Assembly (NCBI GenBank): GCA_028534125.1
Contig: CM052846.1
Location: 1,116,001-1,180,000, forward strand
Direction: 5' to 3'
Length of the DNA: 64,000 bases
DNA from: Lama glama
Taxonomy: Eukaryota
The number at the start of each line of letters is the position of its first letter. The first letter of the stretch is position 1. Position numbers and translations under genes: made by a program. Positions 1 to 64,000 of this stretch are shown in pieces. The notes under the pieces are model-generated. The model was not told the DNA's origin. It searched no databases and saw only the letters and a list, made by a program, of their open reading frames with translations.

Positions 1-307
1 GTCGCGGTGGCCCAGAGGCCTGGCTGCACTGAGACCGTTTGGGAAGCGCCAGGGCGCCCGGGGAGCGGCAAAGAAGAGGCGATGCTGCGCGAGCCCAGGC
101 CCCGCAGGACGGCGCCAGGCGCTGGGCTCCAGTTAGACACGGACAGCGCGTCAGTCTGCAGCGCGCGAGGACGAGTCCGCGGCAGCCAGAGCCGCGCCCG
201 CGCGGCGTCCCCAGGCCCTGCGGCCCCGCCGGAGCTGGGGCCCGAGGCGGGCTCGGGAAGCAGTTCCCGGGACTCGCGCGTCGGGGCCGGTTACCACCCT
301 CCTGCTG

Positions 308-475
308 TAGCGGCTTCCGGACGGCCTGGTCGTAAGAATTTTTCGGGCTCTTGTAAAATTACACATTTCAGGTCCCACCCCAGACCTATCAAATCAGATT
401 TCCCAGGAGGTCCCCCTGGGGGTTATGTATTTAAGGAACAAGCAGGCAGGGTTGGTAAATGCCCACCTTTAGAGC
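308..475. mobile_element. MER5-like non-autonomous hAT-Charlie element
   Basis: cttgtaaaattacacatttcaggtcccaccccagacctatcaaatcagattt...tgtatttaaggaacaagc resembles the MER5 core. Confidence 0.55.
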
Positions 476-1422
476 AGCTGAACAATCCTGCGTGGGGGGC
501 AGCGGGGCGCGGCCCCGAGCCGCTGTCTGAGGAGGAACCCTGGCTGCGCTAAGCTCCCGGAACAGCCTCCTGCTTTTCCCGTGTTTAGTTCCCTCCACAG
601 CAGGGTCCTGCCTCGATTTCCATGCGCTGTACGAGGTAGTCAAGCAACTCTGGACCTGAGTTTCAGAGCCGAAGGCCGTCGGCTCCCCAGCTCCTCCAAG
701 CACGGCTTTGGGACAAGATCCGTAGACGTGAGCTTGGTTCCTTTGGCTCCCCGAACCCAAGACCGCACCTCGTTTTTTCTGTTCCAATTGCCCAGAATTG
801 GGGTACTCTCTGGATGTTGGCTGAGGGCTCTCATGTTGCTGCCTGTGGGCAGAATGTGCCCTCATGCTAACTGCCTGCAGTTGATACAGAAGTCGGCAGG
901 AGCTGAGCGTGTCCCGTGTGCCAGCGTAGCCTTCAGAGTGAGAACCATCTGGTCCTCAGGATAAACCGGTAGTGGAGTTACTGTTCATGTCCGGTGCTTG
1001 GGTTAAGGATCCTGATGTACAGAGAAGAAAATCCAGGGCCCTCAGTGTCTCGGGCAGTAAGTGGGGCAACAAGATCCAGACCCCACAGGTCCAGGGTTTG
1101 AGTTTTAAACCTGAAATCATCTGCCTCACCTGACCCGTCACTGTGTGGCCTGTGTGACATGCGCTGGATCCCCCTCCACAGACAACTAGTGGACTTCTGT
1201 TTTGGGGAGGGCATCATGTGGTACCAGGCTTGGCACAGTGACCATGGCATGGTACCCAGGCAGGACCCCCGGACCCCTGACAAGCCCTCCCTCTCAGCTT
1301 CCCCGAGGGAGCCAGGGTGGCCGTTTGGAGCATCGTGCCTGGTCCCGGTGACGGTGGGGTCACCATCTCAGCTGAACATTCGCTGCTTCTGCAGATCGCC
1401 GCCTGCTCTTTGCTCCTGTACC

Positions 1423-1922
1423 NNNNNNNNNNNNNNNNNNNNNNNNNNNNNNNNNNNNNNNNNNNNNNNNNNNNNNNNNNNNNNNNNNNNNNNNNNNNNN
1501 NNNNNNNNNNNNNNNNNNNNNNNNNNNNNNNNNNNNNNNNNNNNNNNNNNNNNNNNNNNNNNNNNNNNNNNNNNNNNNNNNNNNNNNNNNNNNNNNNNNN
1601 NNNNNNNNNNNNNNNNNNNNNNNNNNNNNNNNNNNNNNNNNNNNNNNNNNNNNNNNNNNNNNNNNNNNNNNNNNNNNNNNNNNNNNNNNNNNNNNNNNNN
1701 NNNNNNNNNNNNNNNNNNNNNNNNNNNNNNNNNNNNNNNNNNNNNNNNNNNNNNNNNNNNNNNNNNNNNNNNNNNNNNNNNNNNNNNNNNNNNNNNNNNN
1801 NNNNNNNNNNNNNNNNNNNNNNNNNNNNNNNNNNNNNNNNNNNNNNNNNNNNNNNNNNNNNNNNNNNNNNNNNNNNNNNNNNNNNNNNNNNNNNNNNNNN
1901 NNNNNNNNNNNNNNNNNNNNNN
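1423..1922. other. Assembly gap (500 N)
   Basis: Run of exactly 500 N. Confidence 1.
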
Positions 1923-2439
1923 CTGCATGTGGCCGGGGCCCCTCCTTCCTGCCCCGTTCCTGCTGTGTGGCCTGCGCCCCCCTCTCTCGGCTCACACCTA
2001 GGCGCCTGCCTGCACCAGCACTCAGGGAAGAGCATCTCTGTGGTTGATTGGAAGGAGGGACTTGCTTCTTTTCAGAGCCTCCCTTGTCCCAGCTCTTTGT
2101 TCCCATCCCACCAGAGGGCTGTCCCACAGAGCGGCATTTGTCATCACCCCCAGGGGTCTGCAGAAATTGTCATTCGCAGCATGGTCCAACTGCTCATCTG
2201 CCCAGTTTCATGCAGAGGCACCACGACAGACTCACAATGGCCTCAGAGAGAAAGACAGAGCTGAAAAGGTGACATTTTGTGGCATTTGTTCTCCAGTATG
2301 GTCCCAAGAATGGGACATCCAGTTCTTTCCAGACCGCCTCTAACCTGCCGGCCGTCCAGCTCATGTTTACCGAGCAGCTGGTGCTCTCACCGAGTGCCTG
2401 CTGCTGTAGGCCAGGCAGCGTGCCGCCCCTCCGGGGAGC

Positions 2440-2560
2440 ATCCTTCATCCATTCATTCAGTGGGGTTGTTGATCAACAGCTGAGTGCAGGCACTGCTCTG
2501 GGAACTGGACGCGGGTCAGCACAAAGCCCCCGCCCTCATGGTGGAGCCAAAAGACAATGC
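2440..2560 (-). mobile_element. LINE-2 3' tail (antisense), apparently continuing at ~3530-4300
   Basis: ttcatccattcattcag...tgagtgcaggcactgctctgggaactgga...gccctcatgg is the L2 antisense terminus. Confidence 0.65.
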
Positions 2561-2639
2561 ATAAGTGCAGGGTCACGGGCCGACCTCCTCCCCGAACCCT
2601 GAGTCTGGAACCCTATATTCAGTGCTTCCTTGGTGCGCC

Positions 2640-3515
2640 CACTGGGACCTCGAATTGGGCATCTCGAGCTGGACACGTTCCAGATGAAACTTGATTTCCT
2701 GGCTCCTCCTCCACTCGTTCCTCCTCAGTTCTTCTCCCTCTTCGAGAAAGGCAACTCCATCTTCCAAGCTTCCAGCCCAAAATAAACAGAAGGAGTGATC
2801 CTGGACCCCTCTTCCCCTCACACCCAACACCCAGGGCATCCACATTCCTGCTACGTCTACCTTCAAAACACAACTTGAATTTGAAAATCACTCTGTTTAC
2901 GCCAACGTCTTCAGTGCAAGCGTCTGTCATCCTCCGGGTCCTCCGCGGCAAAACAAACCTGGTCCAGTAGGGGTGTGGCCATGCCGCCCTCTGTGCAGGG
3001 CCTCAGGGACCCCCTCTCACCAGAGGAAGGCCGGGACCTCACAGGGGACACTGGGTCCCATGCGGCCCAGGTCCTGCTGCCTCTCCGACCTCACCTCCTG
3101 CCCTGTCCCCTTGCTCCTCCTCTAGACACAGGAGACCTTGAGGGTCCTGGATGCACCGGGAGCTGCCGCCTCCTCTGATGTTACCTCCCCTCCCTGGCCG
3201 TGTACCTGCCTCACTCTCTCACTTCCTTCGCCGTCTCTGCTCCAGTGTCCCCTCACCTGCTCGTCCCTGCTCGTCCCTGGACACCTAAGCAAGCCCTGAG
3301 GCCCACACCCCATGTCTCCTTTGCCCCACATCACCTCCCCTCCAGCACCTGCAGCCCCGCACATTCCGTATTTACTTGCTGGCTCAGTTACGATCGTGAG
3401 GTCCTGTGAGCAGAGCGTTGTATTGTGATGGTCAGTGTGGCCCCTAGAGCAGGGCTTCGCTGAAAGTAGGGGCACAACACATATTTACTGAATAAATGGA
3501 TGAATGAATGAACAA
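2640..3515 (+). mobile_element. LINE-2 3' region (sense)
   Basis: gggcatctcgagctggacacgttccagatgaaacttgattt...ggagtgatcctggacccctcttcccctcacaccc, with terminal atatttactgaataaatggatgaatgaatgaa. Confidence 0.7.
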
Positions 3516-3529
3516 GTTCAATATATAAT

Positions 3530-4300
3530 ATAGTTTCAAGCAGTGATCGACGCTGTAAGAGAAGAGGGAGCTGGGATCTCAGTTCAGATACCGTGGTCAG
3601 AGGATGCCCCTCCGAGGGGGCGGTTCCTCAGAGAGCTGGTGAGCCGGGCGGCGCGCCGGGTGGGGTCTGGTCCACGAGGGAAGGACGTGCAGGTCTGAGC
3701 AGCGATGGGCTGGAGGTCTGCGGACAACCCCGAGGAAAGAGACCTCGTAGGGCTCCGTGCCCTTAAGGGGTTTGGACCATGTTCTAAGTGAGCTGTGACG
3801 CTGTCGGTGGATTCTGAGCAGGAGAAGGACCGAATCTGACTTACACTTCAAAAGACTCCGTCCCAGAGCCTCCGTGCTGGACAGATGGAACCAAAGCCGA
3901 CGGGGGCACCGTGTCGCTGGGGGAGGTGGGGCTGGGGCCCCGTGGGAGGCGTGGACGCCCCGACCGAGGCTGGGCCTTCAGACCAGACAGGACGTGGGCG
4001 GACGGGGGTGTGACAGAGAGAGCGGCGTCACAGAGGGGTCAGAGATTTGACTTGACGTACCCGGTGAACGATGGTGACTTTCACTGAAACAAAGGAAAAT
4101 GCGAGAAAGGTGGTTTGTGGGACAAAAAGTAAGATCTTGGTTCATACAGGACAAACATAAAATGCCCGAAGACACTGGTAGAGTTTGTAAGTCTGCGTTT
4201 CAGAGGGAAGGTCTGGGCTGAAGACTCGAGATGGAAGTCGTTTGAGTATAAAGCGTGTCAAAGCCACGCACCTGGCACACAACCCCCGGAGGGGGCTTAG
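3530..4300 (-). mobile_element. LINE-2 fragment (antisense)
   Basis: tttggaccatgttctaagtgagctgtgacgctgtcggtggattctgagcaggagaaggaccgaatctgacttacacttcaaaagactc and gagtttgtaagtctgcgtttcagagggaaggtctgggctgaagac match the L2 antisense pattern. Confidence 0.65.
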
Positions 4301-6439
4301 AGGGGAGGGCTGAGCCCTGAGCCCGACGTCAGCGCCTGAGCCAGGACGACAGGGTCATCCAGCAGCGGAAGGTGAAGAGCCCCCGTGAGGCACAGGGAAG
4401 GCCGAGAGGGGCTTCTCCCCAGCATGTGGAAACCACGTCCTTTTAAGGACAAACGGTGTGAGAGGACACAGAACTGACTCTCCAGGTGCCCATGGGCGTG
4501 GCATAAGGGCGCAGTCCGGCAGGAGAAACCCCAGCAGGCGCGTGCGCAGAAGCACGCTGGTGACTAGTCCTGGGTCATCTGCCTGGAAGGCGGGCAGGCG
4601 TCAGAGAATGTTTTGCACACGGTGTCGTGTTTTAGCAAGACCCTCAGGAAGGATGGACGACTTCCGAGTGAAGCGGCCCTGGGCTCTCCCGGCGTGGGGA
4701 GAAGTGTGGGCAGAGGAGCGTGGCGGGGAAGGTCTGGGGGGCTGGGGCGGCAGGAGGTGAGGCTGGAGACACAGGGCTGAGCCCGCCTGTGGGACTTCTG
4801 CACAGGAGGCCGGAGGCTTCAGTTTTATCCCGGAAGCACTGAGGGGACAGCAGAGCGAAATAAAAAATCTACGTGGAGAGCCGTGCTCAAAGCGTGCAAG
4901 CAGTCTGCATGGGGAGCTAAACTAAAGGCGTGTTAGAAACAGCCACGCAGGCCCTCGCCTGTTAAGTGAGGAATCACATCACAGCCGCTCGTGGTGACGT
5001 GCCCTGGCCCACCCCTTGGTGGCTCTGAAACTGAGTGCCCTCACAGGACCTGAACTGCGAGATGGCTGAGCTCTCTCCCAACTCAGGAGCATTTCTGTGT
5101 CTCTATCTGGTGAGCTCGTGTGATCAGGGACTGTTCCCTGGAAGAAATAAACCCAACGCTGGGCACTGAGGGCAGAGGAGAGCGTGCACAAGCCAAGAGG
5201 AAAGGAAGGAGGTCCGTGGTGGGGTGACGTGAGCAGAGGGCGATGCGGTGGAGACGGGCGCCCCCTCCTTCATCACAGCTTGCAGTCTGGGGCCTGATCA
5301 ACAGTCGGTTCTGGAGAAAAGGGTGAATGAACGAAAGGAGGTCCGCTGTGGTTTGCTGGAAACTGCGGCAGACGCCGCCCCCGGGCCTGGTGGGACCCCA
5401 TGGTGGGAGACCGGGCCTGAGGGTCAAGGAGGGAACACGCCCTGGAGCTGAGAAGGGCCCCGCGGTGGGGTTTGTCCCCAGGAGCGTGATGGGCTCTCTG
5501 CGACCCGAGAAAACCTGCTTCCTTCTCCCTGTACAACTGTTTCTGCTTCATGGTGAAGCATCCCCACTGCAGACAAGAGAGCCCAGCTGTGTTTGGGTTC
5601 TACAGGCCGTCTCAAGATTTCCCTCAGATGTTTTGGTTTGTGGCAAAGTTGAAAACATAGCATCATCGTGATCATTAGCACCATTATCATTTATTCAACT
5701 CCTGCTAATAATTAATGTTTACCAAGTACCAGTCGTGCGCAGTGGGAATCAGACTTGGCCTCTGTCCCATGGGCTTGTGTAAATAAGACAAAAACAAACA
5801 AGTTGGCGCCCAGATTTTGATCTCTTTAAGACGGATCTGTTTCACGAGCTCCCGTTGGTTGACTTTGTAAAACTGACTGAAGTCAGGAAATCTGACCTCG
5901 AGCTCGCCGTCAATGTTTCACACTCACATTTCCCCAAATATGTTTTGTGGGAAGGGCACTGATAGATGATATTTAAAAAAGGACGCCCGGACAAAGCTGG
6001 AAGACAGTGGTGTGAAGAGAAGGAAACACGCTCACTGCTGACGGGTTTCACCGACACGTGAGTGCGCTAATGCGCCTTGTAAGCACCAAGGCAGGGAAGC
6101 AACACGTAGCCCCTTCCAGGCTTATGTGGGCATGGACTCATTCTCTAAGAGACTAAGCAAACGCAGTTTTTAAAATCTGTTCTAAAATTCGGAGTGATTT
6201 TTTTAGCAATGAAATAATTGTACTTACCGGGCTGCTTTGCTAGCCGCTCAAGTCACCAAAACCTTGGAGCCACACTCTTACTGTTGTGGAGGAACGACTG
6301 TAGATCAGCTGTTGGTCCCAGAGCCCTTCCCTGAACCCCCGGAATCCCGACAGCTCTGGGCCCCCCGGCGACGGTGCCATACGGGAGGGCGGTGCCTTCC
6401 TCTGCAGGATGAAGATCTGAGGCCCACGCCCGCGTGAGC

Positions 6440-7052
6440 ATTAAGGTGACTGGAACCCGTGACACTCCCTGCAGTGGCTAAAATGCGAAGACAATACGGC
6501 GCGTTGTGCGGGTGTGGAGTAACTGCGCCGTCCTGCGCTGAGGCAAGGCCGGGGGTGTAAAACGGGGCAGACGCTTCGGGAAACTGGCACCTTCCAGGAG
6601 GTTAAACGCTAAGACAGAGCAAGTCCCTCCCGAGTATCCATTCAAGGGAAGCGAGCGAAAATGCCCACAAGGAGTCTCAAACGAGAACATTGTATTGATA
6701 AAGTCCATAAATGGAGAGTGTTGTCCGTCATGAAAAGAATTAGGCTAGGGGAGATGGGAAATACGGCAGATTACATATTGTTTGGTTCCACTAATTTGCA
6801 GTTCTCAAACAGTCAAAACCAATTTACAGTGAGAGGGGCCACGTCAGCGGTTGCCCCCAGTTAAGGGGTGCGGGCAGCAAGGGGAGAGGAAACGGGCCGG
6901 GAGGGCCTCGAGGGAGGCGCCCGGGTGAAGGAAGTGCGCTGTGTCTCGATGGGAGCGGTGGTTACAGCGGTATTTACAGTTGTCAGAACTCATCAAACCC
7001 AACGCTTAAGATCAGTGCATTTGATTGTATGTAGATTAAACCTCAATGAAAA
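6440..7052 (+). mobile_element. Ancient LINE-1 3' end (L1MC/MD-like)
   Basis: gggtgtggagtaactg...gggtgtaaaacgg..., ending ggtggttacagcggtatttacagttgtcagaactcatcaaacccaacgcttaagatcagtgcatttgattgtatgtagattaaacctcaatgaaaa. Confidence 0.75.
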
Positions 7053-7924
7053 CAGGGAGACAGTACTTGGAACCACCTCTCCAGGCAGAGTGGCTCCGTT
7101 CGCTCTGCCGGCAGGTCCCAGTGCTGAGCTCCCAGGGGAGCGCAGGAAGCGCCAAGCAGCCCGTGTGTCCGTCCCAGGGACAGTGTTCGTGCTAGTCTTC
7201 GGGGGTGAGCGGTCACGCCCCAGGGGCTCCGTGCTGGGCCCGCTCGGGCGCCCCTCCTGAGAGCCGCAGGCAGAGCCCGTCCCAGTGGTGCTGCTTGCAG
7301 GTGCTCCCGCGCCCCCCTCGCGAAGCAGCACCTGTAGGACACCCGCTCCGCTGGTGAGCAGCCCTCTGCTTCCTAATTAAGGTCATCGCTTAACGTAACT
7401 CACACGTCTAGCCCCAACTGTACTTTCTTCATCTCAGCATGGCATTTTGCTCCTTCCCTGGTGGATGCCGGCCGCAGCCAGGCTCTTCGAGCATCCGCTC
7501 GGCATTACGAGCAACGCCAATTAACCTTAGAAACTGAAGACTAAACACAGGGCAAAACAGTGGCTTTCCTGGGCTCTCCCAGGTCGCTTTGATGAGAAGG
7601 ACAACAGCCATCAGTTACGAATTAACAAGTCATTAAACTGAGAAGAGAAGGGTCAGCACAACGCCGTCCACTATCAGTTTACGATTGATGAGTAATTCTA
7701 TATTTGGGTTTTTTTTTTTTAAAGATCTTAATTCCCTCAGCGTTGCTCTTAAATTCTCAACCTGGACCAACAGAATTCTTGACCTGAGTGGCTCTTTGGG
7801 GAGCAAGTGTCCAGGAAGAATTTATGGACCCGTCTTGTCCATCTCTTCACCCTGCCTCCTCCTGCCCCCGCCGTCACCGTGGTCCGCACGCACGGAGCTC
7901 TGACAGTGCGCCGGACCGTGCTCT

Positions 7925-8090
7925 GCACCCTCACTTGTATCATTCCATGCAATCATTTCTCACCTCACTGCTAGAGTGGGTATTTGTAACCCATTTCGCA
8001 GGTGGGAAGTTGAGAAGTAGAACCTCACGTAACTTACGGAGGAACACGGAGCTTAGGCTTGGAGGTGTGTTTGCTCCCAGGGCTGTGTGA
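7925..8090 (-). mobile_element. MIR SINE
   Basis: Core: gtgggtatttgtaacccatttcgcaggtgggaagttgagaagtagaa...taacttacggaggaacacggagct. Confidence 0.6.
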
Positions 8091-8689
8091 GTCCGGCCGC
8101 GTTCTCACTCACGCGTGAGCCCCTGCGTGTGCCGTGCCCTCCGTTCTGGTGCAGGCGGCGTTCCAGCGTGCCGGTTAGCATTCTCCCCACTTGCTGGGTT
8201 TCCAGCTGGCTGAACTTCTAAATATCTGCCATTATTATGGGGGGGGTGTTTACCTTAGAAGTCCTCCGTGCATTTAAAAAGGCATCAAACGAGTCAGCAA
8301 ATCATTTTATGTCACCTCAGACATAAGTGTACTTCACTTGCTACAGTATTTGCATTTTAGCAATGTTCTCAGGGAGTCCTCATTTGTAAATCAAAACTTT
8401 TCAAGTTAATTACGCTATGCATCCTAAGAAAGTTCACAATTAAAAGGGGGAAAGATAGACTCCTCTCTCCTGAAGCCAGTGATTGCCTGACTCCACCAGC
8501 CACGCCTCTTGTCCCTGTGCACGCCGCCCCCACCGCGGCCGCTGAGAGTGAAAGCAGGACCGGCACCGTGTGCGCCGTGCGCTCAGGTGGGCTCTCCTCG
8601 GGCCTGCCCCCCGCCCTGCACCTGTTGGGTGCCGTGCGCCCTGTGTGCGGTGGAGCCCTCCCGGGAGCTCAGCGTCCACGCGCGGCTTC

Positions 8690-9045
8690 CTGGGCCAGGA
8701 GGGGCGCTCGGGCCGCTGGGACCGCGCGCCCCAGGTGGGGTCCAGCCGCTGACGTCGGCTTTCTCACCACCTGGAGGCTCCGGTCCGAGGTCGGGTGCGC
8801 AGGGTGGGTTCCTCCGAGGTCTCTCGCCATCTAACTTGCTGCGTCTCCACCTGGTCTCTCCCCCTGGTGTCTCTCTGTGTGTCTTAACCGCCTCCTCTCA
8901 GGGGCCCCGTTCGGCGTGGACTAGGCCCCCCCAGAGGCCTCCTTTTAACGTATCACCTTGTTAAGGGTCCCCTCTCCAAACCCGCTCACTTCTGGGCTTC
9001 CGGGTCAGGGTTCCAACATGAGAATGGGGGTGCGCAGTGACAGGG
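8690..9045 (-). mobile_element. MaLR solo LTR (MLT1A/B/C-like)
   Basis: ttctcaccacctggaggctccggtccgaggtc...gttcctccgagg...gcctccttttaacgtatcacctt...ctctccaaacccgctcacttctg...ggtcagggttccaacatgagaatggggg. Confidence 0.7.
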
Positions 9046-11169
9046 TTCAGTGCATCTCAGGAAGTTAGTCAGTCTCTCTGATTTGCTCTTCAGAGCCACG
9101 TGCATAAGACCGATTTTAAACCCCTCCAAGGAACAAGGTAAAACTGTTTGTGTAAACTCAGTGACCCACTTACTAAAATGCAGTAGGAGAAACACTTGTC
9201 TCGCCGGCTGGGGTTTAGGGTGGGGACCTTCTGCGCCTTCGCACAGGCTCCTCCAGAACCCGCCGTGGGTTCCTACCCCGCGGGCTCGGCTGTGACTCGG
9301 GCAGGGGCCCCAGGGCAGGTGGGCAGAAGTGGGTGAGAGCTCCGGCGGGGCGGGCCGGGGCTGTGAAATGAAGCAGCCGCGTGGCAGGAGGAGCAGCCGC
9401 CCCAGCAGGCGAGGGCACAGGTGGGGGCCGGGTGGGGCGGGGCGGGGCCAGGCAGGCGGGGGCAGGGGCACAAGTCTTCACTTCTGGGCGCAGCTGGGGC
9501 TGCCGAGACCGGCCACGGGGACGCGGGGATCTGGCTGATGTCTGACCTCATGTTTCCTCTGTCCCCCTGGGTTTTTCCTCTCCTTCGTGAAGTGGTCCAC
9601 TTCCTCTTAATTTGATCTCTCCTTGACCCCATGTTTTGGAAGGCCTTCTGGTGCCTTCTCACAGCAAATTATAATAAACACGATAAAAACTGGGCCAAGG
9701 AATTCACTCTGGGGAGCAAGGCTGCACAGGCAGAAGGCGGGCTTCCTGACCCCATCGGTCTGTTTGCACCTGGAACGCGTCTGACTCTGTGACCGTGAGT
9801 CTATGACCGTGACTGGTGCGCCGGCGGGAGGCCTAGGTGGGCTGCCCCTCCCGCGAGCCCCCTCGCCGGCGGTCACCCCCTCTCCGTCCTTCCCGCTGCC
9901 CGTGCCCGGGACGAGCCCGCCACACGCACGTGTGAGGTCTTGGGTTGCAGAGAGCGTTGGTGGCGTCTCCAAACTCGGGATCTGGTGTGAAGCCCCACCT
10001 CACTCCTGCTTTTCGGGGCCCTGGCAAAGCTCTCTCTCCACGTAGTTCCAGACCAGGGACCCACCTAGTCCACCCCTGGGCGCCGCGTCCCTCTCAAAAT
10101 GCGATCTCCTTGTCATTGCTGTAGCTTTGTGCGGACACCGGAGTCCACGGTCAAGTCCGCCTTAGCAGCACGGACAGGGAGGAAAGGGGGTGGGTGGGGG
10201 CCCCCAGCGGGGTCAGCTCTGCCATCCGTGCGGGTCGGTGAGGCCGAGTGGCCCACAGAGCGGGGCCCTCCTACAGGAGGGGCTCTCAGGAGGCGGGCTC
10301 TGTGTCCGGAGCTGCCCCAAGGCTTTCCTGCCCTTCGGGGGTGGCCCCCTCTGTGTGAATTCTCACGAACGCCTGGCATTGGCTGAGGACCTGAGAATGG
10401 CTTCCCTCGTCCGCTGTGGCTTGGCGCCCCTCGCCCCTGGTGGAGCAGCTGACTGCCGTGCACGGGAGGCGTTCGTTGTCCTGATTAAACAGCTTTCCTT
10501 CTAACCAGGTGCTGAATCCGTCTGCCCCCCAGGCCCGGGGGAGAGCGGACTCTAGCTTGCCGAGGGGTACACGAAAGGATCTCCCTGGCGGTTTGGGGTG
10601 AAATCTCCTTCTTTATGTTCAGAATGTAAGAGGTATTTTTTTTAAAACTGGGCGTGGGGGCAGTTGATGGACCGAGGCCTGCTGCTTTGCTGAGGCTGAG
10701 CCCTTGAGGCAGCGCTTGGTGGTGGGGAGAGGACGCGCGGGGCGGTGCCGGTGCCGCAGCGCCCGCGCTGTGTGCTGCGGGTCCCGTGGGGAGAGGTGGT
10801 TCGGGGCGAGCCCCGCTGCAAGGCGAGGGTCCTGCTGCTCCAGCTCACCTCCACTTGCTCCGTTTATCTGACAGCCTGGCTCGGGCTGCGCGCTGCTGTG
10901 ACCCGGTTGCCATGGAGAACTGGTGTATTCTTGGCTTCCTTGCTGCTTTCACAGGCAGAATTACAGAAGAGAATGTCTTTGCTGCTAGGAAATATAAATA
11001 TTACAGAGAGATGCTCATTTTCTCCCTCTGTGATGCTTATTACCAACGATATGCAAGAAGACTTCATTACAGAGCATTGTCCTTCGCAATGAGCCCGACA
11101 AGGATGGATCAGGTGGCGGGAGTGGGTGTGTTAACCCTCGACTGTCTGCTAGATAGATAGACAGGAGCT

Positions 11170-11450
11170 GGAACTCTTTACACTTTATTATGTGTGAGGC
11201 CCTGGGGACGCAGAAAAAAATAAGATACTGCTTTGCCTTCAAAGATCTTATATTCTAGTAAAGGAAAATAGAATTGCAAACTGAAAAAAATATGTTGCAA
11301 TAGACTCGTGTACCAAATGCAAAGAGGCCAGAAAGAGGGAAGGAAAAATATAAAGGCATGTGTGTATATATATATGTATATGTTTGCTGGGGGGTTTTAT
11401 CAGGAAGACACCCTGGAAGAGGCAGCCCTCGCACTGAGTCTCAAGTGTGG
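11170..11450 (-). mobile_element. LINE-2 3' tail fragment (antisense)
   Basis: ttatgtgtgaggccctggggacgcagaaaaaaataagatactgctttgccttcaaagatcttatattctagta. Confidence 0.6.
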
Positions 11451-11732
11451 AATCTTTATTGACCAAGAAGGGGGGGAGGTATCCATCTTTAGCACATAGG
11501 TTTTGCCCTGGGTGTAGAGGCTGCTTCTCCAAACACTGTGTCCAAGTTGCAGGCAGGGAAAGGGGGGAAGATGAAGGTAAGAGGCAGGGCACGTGCCCAG
11601 GGAGCTGCTCGCAAATTCCCCTGGAATCCCCGTTCAGAGACGTGACCTCCTCAGCTGCAGGACAGCTGGTTGCTCGCTATTTCCAGTGGAGTGTGTGGAT
11701 ATTCTGAACAAAACTGGGTTTGGTTCATAAGG

Positions 11733-12171
11733 TGTGGTAATCACATGGCTACCCCACCATCTCCAACTCCCAGTATTCGTGCCCCTGTGCAGTCTTCTCC
11801 CACCTGACAACAGGACACAGAGCAGGGATGGTGTGTGCCTTTCTAGGCTGGGTCATATACGGCCTTGCCACTTCCCCCGTGGTCTCTTGCTGTGAAGACA
11901 ATTAAGTGGCCCTCTGCAGAGGCCCGCGTGCCGAGTAACCAATTTCTGGTCACGCAAGCGAGCCGCCTTGAAGTAGCTCTTCCAGCAGCAGTCAGCCCTT
12001 CGATGACTGCAGCTCCAGTTGACATTTGACTACAGGGTCAACTTCATGAACGACCTCTGAGCCAGAAACAACCAAGACACCCCCTTGACCCACAGAAACG
12101 GAGAGACAAGAGAAGGTTGTTGTCCTTTTAAGCCGCTGAGCTTGGGGTTCTGCGGCCGCAGAGAACTGAAC
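11733..12171 (+). mobile_element. MaLR solo LTR (MLT1G/H-like)
   Basis: Begins tgtggt. Contains ttctaggctgggtcat...ggccttgccacttcc, gatgactgcagctccagttgacatttgactaca and the terminal gacccacagaaac...ttttaagccgctgagcttgggg...aactgaaca. Confidence 0.75.
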
Positions 12172-12697
12172 AATGAGAACCAGAACGCCAGCCAACGACC
12201 AGGCGGCTAGAAGGATGGACCACCAGCCACACGGCCTGGACACCCGAACACCCTGCCTCCCCCATTCCCTGGGCAGAGGCTGCACCTGCTCCAGATGCCT
12301 CCTCCCTGTGGCGTGTTTCTGGACCCTCTGCCCCCATTGTCTCGAGGGCATCACCACTCTGCCAAATAACATTCACCAAGGTCCGTACTGAACGGTGTGT
12401 TAGCGAATCCATTGGTCCCTCTCCAGTTCAATATCTACGTGAAGCCGTGACCATCACCTTCTTCCTGAATCGCTCTTCCTAACATTCAGAATGTTCACAT
12501 TCTCCTGGGTCCCCTCCTAGCTTCCCGGAAGCCCTTTTCCAATTTCGTTTGAGGTTCTTTTTATTCTGTTTCGTAGCCAAGTCTTGGTGTACTGGAGATC
12601 CAGGCCCTGGGATGACGTTTCTAGCCATGTCTCTTTACAAACAATCCCAACCACTGGCTTTAACCGCCAGCAATACGATGATTCCCAGATTCACAGA

Positions 12698-12850
12698 GGG
12701 AGTTTAGCGTGAGTGTTAAGAGCGCGAACTTGGAAACCAGACAGCCTGGGTTTCAGTCCTAAATCTGTCATTTGACGACTGGGTGACCGTCAGCAAGTTG
12801 CTGGCTCTCAGTGTCCTCACTTCTGAGCTAGGATAATCCCAGGGTCTGTC
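12698..12850 (+). mobile_element. MIR SINE nested in L2
   Basis: tagcgtgagtgttaagagcgcgaacttggaaaccagacagcctgggtttcagtcct...ctgggtgaccgtcagcaagtt...tcagtgtcctca. Confidence 0.75.
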
Positions 12851-13440
12851 ATCAAGCGCGAGCCGCTCCTCCTGCTGCTCGCATTGCCGAGCCGCCCTCC
12901 GAGCGCCCAGTGGACGTTTAAACGTGCTCAGGTCTGAACAGGATGCCGGGCTTCTGTGGACCCCTACTCTCCTCTTCTGGGTCACTCTGCCTCCGGGAAT
13001 GACACGGCTGCCCATCTGGTCATGGCACGTATATAACCCTGGGCGCCTTCCTCACTCATTTACCTTCCTTCCTCCAAGTAGCCCCTTAACAGAAGCCCTG
13101 GTGTCGCTGCCTCTGGACTGCACCCTAAGTCCATCTGTGTTTCCATCACTCAAGCTGCCGCCTTCACCCTAGCGGCCGGCGTCTCCTGCCTAAGCTGTGA
13201 AAGTGCCCTCTGCTCTGGTCCCTGTGTCCTCACTTTGGCATCCCTTCCTGGATAATGCATTCTCGATACAGTAGAGTTATCTTCTTAAAAACATACATCA
13301 CATTACACCTCGTACCTGTTCAAAATCCTGGAATGCCATCTGATTTAGCACTTAGCACAAAATCCAAACATCGCCTCTATATTTGCATCGTTAACTACAT
13401 CACCTGGTAACCATTGCCCCACCACAAACACATGTACCTT

Positions 13441-13457
13441 ACACACACACACACACA
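13441..13457. repeat. (AC)n microsatellite
   Basis: acacacacacacacaca. Confidence 0.85.
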
Positions 13458-14925
13458 ACCCCACCCTGCCCTTTGCTCACTCTGCTGTAGTCTTGCAGCC
13501 TTCTCCCTGGTCTCTGTCATCCTCATCCCCAGACCAGGGCCTTTGCACGTGCTGTTGCTTCTGCCCGCGGTGTTCTTCCCCTGCGTCTGTACACGCTTAA
13601 CCCCTTGTTGGTGTTCAGCGTCAGCCTCTCTCATCTTCTGACCTAAGGTAGAATCTAGTCATTCTCTAATACATCATCTTGTTCCATTTCCAGCATCATA
13701 TATTTCATGTTCCTACATTTTTTCTTGGCATTTCCTCTTTATTTTGTTTCTAACTCCCCCTTCTAGGCTATGTAACCCATAACAACATGCATCTTACGTC
13801 CCTGATTGACTGACGTACCCCTGGCCCTTAAACCAGAGCTCAGAACGGAGAGGTGCTCCATATCAGTTTGTTCAAAGAAGAAATGCCGGTGAAACCAGTG
13901 CAGCCGTCTGGGAATGTCCCCAGAGTTCCGACTTGCTATCTGGTTTCGGCAGTGACTGCGTTCAATAAGATAAAGAAGACAAGTTAATTGGAGGGGAAGT
14001 AGTGAGTGTAATTTTAGATATCTTGAGTTTGGGGTGGCGTGGGGTGTCTGGACGTGATTGGCTCAGTGTGCAATCAGACCCCTGGCTCTGGAGGGCTGGA
14101 GAGCTCTGGGAGGTACATATAGTTTCGAGATCCATTTGCATTTACCGTATATGATCTAATTCAATGTGAGACTCCCCCCAGAATTAGTCCCCAGGGAAAG
14201 GAAGAGCTGTTTTACCTGAGAGCCCTTGCCGGGCCTTCCACAACCCGAAGTGCTCTCTTAATTACTTATTTAGAGCAGCGGAGCCGTGTTTGGGAGACAC
14301 GTTAACCTAGGACACCCCAACCACTGCCGCTCTGGGACACTTAGGAGGCTGTCTGAGAGAGTCAATTAAAAAAAAAAACAGTCGAAGATTTTTAACACTT
14401 ATTTAAATCATTTTTTGTAGCTATGACCTGACAAATACAAAGGTTAGGTATTATTCAGAACATATTTTTATAAATCATTTTCAAAAGCAGCATAGTAAGT
14501 GGAAATCACATGCGTATACAACTGTACAAAAGGCACAACCACCAGCATTCTCTGCAAACTGGTGCTAGACACTCAGGGCTTCTTTCCCACTTATGGCCTC
14601 ATGAGATGACTCCAGAGGTCGGTGTGTGCTCTAGGCCTACCGCTGGGATGAAGGCCTGTGCCTCAGAAAGCTGTGTGGGACGAGCCATTACTCCCTCCGG
14701 GAAATGGAAGAGCCTGCTGGCGTGACGCCCGCGGAGGGCTGAACTGACCACGGGGATGGGGGGATGGGGGGATGGGGGGTGGCGGGGGTGGGGAGCAACA
14801 ATCCTAGATGAGCAGGTCGGTTCAGTTGTATGGACTTTAGAACATGTACGTTTATCTAGGCGAAAGGATTCAATATGATATGTAAACATTCAGTGATTTC
14901 ATCTACCTTCCGAAAATGTTTCCAG

Positions 14926-14990
14926 TTCTTTTTCTTTTTTAAACATTTTTTTATTGAGTTATAGTCATTTTGCAATGTTGCGTCAAATTC
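14926..14990 (-). mobile_element. Very short 5'-truncated LINE-1 3' terminus with poly(A) tail
   Basis: T-tract followed by aacattttttttattgagttatagtcattttgcaatgttgcgtcaaattc, the typical antisense 3' end of laurasiatherian L1s. Confidence 0.6.
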
Positions 14991-15567
14991 GTTTTGAGTC
15001 TCCTCTTTGAGGGGGATCGGGGGGATCGACGGGCAGGGTCGGTTGCCTTATTCTGAGCTGCAGAGCTGGTGGTAGTTGAAGCCCCGAGGGAGTTTCACGG
15101 GGCAGGAAGGCAAGCGGGATGAGGACAGGGTGGGTCAGGACACTGAGAGGCCGGTGGGGGAAGGCGTCTGTGTAGAAGGCAGGCAGGAGTGCGAATTTTA
15201 GGGAGGAGGAGAACCAGGGAAGAGCCATGCGGTTGAACCCAAGAGAAGAGATCATGTCAAAGATGAGGGATTTTAACAGTAATAGTAGCAATGTGGATTG
15301 ATCCATGGTGTCCCCGACCTTGACCTTCCCACTGAGAGGTCAAGTGAAGGCAAGGCTGAAAAGAGTCTTGCATTTATCTTGTAAACCACTGGTCACCGCG
15401 GCCAGGGCAGTTTAAACGGGGTGATAGAGTCAGAAGCCTGTTGCAAAGGTGTGAGGAAGAGAAAAGCGGAAAGTGTAGACAGAACATGTGGGGTTTTTAC
15501 AACTAGTTTGTCAGGGAAGGAGTGGTAGGTACCGTGGCTAAAGGGGGATTTACGGTTTAAGGAAGTG

Positions 15568-15695
15568 TTTTTGTTTTTTTAAGGGGAGGTCACTAGGTTT
15601 TGTTTCTTGTTTTTTAATGGAGGGACTGGGGATTGAACCCAGGACCTCGTGCGTGCTGAGCCCGCGCTCTACCGCTGAGCTACACCCTCCCCTCT
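15568..15695 (-). mobile_element. tRNA-Ala-derived SINE, Vic-1 (camelid) type
   Basis: Reverse strand reads GGGGAGGGTGTAGCTCAGCGGTAGAGCG...GAGGTCCTGGGTTCAATCCCCAGTCCCTCCATTAAAAAA...AAACCTAGTGACCTCCCC plus A-tail. Pol III A and B boxes present; degenerate TSD-like flanks aggaagtgttttt / aggagttgttttt. Confidence 0.88.
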
Positions 15696-17699
15696 GCACA
15701 GGAGTTGTTTTTAATGAGAGGAAAGTATTGGGCATCTCTGTGGGCGGAAGACAAAGAGCCAGAGGAGACAGAACATTCTGGAGACCGGAGACGGCTGATG
15801 GGACGAGCCAGGTCCCAGCAGAGGGCGTTCGCGGCGAAGTCAGAGGCCAGCTGGGAGGTTAGTCTTGTCCGCATGGAGGAGCACTCCTTCCTTTGGACGA
15901 AGAGGTAATGAGATGAGGTACAAACACCAGTTTACGAGCACGGAGGCCACCGAGTAAAGGGATGTCAGTGTTCTGACCTCGGCACGCACCTGGATGCCAA
16001 GTACCTGGTTCTGTAGTTGTCACACTCCTGCCGTTAGAAGCAGGTTGACCAGTGGGTGGGAGAGTCTGCACTTTGAGTTTTGAATCCTTGACGCCCATCC
16101 AGTTGCGCAGAGCCCTGTTAATAAGGTTTGAGAGAGGCTGTGATCTCCACGGTCTTGCAGCCCTTGGCTGCCTTTCCACCTGACCCAGAAACCCCTTTCT
16201 CGCAGGGCTGCCTTGGGAGAGGGAGGAGAAAGCTCGTTTCCCGCTCAGCATTCTCCAGCGAGCGCACTCTCCACGGCTCTCTGGGCTTCTGACGTGAGAG
16301 CGTTAAGCTGCGTCTCCAAGCCCCCTTCCAGCGCCGACACTCTGTGTGACTGTGAGCGTTAACACACGCCATGCCTTGAATATGGAAACAAGACGGGACC
16401 CAGTTAAGGGTCGCGATGAGCCGTGCAGACACTTTGTGCTGTGAGCAAGTCTTTGTAAGTTGACTAATGTGGCATTGTTCTCAAGGAAAAGAAAACTTCA
16501 GCATTCTCTTCCCAGAGTTACCCTGAGCCCGGTGAGGGCGGGGGAGTGTGAGGGGGGAGGTTTGGAAAAGGCCCAGAGCAGCTCTCAGGTGATGGGAACT
16601 CTCACTGCCCTTTGAGTTCCTGGGGAGGCCAGAGGAAAGTCAGAGAGGCCCTGCTGGCTGGGACCCGCCCGCCCTCAAGCTGAGGCCCGGGCTCCGCCTG
16701 CGGAGCAGTGAGCCTTCAGGCCAGGGGACGGTCTGTTATCAGCGCCCGGCAGGCGGGGAAGTAATCTCCCACGGCTCGCGGCCCTGGGCGCTGTATCTCA
16801 GGCCAGGTAATGAGTCCTCTTTAAACTGCACCAGCTGGATTTTATTATCCTCCAGTTTTACACCCCTCAGCCTGGAACGGCCTTATCTTTCCCTCTTTTT
16901 GTTGTTCTTTGGAGCCACCTCCGCCTCCACAAAGGGAAAGATAGTAGTGACCTTTCTCTTTTCCTTGCTTTTTTTCAAACTCGAAGACACAGCATTATAA
17001 TGAGCCTCTATAAAAACACACGTAGGGGCACGCATCATTAAAATGACCAGCCTCGCTTCCTCTGTGCAGCACCAGGCCCAGAACAGCCCGGTGCGCGCCT
17101 GCTGCATGTTGACAGTGCAGACTCGAGGTGCCAGCCCTGTGCCCGATCGGGGTCGTGCCCTCTGAGCGGGGGAAGGCCAGCCCCAGGGACGCGCTGCTGG
17201 AGGCACTTGCTGCGCTAGCTCAGGGACACCTAGTACCACGAGGTCCCGGCTGCCAAGGCCAGCCGTCTCCACGTTGCTGCCTCGGTTCAAGCCGTGAACT
17301 CGCCGTTTCAGTTTATCCCGTTTAAAAGCCACGTGTTGTTCCGACAGGCGCTGAGCAGGCTGGACGGGGTCTCGCGCTCCCACACCCGGGGTTTCTGCCC
17401 TGCCGCTGTGTGCCGCCTGTGAAGACGCTGCACGCGTGGGGGCAGGAGGCCCTCGGAGGGGAGGGAAGTTGGCGTCCTTGAGGTGATGAGACCTTCTCTC
17501 TCTGGACGAGCGTGCGTGGGTGGGGGCCAAGCCGAAATTATTCCTAACTCACGAGAAAGAAAAGGACAGAAACGTGAAGCAGGGGGCGGATATGTGAAAT
17601 TAGTCTACAGTCAGTCTTATTTTTTCATTATTAAAGATGTGTACAGGTCAGTGGCAAAAAACAGAGTTTGGTTTTATTAAATGAAGTGTTTGAAGAGTT

Positions 17700-18765
17700 C
17701 AAAAGGACTTCCAAAAGGAGTTAAACGTGAAAATGAAAAAGCATGAAACAACGCATAAGATGTTTCTATGACCTTGAGTTTGGGAACAACTTCTTAAAGC
17801 AAGATTCACGGTACAGAAGTTGTAAAGGACACGGCTGGCAGATCTGGCGACGTCCGAACGTATTACGGTGAAAGATAGACTCATAAATGAAATTAGACGA
17901 TAAAAAGCAACCTTGGAGAAAATATGCTCAGTATCTATAAGAAAAAAAGGAACCAAACACAGACTATGCATAGGTTTCTTATCAATCTAATGAAAGAAAA
18001 AAAAAAAGACAAACCAATAGAAAAACATTGAGTGAATAAACAGGACAAATATTGTAGGACAATGGAAATGGAGAATAAATGCTAAAAGGATTGTTTGTTT
18101 CACAGAAATCAACTCATTGCAAATTATGACACAGTATTTTAAAGCTATGGGATCGGTAAAATGTGAAATAAATAACATTTGATTCTGGTGTGGACCCAGA
18201 GAAGAACCGCAAGTAGGTGAGGGGGAAGGCTGGTAAGCCCAGTGTGAACCAGTGTGGCAATGCAGATCAAACTTTAACTGAGAATTTCTAAGAATCTCTT
18301 CTAAATAAATTCTTGTTGTCTGACCATGTAGAGGTGGGGGGGATGATCCTGGTCACATAGTTAATTGAGAAAAAATTGAAATCACTGAAATTCCCATTAA
18401 GAGGGGAGCATTTAAATAAAATCTGGTGAATCTTTTTCTGCAGCCAATAAAAATAATAAGGAAGGGGCCTCCAGGCATGGAAAGGCATGTCGTGAAAAAG
18501 TCGCAGAGCGATATGTACATTGTTATCCCGTTTACATAAAAAGTGGTCGGTGTGTGCGCACATACCTCTACATGTGTGACTGCACCAAGAAGGTAACGTT
18601 AGGATGAATGCCAAGTTGTGGACCGCGTTTGCCTCTGGGGAAGGGAGCGGGGAGAGGGCAGCCGTGGGCGGGGACGACTTTCACGTTTTATCAACACAGC
18701 TCTCCATGGTTTTACCAATGAGTCTGCTCATTCATTAATTGTATAAGAGGAAAGAAAGAAAAAAA
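17700..18765 (+). mobile_element. Ancient LINE-1 (L1ME-like) ORF2 end and 3'UTR
   Basis: A-rich sense strand; atgaccttgagtttgggaacaacttcttaaagcaaga, aaaagacaaaccaatagaaaaa, aaattgaaatcactgaaattcccattaagagggga...ttaaataaaatctgg, and gtttgcctctggggaaggga. Confidence 0.7.
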
Positions 18766-18969
18766 TGCAGATCCCTGCCATATGGTTGATTGATTATTAA
18801 TGAAGGGGTTTGCTCTGTATGGAGTTAAATTTCAAAACTCCGAGAAGCATCAATTCTTTTCTTTAATATTCTCATATTAAAGTTAGGAAAGGCAAGGGCC
18901 ATCAAAACAGGAAATAACTAATGAAAATAGAGATATTTGATTAATTTTAATTATGGAAAATCTGTTTGC

Positions 18970-19330
18970 TCCTTCATTCATTTAACCAGTCAGGGCAGAG
19001 CAGCATTCTGAGCACCAGAGACGCAAAGAAGAGGAAAGCCAAGGGCCTGCCCCCGTGGAGCAGCGACTCCAGGGGCCGGGCGGGGGCCGTGGGGGCGGGC
19101 GGCGGGCGGCAGAGGCAGAAACAACAGGAATCTAACGTCAGGTGGTGTGGAGCCTCTGACAAAATCAGGGCAAGGTGAGCAGGCTGGGGGCCCAGTGGTG
19201 GGGGGCATTTGTGTCTCTGTGAGCCGTCATCAGCCAGGGTCAACCTCCTGCAAGAAGAAATGTCCAGACAAAGGGCAGGAGGTGCAGAGGCCTTGGAAGC
19301 GAACCTTCTGGATGCGTTGGAGATTCAGGG
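18970..19330 (-). mobile_element. LINE-2 3' tail (antisense)
   Basis: ttcattcatttaac...agcattctgagcaccagagacgcaaagaaga...cctgcccccgtggagcagcgactccagg. Confidence 0.55.
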
Positions 19331-19357
19331 TGGGAAAGAGGGTTAGGAGTTCAGGGA

Positions 19358-19550
19358 AATGAGCGCTCCCTCTCATTCTGCGCTAAGTGATTTACATCAA
19401 TTATGTAAGTTATCTAGTCTTCCAAACTCCAGGGAGCTGATGATAATATTTCCATGTTCAGGATCGAGAAACTGGGATTCAAAGCGGTTAAGAAACTTGC
19501 CCAAGGCTACTTGGCCATCAGTGGCCAGACTAGACTTGAGCCCGGGTCTC
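19358..19550 (-). mobile_element. MIR SINE
   Basis: gctaagtgatttacat...tttccatgttcaggatcgagaaactgggattcaaagcggttaagaaacttgcccaaggctac...gacttgagcccgggtct. Confidence 0.75.
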
Positions 19551-19577
19551 TGAGTTTGGGAAATACACACAGTTCTA

Positions 19578-20095
19578 GAGCAGCAGGACCCAAACCCGTC
19601 TGCATTTCAGAAACTGTGGGTTCAGAGTCAGTGGGAGACGGGCCCAGGAGTCTGTGTTTTTAGAAGTTTGCTTAAGTGATACAGGTGACTGATCAGCCAA
19701 GTTTAGGATCTAAGTGTCCAGCCTGAGCCCGGTCCTCGGCCACTGGGGAAGTGGGTATCCTCAGTGGCTGAACAGCCCAGGAGCTGGTCCACAGGCTGGC
19801 AGAGCAGACCCTGACCCGGACCCCCTGACTCTCAAAGTTTCTGAGGCTTTGAAGTGCAGTGGAGCAGGGCTTCTCCAAGGGGACGAGGCCTGAGGGCCAC
19901 CCGGGGTCTCGGGAAACCACAGGTGCCGATCAGGACACCTGGGCGGGGGGGCCTCCAGGGTTTCGCTGCCTAACGGTGCCCGTTCTGCTGGTCAGGGACC
20001 CCACTCTCGGAGTGAGAACTGAGTTTCCTAGGGCGTTTGTCAGAGCTGCCTGGGTCTCAGCCCCACACTTAGAGGTTAGAACTGAGTGTTCTCAC
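19578..20095. mobile_element. Cluster of MER5-like hAT MITE fragments
   Basis: ttcagagtcagtgggagacgggcccaggagtctgtgtttttagaagttt...caggtga, and gctggtcagggaccccactctc...gagaactgag with a second similar terminus at ~20061-20092. Confidence 0.5.
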
Positions 20096-21695
20096 GTGAC
20101 TGGTCAGTGGTCAGTGACCAGTGACCGTGAGACACTGTTTTTGTGCCGGTGATAGTGCCCACGGGGAAAGAAACCACAATGGGAAGGGACGTGAAGGAAC
20201 TGCGGTGGGCTGGAGATGTAATGAAATCCCCGTGGTGTGACTTCCCGATGATATTTACACAGACGCTACGAGGGGGTAGTCGAGGCAACTTCTGCAGGTA
20301 ACTCGAGTCCAGTGTCCCCAAGTGCTGGCTTCACTGATCTGCATGAGTGGCTATTTTGCAACCTGATTACGCCAGATAATTGGTGTGGGGGAAGCTCTTC
20401 AATCACTTGTTAGCTCATCCCACCGGACAGACATTGCAGAAGCCAGTAGAAGAGGACCCAAGAGCCGGTCTTGTTGGAACTGTGGGCCCTCTTTGCGGGA
20501 TGGCTGGAAATTTTGCCGTCTTTGCTACCCCAGTCCCTCCTGCTGTGTGACCTTCAGGGACAATTTCCAGCTGCAGATCTGAGCACGGCTCTCCAGCAAA
20601 ACCTAGTCATCCAGGCTTGGTCACCAGCCACCCTCTCTCCATGGAAACGCACTTCCCTGCCGTGAATTAAGTGTTTGCCTAAGAGGTGGGTCTGGCCGAT
20701 TAAACATACTGTCTTGATTGTCAGACGCTGGTTCTGCCTTCCCTTCCGGAGAGGTCGGGATGCAGTGTGATTGAATCTGTGTCCTCCTGCATCTCATGGA
20801 AAAGGAATCTGCTCTCGGGGCCCCTAACAGGGAGGCTCTGGCCAGGACACGAACCCAGCTGCATCATTTAGACGTTATAAATCACCGTCTCTCCTTCAGG
20901 GCCTCCAGCTGCCAGCTCAGAATGACTGATGCGCAGGATCATATTCAAGTCCCTGAACACCCAGCTTCCCACGCTCTCCCGGGCAGGGCTCCAGCGCTTA
21001 GAGATCCTGAGGTTTTTAATTTCACAGGCGCTGTGAGAGAGGCCGGCACAGCCTCAGGACGGGGGTGTGGGAGGGGCAGGGGCTTGGGACCCGAGACCCA
21101 ACCCACACTCCGTTCCCCGCTGGTTCACCCGGCACCCCCGGACGTCCTGAGTCTCGGCCAGCCTGACGGCCCATCTGTGAAGTGGGCTGAGTGATCCCAC
21201 CTCATTTCACGGCCGGTTATTTAGTTACCGAGACGCGTTGTTTAGCCATCTTCGGGAATAAGCCAGGCCACACAAGGGGACACCCAAGTAAACCCCAAAG
21301 CAATTTTTAAATTTTAGACATTGTTCTGGATGTATTTCCAAGGGACTCTGTTAAGGAGAAACCTTTCCTTTCCTTGGCTTCTTAAAGATAGCATGTCTGA
21401 GATGTTTTAATGACTCAAGGTCTTCACTGTGAACAACATTATTGAGCAGGGCTGAGCTCGGTGGCACTCTCCGGAGGTGCTGAAGTGCCTGGCTATTTGC
21501 CCCTGAAAAGACAGCCCCCAGATGCCACGCTGCTGAGTCCAGGTGTCTGCTTTTTATAGTATTTTCTTATCCCCCTTGCTGTCAGGATGCTGGTCATCAA
21601 TTTTTGCTGCTGGAATTTCGTTTATCTTCAGTCAACACACATCTTCCTCCTGCATTCCGTGCACTGTCTACTTCATCACATCTCGGTTTCCATGA

Positions 21696-23109
21696 TAGCA
21701 ATTTTTTTCAAAGTGTGATTCATTGACCCTGTGATCCACTGAGTGAGTCCCCAAGAGCCTCCAGGGGTTTTGTGAAGTCAGAACTGTTCTCATAGCATTG
21801 CTAAGACATGGCCTGCTTTTCCCCTATGTGTTGGCATTTGTCCTGATGGTCCAAGGCGAGGGTGGGTGTACATGCTGCTCTCAGCACGAATCAGGGAGGC
21901 ATCGTCCAGGCTGCCAGGCTGCCTTGTCTTCCTCACCACTACACACGCACATTTAAAAAAATTAACATAAAGGAATAGAAAGCCAGTTTCATGCAGGAAT
22001 GCCCTTGTTGAGGCAGCAGCATTTAATTTTATTGCATCTCAACACTTGAATACACGACTTTTCAATGCCCAGTGAAAGGAAACAGAGGTACGAATAAAGC
22101 ACAAAATAAAGCACTTCCTCCAGGAGAAGTCGCTGTCAGATGGTCTGAGTTGCGAGCGGAAGTAGCCCCTCCTTTTTTCAGAAAACGGAGTTTTTACTTG
22201 AAAGAACCGTTGGCAGGCACACTGTGGTTACCCAGACTTGGTCATCCAGCTGTCATTTTCTTGAAAATGAATAATCATACAAGCCTGTCACTCGGAGGGA
22301 AAAAGAAAAAAGCTGATAGTACTTATTACCAAAAATAGAATTTGAACTTTCCCAAATTTGGGGAAAGCGGAAAAAAAAGTCACTATCGTGACCTTAGTAG
22401 AGTCGCAATGCCTAAGACTTTTCTGATGAGTCTGGCGGTGATGTTAACAGATTATTTTAATGAAGTATGTCATCGACACAAATCAGTGAATGCAGATTTT
22501 CTAAATAATCACGACGTGATGTTCCAAAATGACGCGTGGATGGAAGAGCCATTCAGAGGGAAAGAGAGGCCACTGGGTTTTGAAGTAAAAGAATACAAAA
22601 TGCTCACTTATCAGTGTGGTTTCAGATTCCGCATTGAAATGAAGCTTTCAGAAATTACCACTTGTTACATGTTGCTGTGGATCAGAGAGAAATGTTTGCA
22701 ATTATCTGAAAAGGCGACTCCAATACTTTCTTTTGTGACTATGTCTCTGTGCGGAGCTACCCTTTTCCCACGTCCTTCAACCACGGCAACCTATTACGAT
22801 GGGTTGCAGAAGCAGCTACGGGAACCTAAGCGTGTTCTGTTTAGACCTTAAGGGTACTTGCCAACACGTGAAAACTCTTCTCACCAACGTTTACTTAGGA
22901 AAACAGCTGTTTTCCGTAGAAATGTGTTACTTATGTTCACATGTAACGAGTTTGTAATGATTACTTTAAGGAAATCATTAAACATTGTCTTTTTCGGTTC
23001 AGTTTCTAGTACGGTAAATGCTGGTAGTCGTAGTCCACTAAAGCAAGGTCTTGCGGCCCTGGGAATTAAGGGGCGGCGAGTCCTGAGACCTGGAAGTGTG
23101 AGGACGCCG
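21696..23109 (+). mobile_element. hAT DNA transposon fossil, Charlie1a-like, near full length (~1.4 kb), with decayed transposase
   Basis: Both termini recognisable (ttcaaagtgtg... and ...gtcctgagacc-tggaagtgtgaggacgccg). ORFs 22072-22338 and 22342-22851 retain hAT/Buster-like peptides (ELRAEV..FYLKE..LW..RLG...IFLKMN; QLSEKATPILSFVTMSLC, resembling the C-terminal dimerisation domain). Confidence 0.85.
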
Positions 23110-26100
23110 CGTGAGCGCCATCAGGCAGCCCTCCTCCCTGTGGTCGTCGCTTCCTCAGGGCCTCACGGCACACGTGCGAGGTGAGCTGATAGACCGTCGC
23201 CCTCATGTTTCTGCTGGGGAAGCTGAGGCATACGTGACTTGCAAATCGGATTAGAATCCACATCTCCCAGCCCCCCGGGGGGGGGGCGCTGTGCTGCAGT
23301 TAGCCCGGAGAGCAGGGCGTCACCAGATTTACGCGGCTCGCGGCCGGGACGAGGCTGTGGCCCTGCGTCACTGGCCCCGCGTGTGTGACTGGCTGTCCTC
23401 GCTGGAATCCAAGCTCTGAAGTGTCTGCTCTGTTCCCCTGCATGACCCGCGCGTAGAACTGTGCCTGGCAGAAAGGAGGCGACTGGTATTTGTTAAGTAA
23501 AAGAACACCTGTCTTGAGACGTTTGGGATGGGTTTTGAAACCGGTGGTCTGGCCGGAGAAGTCCGCGCTGGGGGAAGTCCCGGTGGCCCTGTGCTGCCCT
23601 CCTCTGAGCCCCAGTAGCAGTGATTTCCCTTCCTCCGCAGGAGGACTGCAATGTGGGGGAAGAGCCTCACTGACTTCTCCCTGAGCAACCGTTCTGAGCC
23701 TCAGTTTCTCGAACCGTCGCAAGATGCCGTAGGCTGCTTCCCTAGTAAGCAGCCTCTGAGTGTGAGATGTGAGTCCTGGGGAGAGCTCTTGGAGACAGCG
23801 CCGTGATGGTGTGAGGAAGCAGGTCGGTGGGTGGAGAGGCGAGCGGGACAGCTACTGTAACTCGAGTCTGGGCTCATCCCACGGGGAGGGCCCTGGAATT
23901 GTCCCTGGTGGAGGCGAGGGGCCCAGCATCCGCAGGAGCAGTCTCTGAGTGCGCGCCACCCTGGGCGTTGATGTGGGATTGCCTGGGGCAGCCGGTGTCC
24001 CGACTCCACGGGGGACCCAGCTCTCAGCACTCCGGTCCTGTTCGTTTCTGCCCCGTTGGAAGTGACTACTGCTCGCAGGGAACCACCCAGCCTTGGTCTT
24101 ATTGCTCCCTTCTCCCCGTGTTTGGGTGACTAAAGACTGGGGCCACAACCACAAGGGGTAAAGGTTCCTTTGCGGCCAGAGTGACATACGCTCTCAGCAG
24201 GGCGGGGCCCAGGCTCTCGGACACTGAGTGATGCAGAGAGAAGTCGCTTTCCCGCTGGCCAGACGGTAGCTAGTGCCTGCCTCCCCTCCCAAGCCCTTGA
24301 CGAGTTCTGTGCACAAGAATGACCTCAGGTACTCCAAGGGCAACCCCAGGGATGGGAACACAGGTGGGGCCAGCCCTCACCCCTGGGGCATTTCTCTGGG
24401 AACAAGATGGCTGAGTCAGGGGACCCCTGCTGCCCACCGTGCACTGAAGCCTCCTTTGCCCACACTTCCAAGGCACCCACCTGACAAGGGTGATCATTTC
24501 CAGCACGAAGAGATGCTGTGGTCCTGGGAGTTTAGTATCAAGTAGAGATGAAGTGAGAGAACCCAGCGAAACTCCTTTCCGGAGCTGGTGTCAGAAGCAC
24601 GGGGTTTAGATGGGGCCGTTTAAGAACGTCACTGTTATGTTTGAGGAGAAGGGCTCGGCCTGGAATATATCCCAGTTTATGTGACGCCTTCTGTTATAAT
24701 GGAGCTGCACTCTGTTCATAAAATTACAAGCGTCTCCCAGGAAGAGGGTGAGTCAGGTGCTATGCGCACTGTCCCTGACAAGTTTATTTGGGTCCAGGTC
24801 GGAGCATGATTATTATACCCTACTGGAAAAAAAATAAATTGACATTTTCGAGTGGAAACCACATCGTTTCTGGGCAGTGTGCGCGCTGGCTGTGTGCAGA
24901 TATTATGTGTCCCTGCAGTCACGAAGCAATTTACGCGCTGGGGTGGGGTTCCCACAGGGTGGTGCCGGCGCTCCCCGGAGAGCGGCTTGATTGGGTGTGA
25001 AACAGCCCTGCTCCCTGGGCGCCTTCAGGCCCGTGGGACTGGTTACACCAAGCCACAGACCCCGCTCCGTTCCAGGGGCAGGGATGCTGGGCCACACCCC
25101 TCCAAAGCCCTGGGCGCCGGCCCCCTGCTCCCTCTGCTCTGTCCTCGCCCCAGACCCCTTCCCCGGGCGGGCTCGCGGCCACCTCCCTGCGCCTGACCGT
25201 GTGTGTTCCTGCTCCGATAAGACAAAAGCCTGGATGGCCATCATCCTCTGCGTGCCTAGCAACTGCTTTAGTCCCCAGGACCCAGAAGTCACCACCCATC
25301 CTGAGGTGAGGCGTCCAGGGCTCGCAGCGCCTGGCTCTCGGGGTCGGGAGAGAAGCCCCTCGCTCCTCCAGCTCGAGACGGCTTTGAGCACAGCTCACAG
25401 CGCCGCTTCTCAGCAGGCCGGCCTGTCGTGTTACAAAGCAGGGAGCGAACCCATGGCAGCTTTGGGGGGATGGGAGCCTGTCCTCGCTGGCAGGGAAGCC
25501 CAGCAGGGCCGGAGTGTTCACAAGCGGATGGAAGAGGGAGCTGGAACACAGAGAACCTGGCCAGGCCCTGAGCTGACGGGGCTTTTTACGGCGACCCTTA
25601 CTGTCACCCCAGCACAACAAAGGAGCACCCAGAAGTCTTTCTTGTGCCATGTCCTCCACAAATCTACAGGCGGCAGTGCCGATGAGATGATCGGTCAATG
25701 CTTTCCACCCAGACTTGCAGGGCTGTAGACTGGGGGGCCTGACAAAGCCAGCAGCCAGGGGCACCCCAGACCCCCAAGTCCGGGCCCCCTAGTAGCCGGG
25801 CGCCGTCACAGCCCTGCTGCAGCCGGACAGAAGTGGACTGTCAAGCAGGCGCTGCTGCTGGCTTGTTTCGCCTGTTCACACGCTGGCTCTCTGGGGTGAG
25901 AGCCCCACCCGCGGGGGCACAGCCGGGCGCGAGCTGACCGCGGGCCTCCTCTGGGGCCCTGCGTCTCAGGAATTGACCCGGCTGCCTCCCCCGTCTCTGT
26001 GCCTGCTTCCCCACCGTCTCATCGGTGTCCTTGCCAATTCGACAGTTATTACCTGATTAATATCCCCTGTGATAGAAGCGTTCCTGGCTGAGCTGTAGCC

Positions 26101-26355
26101 TCCATCGACAATCTGCAGGTGATGGAAACATTATGTTCAGTTCAGTAGCAATTGATGGAAGTGGTCTCTTGTCTTCTGCGGCTGATTGGCTTTGTAATGG
26201 CGACTTAATAATGTAAATATCACTTGTTTTCTTCTCAAGATGAATTGGCTTCTGATTTGCTAAGCCCAAGGCTCTCCGGGCTTTTTTATATCCTTGTCTC
26301 TTCTCATGAGATTGAAGGTGAGGTGTCCTTATTTTGCCATACTTTGCACTCATGC

Positions 26356-26374
26356 ACACACACACACACACACA
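26356..26374. repeat. (CA)n microsatellite
   Basis: cacacacacacacacacaca run. Confidence 0.85.
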
Positions 26375-26580
26375 GGTTTCGAATCCGTGGTTGAAAGAAA
26401 CGCATTATTCTTTCAGCCAGCTGTTGATTATCAAATATGAGCACTAACACTTTTTAGAAATAATCTAATCTAACCCTTAGTTATTACCGGTGATGAAACA
26501 GGAAACCCAAGGCAGTTGGTAAGTAACTTACTCACATGCACACAGAGTCAGAGATTTCCGAAGTTTGAAAAGAACGGCTC

Positions 26581-27360
26581 TGATACTGGGATTCATGAGA
26601 AGAAATGTCTGGCCCTTGTCCAGTTCCTGGCACCTAGTTTCTGTGGCGAGTGAAGAGGTGTCTCTTGTGATGTTAATGTGGCGATCTGGGGATGGCACTG
26701 AGGGATGGTGGCTGCTTGCGGGGCGTGGGAGCTGGCGAATCCTGTGATTATCCGGTTGGAATTTTCATGGAACTTTCAGTCTCCCCCGTCCCACTGTCAC
26801 CTCCTGGGAGGGGCCAGGGCTGGATGGAGATTGAGTTCAATCACCAATGGTCAGTGTTTCAACCATGCTACATAATGAAGCCGCCATTAAAACCAAAGAG
26901 AAAAAAAAAAAGCCCAGGGTTCAGGGAGCCTCTGTGTCTGTGAACACGTGGAGGTGCAGGGACAGTGGAGACTCGGTGGGCACAGAGGCCCTGCCTCGGC
27001 TTCTCTGCACCTTGCTCCTCACAAGTCTTCCAGTTGGCTGTTTCTGAAATACATCTTTTTGTAATAAACTGGTGATCTCTCTGCGCATTGTGAGCCACTA
27101 TAGCAAATTAATAAACCCCAGGAGGGGTCGTGGGCACCTCAGATCTGGAGCCAGTCAGTCAGAAGCACAGGTGACAACCCGCCCTGCAGTTGGCATCTGA
27201 AACTGGGATTCGGGGACAATCGTGTCGGATCTCCAGGTAGGTCGTGTCAGAATCAGGTTGAACTCCGGGACACCCAGCTGATGTCGAATTGCTTGTTGTG
27301 GGGAGAGCCCACCAGCGAGAGTTGGGTCAGAACCGTGAGGGCTCTGCATTTTACTTTCTC
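26581..27360 (+). mobile_element. ERV solo LTR, MER21-like
   Basis: agttcctggcac, ggaactttcagtctccccc...cctcctgggagggg..gggctggatggagattgagttcaatcaccaatgg, taataaactgg, tgtgagccactatagcaaattaat.aacccca.gaggggtcgtggg, gtcagaagcacaggtgacaacc and gacacccagctgatgtc are MER21 hallmarks. Confidence 0.8.
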
Positions 27361-30300
27361 TGCTGAGGGTTCCTCTCCTGTCGCGCGTGCACGCCACGCG
27401 TGTATCTGGGTGCTCGCGTGGGTATAACACGCAGAGTGAGACACACACTGCACTGTTACTTCCGTTCATTCCAGGACTCGCTGTCTGCGTCCACTGGGAT
27501 GATGGGGTGTTTTGGGCCTGCCTTTTATTGATGTGGTGTGTCACCCCCGGACTTGCTGCCTAGGTACAGTGCTGTGAAACTGACGGACCCCCCCTCTAGG
27601 GCTGAGTGGAAGTTAAGAAAGCTCGGGGCCACACGGCAGGGTGGCCAACACCCTCCTTCCCGGCCGGTTCTCAGAATGTCCCTCTGTGGGCGGCCCCACC
27701 TGCCCCGCCACCTGCCACCTGTGGGCTCCGGGCCCCTGCCCTGTGCGGTGTGGGTACCACAGCCCCTCCTGCCCTCCCCGCTTCTGTCCAAGATCCTTCG
27801 GAACCCAGCCACCCTTACAATTCTCTTCTCTTTCATATTCTTGTCCTCGTTTGTCAAGAAGGCTGGGGCTCCTTGCCTCCCGAGGTAACAAAACCAAAAC
27901 TGACAAACCAATCTGAGCCAGTAGGAAAGCTCAGGACTCCTCGGACTCTCACTGCCCAAATCCTTCCCAGCCAGAGAGCAGAGCCTGGGTGGTGACCACA
28001 TAAGGACGAGGGGGTGTTTGCAGGGAAGGCAGCAGTGGTGCGGCGGGCCGGCAGGCAGAAAGATGGAGAAGAGTGTTTTGCTGCATTTGGAGCAGCCCCT
28101 CGGCCCCACGCCAACGGGCCTGGAACCATATAGTGGATGCTGAGTTATGTCTGTAAGACATTCTTCCAACCTGCCCATCGAGGGGAGGGAAAAACAGCTA
28201 CTTGTCAAAATCTGCATGAACAGGAGTCTTGGAAGGGAAAGGCAATAATTAATTTCCTCCATTAATACAAGGCGTTACCCACAGCCACACACGGTCCTTC
28301 ATAACTGTCAAACCCCTCTCCTGCCTGTCACCAAGCAGCCGCAGCCCGGTGACAGATGCGAGCCATCTCGGAATCGCACGGCGTCTCCAGTCTCGTGTCT
28401 GTCTGTCCAGACCCCAGACAGAGCGCGGGCGGGCGGCTGCAGAGAGCTGCTTCTGTCTGCTTAGGGGTCAGCGGCCGCAGGCCCCGGGCTGGACCTCTGC
28501 CCGTCCCCGCGTGCTCATCAGGTTCCGGGCCTGGGCCGTCTTCAGGCCTCCTGGGTGCGGACGGGCTTGCTAGGTTATGCAATTCCACAGGCGGCCTTGG
28601 AGACCATCGGGAACAACTGTTTTACTCGATAGGGAGGGAGAGGAGCCAGGGCTGGGCAAGCTAAAACTGCGGACTCAGAATCACGCAGCACGTTAGTGGC
28701 AAAGCGGAAGCCCGGCCCCAGGGCGCTGACCTCTGCTGCAGCGGCTTCCCCGCTTACTCTCATCACCGGCTCGGAGCCGTAGGAGGCCGTGTGTGATGTG
28801 GCTTCCATGGTGACGAGGCCAGGAAGACAGACGCCTTTGGTGAGAGTTCGGCTCAGTAAGAGGCCAGGCTGGATGGTAGGAGGGACGTGGACTTGCCTGG
28901 AACGGCACGAGGTGCAGGTACGAGGGTCCACGACAAGGCAGTTTCCAAAGAGACCCCCGTGACGTGACGTGCTCCTGCCCCGGGCAGAGGCTGCTGTGCA
29001 CACGGCCCCTAACCCACTCCGCCCGGCATGCCCGAGCGCTGAGCACTGGGGTGAAGCCACCTCCCCGGGACGCTCGGGAGCCCAGGCCGCACGCGCTGTG
29101 ACGTGTGCAGGGCCTCTGGCGTGGCCTGCACGCCAGGTGCTCTTGGCTTGGCGGCTCCTCTGCCTGGAAGCTACTGAGTGTCTGAGCACGGCTGGCGAGG
29201 ACCACTGCCGCGCAGCCGCGTGCCGGGAACTGACGTGGGGCGAGGGTGACGGGAAAGGAGGAGAGGGAAGGGAGGAGAGAGGAGGAGGGGTCAGCCTGCA
29301 TCCTGGCGTTGTCCGCAGACACCGGCCTGCACTCTGCCTCCCAACCGCTGCTCCCCAGCAGCTTCAACCGGGCTGCTTCACAGGGCGCCAGGCCGTCCAG
29401 AAGGTGCAGGCCCGGCGTCTGAACGCTGGGACTCAGGCCTTCGAGCCCCAGCTGGGCTTCCTCCCTGGGGGCTGCAGCGCCGACCCCGCCCTGGGCGGCT
29501 CCAGCTCCAGGCTGCCCTCTGCTCTGTCCTCCCAGAGAAGACTCGGCTGGTGCGCCCGGAGCCCCAGGAGAGCTTAGTGCTCGGGGCCACGCTGACCCTC
29601 GTCCCACAGAGCTCGACAGCCGAGGACCACGCCCCATGTGGGGACCAGATCACTGCCTTTGGTCCCACTTGGTGGCCAGGACTTTCCCTGGGAGGGAAAT
29701 ACTGGGGCTGCGCGGACTAACACCCAAGCACACTGCTGAGACCAGAAGGAAAGCTGGTGTCTGCTGAGAGCTGGCTGTCCGGACAAACCTGACCGTGAGG
29801 TCACCTGCCTATAAAAACAACCAGCTTTCTGGGCATTACTCTGCAAATCCACGATCCCCAGGGGTCAGAGCCATCGCGGGTGATGTGGAAGGAAAGTTTT
29901 AACTCCCCCAAAGGCAAGCAAGAGGCCAAGCATTTGCTCTGATGTTGCTCTGTTATTAGACATAATGTGAAGCTTTTGGAGCCACTTGCCCCCAGCAGAT
30001 TCTGGCCCTGAAGGTCTGCTGTGTGCTCAGAAGTCAGTTTTCCAAAGTGCCCTCGGGGAACTGTGGTGCTGGACGCCCACTGGCCGGATGCACGGCGGCA
30101 TCTCCATCCGTCCCTAGTCTGGTCTCCTTTGAGGAACGGGCCTGGGGCCCGGGTCCGGCCTGCTCGCGCTCACGCCGGCAAGGCCGGGCCGCGCTCGCTG
30201 AGGACCTGTGTGCGTGGAGGAAGCAGTCTCTGTTCAGTGCCTTCGGCAGCACTTTTTAAAGCAGCAGTTTATTTAGACCAAAGCACAGACTGCATTGCAC

Positions 30301-33300
30301 TTTGTCATTGTTAGCACAGAAATAACCCTGTGGGTTCAGAGTAATAACAGAGGAAGACAACGAGATTAGTGAAGACGCTTCAAATGCCCCGAACGTTTTG
30401 TAAATAACATTGCTGTTCAAGCTCTGCTTTTGAAAGTCTTTTTCTGTTTTGCTTTGTTTTTCCTTCAGCCTCTGTGTTTTGGTCTGAACTGTTTGTGTCT
30501 GTTCATAGTTAGCGCTTTTTAGAATGTTAAGTGTCAGCTCCGTCTTTAATCCAAAGAGACCAACCTGTTCTCCAAATGGATGTAGGCGTCTGTCCTCAGC
30601 CGTCTGCCCGCCTGGGTGTGGAATCCTGGCTTTCCGCTTTCTGCGTCCTCCTCCGCGCCGTCCCTCCCTGTCTGTCTGTCTCTGCCCGCCTGCCTGCCTG
30701 CGCCCCCCTCCTGTCCTCTCCCTCTGGCGCACACCCTGAACTTTCTCTCAAGGGGAGCGTGTCACGTCCTCTCGGGGACCCTGACTCTGTCACTCACTCA
30801 GGTCCCCTCCCTCTGGGTCAACAGTATCGTCTAGATTCCAAGAATCCCCACCCACTGAACCCGTCTGAGGAAGAGAACGTACATGACACCAAGCTGAACG
30901 CACGTCTTCTCTGCTTTGGGAAGAGGCTGCCCCGGCCTTCACGCCCCGCTGGGGGCCCGGGCCTCCCTGGCCACTGCGGGCCGAGGAAGGGCGGTCGGCA
31001 GGGCCCCGCCAGCCCCGGCTGTCGTTGCCTGCCGCTGCGCCAGGGGCCCGTTTCCGGCACCTCCTATGGACACGACGGATGTAGGTCCTTCATGGAGGCT
31101 GGCGACCGTCCGCAGAAGGCCCAGTGCGCAGGCTTGCTGGCTGCTGGGCCCGAGCGCCTTCTCGGCCGAGGAGGGCCGGCAGCCCACCCGTGGAACGGGG
31201 CTCTGGGAGAGAGGGGCCGCAGGAGTCCTCGCCACGCTGACCGCGCTGTCCTGGCTGTGGGTGGCAGTTCCCGAGGAGGTTTGGGACGAAGCTGAGGCAG
31301 GGCCCCCGGCCAGCCCAGCCAGGCTGAGCAGGAGCCCAGGCTCTGGCTTTCCAGTGCCCCCGGGCGGCCCTTCCCTGTCCCCGGGGCAGCCGTGCCGGCC
31401 CACCCTGCCTCCCGGGCCTCCCTGCAGGGCACTCCTCCATGTCCCCCGTCCCGCCCCTGCCCCGCCCGTCCTCACGTCCCCTCTGTCTTGGCTTCTGTCC
31501 CCCCGAGAAAGAGAGCCCAGTGTGTCAGTCTGTCCTTCTGGACAGTCCTTCTGCGTGAGTCACCAGGGTCCTTCCCATCTGTGTCCCCCTCTGCAGTCCC
31601 GTCAATAGCGGGGAAAGATTTGGGAGACTCACCACCGCCAGGGATCTCAGCAGGGCCCCCCAGCAGCCCACCCCCCCGGCCCCACTGGAAGCCCAGTCCA
31701 CCCTCCCAGTGGCACGCTGACCCTGTCGCCGGCCAGCTCACTTCAGCCGCCGGGAAGGCCGCCCGCAAGCCCGCCTGGGTGGGGCAGGCCACCCCTCCTG
31801 TGGGGAAGGTCCCTGCGGCCCCAGCCTGAGAAAAGTTTTCAGACCCCAAGACAGAGAGCTTCTGTCACCACCAGCAAGTAAGATGTCCACTCGGAGGCTC
31901 TGACCCAAACCAGGCGGCTTCAGCGCAACTCGGGTGCTCGTGTTAATCACGGGGCATGAAGTGGTGGGTCTGTCACGCCCTGCCTTGTGCTGAGGGGGTG
32001 TCTCCGGGGCTGGGAGCAGGCAAGGAAGGGCTGGGCTGCTGTCCGCGTCCCGGTTTAATTAAGGAGGGGGCCCAGGTTGCTCGTGGCCGGCAGGGTTCTG
32101 AGGAGAGGCCAGGGCGGGGAGGTGGGTGTGCAGAGGAGAGAAGGCTGAAAGGGGGGAGAGTTGTGGGGGACTCGGGGTTCCCAAACCCCAGCCGTCACAC
32201 AGAGCGTGAACAAACCCCATATTTTAGCCTGCATGGACGCACCAGGGGACCAAAAAGCGGCGGACGTGACTCCTTCTCGACGTGCTTACAGTTGAGAGAG
32301 CGGTGAAGTCGCATGGGCAGCAAGGGCTAACAGCGCAGGTCCACCCTGTCCCCTGCTCAGACACCTGCCCCCATTCCAAACTCAGGCATGTTCCGAGGTT
32401 TCTGTCTTGGGAAAGAAGGAGGCTCTGGTGTCTGGGGGTATGTGATGGAGAGGATGCCAGGGGAGCTGGAGGAAGAGGGGGACCCTATTCCCAGCCTGTG
32501 GATTCCAGACAGGGGCAGGTAGCTCCCCTGTGCTCGCTCCTCCGTGCCCTCACTCCTGCCCCCACCGTGGGAGGTGGGTGGCCAGTATTATGGTAAGGGG
32601 GTTTGCTCAGACAGCCATGGACCTGGGGAAGCAGGGAGAAGGCCACTGCCTGCCCACAAGGGAGGCTGGTTCCATCACCCTCCCCTCCTGGTCCACTCGC
32701 TTGGGTCCCGGAGGTCCTGCCAACCCTGGACTCTCCGTCAAGGCAGCCCTTGCTCTCAGGTCCAGTTTCCGGCCTGTGGTCAGTCCTGGAGCTGAGTCCT
32801 CCCACTGCACGTGCCCAGCTGTCCTGAGTCCAGAGGGAGAAGGCCAGGAGCCCTGTCCTCTCGGACGCCAAGCCCAGCCTGCAGGCCAGCTCGACAGCAG
32901 GGAGGCTGCCGCTCTGACCTGCTGGTGACTCACTATATGTGATGGTGATGGTGTCTCCTGGCCAGAATCCTGGAGAGAGGGAGGGCTGAGCGGCAGGGTC
33001 TGGGCACACACCTCTACCTTGTCCTGGGCACCTCGAGGGCACAGAAGCAGAGGGAGGGGCCCGCTTCCGACACTTCCTTTCCTTGGCCTTGTCTGGCTCC
33101 AGACCCTGAAGGCAGGATTTCCAGCAAGTACACAACATGCCGATCAACCCGCACTTTTTTCTAAGCACACAGCACCTTCCTTACAGGAGTAAAGCCAGTT
33201 CTTTGATAGTGTGACCGGCTGCCCAGCTTTGGCGAATGGGCAAGAGACCATCTATTCTCCAAGGTCGATCACGGAGCCTCGCAGGTTGGCAGGTGCACAT

Positions 33301-35015
33301 GGTCCTCTGGGCATCTGATTCCAGGTCCAAGGCCAGCACCAGTAGCAATGGTCTACAGGAGCGCCTTTGGCTGGGCAGCAGGGCACTCATTTCTTGTCTT
33401 TTCAGAAGCCCTGCCCCGCGCGCCCACGGCCCCTGAGTGACCCACGCTCCCCGCCCCCCTGGCTTCCTTCTGGCCACGTCCTTCCTCACTCACCCGAGCT
33501 CTGCTTCCTCGGGCCTTTCTTCCCCAAGCCCTCTTGTCCCTGTGCCGGCGCCTCCTGACCTTCTCACCCCCTCCCACCCCCTTCCCCCTGGCGCCTGCCC
33601 CTGGCCTGTGTTACTGTGACTCACCCCTGACAGGTCCCTTGGCAGAAGCTGTGACAGGTGCTAACCTTTTACCTCACAGAGCATCTTCCCCAGACAGAGC
33701 GGCGCTTTCGGTGGCTGATGAGGAAGGATGGAGCGGCCGGGCACCTCGCTGGCGAATTTTAGTCCTTCCCGAGGGAGGGGCCAGGCAGGGCTTGGGTCCT
33801 TGGGAGGACAGGGTCTCAGGTAACATGAACAGTCTAGCGCAGGAACGGGCCGCGCCTGGAATTGTCCCCGGGGAACGTCGCACGGTGGTGGGGGTAGTCT
33901 GTCAGGGACAACTTTCTCAAAAGGTGGAAGGCTGAAACTGTTGACCTTCAGGGTACTTCCAGCTCGATAATTCTGAGGAACTGGCTGAGGAAAGGAAGGG
34001 ACAATTGGGCCAGGAGTGGCGGCTGAGAAACAGCTGGTGCAGAGGGACAGGACACGAAGGGAGAGCGGGGAAGAGGGTCTGGAAGGGCCCGGATCTTCCC
34101 TGGACTTCCTCGTCGCGCTCTTCATCCCTGATGCCCGGGGGCTCCTCCATCTCCAGTCCCCAAGTCCAACCCGCCGTCCCTCACTAGAGGGACCTCAAAA
34201 CAGTTAAGAATGGAAGCGGAGCCTGGGGGAGGAAAAGGCCAAGTCCCCCGGTTCCAGGCCCATGGACTGCGGGCTCCCCACGGTCAAGGCCCTGGCCTCC
34301 TGCTGCCTCTCCAGCCCACAGCGCCCAGCCCAGCCCCTCCTCATGGCAGGGGTGAGTGAAATACCCACAGGGGGCATCTGGGACAGCAGGTGGGGCCAGG
34401 GAGCCTTGGTCCCCAGGAGTGGGTCTGCCCTTGGGCTTCTGAGACGGAGCCGACCCTGCTCCCTACGTTCTGTGACTGTCACGCCAGGATGTGCATCCCT
34501 GCAGGGAGGCCCCCCGTGCCCACCGGGCTCGGCCCAACCCCAGGCACGCACCCTGCACCCTGGGGGTCTTGGTCCAGGGACCTCCCACAGCCCCCGATAA
34601 ATGGCCCGTTTGTGTCCTTGCAGAACTTCGTCTCGCTAATATAGTGGATCGAACCTGCCTCCTTCCAAGCCTCCTCTGTGGGAAAAAGAGCCCCTGCTTT
34701 TTAATATATTTCTGCCAGGGATTCAGAGCCCACTCGCTTCTGTCTCCGGTCGCGCCAGTCGGGGCCGTCTGAATGCGCAGCACACGCCCCCACGCCTCCG
34801 GGTGACAGGCTCATGGCTGGACTTGTCACCATGAAGCAGAACTGGGGGGCAGCCCTGGAGCTCCTGCTTTCATACGTTTTCTCAGAAAAAAAAATTATAG
34901 TCTTGTAGTCTTTTTTAAAAAAAATCCCTTTTGAATGTGTTTTCAGAATCTGCTGTGATTCCGAGGGCAACTTGCCTACACCCCGTCTGCCTTTCTGTCC
35001 TTCCTCACCCCCGTG

Positions 35016-35650
35016 TGATACAGGAACATGGGGCGTGAGAGGATGGCCAGGTCCCAGGTCCCAGGTCCCAGGTCTCAGGCGAGTCCCTGGGATGCACCCT
35101 GTCGAGTGAGGGTCCTTGGCTTCACACGGGGAAGAATTCAGGAGCGAGCCGTTGTAGAGTGACGGTGGGTTTATTCAGAGATGCACGCTCCACAGACAGC
35201 GTGCGGGCCGTCTCCGAAGGCCAGAGAGAGCCACAGGCCTAGGAGATGCGCGTTCCGCAGGTGGAGCGTGGGCCCTCGTGGCAGGTGAGAGGTGGCGGCC
35301 TCAGCGCGGGGGCGTCTAGGAAGGTGAGATGGGCCGTGAGGTGTGGGGGTGTGTACTCTTCATGGGCCCAGTGACGTCATGTGCTCACAAGTGGGAGGGT
35401 TAGGCCAGCTACTTTCAGGAAGAGGCTGGGGTTCCCATGAACTGGGCCGTCACCCACTTTGTGACCCTTTATGGTCAGCTCAGAGCTGCCACGGCGCCTG
35501 TGGGAGGGCCATTTCCCATGACCGTGTGTTACGATGAGCATAGGATGAAGGTCAGGGTCTCCTGGAGCCAGACCTCCCACCACCTCGGTGCTCATGGCTG
35601 CGCGGTTCCCTTAGTGGCTGTGCCGGCTTCCTCCCTCCTGTCGTATGAGC
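35016..35650 (-). mobile_element. ERV1-type solo LTR (MER31-like), antisense; right boundary uncertain
   Basis: Starts tgatacaggaa. agggtccttggcttcacacggggaagaattcaggagcgagcc...gtttattcagaga..ctccacagacag includes an antisense AATAAA; later gccacggcgcctgtgggag...tgagcataggatga. Confidence 0.6.
35047..35080. repeat. 7-bp tandem repeat (CCAGGTC)x4 plus a partial copy
   Basis: ccaggtc ccaggtc ccaggtc ccaggtc tcaggc, read directly. Confidence 0.9.
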
Positions 35651-37351
35651 GCCCTCCCCCTCTCCCTCCTGTCCTGCCCCTGTCCTCCTCCCTCTGCCCC
35701 GTGGTCAGCCGCCAGCCTTCCTGGCAGCAAAGAGGATGCAAACGTTGTCAGCAGCAGACTCAGGATTTCACGTGGCCGCCAGACCTGGGGAGGGCGAGGA
35801 AGGCCTTCAACCCTGGAGTTTCCCGGGTCTCCAGGCATTTAGCAAACGAGATTTGTTCTGCTTTAAAACTCTCACCTGGTACTCAAAGCAGTGAAGAGAA
35901 CGGCATGTTGGCCCCCTTCCATGGGCTCGAGGTGGGGAGGCTGCTCAACAGCCTTTCCTAGCAAAGGAAACTGTGTTTGAGTGAATGCACGTTTTACTGT
36001 AAGATCGTGAAGACTCAGAGGAAACTTGACCTTCAAGGGTCCAGCCTGGATGTGCCCTGTGAAGCTCTGCCCTCCAGAGAGAGGGTCCCAGCAGGAGGGG
36101 CACTCAGGAAACGGGGCCGACCAGCTGTCCACAGGCCCAGAGCCCTGGGGAACCAGGTGCAGGCTGCAGGCCGTTGGCAGCGCGGGTGGGGCCGCGCAGC
36201 CTCAGCGACCAGAGCGTGCGCCCCAGGCCAGCGGCGCGGGCGCGCTGGGACACTTGCTAGCAATACAGAAGGCCCGGTGCCACGCCGGACCCCCACGTCC
36301 AAATCTCTCTCTGTATGCATGTATATGTATGTACGTACATATATACACATACACAAAATGTCTCACAAGGATTTACTTGCAAATTGAAGTTCAAGATCCA
36401 CTTAATTGATAGAAAGACTTGAAATTCATTTTCTCCCTCAGTGAGGTGGTGTGGTCGCAGCGACCCCCATTCTGTGTGAAGCACTCTGTTGCTTCCCCTC
36501 TCTTGGCCGTTGCAAGCCATGCGGCCTCTGCAGACCCAGGATGTTCTGTGAGTTGCAAGCTTCGTGAGCACCTGAGAATACGGCCATCAGAACGTCCCAG
36601 GAAGCCGGGTATTCAACCCACGTCAGCGCTGGCTTTTCACTGTGGGGCGAGGTCACCAGGGGTCTGTCCTTCGGGGCTCGCAGGTTAACTTTGTTTGCGA
36701 GAGTTTTCCGAGCACTTGCCCCGGAGCAAGAAGGGCTTTTCATTCCTCGCCCCCCACCCGCCTCCTCCAGGACAGTTTGAAACCTACCAGCTGCCTCGTG
36801 CGTGTTTGTGTTAAAGTGTTAAGAGGTCGCCTGTTCCTCCCACAGGTGGTCGGCCGGCTGTGTTCCGCCTGCAAAGGCACGCTGCGTGGTGACAAGTTGG
36901 CACGCCCGTGCTAGACGCCCTCACGTCATCCCCTCGCTTTTATTGTATTACTGATCGTGACGATTCTCTTCAAGAAACCATCAAAGCGTAGTAACGCGCT
37001 GTGGTGTTTCACATGTGCTTTCTTAGTGAAGCCTCATAATAGTCCCACCAGGAAACTAACGGGGCCCCTTTTAGCAAGTAGTCTAAAAAGTTAAAGTCAC
37101 GCGGACAAAAATGCATTGATTCAACCCTCAAGCAGGGAGTTTCTTTCTTCCAGCGCCAAATGTTGAGGCCAACCCAGTGTCTATCATCCCTGGCTTGGTG
37201 TTCAAACCCCCCCCCTTTTCTTAATTTTTTTTGAATCAAACCCGTTTTTGATGGCTCTTTGTACTCTTTCTCCTGTAAGCTCTGGACAGGAATGCAGTCA
37301 GGGCCCTGGTTTCACAGTTTCTCGCCTGTTTCCGCCTGTCTGTCCCCCCAG

Positions 37352-37489
37352 AGGGCCAGGGCTTTGTGAGCGAGGACGAGTACCTGGAGATCTCGGACAT
37401 CAAACGGGACCAGTCCGGGGACTACGAGTGCAGCGCCCTGAACGACGTGGCCGCGCCCGACGTGCGGAAAGTGAAAATCACCGTCAACT
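37352..37489 (+). CDS. OPCML: OPCML coding exon (C-terminal half of Ig-like domain 2): (E)[45 protein letters not shown]
   Basis: Translation matches the mammalian OBCAM/OPCML peptide as I recall it, with the Ig DxGxYxC-type motif. Pyrimidine tract plus cag| acceptor ending 37351; T|gtgagc donor at 37490; 138 nt, phase 1 to 1. Confidence 0.97.
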
Positions 37490-37833
37490 GTGAGCCGACG
37501 GCGGCTGGGGCTCCGGGGGAGGAGGGCGCCCGCGGGAAAGGGCAGTGCCGTGTCCCGACAGCCCCGGGTTGTGCCCGGCGGGAACGCACTTGACCGGACC
37601 GCCGGGCCCACCACTGCTCAGAGCCGTGCGTCCCGGGCCTGCCTGCCCCTGCCAGGGAGGGGGAGAAGGGTTGGCTCTGGGTAGTTGGAAGCCTTGGGGA
37701 AGACGCTGGGGTCAATGCCGTATCCTCAAGCAAGAAGTTCTTTTCCCCAAATAAATGGTGGTTTAACCGGGAAGGTGGGGTGTCCCAGTGTGCCCCTCCC
37801 CTGTCCATGGACTCGCTCTGCATCTGCCCACAG

Positions 37834-37954
37834 ACCCTCCCTACATTTCCAAAGCCAAGAACACCGGCGTCTCGGTTGGCCAGAAGGGCATGCTGAGCTG
37901 CGAAGCCCCTGCCATGCCCGTGGCTGAGTTCCAGTGGTTCAAGGAGGACACCAG
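37834..37954 (+). CDS. OPCML: OPCML coding exon (N-terminal half of Ig3): (Y)[39 protein letters not shown](R)
   Basis: cccacag|AC acceptor and AG|gtaccc donor; 121 nt, phase 1 to 2, in frame with both flanking exons; contains the Ig B-strand Cys and C-strand Trp. Confidence 0.97.
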
Positions 37955-38410
37955 GTACCCGGGACGTGGAAACAGGGCGCGTCTGAAGCAGGGCTGGGGG
38001 CCTTCCCTGCACAGAAGGAGGGTGTTGCAGTCAAGGGGGAAGACACAGCAAAACCAAAATGGTTACAGCCTCCTTCGTAACAGCCTCCTCTTAGAACCGG
38101 ACAGAAACGGAGGAGGCTGGGAAGTGGGCAAAATGGATCGACCTTGTTTCCGAGTCAGAGGTTAGCTGCAGACATGGCTGCCTTCTGTGACCAGGACCTG
38201 GGAAGTAGCCTCAGAGCCTGGACGCCCTTCCCTCTCCGCTCCTGGTGGAGGCCGGGGAGCTTGGGGCCTGAGGTAGACGGACCGGGCTAGCCAGAGGGAG
38301 GAGCATTTTGTGTGTGGCTTCATCCGGGGGACCTCGAGTCCCCCAGTGCCTCCTGTCCGCTGTCTAACTGTGTTTGTGGACCAGACCCGCAGCATCTTCT
38401 CCTTACGCAG

Positions 38411-38562
38411 GCTGGCCACCGGCCTGGAAGGCGTGAGGATCGAGAACAAAGGACACATATCCACTCTGACCTTCTTCAATGTCTCAGAGAAGGATTATGG
38501 GAACTACACCTGCGTGGCCACAAACAAGCTTGGGAACACCAACGCCAGCATCACACTGTATG
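38411..38562 (+). CDS. OPCML: OPCML coding exon (C-terminal half of Ig3): [50 protein letters not shown]
   Basis: cttctccttacgcag|G acceptor and G|gtgagt donor; 152 nt, phase 2 to 1; IgLON motif [14 protein letters not shown]; N-glycosylation sequons NVS, NYT, NAS. Confidence 0.97.
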
Positions 38563-39446
38563 GTGAGTGCAGGGCGCCCGGGCGTGGGGCGCGGCCGCGG
38601 GGGCGCGGGGACTTGGAGGGAGGGGGCGGGCACCATCTGCGTGGCTGGTGTCCATTGTGCTGCTCACCCCGCCGCCCTTAGATCCGCGTGCTCCCACTCC
38701 CAACATTCCCCCGGCACATGGCACGAGGGGTTCACCAGGTCTCCTGTCAAGTGAGGTTCCGTCTCACAAAAGGAGCAAAACCAGCTCTGAACCAGGCTGG
38801 CTGGTGGCTGCTGTAAGTAAGACAGAAGCACGGAGCAGCCCCGCTGTAGCGCTCTCTGTTGGTCTCAGGGTAAATTGGGTGTAATGTGGAGATCGCCTCC
38901 ACCAGAAGAGCCTACGATTCTGGGGCAACGTTTAACCAAGCAGCTGCCGCCGTCTTGATTCCCATGTTGATGGTCATGCCACGTTCTTGTCGCTGGAATG
39001 AACGGAGCAGGGGTCTGCGTCCTCGTCAGGGCGGCTGCTCTGTCCCAGCTGGACCGTCTGTCTCCTCTCTGAAGGTCTTCCCTCCCATGCGGGTGGAGAG
39101 GCCTCCAGAGCCGTGACGGCCCCCTCCGGGGAGCCCTCATCCCGCCCTCGCTCAGTTCTCACCCTGCCGTGTCCCTCCCCGTGTGCCACATGCCACCCTG
39201 CGGGCCAGCCCAGCTTGCTGTGACAGTCCGTGTGTGTGTCCGTGTTGATTTGCGGAGGTTCGGTCGGAGGGTTGCATCTGGTGAGGAGGAGGAACAGGTG
39301 TCCCTTGTTCACGTGTCCCTCAGACCCTGAACAAGCTTTCCGCGTGGACGTGAACTGAGCTTTGTCCACCAACCATCTGAAATGTGTGATCTGTGTCTTC
39401 TGTTTTCTCTCCGCATTGTGTGTGCATTGTGCTGTGTGTGTCTTAG

Positions 39447-39473
39447 AAATAAGCCCCTCACCAGCCGTGGCAG
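39447..39473 (+). CDS. OPCML: OPCML alternative 27-nt microexon encoding EISPSPAVA between Ig3 and the GPI signal
   Basis: tcttag|AAATAAGCCCCTCACCAGCCGTGGCAG|gtgggt; 27 nt, symmetric phase 1, no stop. Resembles the EISPSSAVA insert I recall from longer mammalian OPCML isoforms. TGC motifs lie just upstream of the 3' splice site. Confidence 0.85.
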
Positions 39474-39959
39474 GTGGGTAAGCATGTTCCTTCCTCCCCC
39501 TCCTGCCTGAATGCCGATGCTTTTGATTTTCAGCCTCCTTCAAAGACAGGCTCGCCTGCCCCACTCCCTGATGCATTTCTCCTTAGCGGTTAGACTGCAG
39601 GGGCTGGTGCGCACCGTTTAGGGGACAAGCATGCGGAGCATAGTGGCTTCCACCCGCATGCATAGGTCATGCCGCGGTACATCTCAGAGGGAGGAGTTTT
39701 CTGCCCCCAAAACAATAAGCTTCTCCTTGGTGGCCTTTAGGAGGAGTGGTGCTCTGCTGTTTCTGCACACAGCAGTGCCAGGGGGCACCCATCCCAGACA
39801 CCACAGGGATTATCAGATGATCAGGTGATCGTCTCCATGGAGAAGTCACCTTAATACGAATGTACAATTCTCCCAGCCCAAGGAAAACAGGGCTAACAGC
39901 TTAATTCCGAAAGCTTCATTTTGAAATAGAAGCACATGGGTGATTATTCATAATGATCC

Positions 39960-40135
39960 TAATAACACCTTCCGTTCACCCAATGTGTACTGGCTTCTGG
40001 GCGTGCTGGGCTGTGCAGGACAGGTTATGGCCCCATTTTAAAGATGAGTAAGGGGAGGACCCAGGAGGCTGGGTGATGCTGAAGGGAGCATGCGTGGCTA
40101 GCGAACAGGTGTGATGAGACCCAGACCCAGACCCC
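39960..40135 (-). mobile_element. MIR SINE fragment
   Basis: gttatggccccattttaaagatgagtaaggggaggacccaggaggctgggtga matches the MIR core. Confidence 0.55.
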
Positions 40136-40299
40136 TCCTCGGACACCGGTCTTTGCCCGGAGGGTGGCAGGGGCACCAGGGGTCACACAGCCACGCTCAC
40201 TCTCAGGCCGGATGCAGCAGCGCTGGCCCTTCCTCTGTTTCCTCGGTGCCAGCCTCACAGCTGTCCTTGCCAGGGTCAGTCAGCCACGCAGAACACGGC

Positions 40300-40799
40300 N
40301 NNNNNNNNNNNNNNNNNNNNNNNNNNNNNNNNNNNNNNNNNNNNNNNNNNNNNNNNNNNNNNNNNNNNNNNNNNNNNNNNNNNNNNNNNNNNNNNNNNNN
40401 NNNNNNNNNNNNNNNNNNNNNNNNNNNNNNNNNNNNNNNNNNNNNNNNNNNNNNNNNNNNNNNNNNNNNNNNNNNNNNNNNNNNNNNNNNNNNNNNNNNN
40501 NNNNNNNNNNNNNNNNNNNNNNNNNNNNNNNNNNNNNNNNNNNNNNNNNNNNNNNNNNNNNNNNNNNNNNNNNNNNNNNNNNNNNNNNNNNNNNNNNNNN
40601 NNNNNNNNNNNNNNNNNNNNNNNNNNNNNNNNNNNNNNNNNNNNNNNNNNNNNNNNNNNNNNNNNNNNNNNNNNNNNNNNNNNNNNNNNNNNNNNNNNNN
40701 NNNNNNNNNNNNNNNNNNNNNNNNNNNNNNNNNNNNNNNNNNNNNNNNNNNNNNNNNNNNNNNNNNNNNNNNNNNNNNNNNNNNNNNNNNNNNNNNNNN
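40300..40799. other. Assembly gap (500 N) inside the last OPCML intron
   Basis: Run of exactly 500 N. Confidence 1.
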
Positions 40800-40814
40800 C
40801 AGGGAGCAGCGCGC

Positions 40815-41192
40815 GGGCCTGCCCGGGCGGTCCTAACGGTGTCGTGGGCTGGGGGTTTAGCCAACAGAGTGTGTCTTCTCAGTTTTGGAGACGGAAGGCC
40901 AAGGTGCCAAGATCAAGCCGGGAAAAGCTACCACCTGTTTCTGATGCGGGCTCTCTTCCTGGCGTGCAGACGCCCACGCTGTCCTCGCGTGGCCTTTCCT
41001 CTGAGCACCGGCAGAGAGAGAGGGCCGCTCCCTGGTGTGTCTTCTCACTGGGACACTAACCCTATCCCATCAGGGTCCCCCCATCATAACCTCATTTAAC
41101 CTCCATTACTTCCTGACGGGCCCAACTCCAACACACACTGGGGGCTAGGGCGTCACCACGTGAATCTGGGGGACACAACTCCGTTCCTAGGA
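40815..41192 (-). mobile_element. MaLR solo LTR (MLT1A/A0-like)
   Basis: caacagagtgtgtcttctcagttttggagacggaagg..ccaagatcaag, gggctctcttcctggcgtgcagacg, ggacactaaccctatc..atcaggg..cccc.catcataacctcatttaacctccattacttcct, and gtgaatctgggggacacaa. Confidence 0.82.
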
Positions 41193-44100
41193 GAGATGCA
41201 GCTCACACCCCAGTGAAGCGGCCCCGTGAAGCCCGTGTCTCCCATTAGCCTGTCGGAGACCGTCTTCCACTTCGGTTTCCCCTCTTCTACCCAATCCGCC
41301 CTCGTCATTTCGAGGGACGGTTTGCAGCCCGAACGCTCCCACTCCCCAGGCCACTCAGCAGGCCCGCGTTCCCAGGCGTGTGCTGGCGTCTGCCCTCAAG
41401 GACCAGAGCCCTGGTTGCTGGGGACCCTTGGGCCCTGTGAACCCACTTCTAGCAGGCCTCCGTCTGCTTCCCGCCTCCGTGCCACAGAACAAAGGCGAGT
41501 GGGATGAAAGCGACTTCAGGAGGAGGCAGCGGACACGGAGGCCGGAGGCAGCGGGCGACGCGGGAAGCGCTGGGGCGGATGGACAGAGGTGGTGGCGGCG
41601 GAGGGACTCAGGAGGGGGCGGGGGGGGACGGCGGGGCCGGGGCTGCACCAGCCGCGGCCCCTGCAGGAGCCGCACGACAGGGAGACCGCGCGGTGGGGCG
41701 CCGACCCCCGCGGCATTTCAGACCTTTACGCTGCGCACCTTTCATAGTTGACGGCAACCGCCGGGACGTGAGAGGCAGCAGACGTGCCCCGCGGACCCGT
41801 CCCGGGACATGGAGGCGGCGCTCCTGCGCCGACTCCGGTGCAAGCCGTGTGCTCTGTTCCGGGGCTGCCGTGAGACAGACCAGCGGAACGAAACAGCGTC
41901 CCGGCCTGCTTCCTAGCTGTCTAGGGCTCTGTTCTGAACTCGCAAAGCAGAGGGAAGGCAGGGCTCCGAAGCCCGTCGTCCGTGGCCTCGGGGCTGCGAC
42001 GGGCGCCCTGCGTCCTGGAAGCAACCTGCTCAAGCACCAGAGCCCTGGCCCGCCTTCCTGATAGGCGAGGCCTCCGAAGGCCCGCCTGAGCCCGGCGTCC
42101 CACGGTCCTGCCCGGTCTGCGTGCGGCCGGGGGAGGGGGGAGTCTGCCTGCTGGCCACCCTTGAAGGCCGCTCACCGTCTCTGGAGTCACCAACTCTCCG
42201 CCTCCCCTGGGTCTTGAGCCAGAGGCCCCGACCCTGTCCTTAGGCTTCTGAACTTGGTGACATCCGGCACCGGCACCACGGAGGCATGAGGCGCTCAGCG
42301 AGCTGTGTGAGCATCTGGATTCCTGGAGCTGCAGGGGAGAGGGACTGAGCAGGCAAACAAAGCCAGGAGGGGAGAGGGGACGCTGCGGAGAGAAGACCCG
42401 ACTTCTCGCGCTTTGTCTGTGAAACTGCAGCGGCGCAAATTAGTTCCACGAAGAGTTAAGGACCAGGAATGGGGACAGCACGTAGGCATCTTGTCATTGC
42501 AAACAGAAATAGCAGACTGTGCGGGTCAGGGTGGCATCTGGGCTCCAGAGTTTTCCTCAGGCCGAGCCCCGGCCCCGGCCCCGCCGTACCACAGCCCTGC
42601 AGACAGCCTGCCTCTGCAGCCCCTGGAAGACAAGGGGATGAGATCTGTCTTCTCTTTTGCTAATGGCCGTTTCTCCAGAATAAACAGACATGTCAGGCTG
42701 GCTCTTCAAACAGGCTTTTCTTCCGCTAGAGGGTCCCCGAGCGGCTCCTCGCATCCTGCACCCTTTGGGGTGAGTCTGGATTCTCCAGGTTGTGTGCCCT
42801 CGGGCTGGAATTTGTTCGTGTTTGTTTCTGCGTTAAGAGGTGCAGCCCTGTATCTGGCGGCCGTTACTGCCCGGTGAGCACTGGTTGGATTAATAAAGGC
42901 ATCTTCCATTGACTGGGGTGTCCGCACAGCCTCTCTGCAGGGGAAGCGCCTCGCTAACCAGAGGAAGGCCCAGTACCCAAAGGGCCTTGCAGTCCCCCCC
43001 CCCGCCCCAGGGAAGCCACATCGCTACTGCCCTGATGCGTCCCCTGGCGCTCCAGCCTCCCGCACAGCCCGGCGCTAATTTGAAATTTAGGGCTTTTCCA
43101 CTGGGTCTTTCTTGTGAGGGAGGCTCTATCAGACATCCCAGCAGACGGTTTAGGAAGACGTCCATCGCGTGATTTCTTCCTGCAGAGACATCAAAAGCTG
43201 CACATGCTTGTCCATTTCCTGCTGATAACGCATATGATTTTTATTTTCCAGATCCACAGTTTAAATCCAGGTGGGAGGGGATGAGTCAGAGCAGGAGATG
43301 GAGGCTTTTGGCTGATGACAGCCGCGCAATCACTCTTATTTCTGCAGCCTGCAAAATGTCAACATATTAGGAAAATAAAATATGCAGACATTTCACATTT
43401 CACTCGTGATGAGGCTCCTGGTCCCCCCCGCGCCCCCACCCGCTCCGTCTGAGTCATTGCCATTCGGCCGTCAGCCGGAGCGCTCGGCTCCGACCCGGGG
43501 CGCCTGGCGGGGCTGACGGCGGGGCTGCTGCTCCGGCGCGGGCCAGGGCCTCGCCGCTCCTGGGGCTGTGATGAGCCGGCGGGCTTGCATGAGCCTCTGG
43601 TACTAACTTCTAAGCGATGGTCTTTGTGGAAGAACAAAACAAAGATGGCTGCGTTTTTTGTGGGGTTTTTTTTTGCCTCTTTATCTGCACGTCTTCCTGG
43701 AGCTGTGAAGCCCGGTTAAGCCTCCTTGTTCCACGACACAGCGCTGTGTTTGCCACTGTAATTAAAGACAGTGGAGGAGAAGGTCCCTTTGACGGGGAAC
43801 GAGGCGCCTTCATCAGCCGGCACTGCTGCAAATAGGTTTACGTTTCACCAACAAGTGTGAGGCACACGCCCTCTAATTAGATTTCCTCGCTCCTCTTTTA
43901 ATCACCAAGAGCATCATTATCCTTTTGCTTCCTCATTAGGAAGGTTGCATAGTTCATATTCATACTTGTAAAACCCATCCAGATCTCAGAACAAGTTGCA
44001 TCCACTTAGACGTCAGACGCCTTCCTGATCTTGCTGTGTGTCACCGAGCTCAACTCGCCTGTGGGCTTTCTCTTCTTTTCTTGATGTGACGGTCCCTCCA

Positions 44101-45234
44101 CCTGCTGCTGTAGGATGTCCGCTGGACCGTCGTCCCCCTCGCTGAAGCACTGGGCTGTGTTTTCATGGACAGGAAAACGGTGACATCTCGGTACCTTCGT
44201 GGCTTGTAATGTACCCTCCACATTTGAGCTTCAAAATCCCCTGCAAGGTGGGAGTTCACCAAAGCTTCTGTATTTTTCTGGGGGCTTTGTGCTGAGTTGG
44301 GGACTTTGATTTTCAACACCTGCCACTCCCGAGGGTGGGCGGCCACCCCTGTAACACAGTGGGCAATTCTTGCTTCCAGGAGAGCTAGGCCCGCAGGTTA
44401 ATTCCATGTTAAGCCCTCAACCACATCTGCTTTTAAAAATAGTCTATAATGTGCAGCGTATTTAACTGAACAAAGTAAGTAGCCTCTCCAAGTGGACTTG
44501 GCTTTCTTCGTCTGCTCCCCTCTTTCTTTGCTTGCTTGTCCACCCCGCTGGGCCTCCCGCGTGGCTGGAAGCCCTCCCCGTGGCCCGGAGCGCACCTGGC
44601 AGCGGAGGGACTTGGACAGCATTTCTCGTTCCTGGAGTTTTCCCCGTGATCGTTTCCGTCCTGTACCTCCGCATTCTGTATTTACTTTCGTCTGCGTGTC
44701 TGTCCCCAAGGTCTCTGCTTGTCCTTGTTGCCATTCACAGTTCGTCTCCTGGCTTTGTAGCATCACACAAGCTTTTCCCTTCAAGGATGCTCACCTTCAG
44801 GCGTGAAGGAGGTGATGCATCTGCAGCTTTGAGGCGGGTGGAGGAGGAAGGGCGGGGTTGTCCCTGAAAAGTATTGAATTAAGTCTGATGCTTGTAACAA
44901 ACACACTGTTGGACTGAGTCGTGGCCAACCACGAATAAAGATCCCTTAAACGTGGCGATTGCCCGCAGAAAGGGCTGGGCTTCTAAACCCAGTTTCTTGG
45001 AATAACCGGCCTTCCTGGGAAGACCTCATCTGTGGTCAGAGCCCCCCCCCCCCGGCCAGGCCAGGAGCGACCTGGTCACTTGCTTGCTAAACCAGAGCCA
45101 CGTCTGCTCTCAGCTGGTGTTTGACAATTGTCCCTGAGAACCTGGTATCCACATGGCCTCTTATTTAAAGCAGGATCCCCACAAAGGGTGCTGTTTTAGA
45201 GACTGGTAATTATTATCTTGGTTCTAATTCAGCC

Positions 45235-45445
45235 AGAGTTTATTCACCCTTTACTTATACTCAGGGATTTTAGGTACCATCTTTAACTCATCCTCAGAGC
45301 AGCCCTATAAGGGGAGGTAGACCCACCCCCCCACATATTTTGAACTTAAAAAATAAAACCTGTATCAGAAGAGTTGACCGTCTTCTCCAAAGCCGTCCCG
45401 CTAGTGAGAGCAGAGTCAGAATTCACACCCCATCCTCCATGCCTC
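45235..45445 (-). mobile_element. MIR SINE
   Basis: atcctcagagcagccctataaggggaggtag...ccccacatatttt...ctccaaagccgtcccgctagtgagagcagagtcagaattcacaccc. Confidence 0.6.
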
Positions 45446-47689
45446 CTGAACCTTGTCCTCTCAGACTATCCAGCAGGTGGGGTGTTCCTGAGATCCAAGG
45501 AATGTCCATTGTTCTATTTCAAAGGGCTTTCTTCTCAGAATCCGCGAGGGCTTAAAAAACAATTTGTTGTGTCTTTGCTTATTGATTTAGACCAGGGCAG
45601 AGTGTATTCTAGGCCCTGACGGTGTGCAGGCTCCGTGGTGTGGGAGACGGTGCGCCCCCTTCTCTCTGGAGCAGAGCCTGGCCGGGGCAGGCACCAGCAC
45701 ACGCCTGCTGAGTGGACGGCCTGGCTTCCAAGGCCAGAGTGGGGTCGGTTTCCCTCTCAGACTGGGCCCTTGCCCTTGGACTTGCTACGAAGCCTGGCTC
45801 TGGACCTTCCCCCTGTCCCCGCTCGGTGGCCCGTGCCCTCCTAGGCCCTCACGGCCTGCGGCCTCTCTCAGCAGCAAGCCCCCATCTCCCCCGTCTCTCC
45901 TCCTCACTCATACCCACCAACACTCACCTCAGGCTCAGCGTATTTAGAAAAGACTGAAATAGGCCAATATTAGCCTCAACGAAGAAGTGGAGGGTGGGGC
46001 ATGGAGCGGCCAGGGCGCCAGCCCCCATGGCCGCATGACCACTTCCTCCACACACCGTCCCGATCACCGCGACCCTTTATCCTGAGAACTCCAGGGCATT
46101 GCCCCTACTTTCAAGGAGAAGACTGAAAGCGCTCTGCCTGAGAGCACTTGGCTGGCAAGCCACAGAGCCAGGACTGGCGCCAACGCTGCGAGCGTCGGCC
46201 GCACTTTCGTGGTGGTCAGCGACCTCTGCCCCGCAGGGTTTAGGGCTGCAAAGTCAAGGCCGTGAGGCCAGGGCGGGTGGACGCAGCGAAAACCTTTCCA
46301 AGGGCCCCTCTCAGGTGTCTGTCCCAGCCACGTGCCCACAGACACCGCTCCTTGGCCTTTCAGCGTCATCTTCAGTCGTCCTCGCCCTCTACCCTGGTGC
46401 CTGTCGGGTGAGTTTCCTGAAGTGGAACCCATGCTGGAAAGTCTGCCTCCCGTCACAAAGCCTGGATTCGAGATTTGAGACAAGAACCACCTTTCTCCTT
46501 AGTCTATGTTTATTGAGATTGAAACTTCTATTGTCCTGGGTACCAAGTACCTGGGGAGGCTCACGCAGTGGTTCCGTGAAGCAACCACAGGAGAGGGAAG
46601 CCAGACTCAAGCTGGCACCTGAAGACCTGCGTCCCAGCTTTAGGGCTGCCCTCGCTGCCCAGCTCAGGTGAGGAACCCCTCCAGGGTCTTGCCCTCCCCG
46701 GTGGCAGATTCATGGAGCTGACACTTGCAGAGCCTCCTACCAGCCCAAGGCACCACAGGTGAGCCCTGGTGAGTGCGGGGCAAGATCGCATCGCTAAGCA
46801 GCTTCCTGTCCACTGAAGCACGAAGGAGCGGCTGCCCAACGAGGGGCGTGGCCTTGGCGCCCAGAGCCCTCCTCTCCCCTCATTTCCGGTGGAATCGGGC
46901 TTGTGGAGAGATGCCGCTGAAGAATCAGTTCATCCCCGACCGCCTTTGTCTGGCGTCCCTCCAGCCTGGCATGCGTCGCGTGTGGACGTGAGCCCCTCTC
47001 TGCTGCTTTGAACAGAGCCCCCCCGTGGGCCTCTCGCTGGCCTGGCATTTGGCCCACCTGCCAGATCCCAGGAGCGTCCGGGATGCCGACGAGGAAAGCA
47101 GGGCTGGTTTTCACCTCCAGCCTAGTGCATTAGATGAGCCCCTTGGCCAGAATGGCTCAGCCCTTTGCATGCGCTGATTAGCCAAAGGCGCTTTGGCGGT
47201 GACGTGCTGTACCGTCCGATGGTGTACGCAGGGCTTACCAGACCCGCTACAGAATAAAACTTCCTGAAGCTGCACGGAAAATGAGGCCCCGAAACAGGAA
47301 ACTAGGGTCCGGGCCTGCCGGTGCCCTCGTGCTGCCTCAGGAGACGGCGCTGAGGCACGAGAAGCCGCACAGGAAAGGCCGTCTGGCTGCTCAGCGGTGT
47401 CCCTTCCGGCGCCAGGTGCGGAGTTGCCCTCTACAAGTCCCTCGGCGCTGCCAGGAGAGCCCCAGGGGCCGTCAGCCCCAGCCTTCTCTCCCTTGGCGGA
47501 CGGGGGGCGAGGCCAGCCAGGGACTGTCACCCCCTAGGAGGCGTAGAGTCACAGGCAGAATCAGGGTCTCCAGATCCCAGGCTGCCCTTCCTCTCACCAG
47601 AGGATGAGGTCTCTGAAAAACACGAAGGACCATTTTCCATCGAGGGGAAGCGGAGTCCTGATGAAAGGGCGCTGGCTGTGTAGACGGAG

Positions 47690-47897
47690 TGACTTGGTTC
47701 TCACCCTGCTCATCTCGTCCCGCTCTGTGCCTTGTGTGGCCCCAGGCAGGGTGTCGAGCTGCTCTGCTCTTTAGCTCCCCGTCTATAAAATGGGAATGCC
47801 ACGGGGTTCAGAGAAGACTCAGCGGGTTAATAGGCGCTTGGATTTAGAGACATTCTCGCCACGCAGAGAAGACCCTCTAAATACTCGTTATCATCAC
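47690..47897 (+). mobile_element. MIR SINE
   Basis: tgtgtggccccaggcagg...ctctgctctttagctccccgtctataaaatgggaat...aataggcgcttggatttagagaca...ctctaaatactcgttatcatca. Confidence 0.6.
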
Positions 47898-48299
47898 CCC
47901 CATCCGCGGGCTGAGCAGGCCCTATGCCGACCCCCGCAGGGCCCCGTGCCTTGGCGCTCCCACCTGGGGTGAGCCCCGGGGGGCTGAGAGCCCCCCGGCT
48001 GACCAGCGCGGACATCTCACGGCAACTGCCTCCTGCCTCTGCTCTCTGCGCACCTCGCACCTTTATGCTCTGCCTTCCCAAATCCTTCTCCTCTCCCTTT
48101 GTTTTAGCTACATCCAGCCTCGTGCTGGTGGCCGGGGATCCAAAGGGACACTCGGTCCACTGGTAGAACTCGGAACAAGGCGATTCGTCTCCGACTGGCA
48201 TGGAGCTCATTCAGTTGTTTCTCAAGTAGCTATCAATATCATGAGTTAGACAAAGATGTGCACACACCACATCTGCATGTGTAAACTTGTACAACCAGC

Positions 48300-48650
48300 T
48301 ATGCACGTCATATACTTTATGCATATACTGTGTGTCTTTATGCTTTAATATTCTTACATTGCATACTTCATATTTTAAGTATTCCTTATAATAGAAATGT
48401 TATATACAGTTATATATATTTTATATTTTAAATATTCCTTATATATTAATATAAACTTTATATTACACATACTTTATAATATGTGCTTTATATACTTCAT
48501 ATTTTAAATATTCTTTAAAGAATAATACATACTTTTCATTTTAATATTCTCTATATTACAATATAAACATATATACTTTATATTTTAATATAAAGTTTAT
48601 ATTATATATACTTTATAAGATATATTTTATATTTTAAATATACTTTAAGG
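48300..48650. repeat. AT-rich low-complexity / degenerate tandem repeat
   Basis: Recurrent units such as atacttcatattttaa(g/a)tattc and atataaa(c/g)tttatatta, with very few G. Confidence 0.9.
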
Positions 48651-50307
48651 AAACATGGGTCTTGCAAATCTGCATTGCTCACTTCCTTATAAACTCATTT
48701 AAAAATCTAAATCCTTCATGCTCTGCAAAAGAGCATATGATTACCTTGAGCTTCACACGGCCTTTTCCAGCTCGGTGCATTCTGTAGCCAGGGTGACTCC
48801 CTAGGACGGGGGCCCGGCCGATGGGGCCCGGAGTCAGGCCACTTTCCATAGGTGTTTGTGAAACTCCCACGGCGACCACAGTGATGGGCTGGGGCCTGGA
48901 GTCTGCCCTGTTCTGTGAATAGTCTATAGGAGAAGCACAGGGAACCATGAGCCACACTCTAAAGCTATCATGTAGACATGAGTTTTCAGTAACTAGGAGA
49001 ACGGTCCGCACTGGAAGTCAGAGACAGAACAGGTATCGCGCTGAGGTCCCCGCAGCCGAACAGCTGGGTGCTCTGCTGGAGCGCGAGACCCGTTCTGCCC
49101 CTGGCCACCCGTGAGCCCCGTGCCCGCCCAGCAGGGCCGGGACCACGCCGCCGCACCTCCACGCCGACACGCAGGCCAAGTGACGCGGGGTCTGTCGCGG
49201 GCAACCCCACTCCACCGACACTTTTTAAATGGTCATGCTTATTCAGCAAGCCGACTGACTATGCAGGAGGCAGTGAGTCCCGCCTGGGAAGCTGGATGAG
49301 GCACGCCTGTTTTGTCTGCACCCCTCCCTCTGTTTCTGGGCCTCCAAGGATGCCTCTCTAGGGCTTCTGTCCACTGGGGTGCACCTGATCTTGCTTTCCC
49401 TGGAGCACGCTGCTCGCTGGCTCTTGCTCCCGATCCTGAATTCTCAAGGCTTTTGTAACTAAGGTGACGGAGGGGCACAGGGGCAGAGCTGGAGGCTGAC
49501 CCTTCCGCCCTGGGCCTTGGAGCAGGCGAGGGCCCTCTTCTTGCGGTGGCAGACGAAGGGGGCGGTGTGGCACGTAGGACTCACAGTGGAATGTGACCGG
49601 CTCCCTAGGGCTGCGTCTGGGGGCCAGGGAGAGGGAAGAAGGGGGAGGCCGCAGGACGACGCTGCCAGGCGGGGCGTCCGGGGGCAGGTGGGGCGGAGAA
49701 CGGGCCGCCCTCATCGTTGCCCTGGAGACGCATCGCTGACCGCTGGCACAGACCCGTCCCGTCTTTAAGACTCTGGGGTGTGATTGCTCGTTCTCCCTCA
49801 GCCGCTTCAGAAGTCACCACCACATCCCATTACGCCAGGCGGGAGGCCGGCCACAGCACCACCTAGACTCCTGGGTCTCCCACGCCTTCCCTTCCCCCGC
49901 CCCCACGTGCGGATCTCCGCTCCGACTCTCCTCCCCTCACGCCTACGCCCTGCCCTCCCTCCCCGTCAGCCCCGGACGCTCTGTCCAAGGGTAGCGCCCA
50001 GGTGGGGATGCAGCGCAAGAAGGCCCTGCCCTCGCCTTCAGCCCCAAGCCTAACCGACCGCCACCGCCTCCCTCTGCCACTTCTACCCGCGAGCCCCTGT
50101 CTTTGGAGCAGGCTGCCGGCTGCCGGCGCCCCGGCGAGTCTCAGCACTCTGGCCGGGCTCTCCTGCCGGACGCAGACCCGGAGGCTCGGGGTGGGCTGGG
50201 GTGGGGGCGGGGCGCCCACGGAGAAGCATGTCTGTCAGGTGCTTGTCAGGGGTGAGCAGGGCGCCCGCGGGCGAGCGCTAAACGTCTGTCTCTCTCTCCC
50301 TACACAG

Positions 50308-50408
50308 GGCCTGGAGCCGTCATTGATGGTGTAAACTCGGCGTCCAGAGTGCTGGCCGGCCTCTGGCTGTCGGGGACCCTCTTTGCTCACTTCTTCATCA
50401 AGTTTTGA
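50308..50408 (+). CDS. OPCML: OPCML terminal coding exon, GPI-anchor signal: (G)PGAVIDGVNSASRVLAGLWLSGTLFAHFFIKF*
   Basis: ctaaac branch-like motif, (ct)n tract and acacag|GG acceptor; TGA at 50406-50408. Small-residue omega region (N-S-A) plus hydrophobic tail ending AHFFIKF, characteristic of OPCML. Confidence 0.97.
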
Positions 50409-53400
50409 TGAGAAACCATAGGTCTTCTGAGCAATGCCTGCTTCTCCACATCACAGACTTTACCTGCACTACGGAGGGCAAACCAGTCTGGGCTTCTTTT
50501 TCGTTTCTTTTTTGTCTTCTCCTTCTCGATTTTTCACTTTTATTCGTTTTGTTTGCTTGATTTTTCTTTCCCAGTTTGAACGAGCAGGGCTGGGGGGAGG
50601 GGCGAGCAGGGTTCTACCATGTGCAGGATGGTCATTCGTGGGCGAGGCCAGAAGTAGAGTCCGTTCCTGCCAGCGCGGCCCCTCCCCTTTCCTCTGCTCC
50701 CCCTCATCACCGCTTCCACCCCCCGCCCCGCACCAAATCATAAGCTCCATTTGCGCAAAAAATGTGCCTCATGATAAACACCCTGAAGACACGACTTGGC
50801 TTGTAACGTAGTGCACAGCGAGAGCTCTGTCCAGGCGTCCTGCGATCTGTGTCTCTCCAGCTTTGGACCATTCTCCTGACTCTAATTTACATATCGCTGC
50901 CTCCAGTGTATTATTACCTAATTACACTAGGGTTCACGGCCTTTCTTTCCGGGAAGTTCTCTCTCTACCTGAAATATTGCAATCTTTTCTAGCCATTCTG
51001 CCCTGTTTGCTTTCTCTACTGGGGATTCGAGGTTTGGGGATATGCGCACAACCCAAAACTGAAAGTTTAGAAGTTGTGTGACCAAAAGAGGGGGAGGCGT
51101 TTTGAGAACAGTCCTTCTCTTTAAAAAATGCCGTCCGTGTCGTGAAAAATGGTCCACACGTGGCTGATTATTTAGGTTATATCAAGCTCTCCCTCAAAGT
51201 CATCATACAGTTACCCATCTATTCACCTGTCCGATTCATCGCCCCATCCAGTTATCCACCCGCCCGGCCCCCTCTCTAGCAATGTATTTACTGTATTTAT
51301 CAGTCCATCGGTGTCATTTCCTAGCATTTCTTTCTGTTTATTTCCCCACGACTCACCACCAGTCCATCACCGTATCAGTCTCTAATCATTTTGTGTCTGT
51401 CCCCCCGTGTTCACTTCTCCCCCACCTTCAGCAGACACTGGCATCTCCAGAATTACCTATCAGCTTCTCGTGTGAAAGCCAGTGAGCTCACGGGCTAACG
51501 ACACAGACAAGCACTACGTAAGGGGCTCTCTGGAACGCGGTGCCCGTCTGCCCGGAGTCGATGCTGGTAACAGACGGACCAAAGGAGCAATCTCGTGAGC
51601 AGTCACCCACGGTTCCCGGAAGAGACGGTGTTTCCAGAAGCGTCTTCCTGGGAAGCAGCCCAGCCTTGGGGAAGCCTGGATTGCTAGCGTGCTTTTTTTC
51701 TTTGTCACTGGAAGGACTGAAGTGCCAGTCTCCATGCTTCTCAGCCCTTCGAGGAAGCCCACGTCGGGAACCTAGGGACCGTCCTTAGCGGCAAGACAGG
51801 AAGAGGAGGACACACATCTGCGTCTGCAGTAAGAGGCGCGCGGTCCGTCAGAGCGGAGCGACTTCAACTCCCGTCTCCTCTGGTCCAGCTTTGGCTTAAT
51901 CTGTTTGAAAACTATCCAGTGAAAAGCTGATGGAAGCCAATTACACGGCGGGTGTGTTGTTGACGTGGTATTTGCTTCAGGAAGGTCTTCTGAGCTGAGG
52001 GCACTTGAGCAACTGACTTAATTTCTGAGCACTTGCTAATGCCACACAGCAAGCAGGAGGGGACAGTGCAAGGGACACGCTGCTTCTCCGGTGGCTTTGA
52101 GGGCGAAGCCCTCAGCTCGCCACGTTCAGGGCGGCCCCAACGCACAGAGAAGAGCTGACCTGATCTTTCTGCACCATCTCCTGGGAGGAGAAGGGCTCAG
52201 CCAGCCAGGGCGCCTTTGATGCGAAGAAATGGCCTCGGAAAGCACGCGGGGCTGCGCCCTTTTCCTGTGCCGCAGCGGGTGAGCTGCGAGGGGCGAGAAC
52301 CACGGGCGCACAGCCCGGAGGACCGGGAAACTTCCAGCCCGCAGAGTCCCGCGCCCTTGGTGCTTGACTGGGCTTCCTCCTCTGCGTGGCCCCTTTGTTT
52401 CTGTGCAGGATGCCACGTGAACGCGGCCTCAGAGTGGGAAACACACACACATGCACGTGCACACGTGGCATACAAAGAGCGAGGCGCTTTGGTAAGAGTT
52501 AGAGCTGGTGTGAGTGAAATTAATGTTAGATTTGCTCACTTAAACATCCATCCGCATTTCCGAGGGAGCTCCCAGGAGCCAGACTTGGGGACCAGAAATG
52601 ATATGCCAAAAGCAGCGTGTGGATTCCACGCTCCAGGGACAGTCTCGAGCCAGCACAGGGTCAGAATGCACGGTCAGACGTCAGTGCCTCAGCTCTGTCA
52701 CTGTGGGCACTGGACGAGAATTTAATGTGTCACCTGAAGGTCCTCCTAGTAATACAGGTGTTAGCTTGGGGTAAAATAGTGCAGAGGCCGGGCAGCATGG
52801 ACGGTCTTGGAGAATAGTGTGCTTGAAACGGACAAGCTGGGTGTGTCCTTCACTCCAAGGCTTGATCTAAAGGTGTCCATCCTTCTTCGGCTGGAAGATC
52901 CCGGAACCTACTGAGCACAAGGAGACTGGGTCTCAGCATCGCTGCGGACACTGCGCTGCCCTCTCCCACTGGACACCAGGAAGGACATCTTTAGTTACAT
53001 GTTCCAGCCACGTTTCAGAGGGAAAAAGTCCTACCGTCCATCCTCCCCTGTCTGGGATGAAGAAAACCAAGTAAGTAAGACCCAAGGGGCACTGGGAGAG
53101 GAACGCCTTCTCCACGGCGGGCGTCCTCCAGCACGCATGCTGCGTGGGCTACCTTGGTGGGGATGGCTCCCCAGGACAGTAGCCTTCTGAAGCACATAGA
53201 ACAGCCAACGCTCATTCAAGACGGTCTTGATTCTCACACTCTTTCCACTTTATATACGGAGAGCAGGTGCATCAGTCCTGCTGGAGAGACTGCCTTCGAG
53301 GCGCCAGGGGTGGAGGTGGCGGTTAGGGTGAAGGAGGGCAAAGCACCGGGTCCCCGGGAACCTGCAGCTCGGCACAGGTTTGCACATGGGGAGGAAACCA

Positions 53401-55486
53401 GACAAGGCTTCTCAGGGGATTGAATGGGAGAATTCAGCAATGCAGGTGCTCCGAGAGCCCCCTGTCCAGGACCAAGCTCACATGTGCGTCCACCAAAGTC
53501 ATGCCCATGAACGTTCGAGTGTCCGGCTCCGGCCAAGCTTGGTCTCAGTGGTTTACTGTCAAGTGCCTGATACAGTCTCCTACAAGTCTAAGCAAGTGCG
53601 TTTCGTCTTCCTCATTCCTGTTTTAGCTGGGGGAGGGAGGCCTTGCAGGCGAGCGGCGGTCAGCCCGTGCACCTTACTTTGCGCAGGGAGGATTGTGTGC
53701 GGCGGTTCTGATGCGGCTGTGCTCAACGGAACAGCAGTCAAGAGGAGACTTTGAATCAGAAGTACGCCTGGGGCTCTTGGTCCCGAAACCCACACCGCAT
53801 ACCAGACAATGCATTTCAGGGGCTGGACAGTTAGTTCTCACAACCTGGGTGGAAGCGTGCTCTGGGATTCTGGGAACCCCACCACCGAGGGTGAGTTCAA
53901 GGGCCTGTGTCTGCACCAGTCCAGTCAGCTTGCTCCCAACGTGGAGGGGTTAGCCAGCTCGACGTATGCCGGGAAAACCCACGTGAACAGAGGAGAGAAC
54001 TTACAGTGGGAGCCGGTCTCAGAGCCGTCGGCGGCACTGCGTCGGGGGCGGCTGTAACGTGGCGGGGGCCTCCTGTGCCGACAGAAACGCTTCCTTGTCC
54101 GTGACTGTGTGTGGTGTCGCCAGCATCAGTAGGAGGGGAGGAAGGCCCAGGGCCAGGCCGGGTATGAGGACGATGTCGACTTTCCCGGTTTGACCCTGAG
54201 CCCCCACCAGAGAAAACCCGGCTTTGCAGCACCTGGAACCAGCTCACCCCTCCCTCCAGAAAGCCCAACAAACAAAAAACTCCAAAACAAAATGCAATCT
54301 CTTTGGCATCAGCGGAAGTAGAGGAAGCAGCATAAAATGTTTCTTGTTGGCAAAGTTCACTTTTCCTCTTTTTACCCCCAAACGAGAATCAGCTTTTTTT
54401 TTGTCTCGCGTGATCCCGACTCCTAGAAACTTCAGTCCGGCTGCCTCCCCTCCGAGTACCCAGAGCTTCCCTGTCTTTTTATTCTAAGACAAGGAAGTTT
54501 GAGCAGTTGCAGCAGAACGTCACAGGTGTGTCGCTGGGAAGGCAACGTTTGCAAAAGATGCTGTGTGATGAGCACCGATGATCACTGAGAGCAAACAAAT
54601 GAAAGCGCCAGGCTCGTTTCCCTCGCTTCTTAGGAGAAGACAAGTAATGAGAGGAGGAAGCAGCAGACCTGCGATGAAACGACGTGGAGAAAAGATAGAG
54701 CTGGACCAGAGCAATTCAGCCTTCAGGTGCAAGATACAGCCCGAGGGAATGTGGAGTGGACTTAATTAGACGCGATTGTCTTCATCCTGGAAGTGGTCCG
54801 CGAAGCCTCATTTCCCGTAGTTTAGAAGAGATTCCGTTTTGTTTCTTCCCACGGTGCCCTTTTAAAGGCACCACGTTATTTCAGTTGCTCCACCACAGTG
54901 AGTGGGGAAGGAAAGGCGGTGAACCCTCTGCTATCTTTTCGGGGCTGCATTCTACGCTATCGGCAGATTTATAATGGTATCCATAATAGCAATGATGTGT
55001 AATCACGCCTGCCCTTGTGTTAGTTAAAGGGAGCGTTTTTAATCATTGGAAAACTTGTGTGACGTGTACAGTGCAGTTGTGAGGAATGTGTGGGTGTACG
55101 AAGATGTGTCTGTCAAGTCCAGAGTCCTCTAGATTAAAAAAAATTTTTTTGACTTATCAATGGTGCCGTTACAGCTGTGTCAGACAGGTGCGCTCACTCC
55201 CAGCTATCCTTAAAGCAAATCTGTGTTCAAATGCTTTAAAATTTTATCACATGATACAAGAGTATAACTTTGTCAGCCTTCTAGAGTTTTTTCCTTCTAT
55301 TTTCTTTCTTATGTTTTCCTTCAAAAATCAACGGAGACTTGATTTCTGTCAATAATTGTATTAAGGGTGAATATACTACCTGAATTTTGTGCATGTTACA
55401 TTGTAGTTGTAACCTTTTCTAATTCAGGATGGATACAAGATGGTTGTGATTGTGCAGTGTATCAATAAAGTTCAAAGAAATTTGTA
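50409..55486 (+). other. OPCML: OPCML 3' UTR (~5.1 kb; 3' end approximate)
   Basis: Runs from the stop codon to the first well-contexted AATAAA I found (55464). Few recognisable transposons, with U-rich proximal and AT-rich distal blocks typical of long neuronal UTRs. Confidence 0.75.
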
Positions 55487-55505
55487 ACTTTTGGGGGGCT
55501 ATTTA
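55458..55505 (+). terminator. Polyadenylation signal AATAAA (55464-55469); cleavage expected near 55485
   Basis: AATAAA with upstream TGTA motifs (~55402, ~55408, 55458) and downstream T/G-rich sequence (ttttggggggctatttatt). Confidence 0.78.
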
Positions 55506-55627
55506 TTAGGACATCTCACTGGGTTTCCAGGAATGGAGAAGGGCTAGGTAGGCTGTGTGCGTTTTTGGCTCTGGGGAGTCGATGCAGTCAGAAAACTGGC
55601 TTCTCTCTCTCCCTCCCCCCACCGCTT

Positions 55628-55730
55628 TATGCACATATGCACCCACACGCACACGTGCACCCACACACACACGTGCACCTCCACACACACATGTGCACCC
55701 ACCACATACATGTGCACCCACACGCACACA
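55628..55730. repeat. Degenerate (CA)n / TGCAC purine-pyrimidine repeat
   Basis: atgcacatatgcacccacacgcacacgtgcacccacacacacgtgcacctccacacacacatgtgcaccc... Confidence 0.88.
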
Positions 55731-57054
55731 GAATGCTAGGCAGTTTGGGCACTTTCACATTACACTTGTGTATCACAAATCTATGCCATTTACAAGTCAT
55801 ATAAAATGCAGATAATATGAAATCCAGCTGCAGCCGCAAAGTCGAAATTATTTGTTGGCCTAGGCTAAGGTGAAATCAGGAGCGAAGCCTCAGGAGCAGG
55901 ATGACCAGGCACTGCTCAGTCTGGGCTTTCCTCGGCAGTCCCTGCGGCCTGACCCCGCCGAGTTAAGCCCCACTTGGGCAAGAGTAAGTAAGAGAAAATA
56001 CGGTGACCGTGCTCTCCGCCTGTTCTTTACGGTGTATGCCTTCGGATTCACTCTTCTCCGGCTTAGTTTACTGGCGTGCTCATGGGGCAGTGGAACCACT
56101 GGATCAGTTCTCCTCTGTCTTAGGTCCACTGCCAGACACACAGGGTAATAGGGCCGCTGGGTTAATTGCTCTCCGTCTTCGGTTTACTGTGGCACTCACA
56201 GGGCAACAGGACCACGGGCGTCCCTGTTCTCTGTCTCAGCCTTCCTGTGAGCTCCTCGGGTAGTAGCATGAGGAGGAGACAGGGGAGCCGGCTCCGTTCC
56301 TCTGATTGCCTTTCCCAGGACGTCTTTCTCGTTCAGTGAAGCCCCATCTCCTCCACCTTCGTCGCACATTCGTATGCTCGCTGGAGGAACGGGTATTGAG
56401 CACTTTCCTGGAACCCAGCTTCTCACCAACCGTGTATACATCGGCTGCCATTGAATAGACGTGTGGCCTGGGACCGGACTGGCCCTGCGAGTCTTTGTTT
56501 CCTCAGCGCCACCACTGGTGAATTTACACCCCTCAGTGTGTTCTGTCAAACCTCTGAGCAATTGTTGTTTCTTTTTCAACCACTGGGTTCCTCAGGACTG
56601 CCCGAGTAAAGCCTAGGCCCGTGACTGTTACGATTTGGGGACGCAGCAGGAAGTGGGTCAAGATTCTCCATCTGACTGAACCGCTTCCCTGGCCAAGACC
56701 CGGAGCTCGAGTGATGAGGCTCGTTTCGAATGGCTTCCTGGGTAGACGAGGGCTAATCTCTGGTCTTTCGTGACTCTGTTTCCCCCACAGGGGATGGAAC
56801 ACAGATAAGTGGATAGACTAGATCATGTTCTTTGTAAATTAAAATACCACGGATGTGGTAGGAACCAGTGATTGAGAGTTTCCAATTTCCTCACACTCAT
56901 TGTAAAATCATGACTTGTCGAGGAAACGGATTTCCAGTCTCACATCTTAATGCCTCTGGCGCTCCCTGTTACCCTCCCCTTTTCCCTTCTTCCGTTTAAT
57001 CATCCTCTCCCCAGCCACACCTGACCCTGTCCCGCTCCTGTTCACACCACAGCA

Positions 57055-57360
57055 CTTGCCCATCCATCTGCTCGCCCGCTGGCATGGGCGTTTATCGGTC
57101 TTCCACTTCATCTGGCCTCTCAGCTCCATCAATCATCAATGTACCAATTTATTTCTCCATCAGCTAACCACTCACCTATTCATTCACATATTATTTCCCC
57201 ATTTATCCAACCCTCATTCCATCTATTCACTCATGCACCTCCCTCACATGACTGTTCCCCACCTATTTATTTAAACCATCTATCCATTCTTCACCTGTCA
57301 GCCCATCCAGCAAGCATCCTCCAACCAGCCTTTGTCGGACTCCTTATTTACCAAACCACT
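57055..57360. repeat. Degenerate (CCAT/TTCA)n low-complexity tract (a similar tract lies at ~51210-51400)
   Basis: Repeated catcc/tattcattca/atccat units; G-poor + strand. Confidence 0.6.
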
Positions 57361-58769
57361 TCAGGGTAATGAGAATCTTTGCCGTTATCTTTCCATTCTT
57401 CAGGGGAGGCTTATCTAGTTATTCTTCAGCGTGGCAGCTAAATGACTGGATGCATTTTCATTATCTTTGCCCAAAATGCACCCCATTAAAACATACACAT
57501 AGAGAAGTGCTTTTGGAAACCTGTTAGGGACATACTCCTTCCTACCAGGACGTACTGCTGTAGGCAGAGGACGGAGAATTGGGGGTGCAGTGGAAACGCC
57601 CAAAGAAGGTGCCGATGTTCAACTTCCTGACACTAGGAAGGCAGCCATGCAATGAGCACAAGTGACTGAGGAAACAGGCAGGAGGGACCTCAACTGGCAA
57701 CCGTTGCTTCCTTTCTGTTAGATATTCTGTTGAATAAATTACTTATTTTGATGACGACTAGGGAATGAGACTAACTGGAACCAAATCCTATGATCATTTT
57801 TAAAAACCAACACCCTCAAGCTACAAAGGATGCCACCTTCCGTACGTGCCGTCTTCCGTTCATTAGGAAATCTTTTTTGTCCTTGCCATGTTTTCCCACT
57901 TACTCCTTTATTCATTCACTCATGCATTGAGTTCAGAGAGGAACTCTCATGAGGATCTCATATCTAAGATGGGAAACAACTGTATAAAAAGAAAAAAAAA
58001 ACAGTATTCTCTTGCAGCTCTTAGGATAGAGATGTAAGAAACTGGCTGCAGAGAGAGCAAATACTGGGAGCTAATTAAGCAGCCTCTTCCCTGCCCCTGC
58101 TCGAGGGCGGAAGGCCGGGGTGCAGACAGCTAATTTAGGTGGCAGACATAGTGAAAAGATACATCACTACACAAACAAATGAGGCACCGGGGCCACGGCA
58201 CATTCCACGTTCAATTATTAACCGGTAGGGTGAGTAAATACTGTTGGAGGAATGAGCACCATGAAAGAGGTAAAATTGGAAATGTCCAAAGGGCCACCTT
58301 CTGCGCTTGGTGATACCAGCTGACCCAGACAGGCCTCGTGGAGGGACCGCGTGCCATCTAGGACGTCAAATCCGGTCAGACCAGGAGGTTCTTCGGGGAG
58401 ATCACTGAGCATCTCTCATTGGCTCTCAAAGCTCCGTAAGCCTTTCTGATGAGGGACGAGGAGGCAGTGACTGGGACCAGGTGCGGAGTTGAGACTGGAA
58501 GGCTGAGCAGCAGAACTGAAGCGTGGGCCTGCTGAACGGTGTCCTCTAAATGGAATTTCTCCAGTTAAAACCTGCCTAACACTCTGGGGTTTAAGTTGAA
58601 ATACACAGCTTATTTGCATCTAAGTGTTTATTTTAAACAGCTTTTGTTTCAAAACATGAATGTTTAAGGTTTTTACCTCTCCATTATTTGCTATGTCCTA
58701 TGAGACATACTTCCTTCTACTTGAAGCTCTCAAACTAGCCATTCTGTCTGCAGAGACATAGTATGACAG

Positions 58770-58915
58770 CCTCTCTGAACTTCAGTCTCAGCTTCATTAG
58801 TACAGTGGTAATAACACGCCAGAGAGAACTGACCGTGAGAATTACTAGGTGTGAACAGGTAAAGATGTGTAACGTAGTGCCTGGCACACATTAGTTGCAA
58901 AATAAACATTAGTTG
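58770..58915 (+). mobile_element. MIR SINE
   Basis: ctctctgaacttcagtctc...gtaataacac...gtgagaatta...tagtgcctggcacacattagttgcaaaataaacattagtt. Confidence 0.7.
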
Positions 58916-59399
58916 GCTTTTTCCTTCTTCCCTCAGCATCCCCTCAAAGTCCTCACTTACACAAAATTCTATAAGATAAAATCTCAACTGTGTTTGCCTC
59001 TTTCAAAAAATTTAAAAAATACATATTTTATATGTTATTTCTTTATTGAAGTTTGAAAAGAAGAAATACATCTTTGTGTACTGGGTTATGCAAGGACACA
59101 AGGTCGGAAAGCGGGAAGATTTTTGGTAGAACTCCACAGGAATGCTGGAAAAACAGAGCAGAACTTACTTTTCCACTTAACTAATGAAGTATCGATGGCT
59201 AATGCACGACAAGTTCTTGGGAATACAAGCATGAGCGGCAGAGCGACTGTCTGGGAAAATCCCAGTCTGGTGGAGGATTTAAAATGACAGCACAACATGG
59301 GAGATGTTGTCCACGGGCTGGAGGGGCCCAGGTGGCGGGCACAGAGCCAGGCAGCAGGTCTCAGGCTGCTCTTCCAGAAGATGTCATGCCTGAGCAAGA

Positions 59400-59920
59400 C
59401 TCACCTTGAAGGAGCGGAAGGAACCAGCCTGGAAAAGGCAGGCGAACAGCTAAACCATGGCAGGTGCTCGCCCCTGAGGAACCCAGACAGGTGTGAGAAG
59501 CACCTCAAGGTCAAGAACTTCTGAGTGCGGATGATCCCGAGAGAGGCGCGGTGAGGGCGGGGGGCGGGGGCCAAGGGCGCTGAGATATGGGACTCGTCCT
59601 GAAGGAGCCAGGGAGGCACAGGAGGATGTGATCAAAGCGTGGCAGGATCGTGTTTGCAATTTAGAAAGATGACCACGGCAGGAGGGTGGGCTAATGGGTG
59701 CTGGTCAAGCTGGCAAGAGAGAAGCAAGTTAGGGGTAATTTCAGCAATTCGGGTGAGAAATGATAAGGATTAACAAGAAGCAAGCAAGTCGGGATGAGTT
59801 TTAGAGGGTAAATCAAATGAGAAGGACCAGACACCTAGGGTAATGGAGGATGTGAAACATGAGGACTATTCCAGGTTTTTGAGCTCGCTCACCAACTGGG
59901 GAGAAGACGAGATGATTCCG
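59400..59920 (-). mobile_element. LINE-2 fragment (antisense)
   Basis: ggactcgtcctgaaggagccagggaggcacaggaggatgtg...tttgcaatttagaaagatgaccacggcag...aagttagggg...gcaattcgggtgagaaatgataagg. Confidence 0.65.
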
Positions 59921-62900
59921 TGATTCCGAAAGCCCTGGAGGGATGAGGTCCCATCCAGTTTTTGATTTACTCATTTGCAAACATCCTGAGAACGTCCAGG
60001 CGGAGCGGCTTGAAGCACCAGCAGCACTTCCTGAGTCATCTAATTGCACCACGTCATCCACAAGGGGTGCCTGATTTCCTTCCACTGCCGCCCATTCAAC
60101 TGCAGGGGAAGTCGAGCTCCTTGGATCATCTGCGGTTCATCTCTCACCCTCCATTTCCTCTGAATCTTGATTTTGTTACGCAAAGTTATTGCCTCTGGCG
60201 CTTGTGATGGAAGGGCAGGGAGTGGTCCTCGACTAGGCACTCAGGAAGGGACAGGTGGTTCAAGTGGGACGGGATGGGCGCCGCTGTCCCACCGCCCAGG
60301 TGGGATTTGACATTCTCAGGAATCGCCGGGCACTGAGAGTTCATCTGCTCCATGAGGGAGAGGAAGCAAATCCTCTTTGCCTTTTCTCCGTATTGTTTGA
60401 TGCTCACTTGCTTGTGAACTAATTTCAGGAAGGTTCGTAAGCTTCCAGTTCTCATCAGAGAGCTACTTCCGACTAAGAGGCGTTCACGCCGCTTGAACGA
60501 CCAGGACTACAGCTGCACGTCTGGCTCTGTTCATTTTCCCCGAATGATCCCAGAGAGGCCCTTCCAGAGCGAGTGAGGGCTGAATCTCCGCAGGAAGTGA
60601 ACCGATGGTGTCCGGCTGAGTCTCACGGGTGGCCATCAGTACGTGTCCACACTCAGCCGCAGTGAGCCCGGGGGTGTGATGCGCTGAGGGGAGGCGGCCG
60701 GATCTGCAAGCTGGGAGAACTGAGTTGTGCCGCGTACAGTTGTGCCCGTGAGTTTACAGCAAAATCCCCCACAGCCACGGCCTCCTTGTCTGCACGGTCG
60801 TGTTGACGACTGAGGGGCTGGGCAGGTGCGGTGGGAAGGACAGGCAAGCGCCAGGTGGATGCCCGGCACAGGGAGGTGGCCACGCAGCGAGGGCAGTTCC
60901 GTCTCCCCCTGCTCTGTCTATGCCCTTTTCCAAACCACCCCCACGCCTACCCCACCGGACGGCCTAGAGGACGCAGCGTGAGGAAAGGCTCTGCTTAAAC
61001 GCCGCGTTCTCACACTTGTCGTCAGGGTCACGGGGAACGAAGCACGTTCCCAGCCCCTTAGTGTTGTCACACCCACCTCCTTCTCCCCTTTCCCGAGGCC
61101 TCCGTGCGGTCGCTGGCCTGGAAGCGAACCGCCTGCAGAAGCAGGGAGGGTGCCCTGAGCCCCGGCGCCCAGACCCCGCAGGGCGGGGGGCTTTCTGGGC
61201 CGGCTGGCCCTGAGGAAGGATGCGGGCTGGCGCCCGCGGAGCCTGCTTCCTTTCTCGCTCTTGGTCTTGTTCCCTGCCAGGCGGGCTTGCAAGGACCGTG
61301 GCTCCAGTTACGAGACCAAACCACTCCAGTTTCTGTCTCTTCGTGGGCGAAGGTCTCAGGGAAGCCAGCTGATTGGTGGCAGAGCAGCTCGGGCGGCAAA
61401 GGGACGCGTCGGAGGCCCTCGGACCAAAGGCCCGGGTCTGCTCTCGGTGAGGGTGTCTCCATCTCCGTGCCACGCGGGCTGCCCAGACGTCCCCATCTGT
61501 GATCCTCCCATTTCGCGTCTTCCTCCCTGTGCGAAGGTGCTTGCTCCGGTGCCCAGTCAGTTTGCCGGCCAGACGTGGCCACTGTGATGCCACTTCCTTG
61601 TGGAGCTGCTGGCAGAGGTCTGCACGGTCGCTGCCCTGCTCTTGCCGGCCCTGGTCTCTGGGCCGTGGGCAGCCTCGGCGGTTTCCTCCACCCGCCCCTC
61701 TCCTTCCTCTGAATTCCCACCTCGAGAAACTTGAAATGGCTGAGGAGAGGAGTCAGACAAGACACAGAGGGGGTCGGGGTGGTGAACAGTCCTATCGCGT
61801 GTGTGTGCTTTTTGTCTGAGCGCAGGGACGTCCGCAGGTACGCTCGAGCAAGCCTACCCCTTGCACAAGAGCGTAATGACAGCTGTGACGCGTGAGCAAG
61901 GGTGGATGCGGGCAGGGCTCGGGCACAGAGCAAGGGCCAAACGCTGCTGACTTTGGTGTTTACAGAAACCACAGTGGAGTTCAGAGCTTCCACATACACT
62001 AAAAAATTCACATCATATTCACACAACCTAAAAATGATGGAGGTCGGTGGGGCTGGAATCCACCTCCATCGTGGCCACACGGATGCGACACTGTGTGCTC
62101 AGTCAGCTCAGCCCCGAGGCCTCCTGTCCTCGGGGCTCTATTTACCCAACACGAGAGCAGGTCACTGAAGTCTGTGCAAGTCTGCCTTCTTCGTGAGCTT
62201 CCAGAAGGGAAGGTGGAGGTTGCATCTCTTGAACAAAAATGGCACCAAGTCCCCAGACACTTTCCTGGCCCCAAGGCTCAGGTCAAGAGGATGTGCCCTC
62301 TAGGCTGACCCTGTCCCCTTTGCTGCTGACGAACAAGCCCTGGGTAGTGTTGGCTTATGTGTGTCTGACCCTAAACCGGGCCCAAGTCTGAGAGCCTCGG
62401 AGAAGCCACACACAGCAGGGGACCCATCGAGCCTGCAGAAAACCCACGAGAGGAAAGAGCTGAATCCCAGGCTCCCAGGGCACAGCAGAGAAGCACGCGG
62501 GTAGGACGGAGTGGCTTCTCTTTGTTCTCTGGTTTGGATGAAACAAGACACATCACCAGAGATCACAGCCCAGGAAGACAGGTTACAGCCGATGAGACAT
62601 GGACTCTATTCAGCCAAACCCGACTCCACTCGGGGCTGGGAACTATCGGCTTCAAATATAAGCAAGCGTCTGCATGAGTATCTCTCTTCCCCGTCTCCTC
62701 GACTCGACCAGGCCCTCTGTCTCCCTCCACCGCCCCCAGCCAAGGACAGCGGGCCGTCTCTGCGCTCCCGGTAACTCAGACACCGACAGCAGGGCCTGGC
62801 ACGTGCTAAACCTCGGTGACCGTGGACTCAGTGCATCTGGGGCTCCTGAGCTGAGGAACAGCACGGCCAGAGCAGCCCGCAGAGCGGGGCCGTGGGAGAC

Positions 62901-63753
62901 GCCCCGGACGGGGCGGAAGGGAGACGGTCGTCACCCGCAGGCCGGGGCGAGCCGGGGCGGCGGGGCCGGCGGCTGTGGGCTGCCTGGCCGCGGGGGGGCC
63001 TGGGTTGGAGAGGGTCGTACAGAGACGAAAGGTAATGCGGTGCTGAGCGGGGAGGACCCGCGGGATCTGCCTGCTCACTTCCGTCTGAAAGGAAGCGGGT
63101 CTGGACCAAACAGCTGGCCTCTGCTCATTTTCTTTCTTTCCCCCTTGTGTGAGTTGTTTGCTTGCTTGCTTCTCTTCAGGGGCAAGGCTACCCTTGCGTT
63201 TATATTCTTGTCCATTTTCTGAGACGCTTGGGTTTCACCGTTCACAGTTTTCAGACAAAACACCTCAACTCAGAGGCCGGGAGTGTGCCCTGGGTCTCCC
63301 AGCTGGCCAGCAGCCGGGCGGGACACGGGGATCCAGGCCCCCTTCCCTCTGCTGCCCTGCTCTGCCCTCCCTCCAGCACCACAGCTCGCCCCTCTCCTGC
63401 CCTGGGAGGCCGCACTTGGACATCCTCGCCAGACCTTTCCTCTCGGTCATGGGCAAACCCTGCCCGCCCGCACTGCACCCTCAGGTCTCAACTAACAGGG
63501 AGGCATCAGCAGGAGGCAAACCTTAAACTGGCCGCATTTCCCGAGGGCTCTCGGGAACAGGACCAAGGGCAGTGATGCGATGGGGGATCAGACCCAGGCT
63601 TCTGGGCCAGTGGGTCCCCCACATCTTGGCCCCCTTTCTAAGAGCCCATCCTGGGTGTCAGCTTCTTATCAAGTCCAATGAAGACTCTAGTGGCATTAAA
63701 TGTGGTCCCTGCTGCCAGGGAGTGTGGCATAGAATCAGGAGGGTGCCCCCCCC

Positions 63754-63812
63754 CACGCACACACACCCTCACACACACATACCACACACACACATACACG
63801 CGCGCACACACT
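63754..63812. repeat. Interrupted (CA)n microsatellite
   Basis: cacgcacacacaccctcacacacacataccacacacacacatacacgcgcgcacacact. Confidence 0.8.
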
Positions 63813-64000
63813 CACCTGTGACTAAAATGTTAAATGGCGACGCACAGACCTCAGAGGCCACGTCCCGCTGGGGGAGGGTCTGGAGGGCGATTAAAGCCCA
63901 GAAATGACTTCAGATGCAGAAGCGCCCCCGCTCCTGCAGCGGCTTTCGCACCAAGTCCGCCCAGGAACCATGACCTGTGGAGTAAAGCTGAGGCCAGACC

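Follow-up and report, generated by a model that had tools for sequence, protein, structure and literature searches.

The downstream member of a pair of donor sites, four nucleotides apart, behind a 27-nt microexon of llama OPCML is probably cryptic, a side effect of the loss of one base in this camelid lineage. It would be used as a minor leak at most, the upstream, in-frame donor staying the main one. The two sites, here called D1 and D2, lie within the 64,000 nt of Lama glama DNA that were analysed as a whole (the window), and positions are given along it. An earlier note had read the pair as a possible switch between GPI-anchored and secreted OPCML, which RBFOX binding could bias; the features it described are in place, whereas a switch of general meaning was not sustained, the D2 context AAGC being absent from all 17 orthologous records.

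OPCML lies on the forward strand, and the window contains its 3' end, as indicated by tblastn with camelid OPCML and by AG/GT exon ends. Coding exons located by these means span 37352-37489 (second half of Ig2) and 37834-37954 (first half of Ig3), and are followed, on the same strand, by the exon for the second half of Ig3 (38411-38562), which ends in ITLY-G and is 100% identical to the Camelus ferus and C. dromedarius proteins. The cassette microexon occupies 39447-39473 on the forward strand, behind an acceptor AG at 39445-39446, and inserts EISPSPAVA into the stalk that links Ig3 to the GPI signal. The last coding exon, which carries the GPI signal, extends from its acceptor at 50308 to 50408 on the same strand, with the normal stop at 50406-50408; its other two frames end early, in AWSRH (stop at 50324-50326) and in GLEPSLMV. 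The microexon has the size (3-27 nt), the frame-keeping length and the conservation as a cassette by which neural microexons are recognised. TGC before its acceptor and GCATG after its donor were labelled as neural-microexon motifs, presumably of the SRRM4/RBFOX type. Its conserved job is likely a nine-residue lengthening of the Ser/Pro-rich stalk of GPI-anchored OPCML.

Three OPCML ends were predicted by in-silico exon joining, with the microexon skipped or included as 27 or 31 nt. The skip form has a 33-aa tail identical to that of alpaca P0121, and matches the C-terminal part of this record over 169 of 169 residues (167 of 169 for Camelus ferus). The gene name given in the earlier note was confirmed. 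The 27-nt form yields a 42-aa tail, 41 residues of which are those of C. ferus isoform X1 (P0124). Splicing from D2 would extend the microexon to 31 nt (39447-39477) and give a 16-aa tail ending in AGGAWSRH, with a stop at 50324-50326, inside the last coding exon and 82 nt ahead of the normal one. Averaged over the final 15 residues, hydropathy is 1.27 for the 27-nt form versus -0.06 for the 31-nt form: the predicted +4 product loses the hydrophobic GPI signal and keeps all three Ig domains, which finish ahead of the microexon (the match to structure 5uv6 reaches residue 374 of P0124). The junction arithmetic, the loss of the hydrophobic tail and the position of the new stop within the last coding exon had been proposed before, and all three were reproduced.

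Positions 39471-39486 read CAG|GTGG|GTAAGCATG, with donors at 39474 and 39478 behind the 27-nt exon and a GCATG overlapping the second, just as the earlier note had them. D1 (CAG|GTGGGT, 39474-39479, forward strand) makes eight Watson-Crick and two wobble pairs with U1. D2 (TGG|GTAAGC, 39478-39483, same strand), strong in this lineage only, makes eight Watson-Crick matches in register, with A at +4 and G at +5. The +5 G is supplied by the GCATG at 39482-39486, which spans positions +5 to +9 of D2 and which we take to be an RBFOX-type motif. Two further GCATG motifs, at 39629 and 39656, follow on the same strand (39629-39660); three copies within 190 nt of the donor compare with 0.14 expected from the window density, with a post hoc P of about 4e-4.

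Pairing was computed in a fixed register, using the U1 5' end of the same genome, by a model that omits U5, U6 and pseudouridines or other modified bases. D1 scored -13.0 kcal/mol versus -9.2 for D2, and the +4 states deduced for orthologues lay between -5.3 and -6.2 kcal/mol. Constitutive donors of OPCML scored -4.4, -7.1 and -10.3 kcal/mol; the donor of the Ig3 exon, GTGAGT, also has GT at +5/+6, and its +4 pseudo-donor pairs with U1 at -0.3 kcal/mol. Under this model, camelid D2 would be a plausible donor, though weaker than D1. There is one match to AGGTRRGTRAG in the window, where 0.30 would be expected, and 29 of 100 shuffles contain at least one; arrangements of this kind are uncommon per donor and common per genome. 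No second copy or haplotig of the donor site was found in the llama genome beyond the window itself.

The corresponding bases of other species were deduced from protein translations, not read directly. Gene models that read through the microexon donor were found for 11 proteins from nine species (four mammals, four turtles and the alligator). The mammalian ones continue with the peptide G-G-Y-S-M-F-L-P (mouse lemur, P0005 and P0158; guinea pig, P0030 and P0160; black rhino, P0065; dog, P0267), those of the turtles and the alligator with G-W-Y-S-M-F-L-P, the number of codons being equal as judged by eye. In all six of the mammalian read-through proteins a downstream ATG is located at intron position +12; in the window it is at +11. 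Searches with the antisense frame of the window returned five distinct proteins and one cluster member, none of them species-named. These antisense ORFs were predicted to start with M-x-Y-P-P-A; all six read M-L-Y or M-R-Y, starts which imply the GCAT core in the orthologues, and all six have a spacing of 3 nt, as against 2 nt in the window.

Over the 17 orthologous records, the base equivalent to D2 +5 is A, C or T, and never G. The orthologous +4 site is GT-A-N-(A/C/T); because the orthologues have one extra base, their +4 site is without the +5 G, and because the window is one base shorter, it reads GTAAGC and D2 is strong. Judging from these deduced bases, the window has most likely lost one base at 39480-39481 (forward strand), where the others have one more, Y in the named species, and GTAAGC would have arisen by this 1-nt deletion. 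The missing base also creates a stop in the read-through frame (GGG TAA), after two codons. A second putative 1-nt deletion, placed approximately at 39496-39503 on the same strand, is suggested by the MFLP..CLNA peptide, which shifts frame again in the window; it falls about 20 nt past the first, within the same conserved element. In the same genome, the paralogous microexon of NTM, 36 nt long, has GT-A-Y at +5 to +8 of its donor and a dead +4 site, pairing with U1 at -0.7 kcal/mol.

As far as translated records tell, conservation does not extend to the strong second donor: other amniotes have its GT only as +5/+6 of D1, where it is part of the U1 consensus. Conservation of the second donor, which the earlier note had proposed to check, was thus found for the GT and not for the strong AAGC context. 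The conserved second GT was dropped as a test of a switch, a GT at +5/+6 being plain U1 consensus. From mammals to turtles and alligator, the intron start is conserved, with its GCATG and a pyrimidine tract, and reads G-[GW]-Y-S-M-F-L-P-S-[SF]-A-C in translation. In regulated GYNNGY donors the two sites are similar in strength and the intron downstream is conserved (Wang et al. 2014, PMC4267661). Conservation of the downstream intron is present here, and equally explained by the microexon itself; conservation of the splice site fails in 17 of 17 orthologous records. The human checks suggested earlier (Snaptron junctions, a CSF peptide GGAWSR) would most likely probe a different, weak site. The presence of GTGGGTAAG outside camelids, in many mammalian orders, would revive the idea of a conserved switch.

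Gene models of nine species take the intron start at 39474-39560 for a read-through last exon (P0005, P0030, P0065, P0267, P0261, P0263, P0264, P0266, P0313). This stretch may have a regulatory role or provide soluble OPCML through intronic poly(A), or the read-through may be an artefact of modelling. The possibility that the read-through peptide has a conserved coding role was dropped, as tail length and sequence diverge past about 12 codons. Later lemur and guinea pig models end normally (P0153, P0156, P0157), and the turtle and dog read-through models coexist with normal ones.

Protein ends on record were classified for 415 proteins, most of them predicted models, taking up to 15 members from each large cluster (378, 263, 155, 146, 115 and 98 members). 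A recognisable Ig3 end was present in 397, 18 being without it; exclusion of 31 NTM-type sequences left 366 OPCML-type proteins, 126 of which contain the microexon. Among the matches listed, 169 of the 366 skip the microexon, and the 126 that include it comprise 105 in-frame forms, 11 read-through forms, five with another last exon and five alligator forms with a +4 acceptor. In-frame inclusion extends from mammals to lizards, human isoform c (P0143, NP_001306032.1) and C. ferus X1 (P0124, XP_032328425.1) included. The +4-donor product was found in 0 of the 126 microexon-bearing proteins among the matches listed, by a search pattern that recognised the window's own +4 form. Since frameshifted last-exon isoforms do get annotated, as in the five alligator cases, products of this class would be visible. 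None of the nine camelid OPCML records shows the +4 end; the three alpaca records are all without the microexon, and C. ferus X1 has it in frame. The C. ferus X1 model may not speak for the allele of the window. Pteropus alecto X7, which ends in AWSSH, was tried as a +4-donor product and rejected, its frameshift lying inside the Ig3 exon.

Some other variants were observed at the same gene. Camel models P0122 (C. ferus X3), P0123 (C. bactrianus X2) and P0003 (C. dromedarius) use other last exons after the Ig3 exon, which give short GPI-less ends. Each of the two alternative frames of the last exon (50308-50334) closes within 8 codons in mammals, and frameshifting cassettes in marmoset (P0195, P0197) and Artibeus (P0207) end in one of them, as GLEQSLMV. 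At the acceptor of the Ig2 exon, where 37349-37354 reads CAG|AGG, NAGNAG-like K/KE isoform pairs occur in many species (96 versus 144 of 283 records); the camelid records that include this segment show the longer form only (8 of 8), and a tandem acceptor of NAGNAG type may, from these records, have been lost in camelids.

Donors shifted by four nucleotides form an established class, as the earlier note had stated (PMC2423196, PMC4267661 and PMC8055015), and GTGGGT at 39474-39479 has the GYNNGY sequence that defines it. In PMC2423196, 52,887 of 113,356 human constitutive donors (47%) carry GY at +5/+6, with another 5% having GY on both sides, and about 1.0% (530) of the +5/+6-GY donors pass the threshold for a strong site. 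GYNNGY splicing is described as mostly noise, with the first GY preferred when it is GT, and most GYNNGY events as NMD targets, 72-74% gaining a stop in the next exon (PMC4267661). Shifts of +4 are about half as frequent in significantly expressed minor sites as in non-significant ones (PMC8055015). No OPCML row was found in nine supplementary files of the TASS catalogue, whose full site tables may lie elsewhere, or in the supplements of Wang 2014 (file 1 being outside the search). The OPCML exon is also absent from 12 of the 19 supplementary files of PMC7935315, which do list NTM and LSAMP stalk exons. Literature searches gave no paper joining OPCML with a microexon, or with Rbfox and a cassette exon, and OPCML was not seen among the best 10 papers on exon inclusion and SRRM4.

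According to the preferred explanation, the deletion would draw the G of the conserved GCATG into position +5 of a pseudo-donor such as half of all donors carry. U1 would still favour D1 over D2 in pairing, and neuronal RBFOX bound to GCATG would mask D2; as it would cover D2 and leave D1 free from -3 to +8, its effect would likely be to promote the anchored form. Any leaked +4 mRNA would escape EJC-dependent decay and likely be stable, and its product would be a soluble three-Ig dimer, in small amount beside the shed soluble OPCML. OPCML 36-316 folds and forms a dimer in solution, according to PMC6637204 (structure 5uv6). Use of the in-frame donor by C. ferus X1 and the lack of the +4 product among the 126 proteins listed argue for a minor leak. 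Against it, D2 is a credible donor, with eight Watson-Crick matches, +4A and +5G; one mark of regulated GYNNGYs can be recognised in the conserved intron, and the strengths of the two sites (-13.0 versus -9.2 kcal/mol) may be another. D2 use in camelid brain could be sizeable.

It is possible, if rather unlikely, that through the deletion D2 became a true competitor of D1, with sizeable camelid-only +4 use and a GPI-less OPCML that is tolerated or newly useful. The gain of about 4 kcal/mol in U1 pairing at D2 points this way, as do the GYGG/GT sites in Table 3 of PMC2423196, where the downstream donor is the major one in 11 cases versus 6, and the stop of the +4 form, which falls in the last coding exon. 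At least one lineage tolerates a frameshift at the orthologous microexon, judging from five annotated Alligator mississippiensis isoforms, and the soluble OPCML 36-316 described above folds and dimerises. However, D1 pairs better with U1, GCATG overlaps D2, and the +4 end appears in 0 of 9 camelid records. The conserved RBFOX-regulated switch of the earlier note, between anchored and secreted OPCML, is hardly credible in the face of a D2 +5 that is never G in orthologues and of a product found in none of the 126 microexon-bearing proteins listed. In its favour, conservation covers the second GT as well as the GCATG, and a secreted IgLON splice form, CEPU-Se, is said to be on record, but a GT at +5/+6 is mere U1 consensus.

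It is very improbable that a base was dropped in assembly, or that its loss is an allele private to the animal sequenced, D2 then not being a strong site of the species. Such an explanation would fit two separate 1-nt losses falling in some 25 nt of an element otherwise conserved to reptiles, and no camelid version of the antisense ORF was matched in either protein search. On the other side, nearby exons are identical to alpaca over 169 of 169 residues, the first loss lies outside any homopolymer run, and six same-species runs hold 0.84-0.91 of the sampled words of the region, a measure too coarse for two bases. When X1, X3, X15 and X16, four of 24 runs of which none is labelled as brain, were compared over 39436-40299, contigs were obtained from X3 only: this RNA-labelled run has two intronic contigs, at 39566-39929 and 40097-40299, neither reaching the donor and both about 96-97% alike to the window, which may derive from pre-mRNA or from DNA of a related animal. 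The DNA pattern of the microexon had 0 matches in metagenome contigs. A scan for related loci gave four, the best being a bird-like OPCML with no microexon within 3 kb.

A further reading, which we regard as quite doubtful, takes the stalk microexon as an evolutionary hot spot for GPI-less OPCML, with an RBFOX-set neuronal +4 decoy in camelids. The routes in question would be the camelid +4 donor, the alligator +4 acceptor, read-through in turtle, dog, lemur and guinea pig, and an alternative last exon in a gecko, Paroedura, where a gene model joins the OPCML microexon to another last exon. In the alligator, isoforms X1, X2, X5, X6 and X8 (P0305, P0308, P0311, P0312, P0315) use an acceptor 4 nt inside a 24-nt microexon: a 4-nt shift is compatible with 39 of 39 codons, and the other shifts from 0 to 11 with at most 11 of about 40. 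The gharial and crocodile OPCML records among those listed are in frame.

The NTM paralogue was also located. Its 36-nt microexon (ELSEPTSSSLLQ), paralogous to that of OPCML, lies on the minus strand (G000:C31:1219547-1219582, L008), with the donor AAG|GTCAGTAT and a dead +4 site; the supplements of PMC7935315 include a human NTM exon of 36 nt. The NTM last exon and a second microexon were not found within the 45 kb examined. Equal-scoring copies of another IgLON Ig3 exon occur on opposite strands of one contig (G000:C95731:325285-325416 and 669826-669957), possibly by assembly duplication.

If D2 is a cryptic donor, its import is little: it would be one of the about 1% of strong-looking pseudo +4 donors, created by a recent deletion. 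It would also offer a clean natural test case for the birth of a tandem donor and its possible masking by an overlapping RBFOX motif. If the microexon is instead a hot spot, splicing would give a neuronal adhesion protein that is also a tumour suppressor a way to form a soluble, dimerising ectodomain, one that arose several times at one microexon, with a bearing on the origin of soluble IgLONs other than by shedding.

The nearest counterparts of the llama exon are human isoform c and C. ferus X1, which have the same exon and in-frame donor, 41 of 42 tail residues being those of C. ferus X1; compared with other mammals that have the microexon, the window differs by an intron start one base shorter. 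With the predicted +4 form the alligator isoforms have in common a tandem site of 4-nt spacing, located at the orthologous microexon, a frameshift of the last exon and the loss of the GPI tail. They differ in that the tandem site is an acceptor, not a donor, that the shift lands in the other frame, and that they are annotated models. Chicken CEPU-1/neurotrimin reportedly has a secreted splice form, CEPU-Se (Lodge, 2001). Both cases give an IgLON ectodomain without GPI anchor by splicing, as a prediction for OPCML; CEPU-Se belongs to another gene, was experimentally shown, and no link to a +4 donor was seen. Shedding of the ADAM10/metalloprotease type also releases IgLONs, according to PMC10606101; the outcome is again a soluble three-Ig IgLON, but the route is post-translational and established. 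As shedding already makes soluble IgLON, there is less need for a splice route. With the GYNNGY delta-4 class (PMC2423196, PMC4267661, PMC8055015), OPCML shares two GTs 4 nt apart, a frameshift on use of the second, and the GYGG/GT subtype. It differs in that D2 is on the last cassette ahead of the terminal exon, so that the predicted product, unlike most, would not be an NMD target, and in that the strong second site is lineage-specific, with a use that is predicted only. D1 and D2 of OPCML are likely, from their sequence, a lineage-specific case of this known kind of donor.
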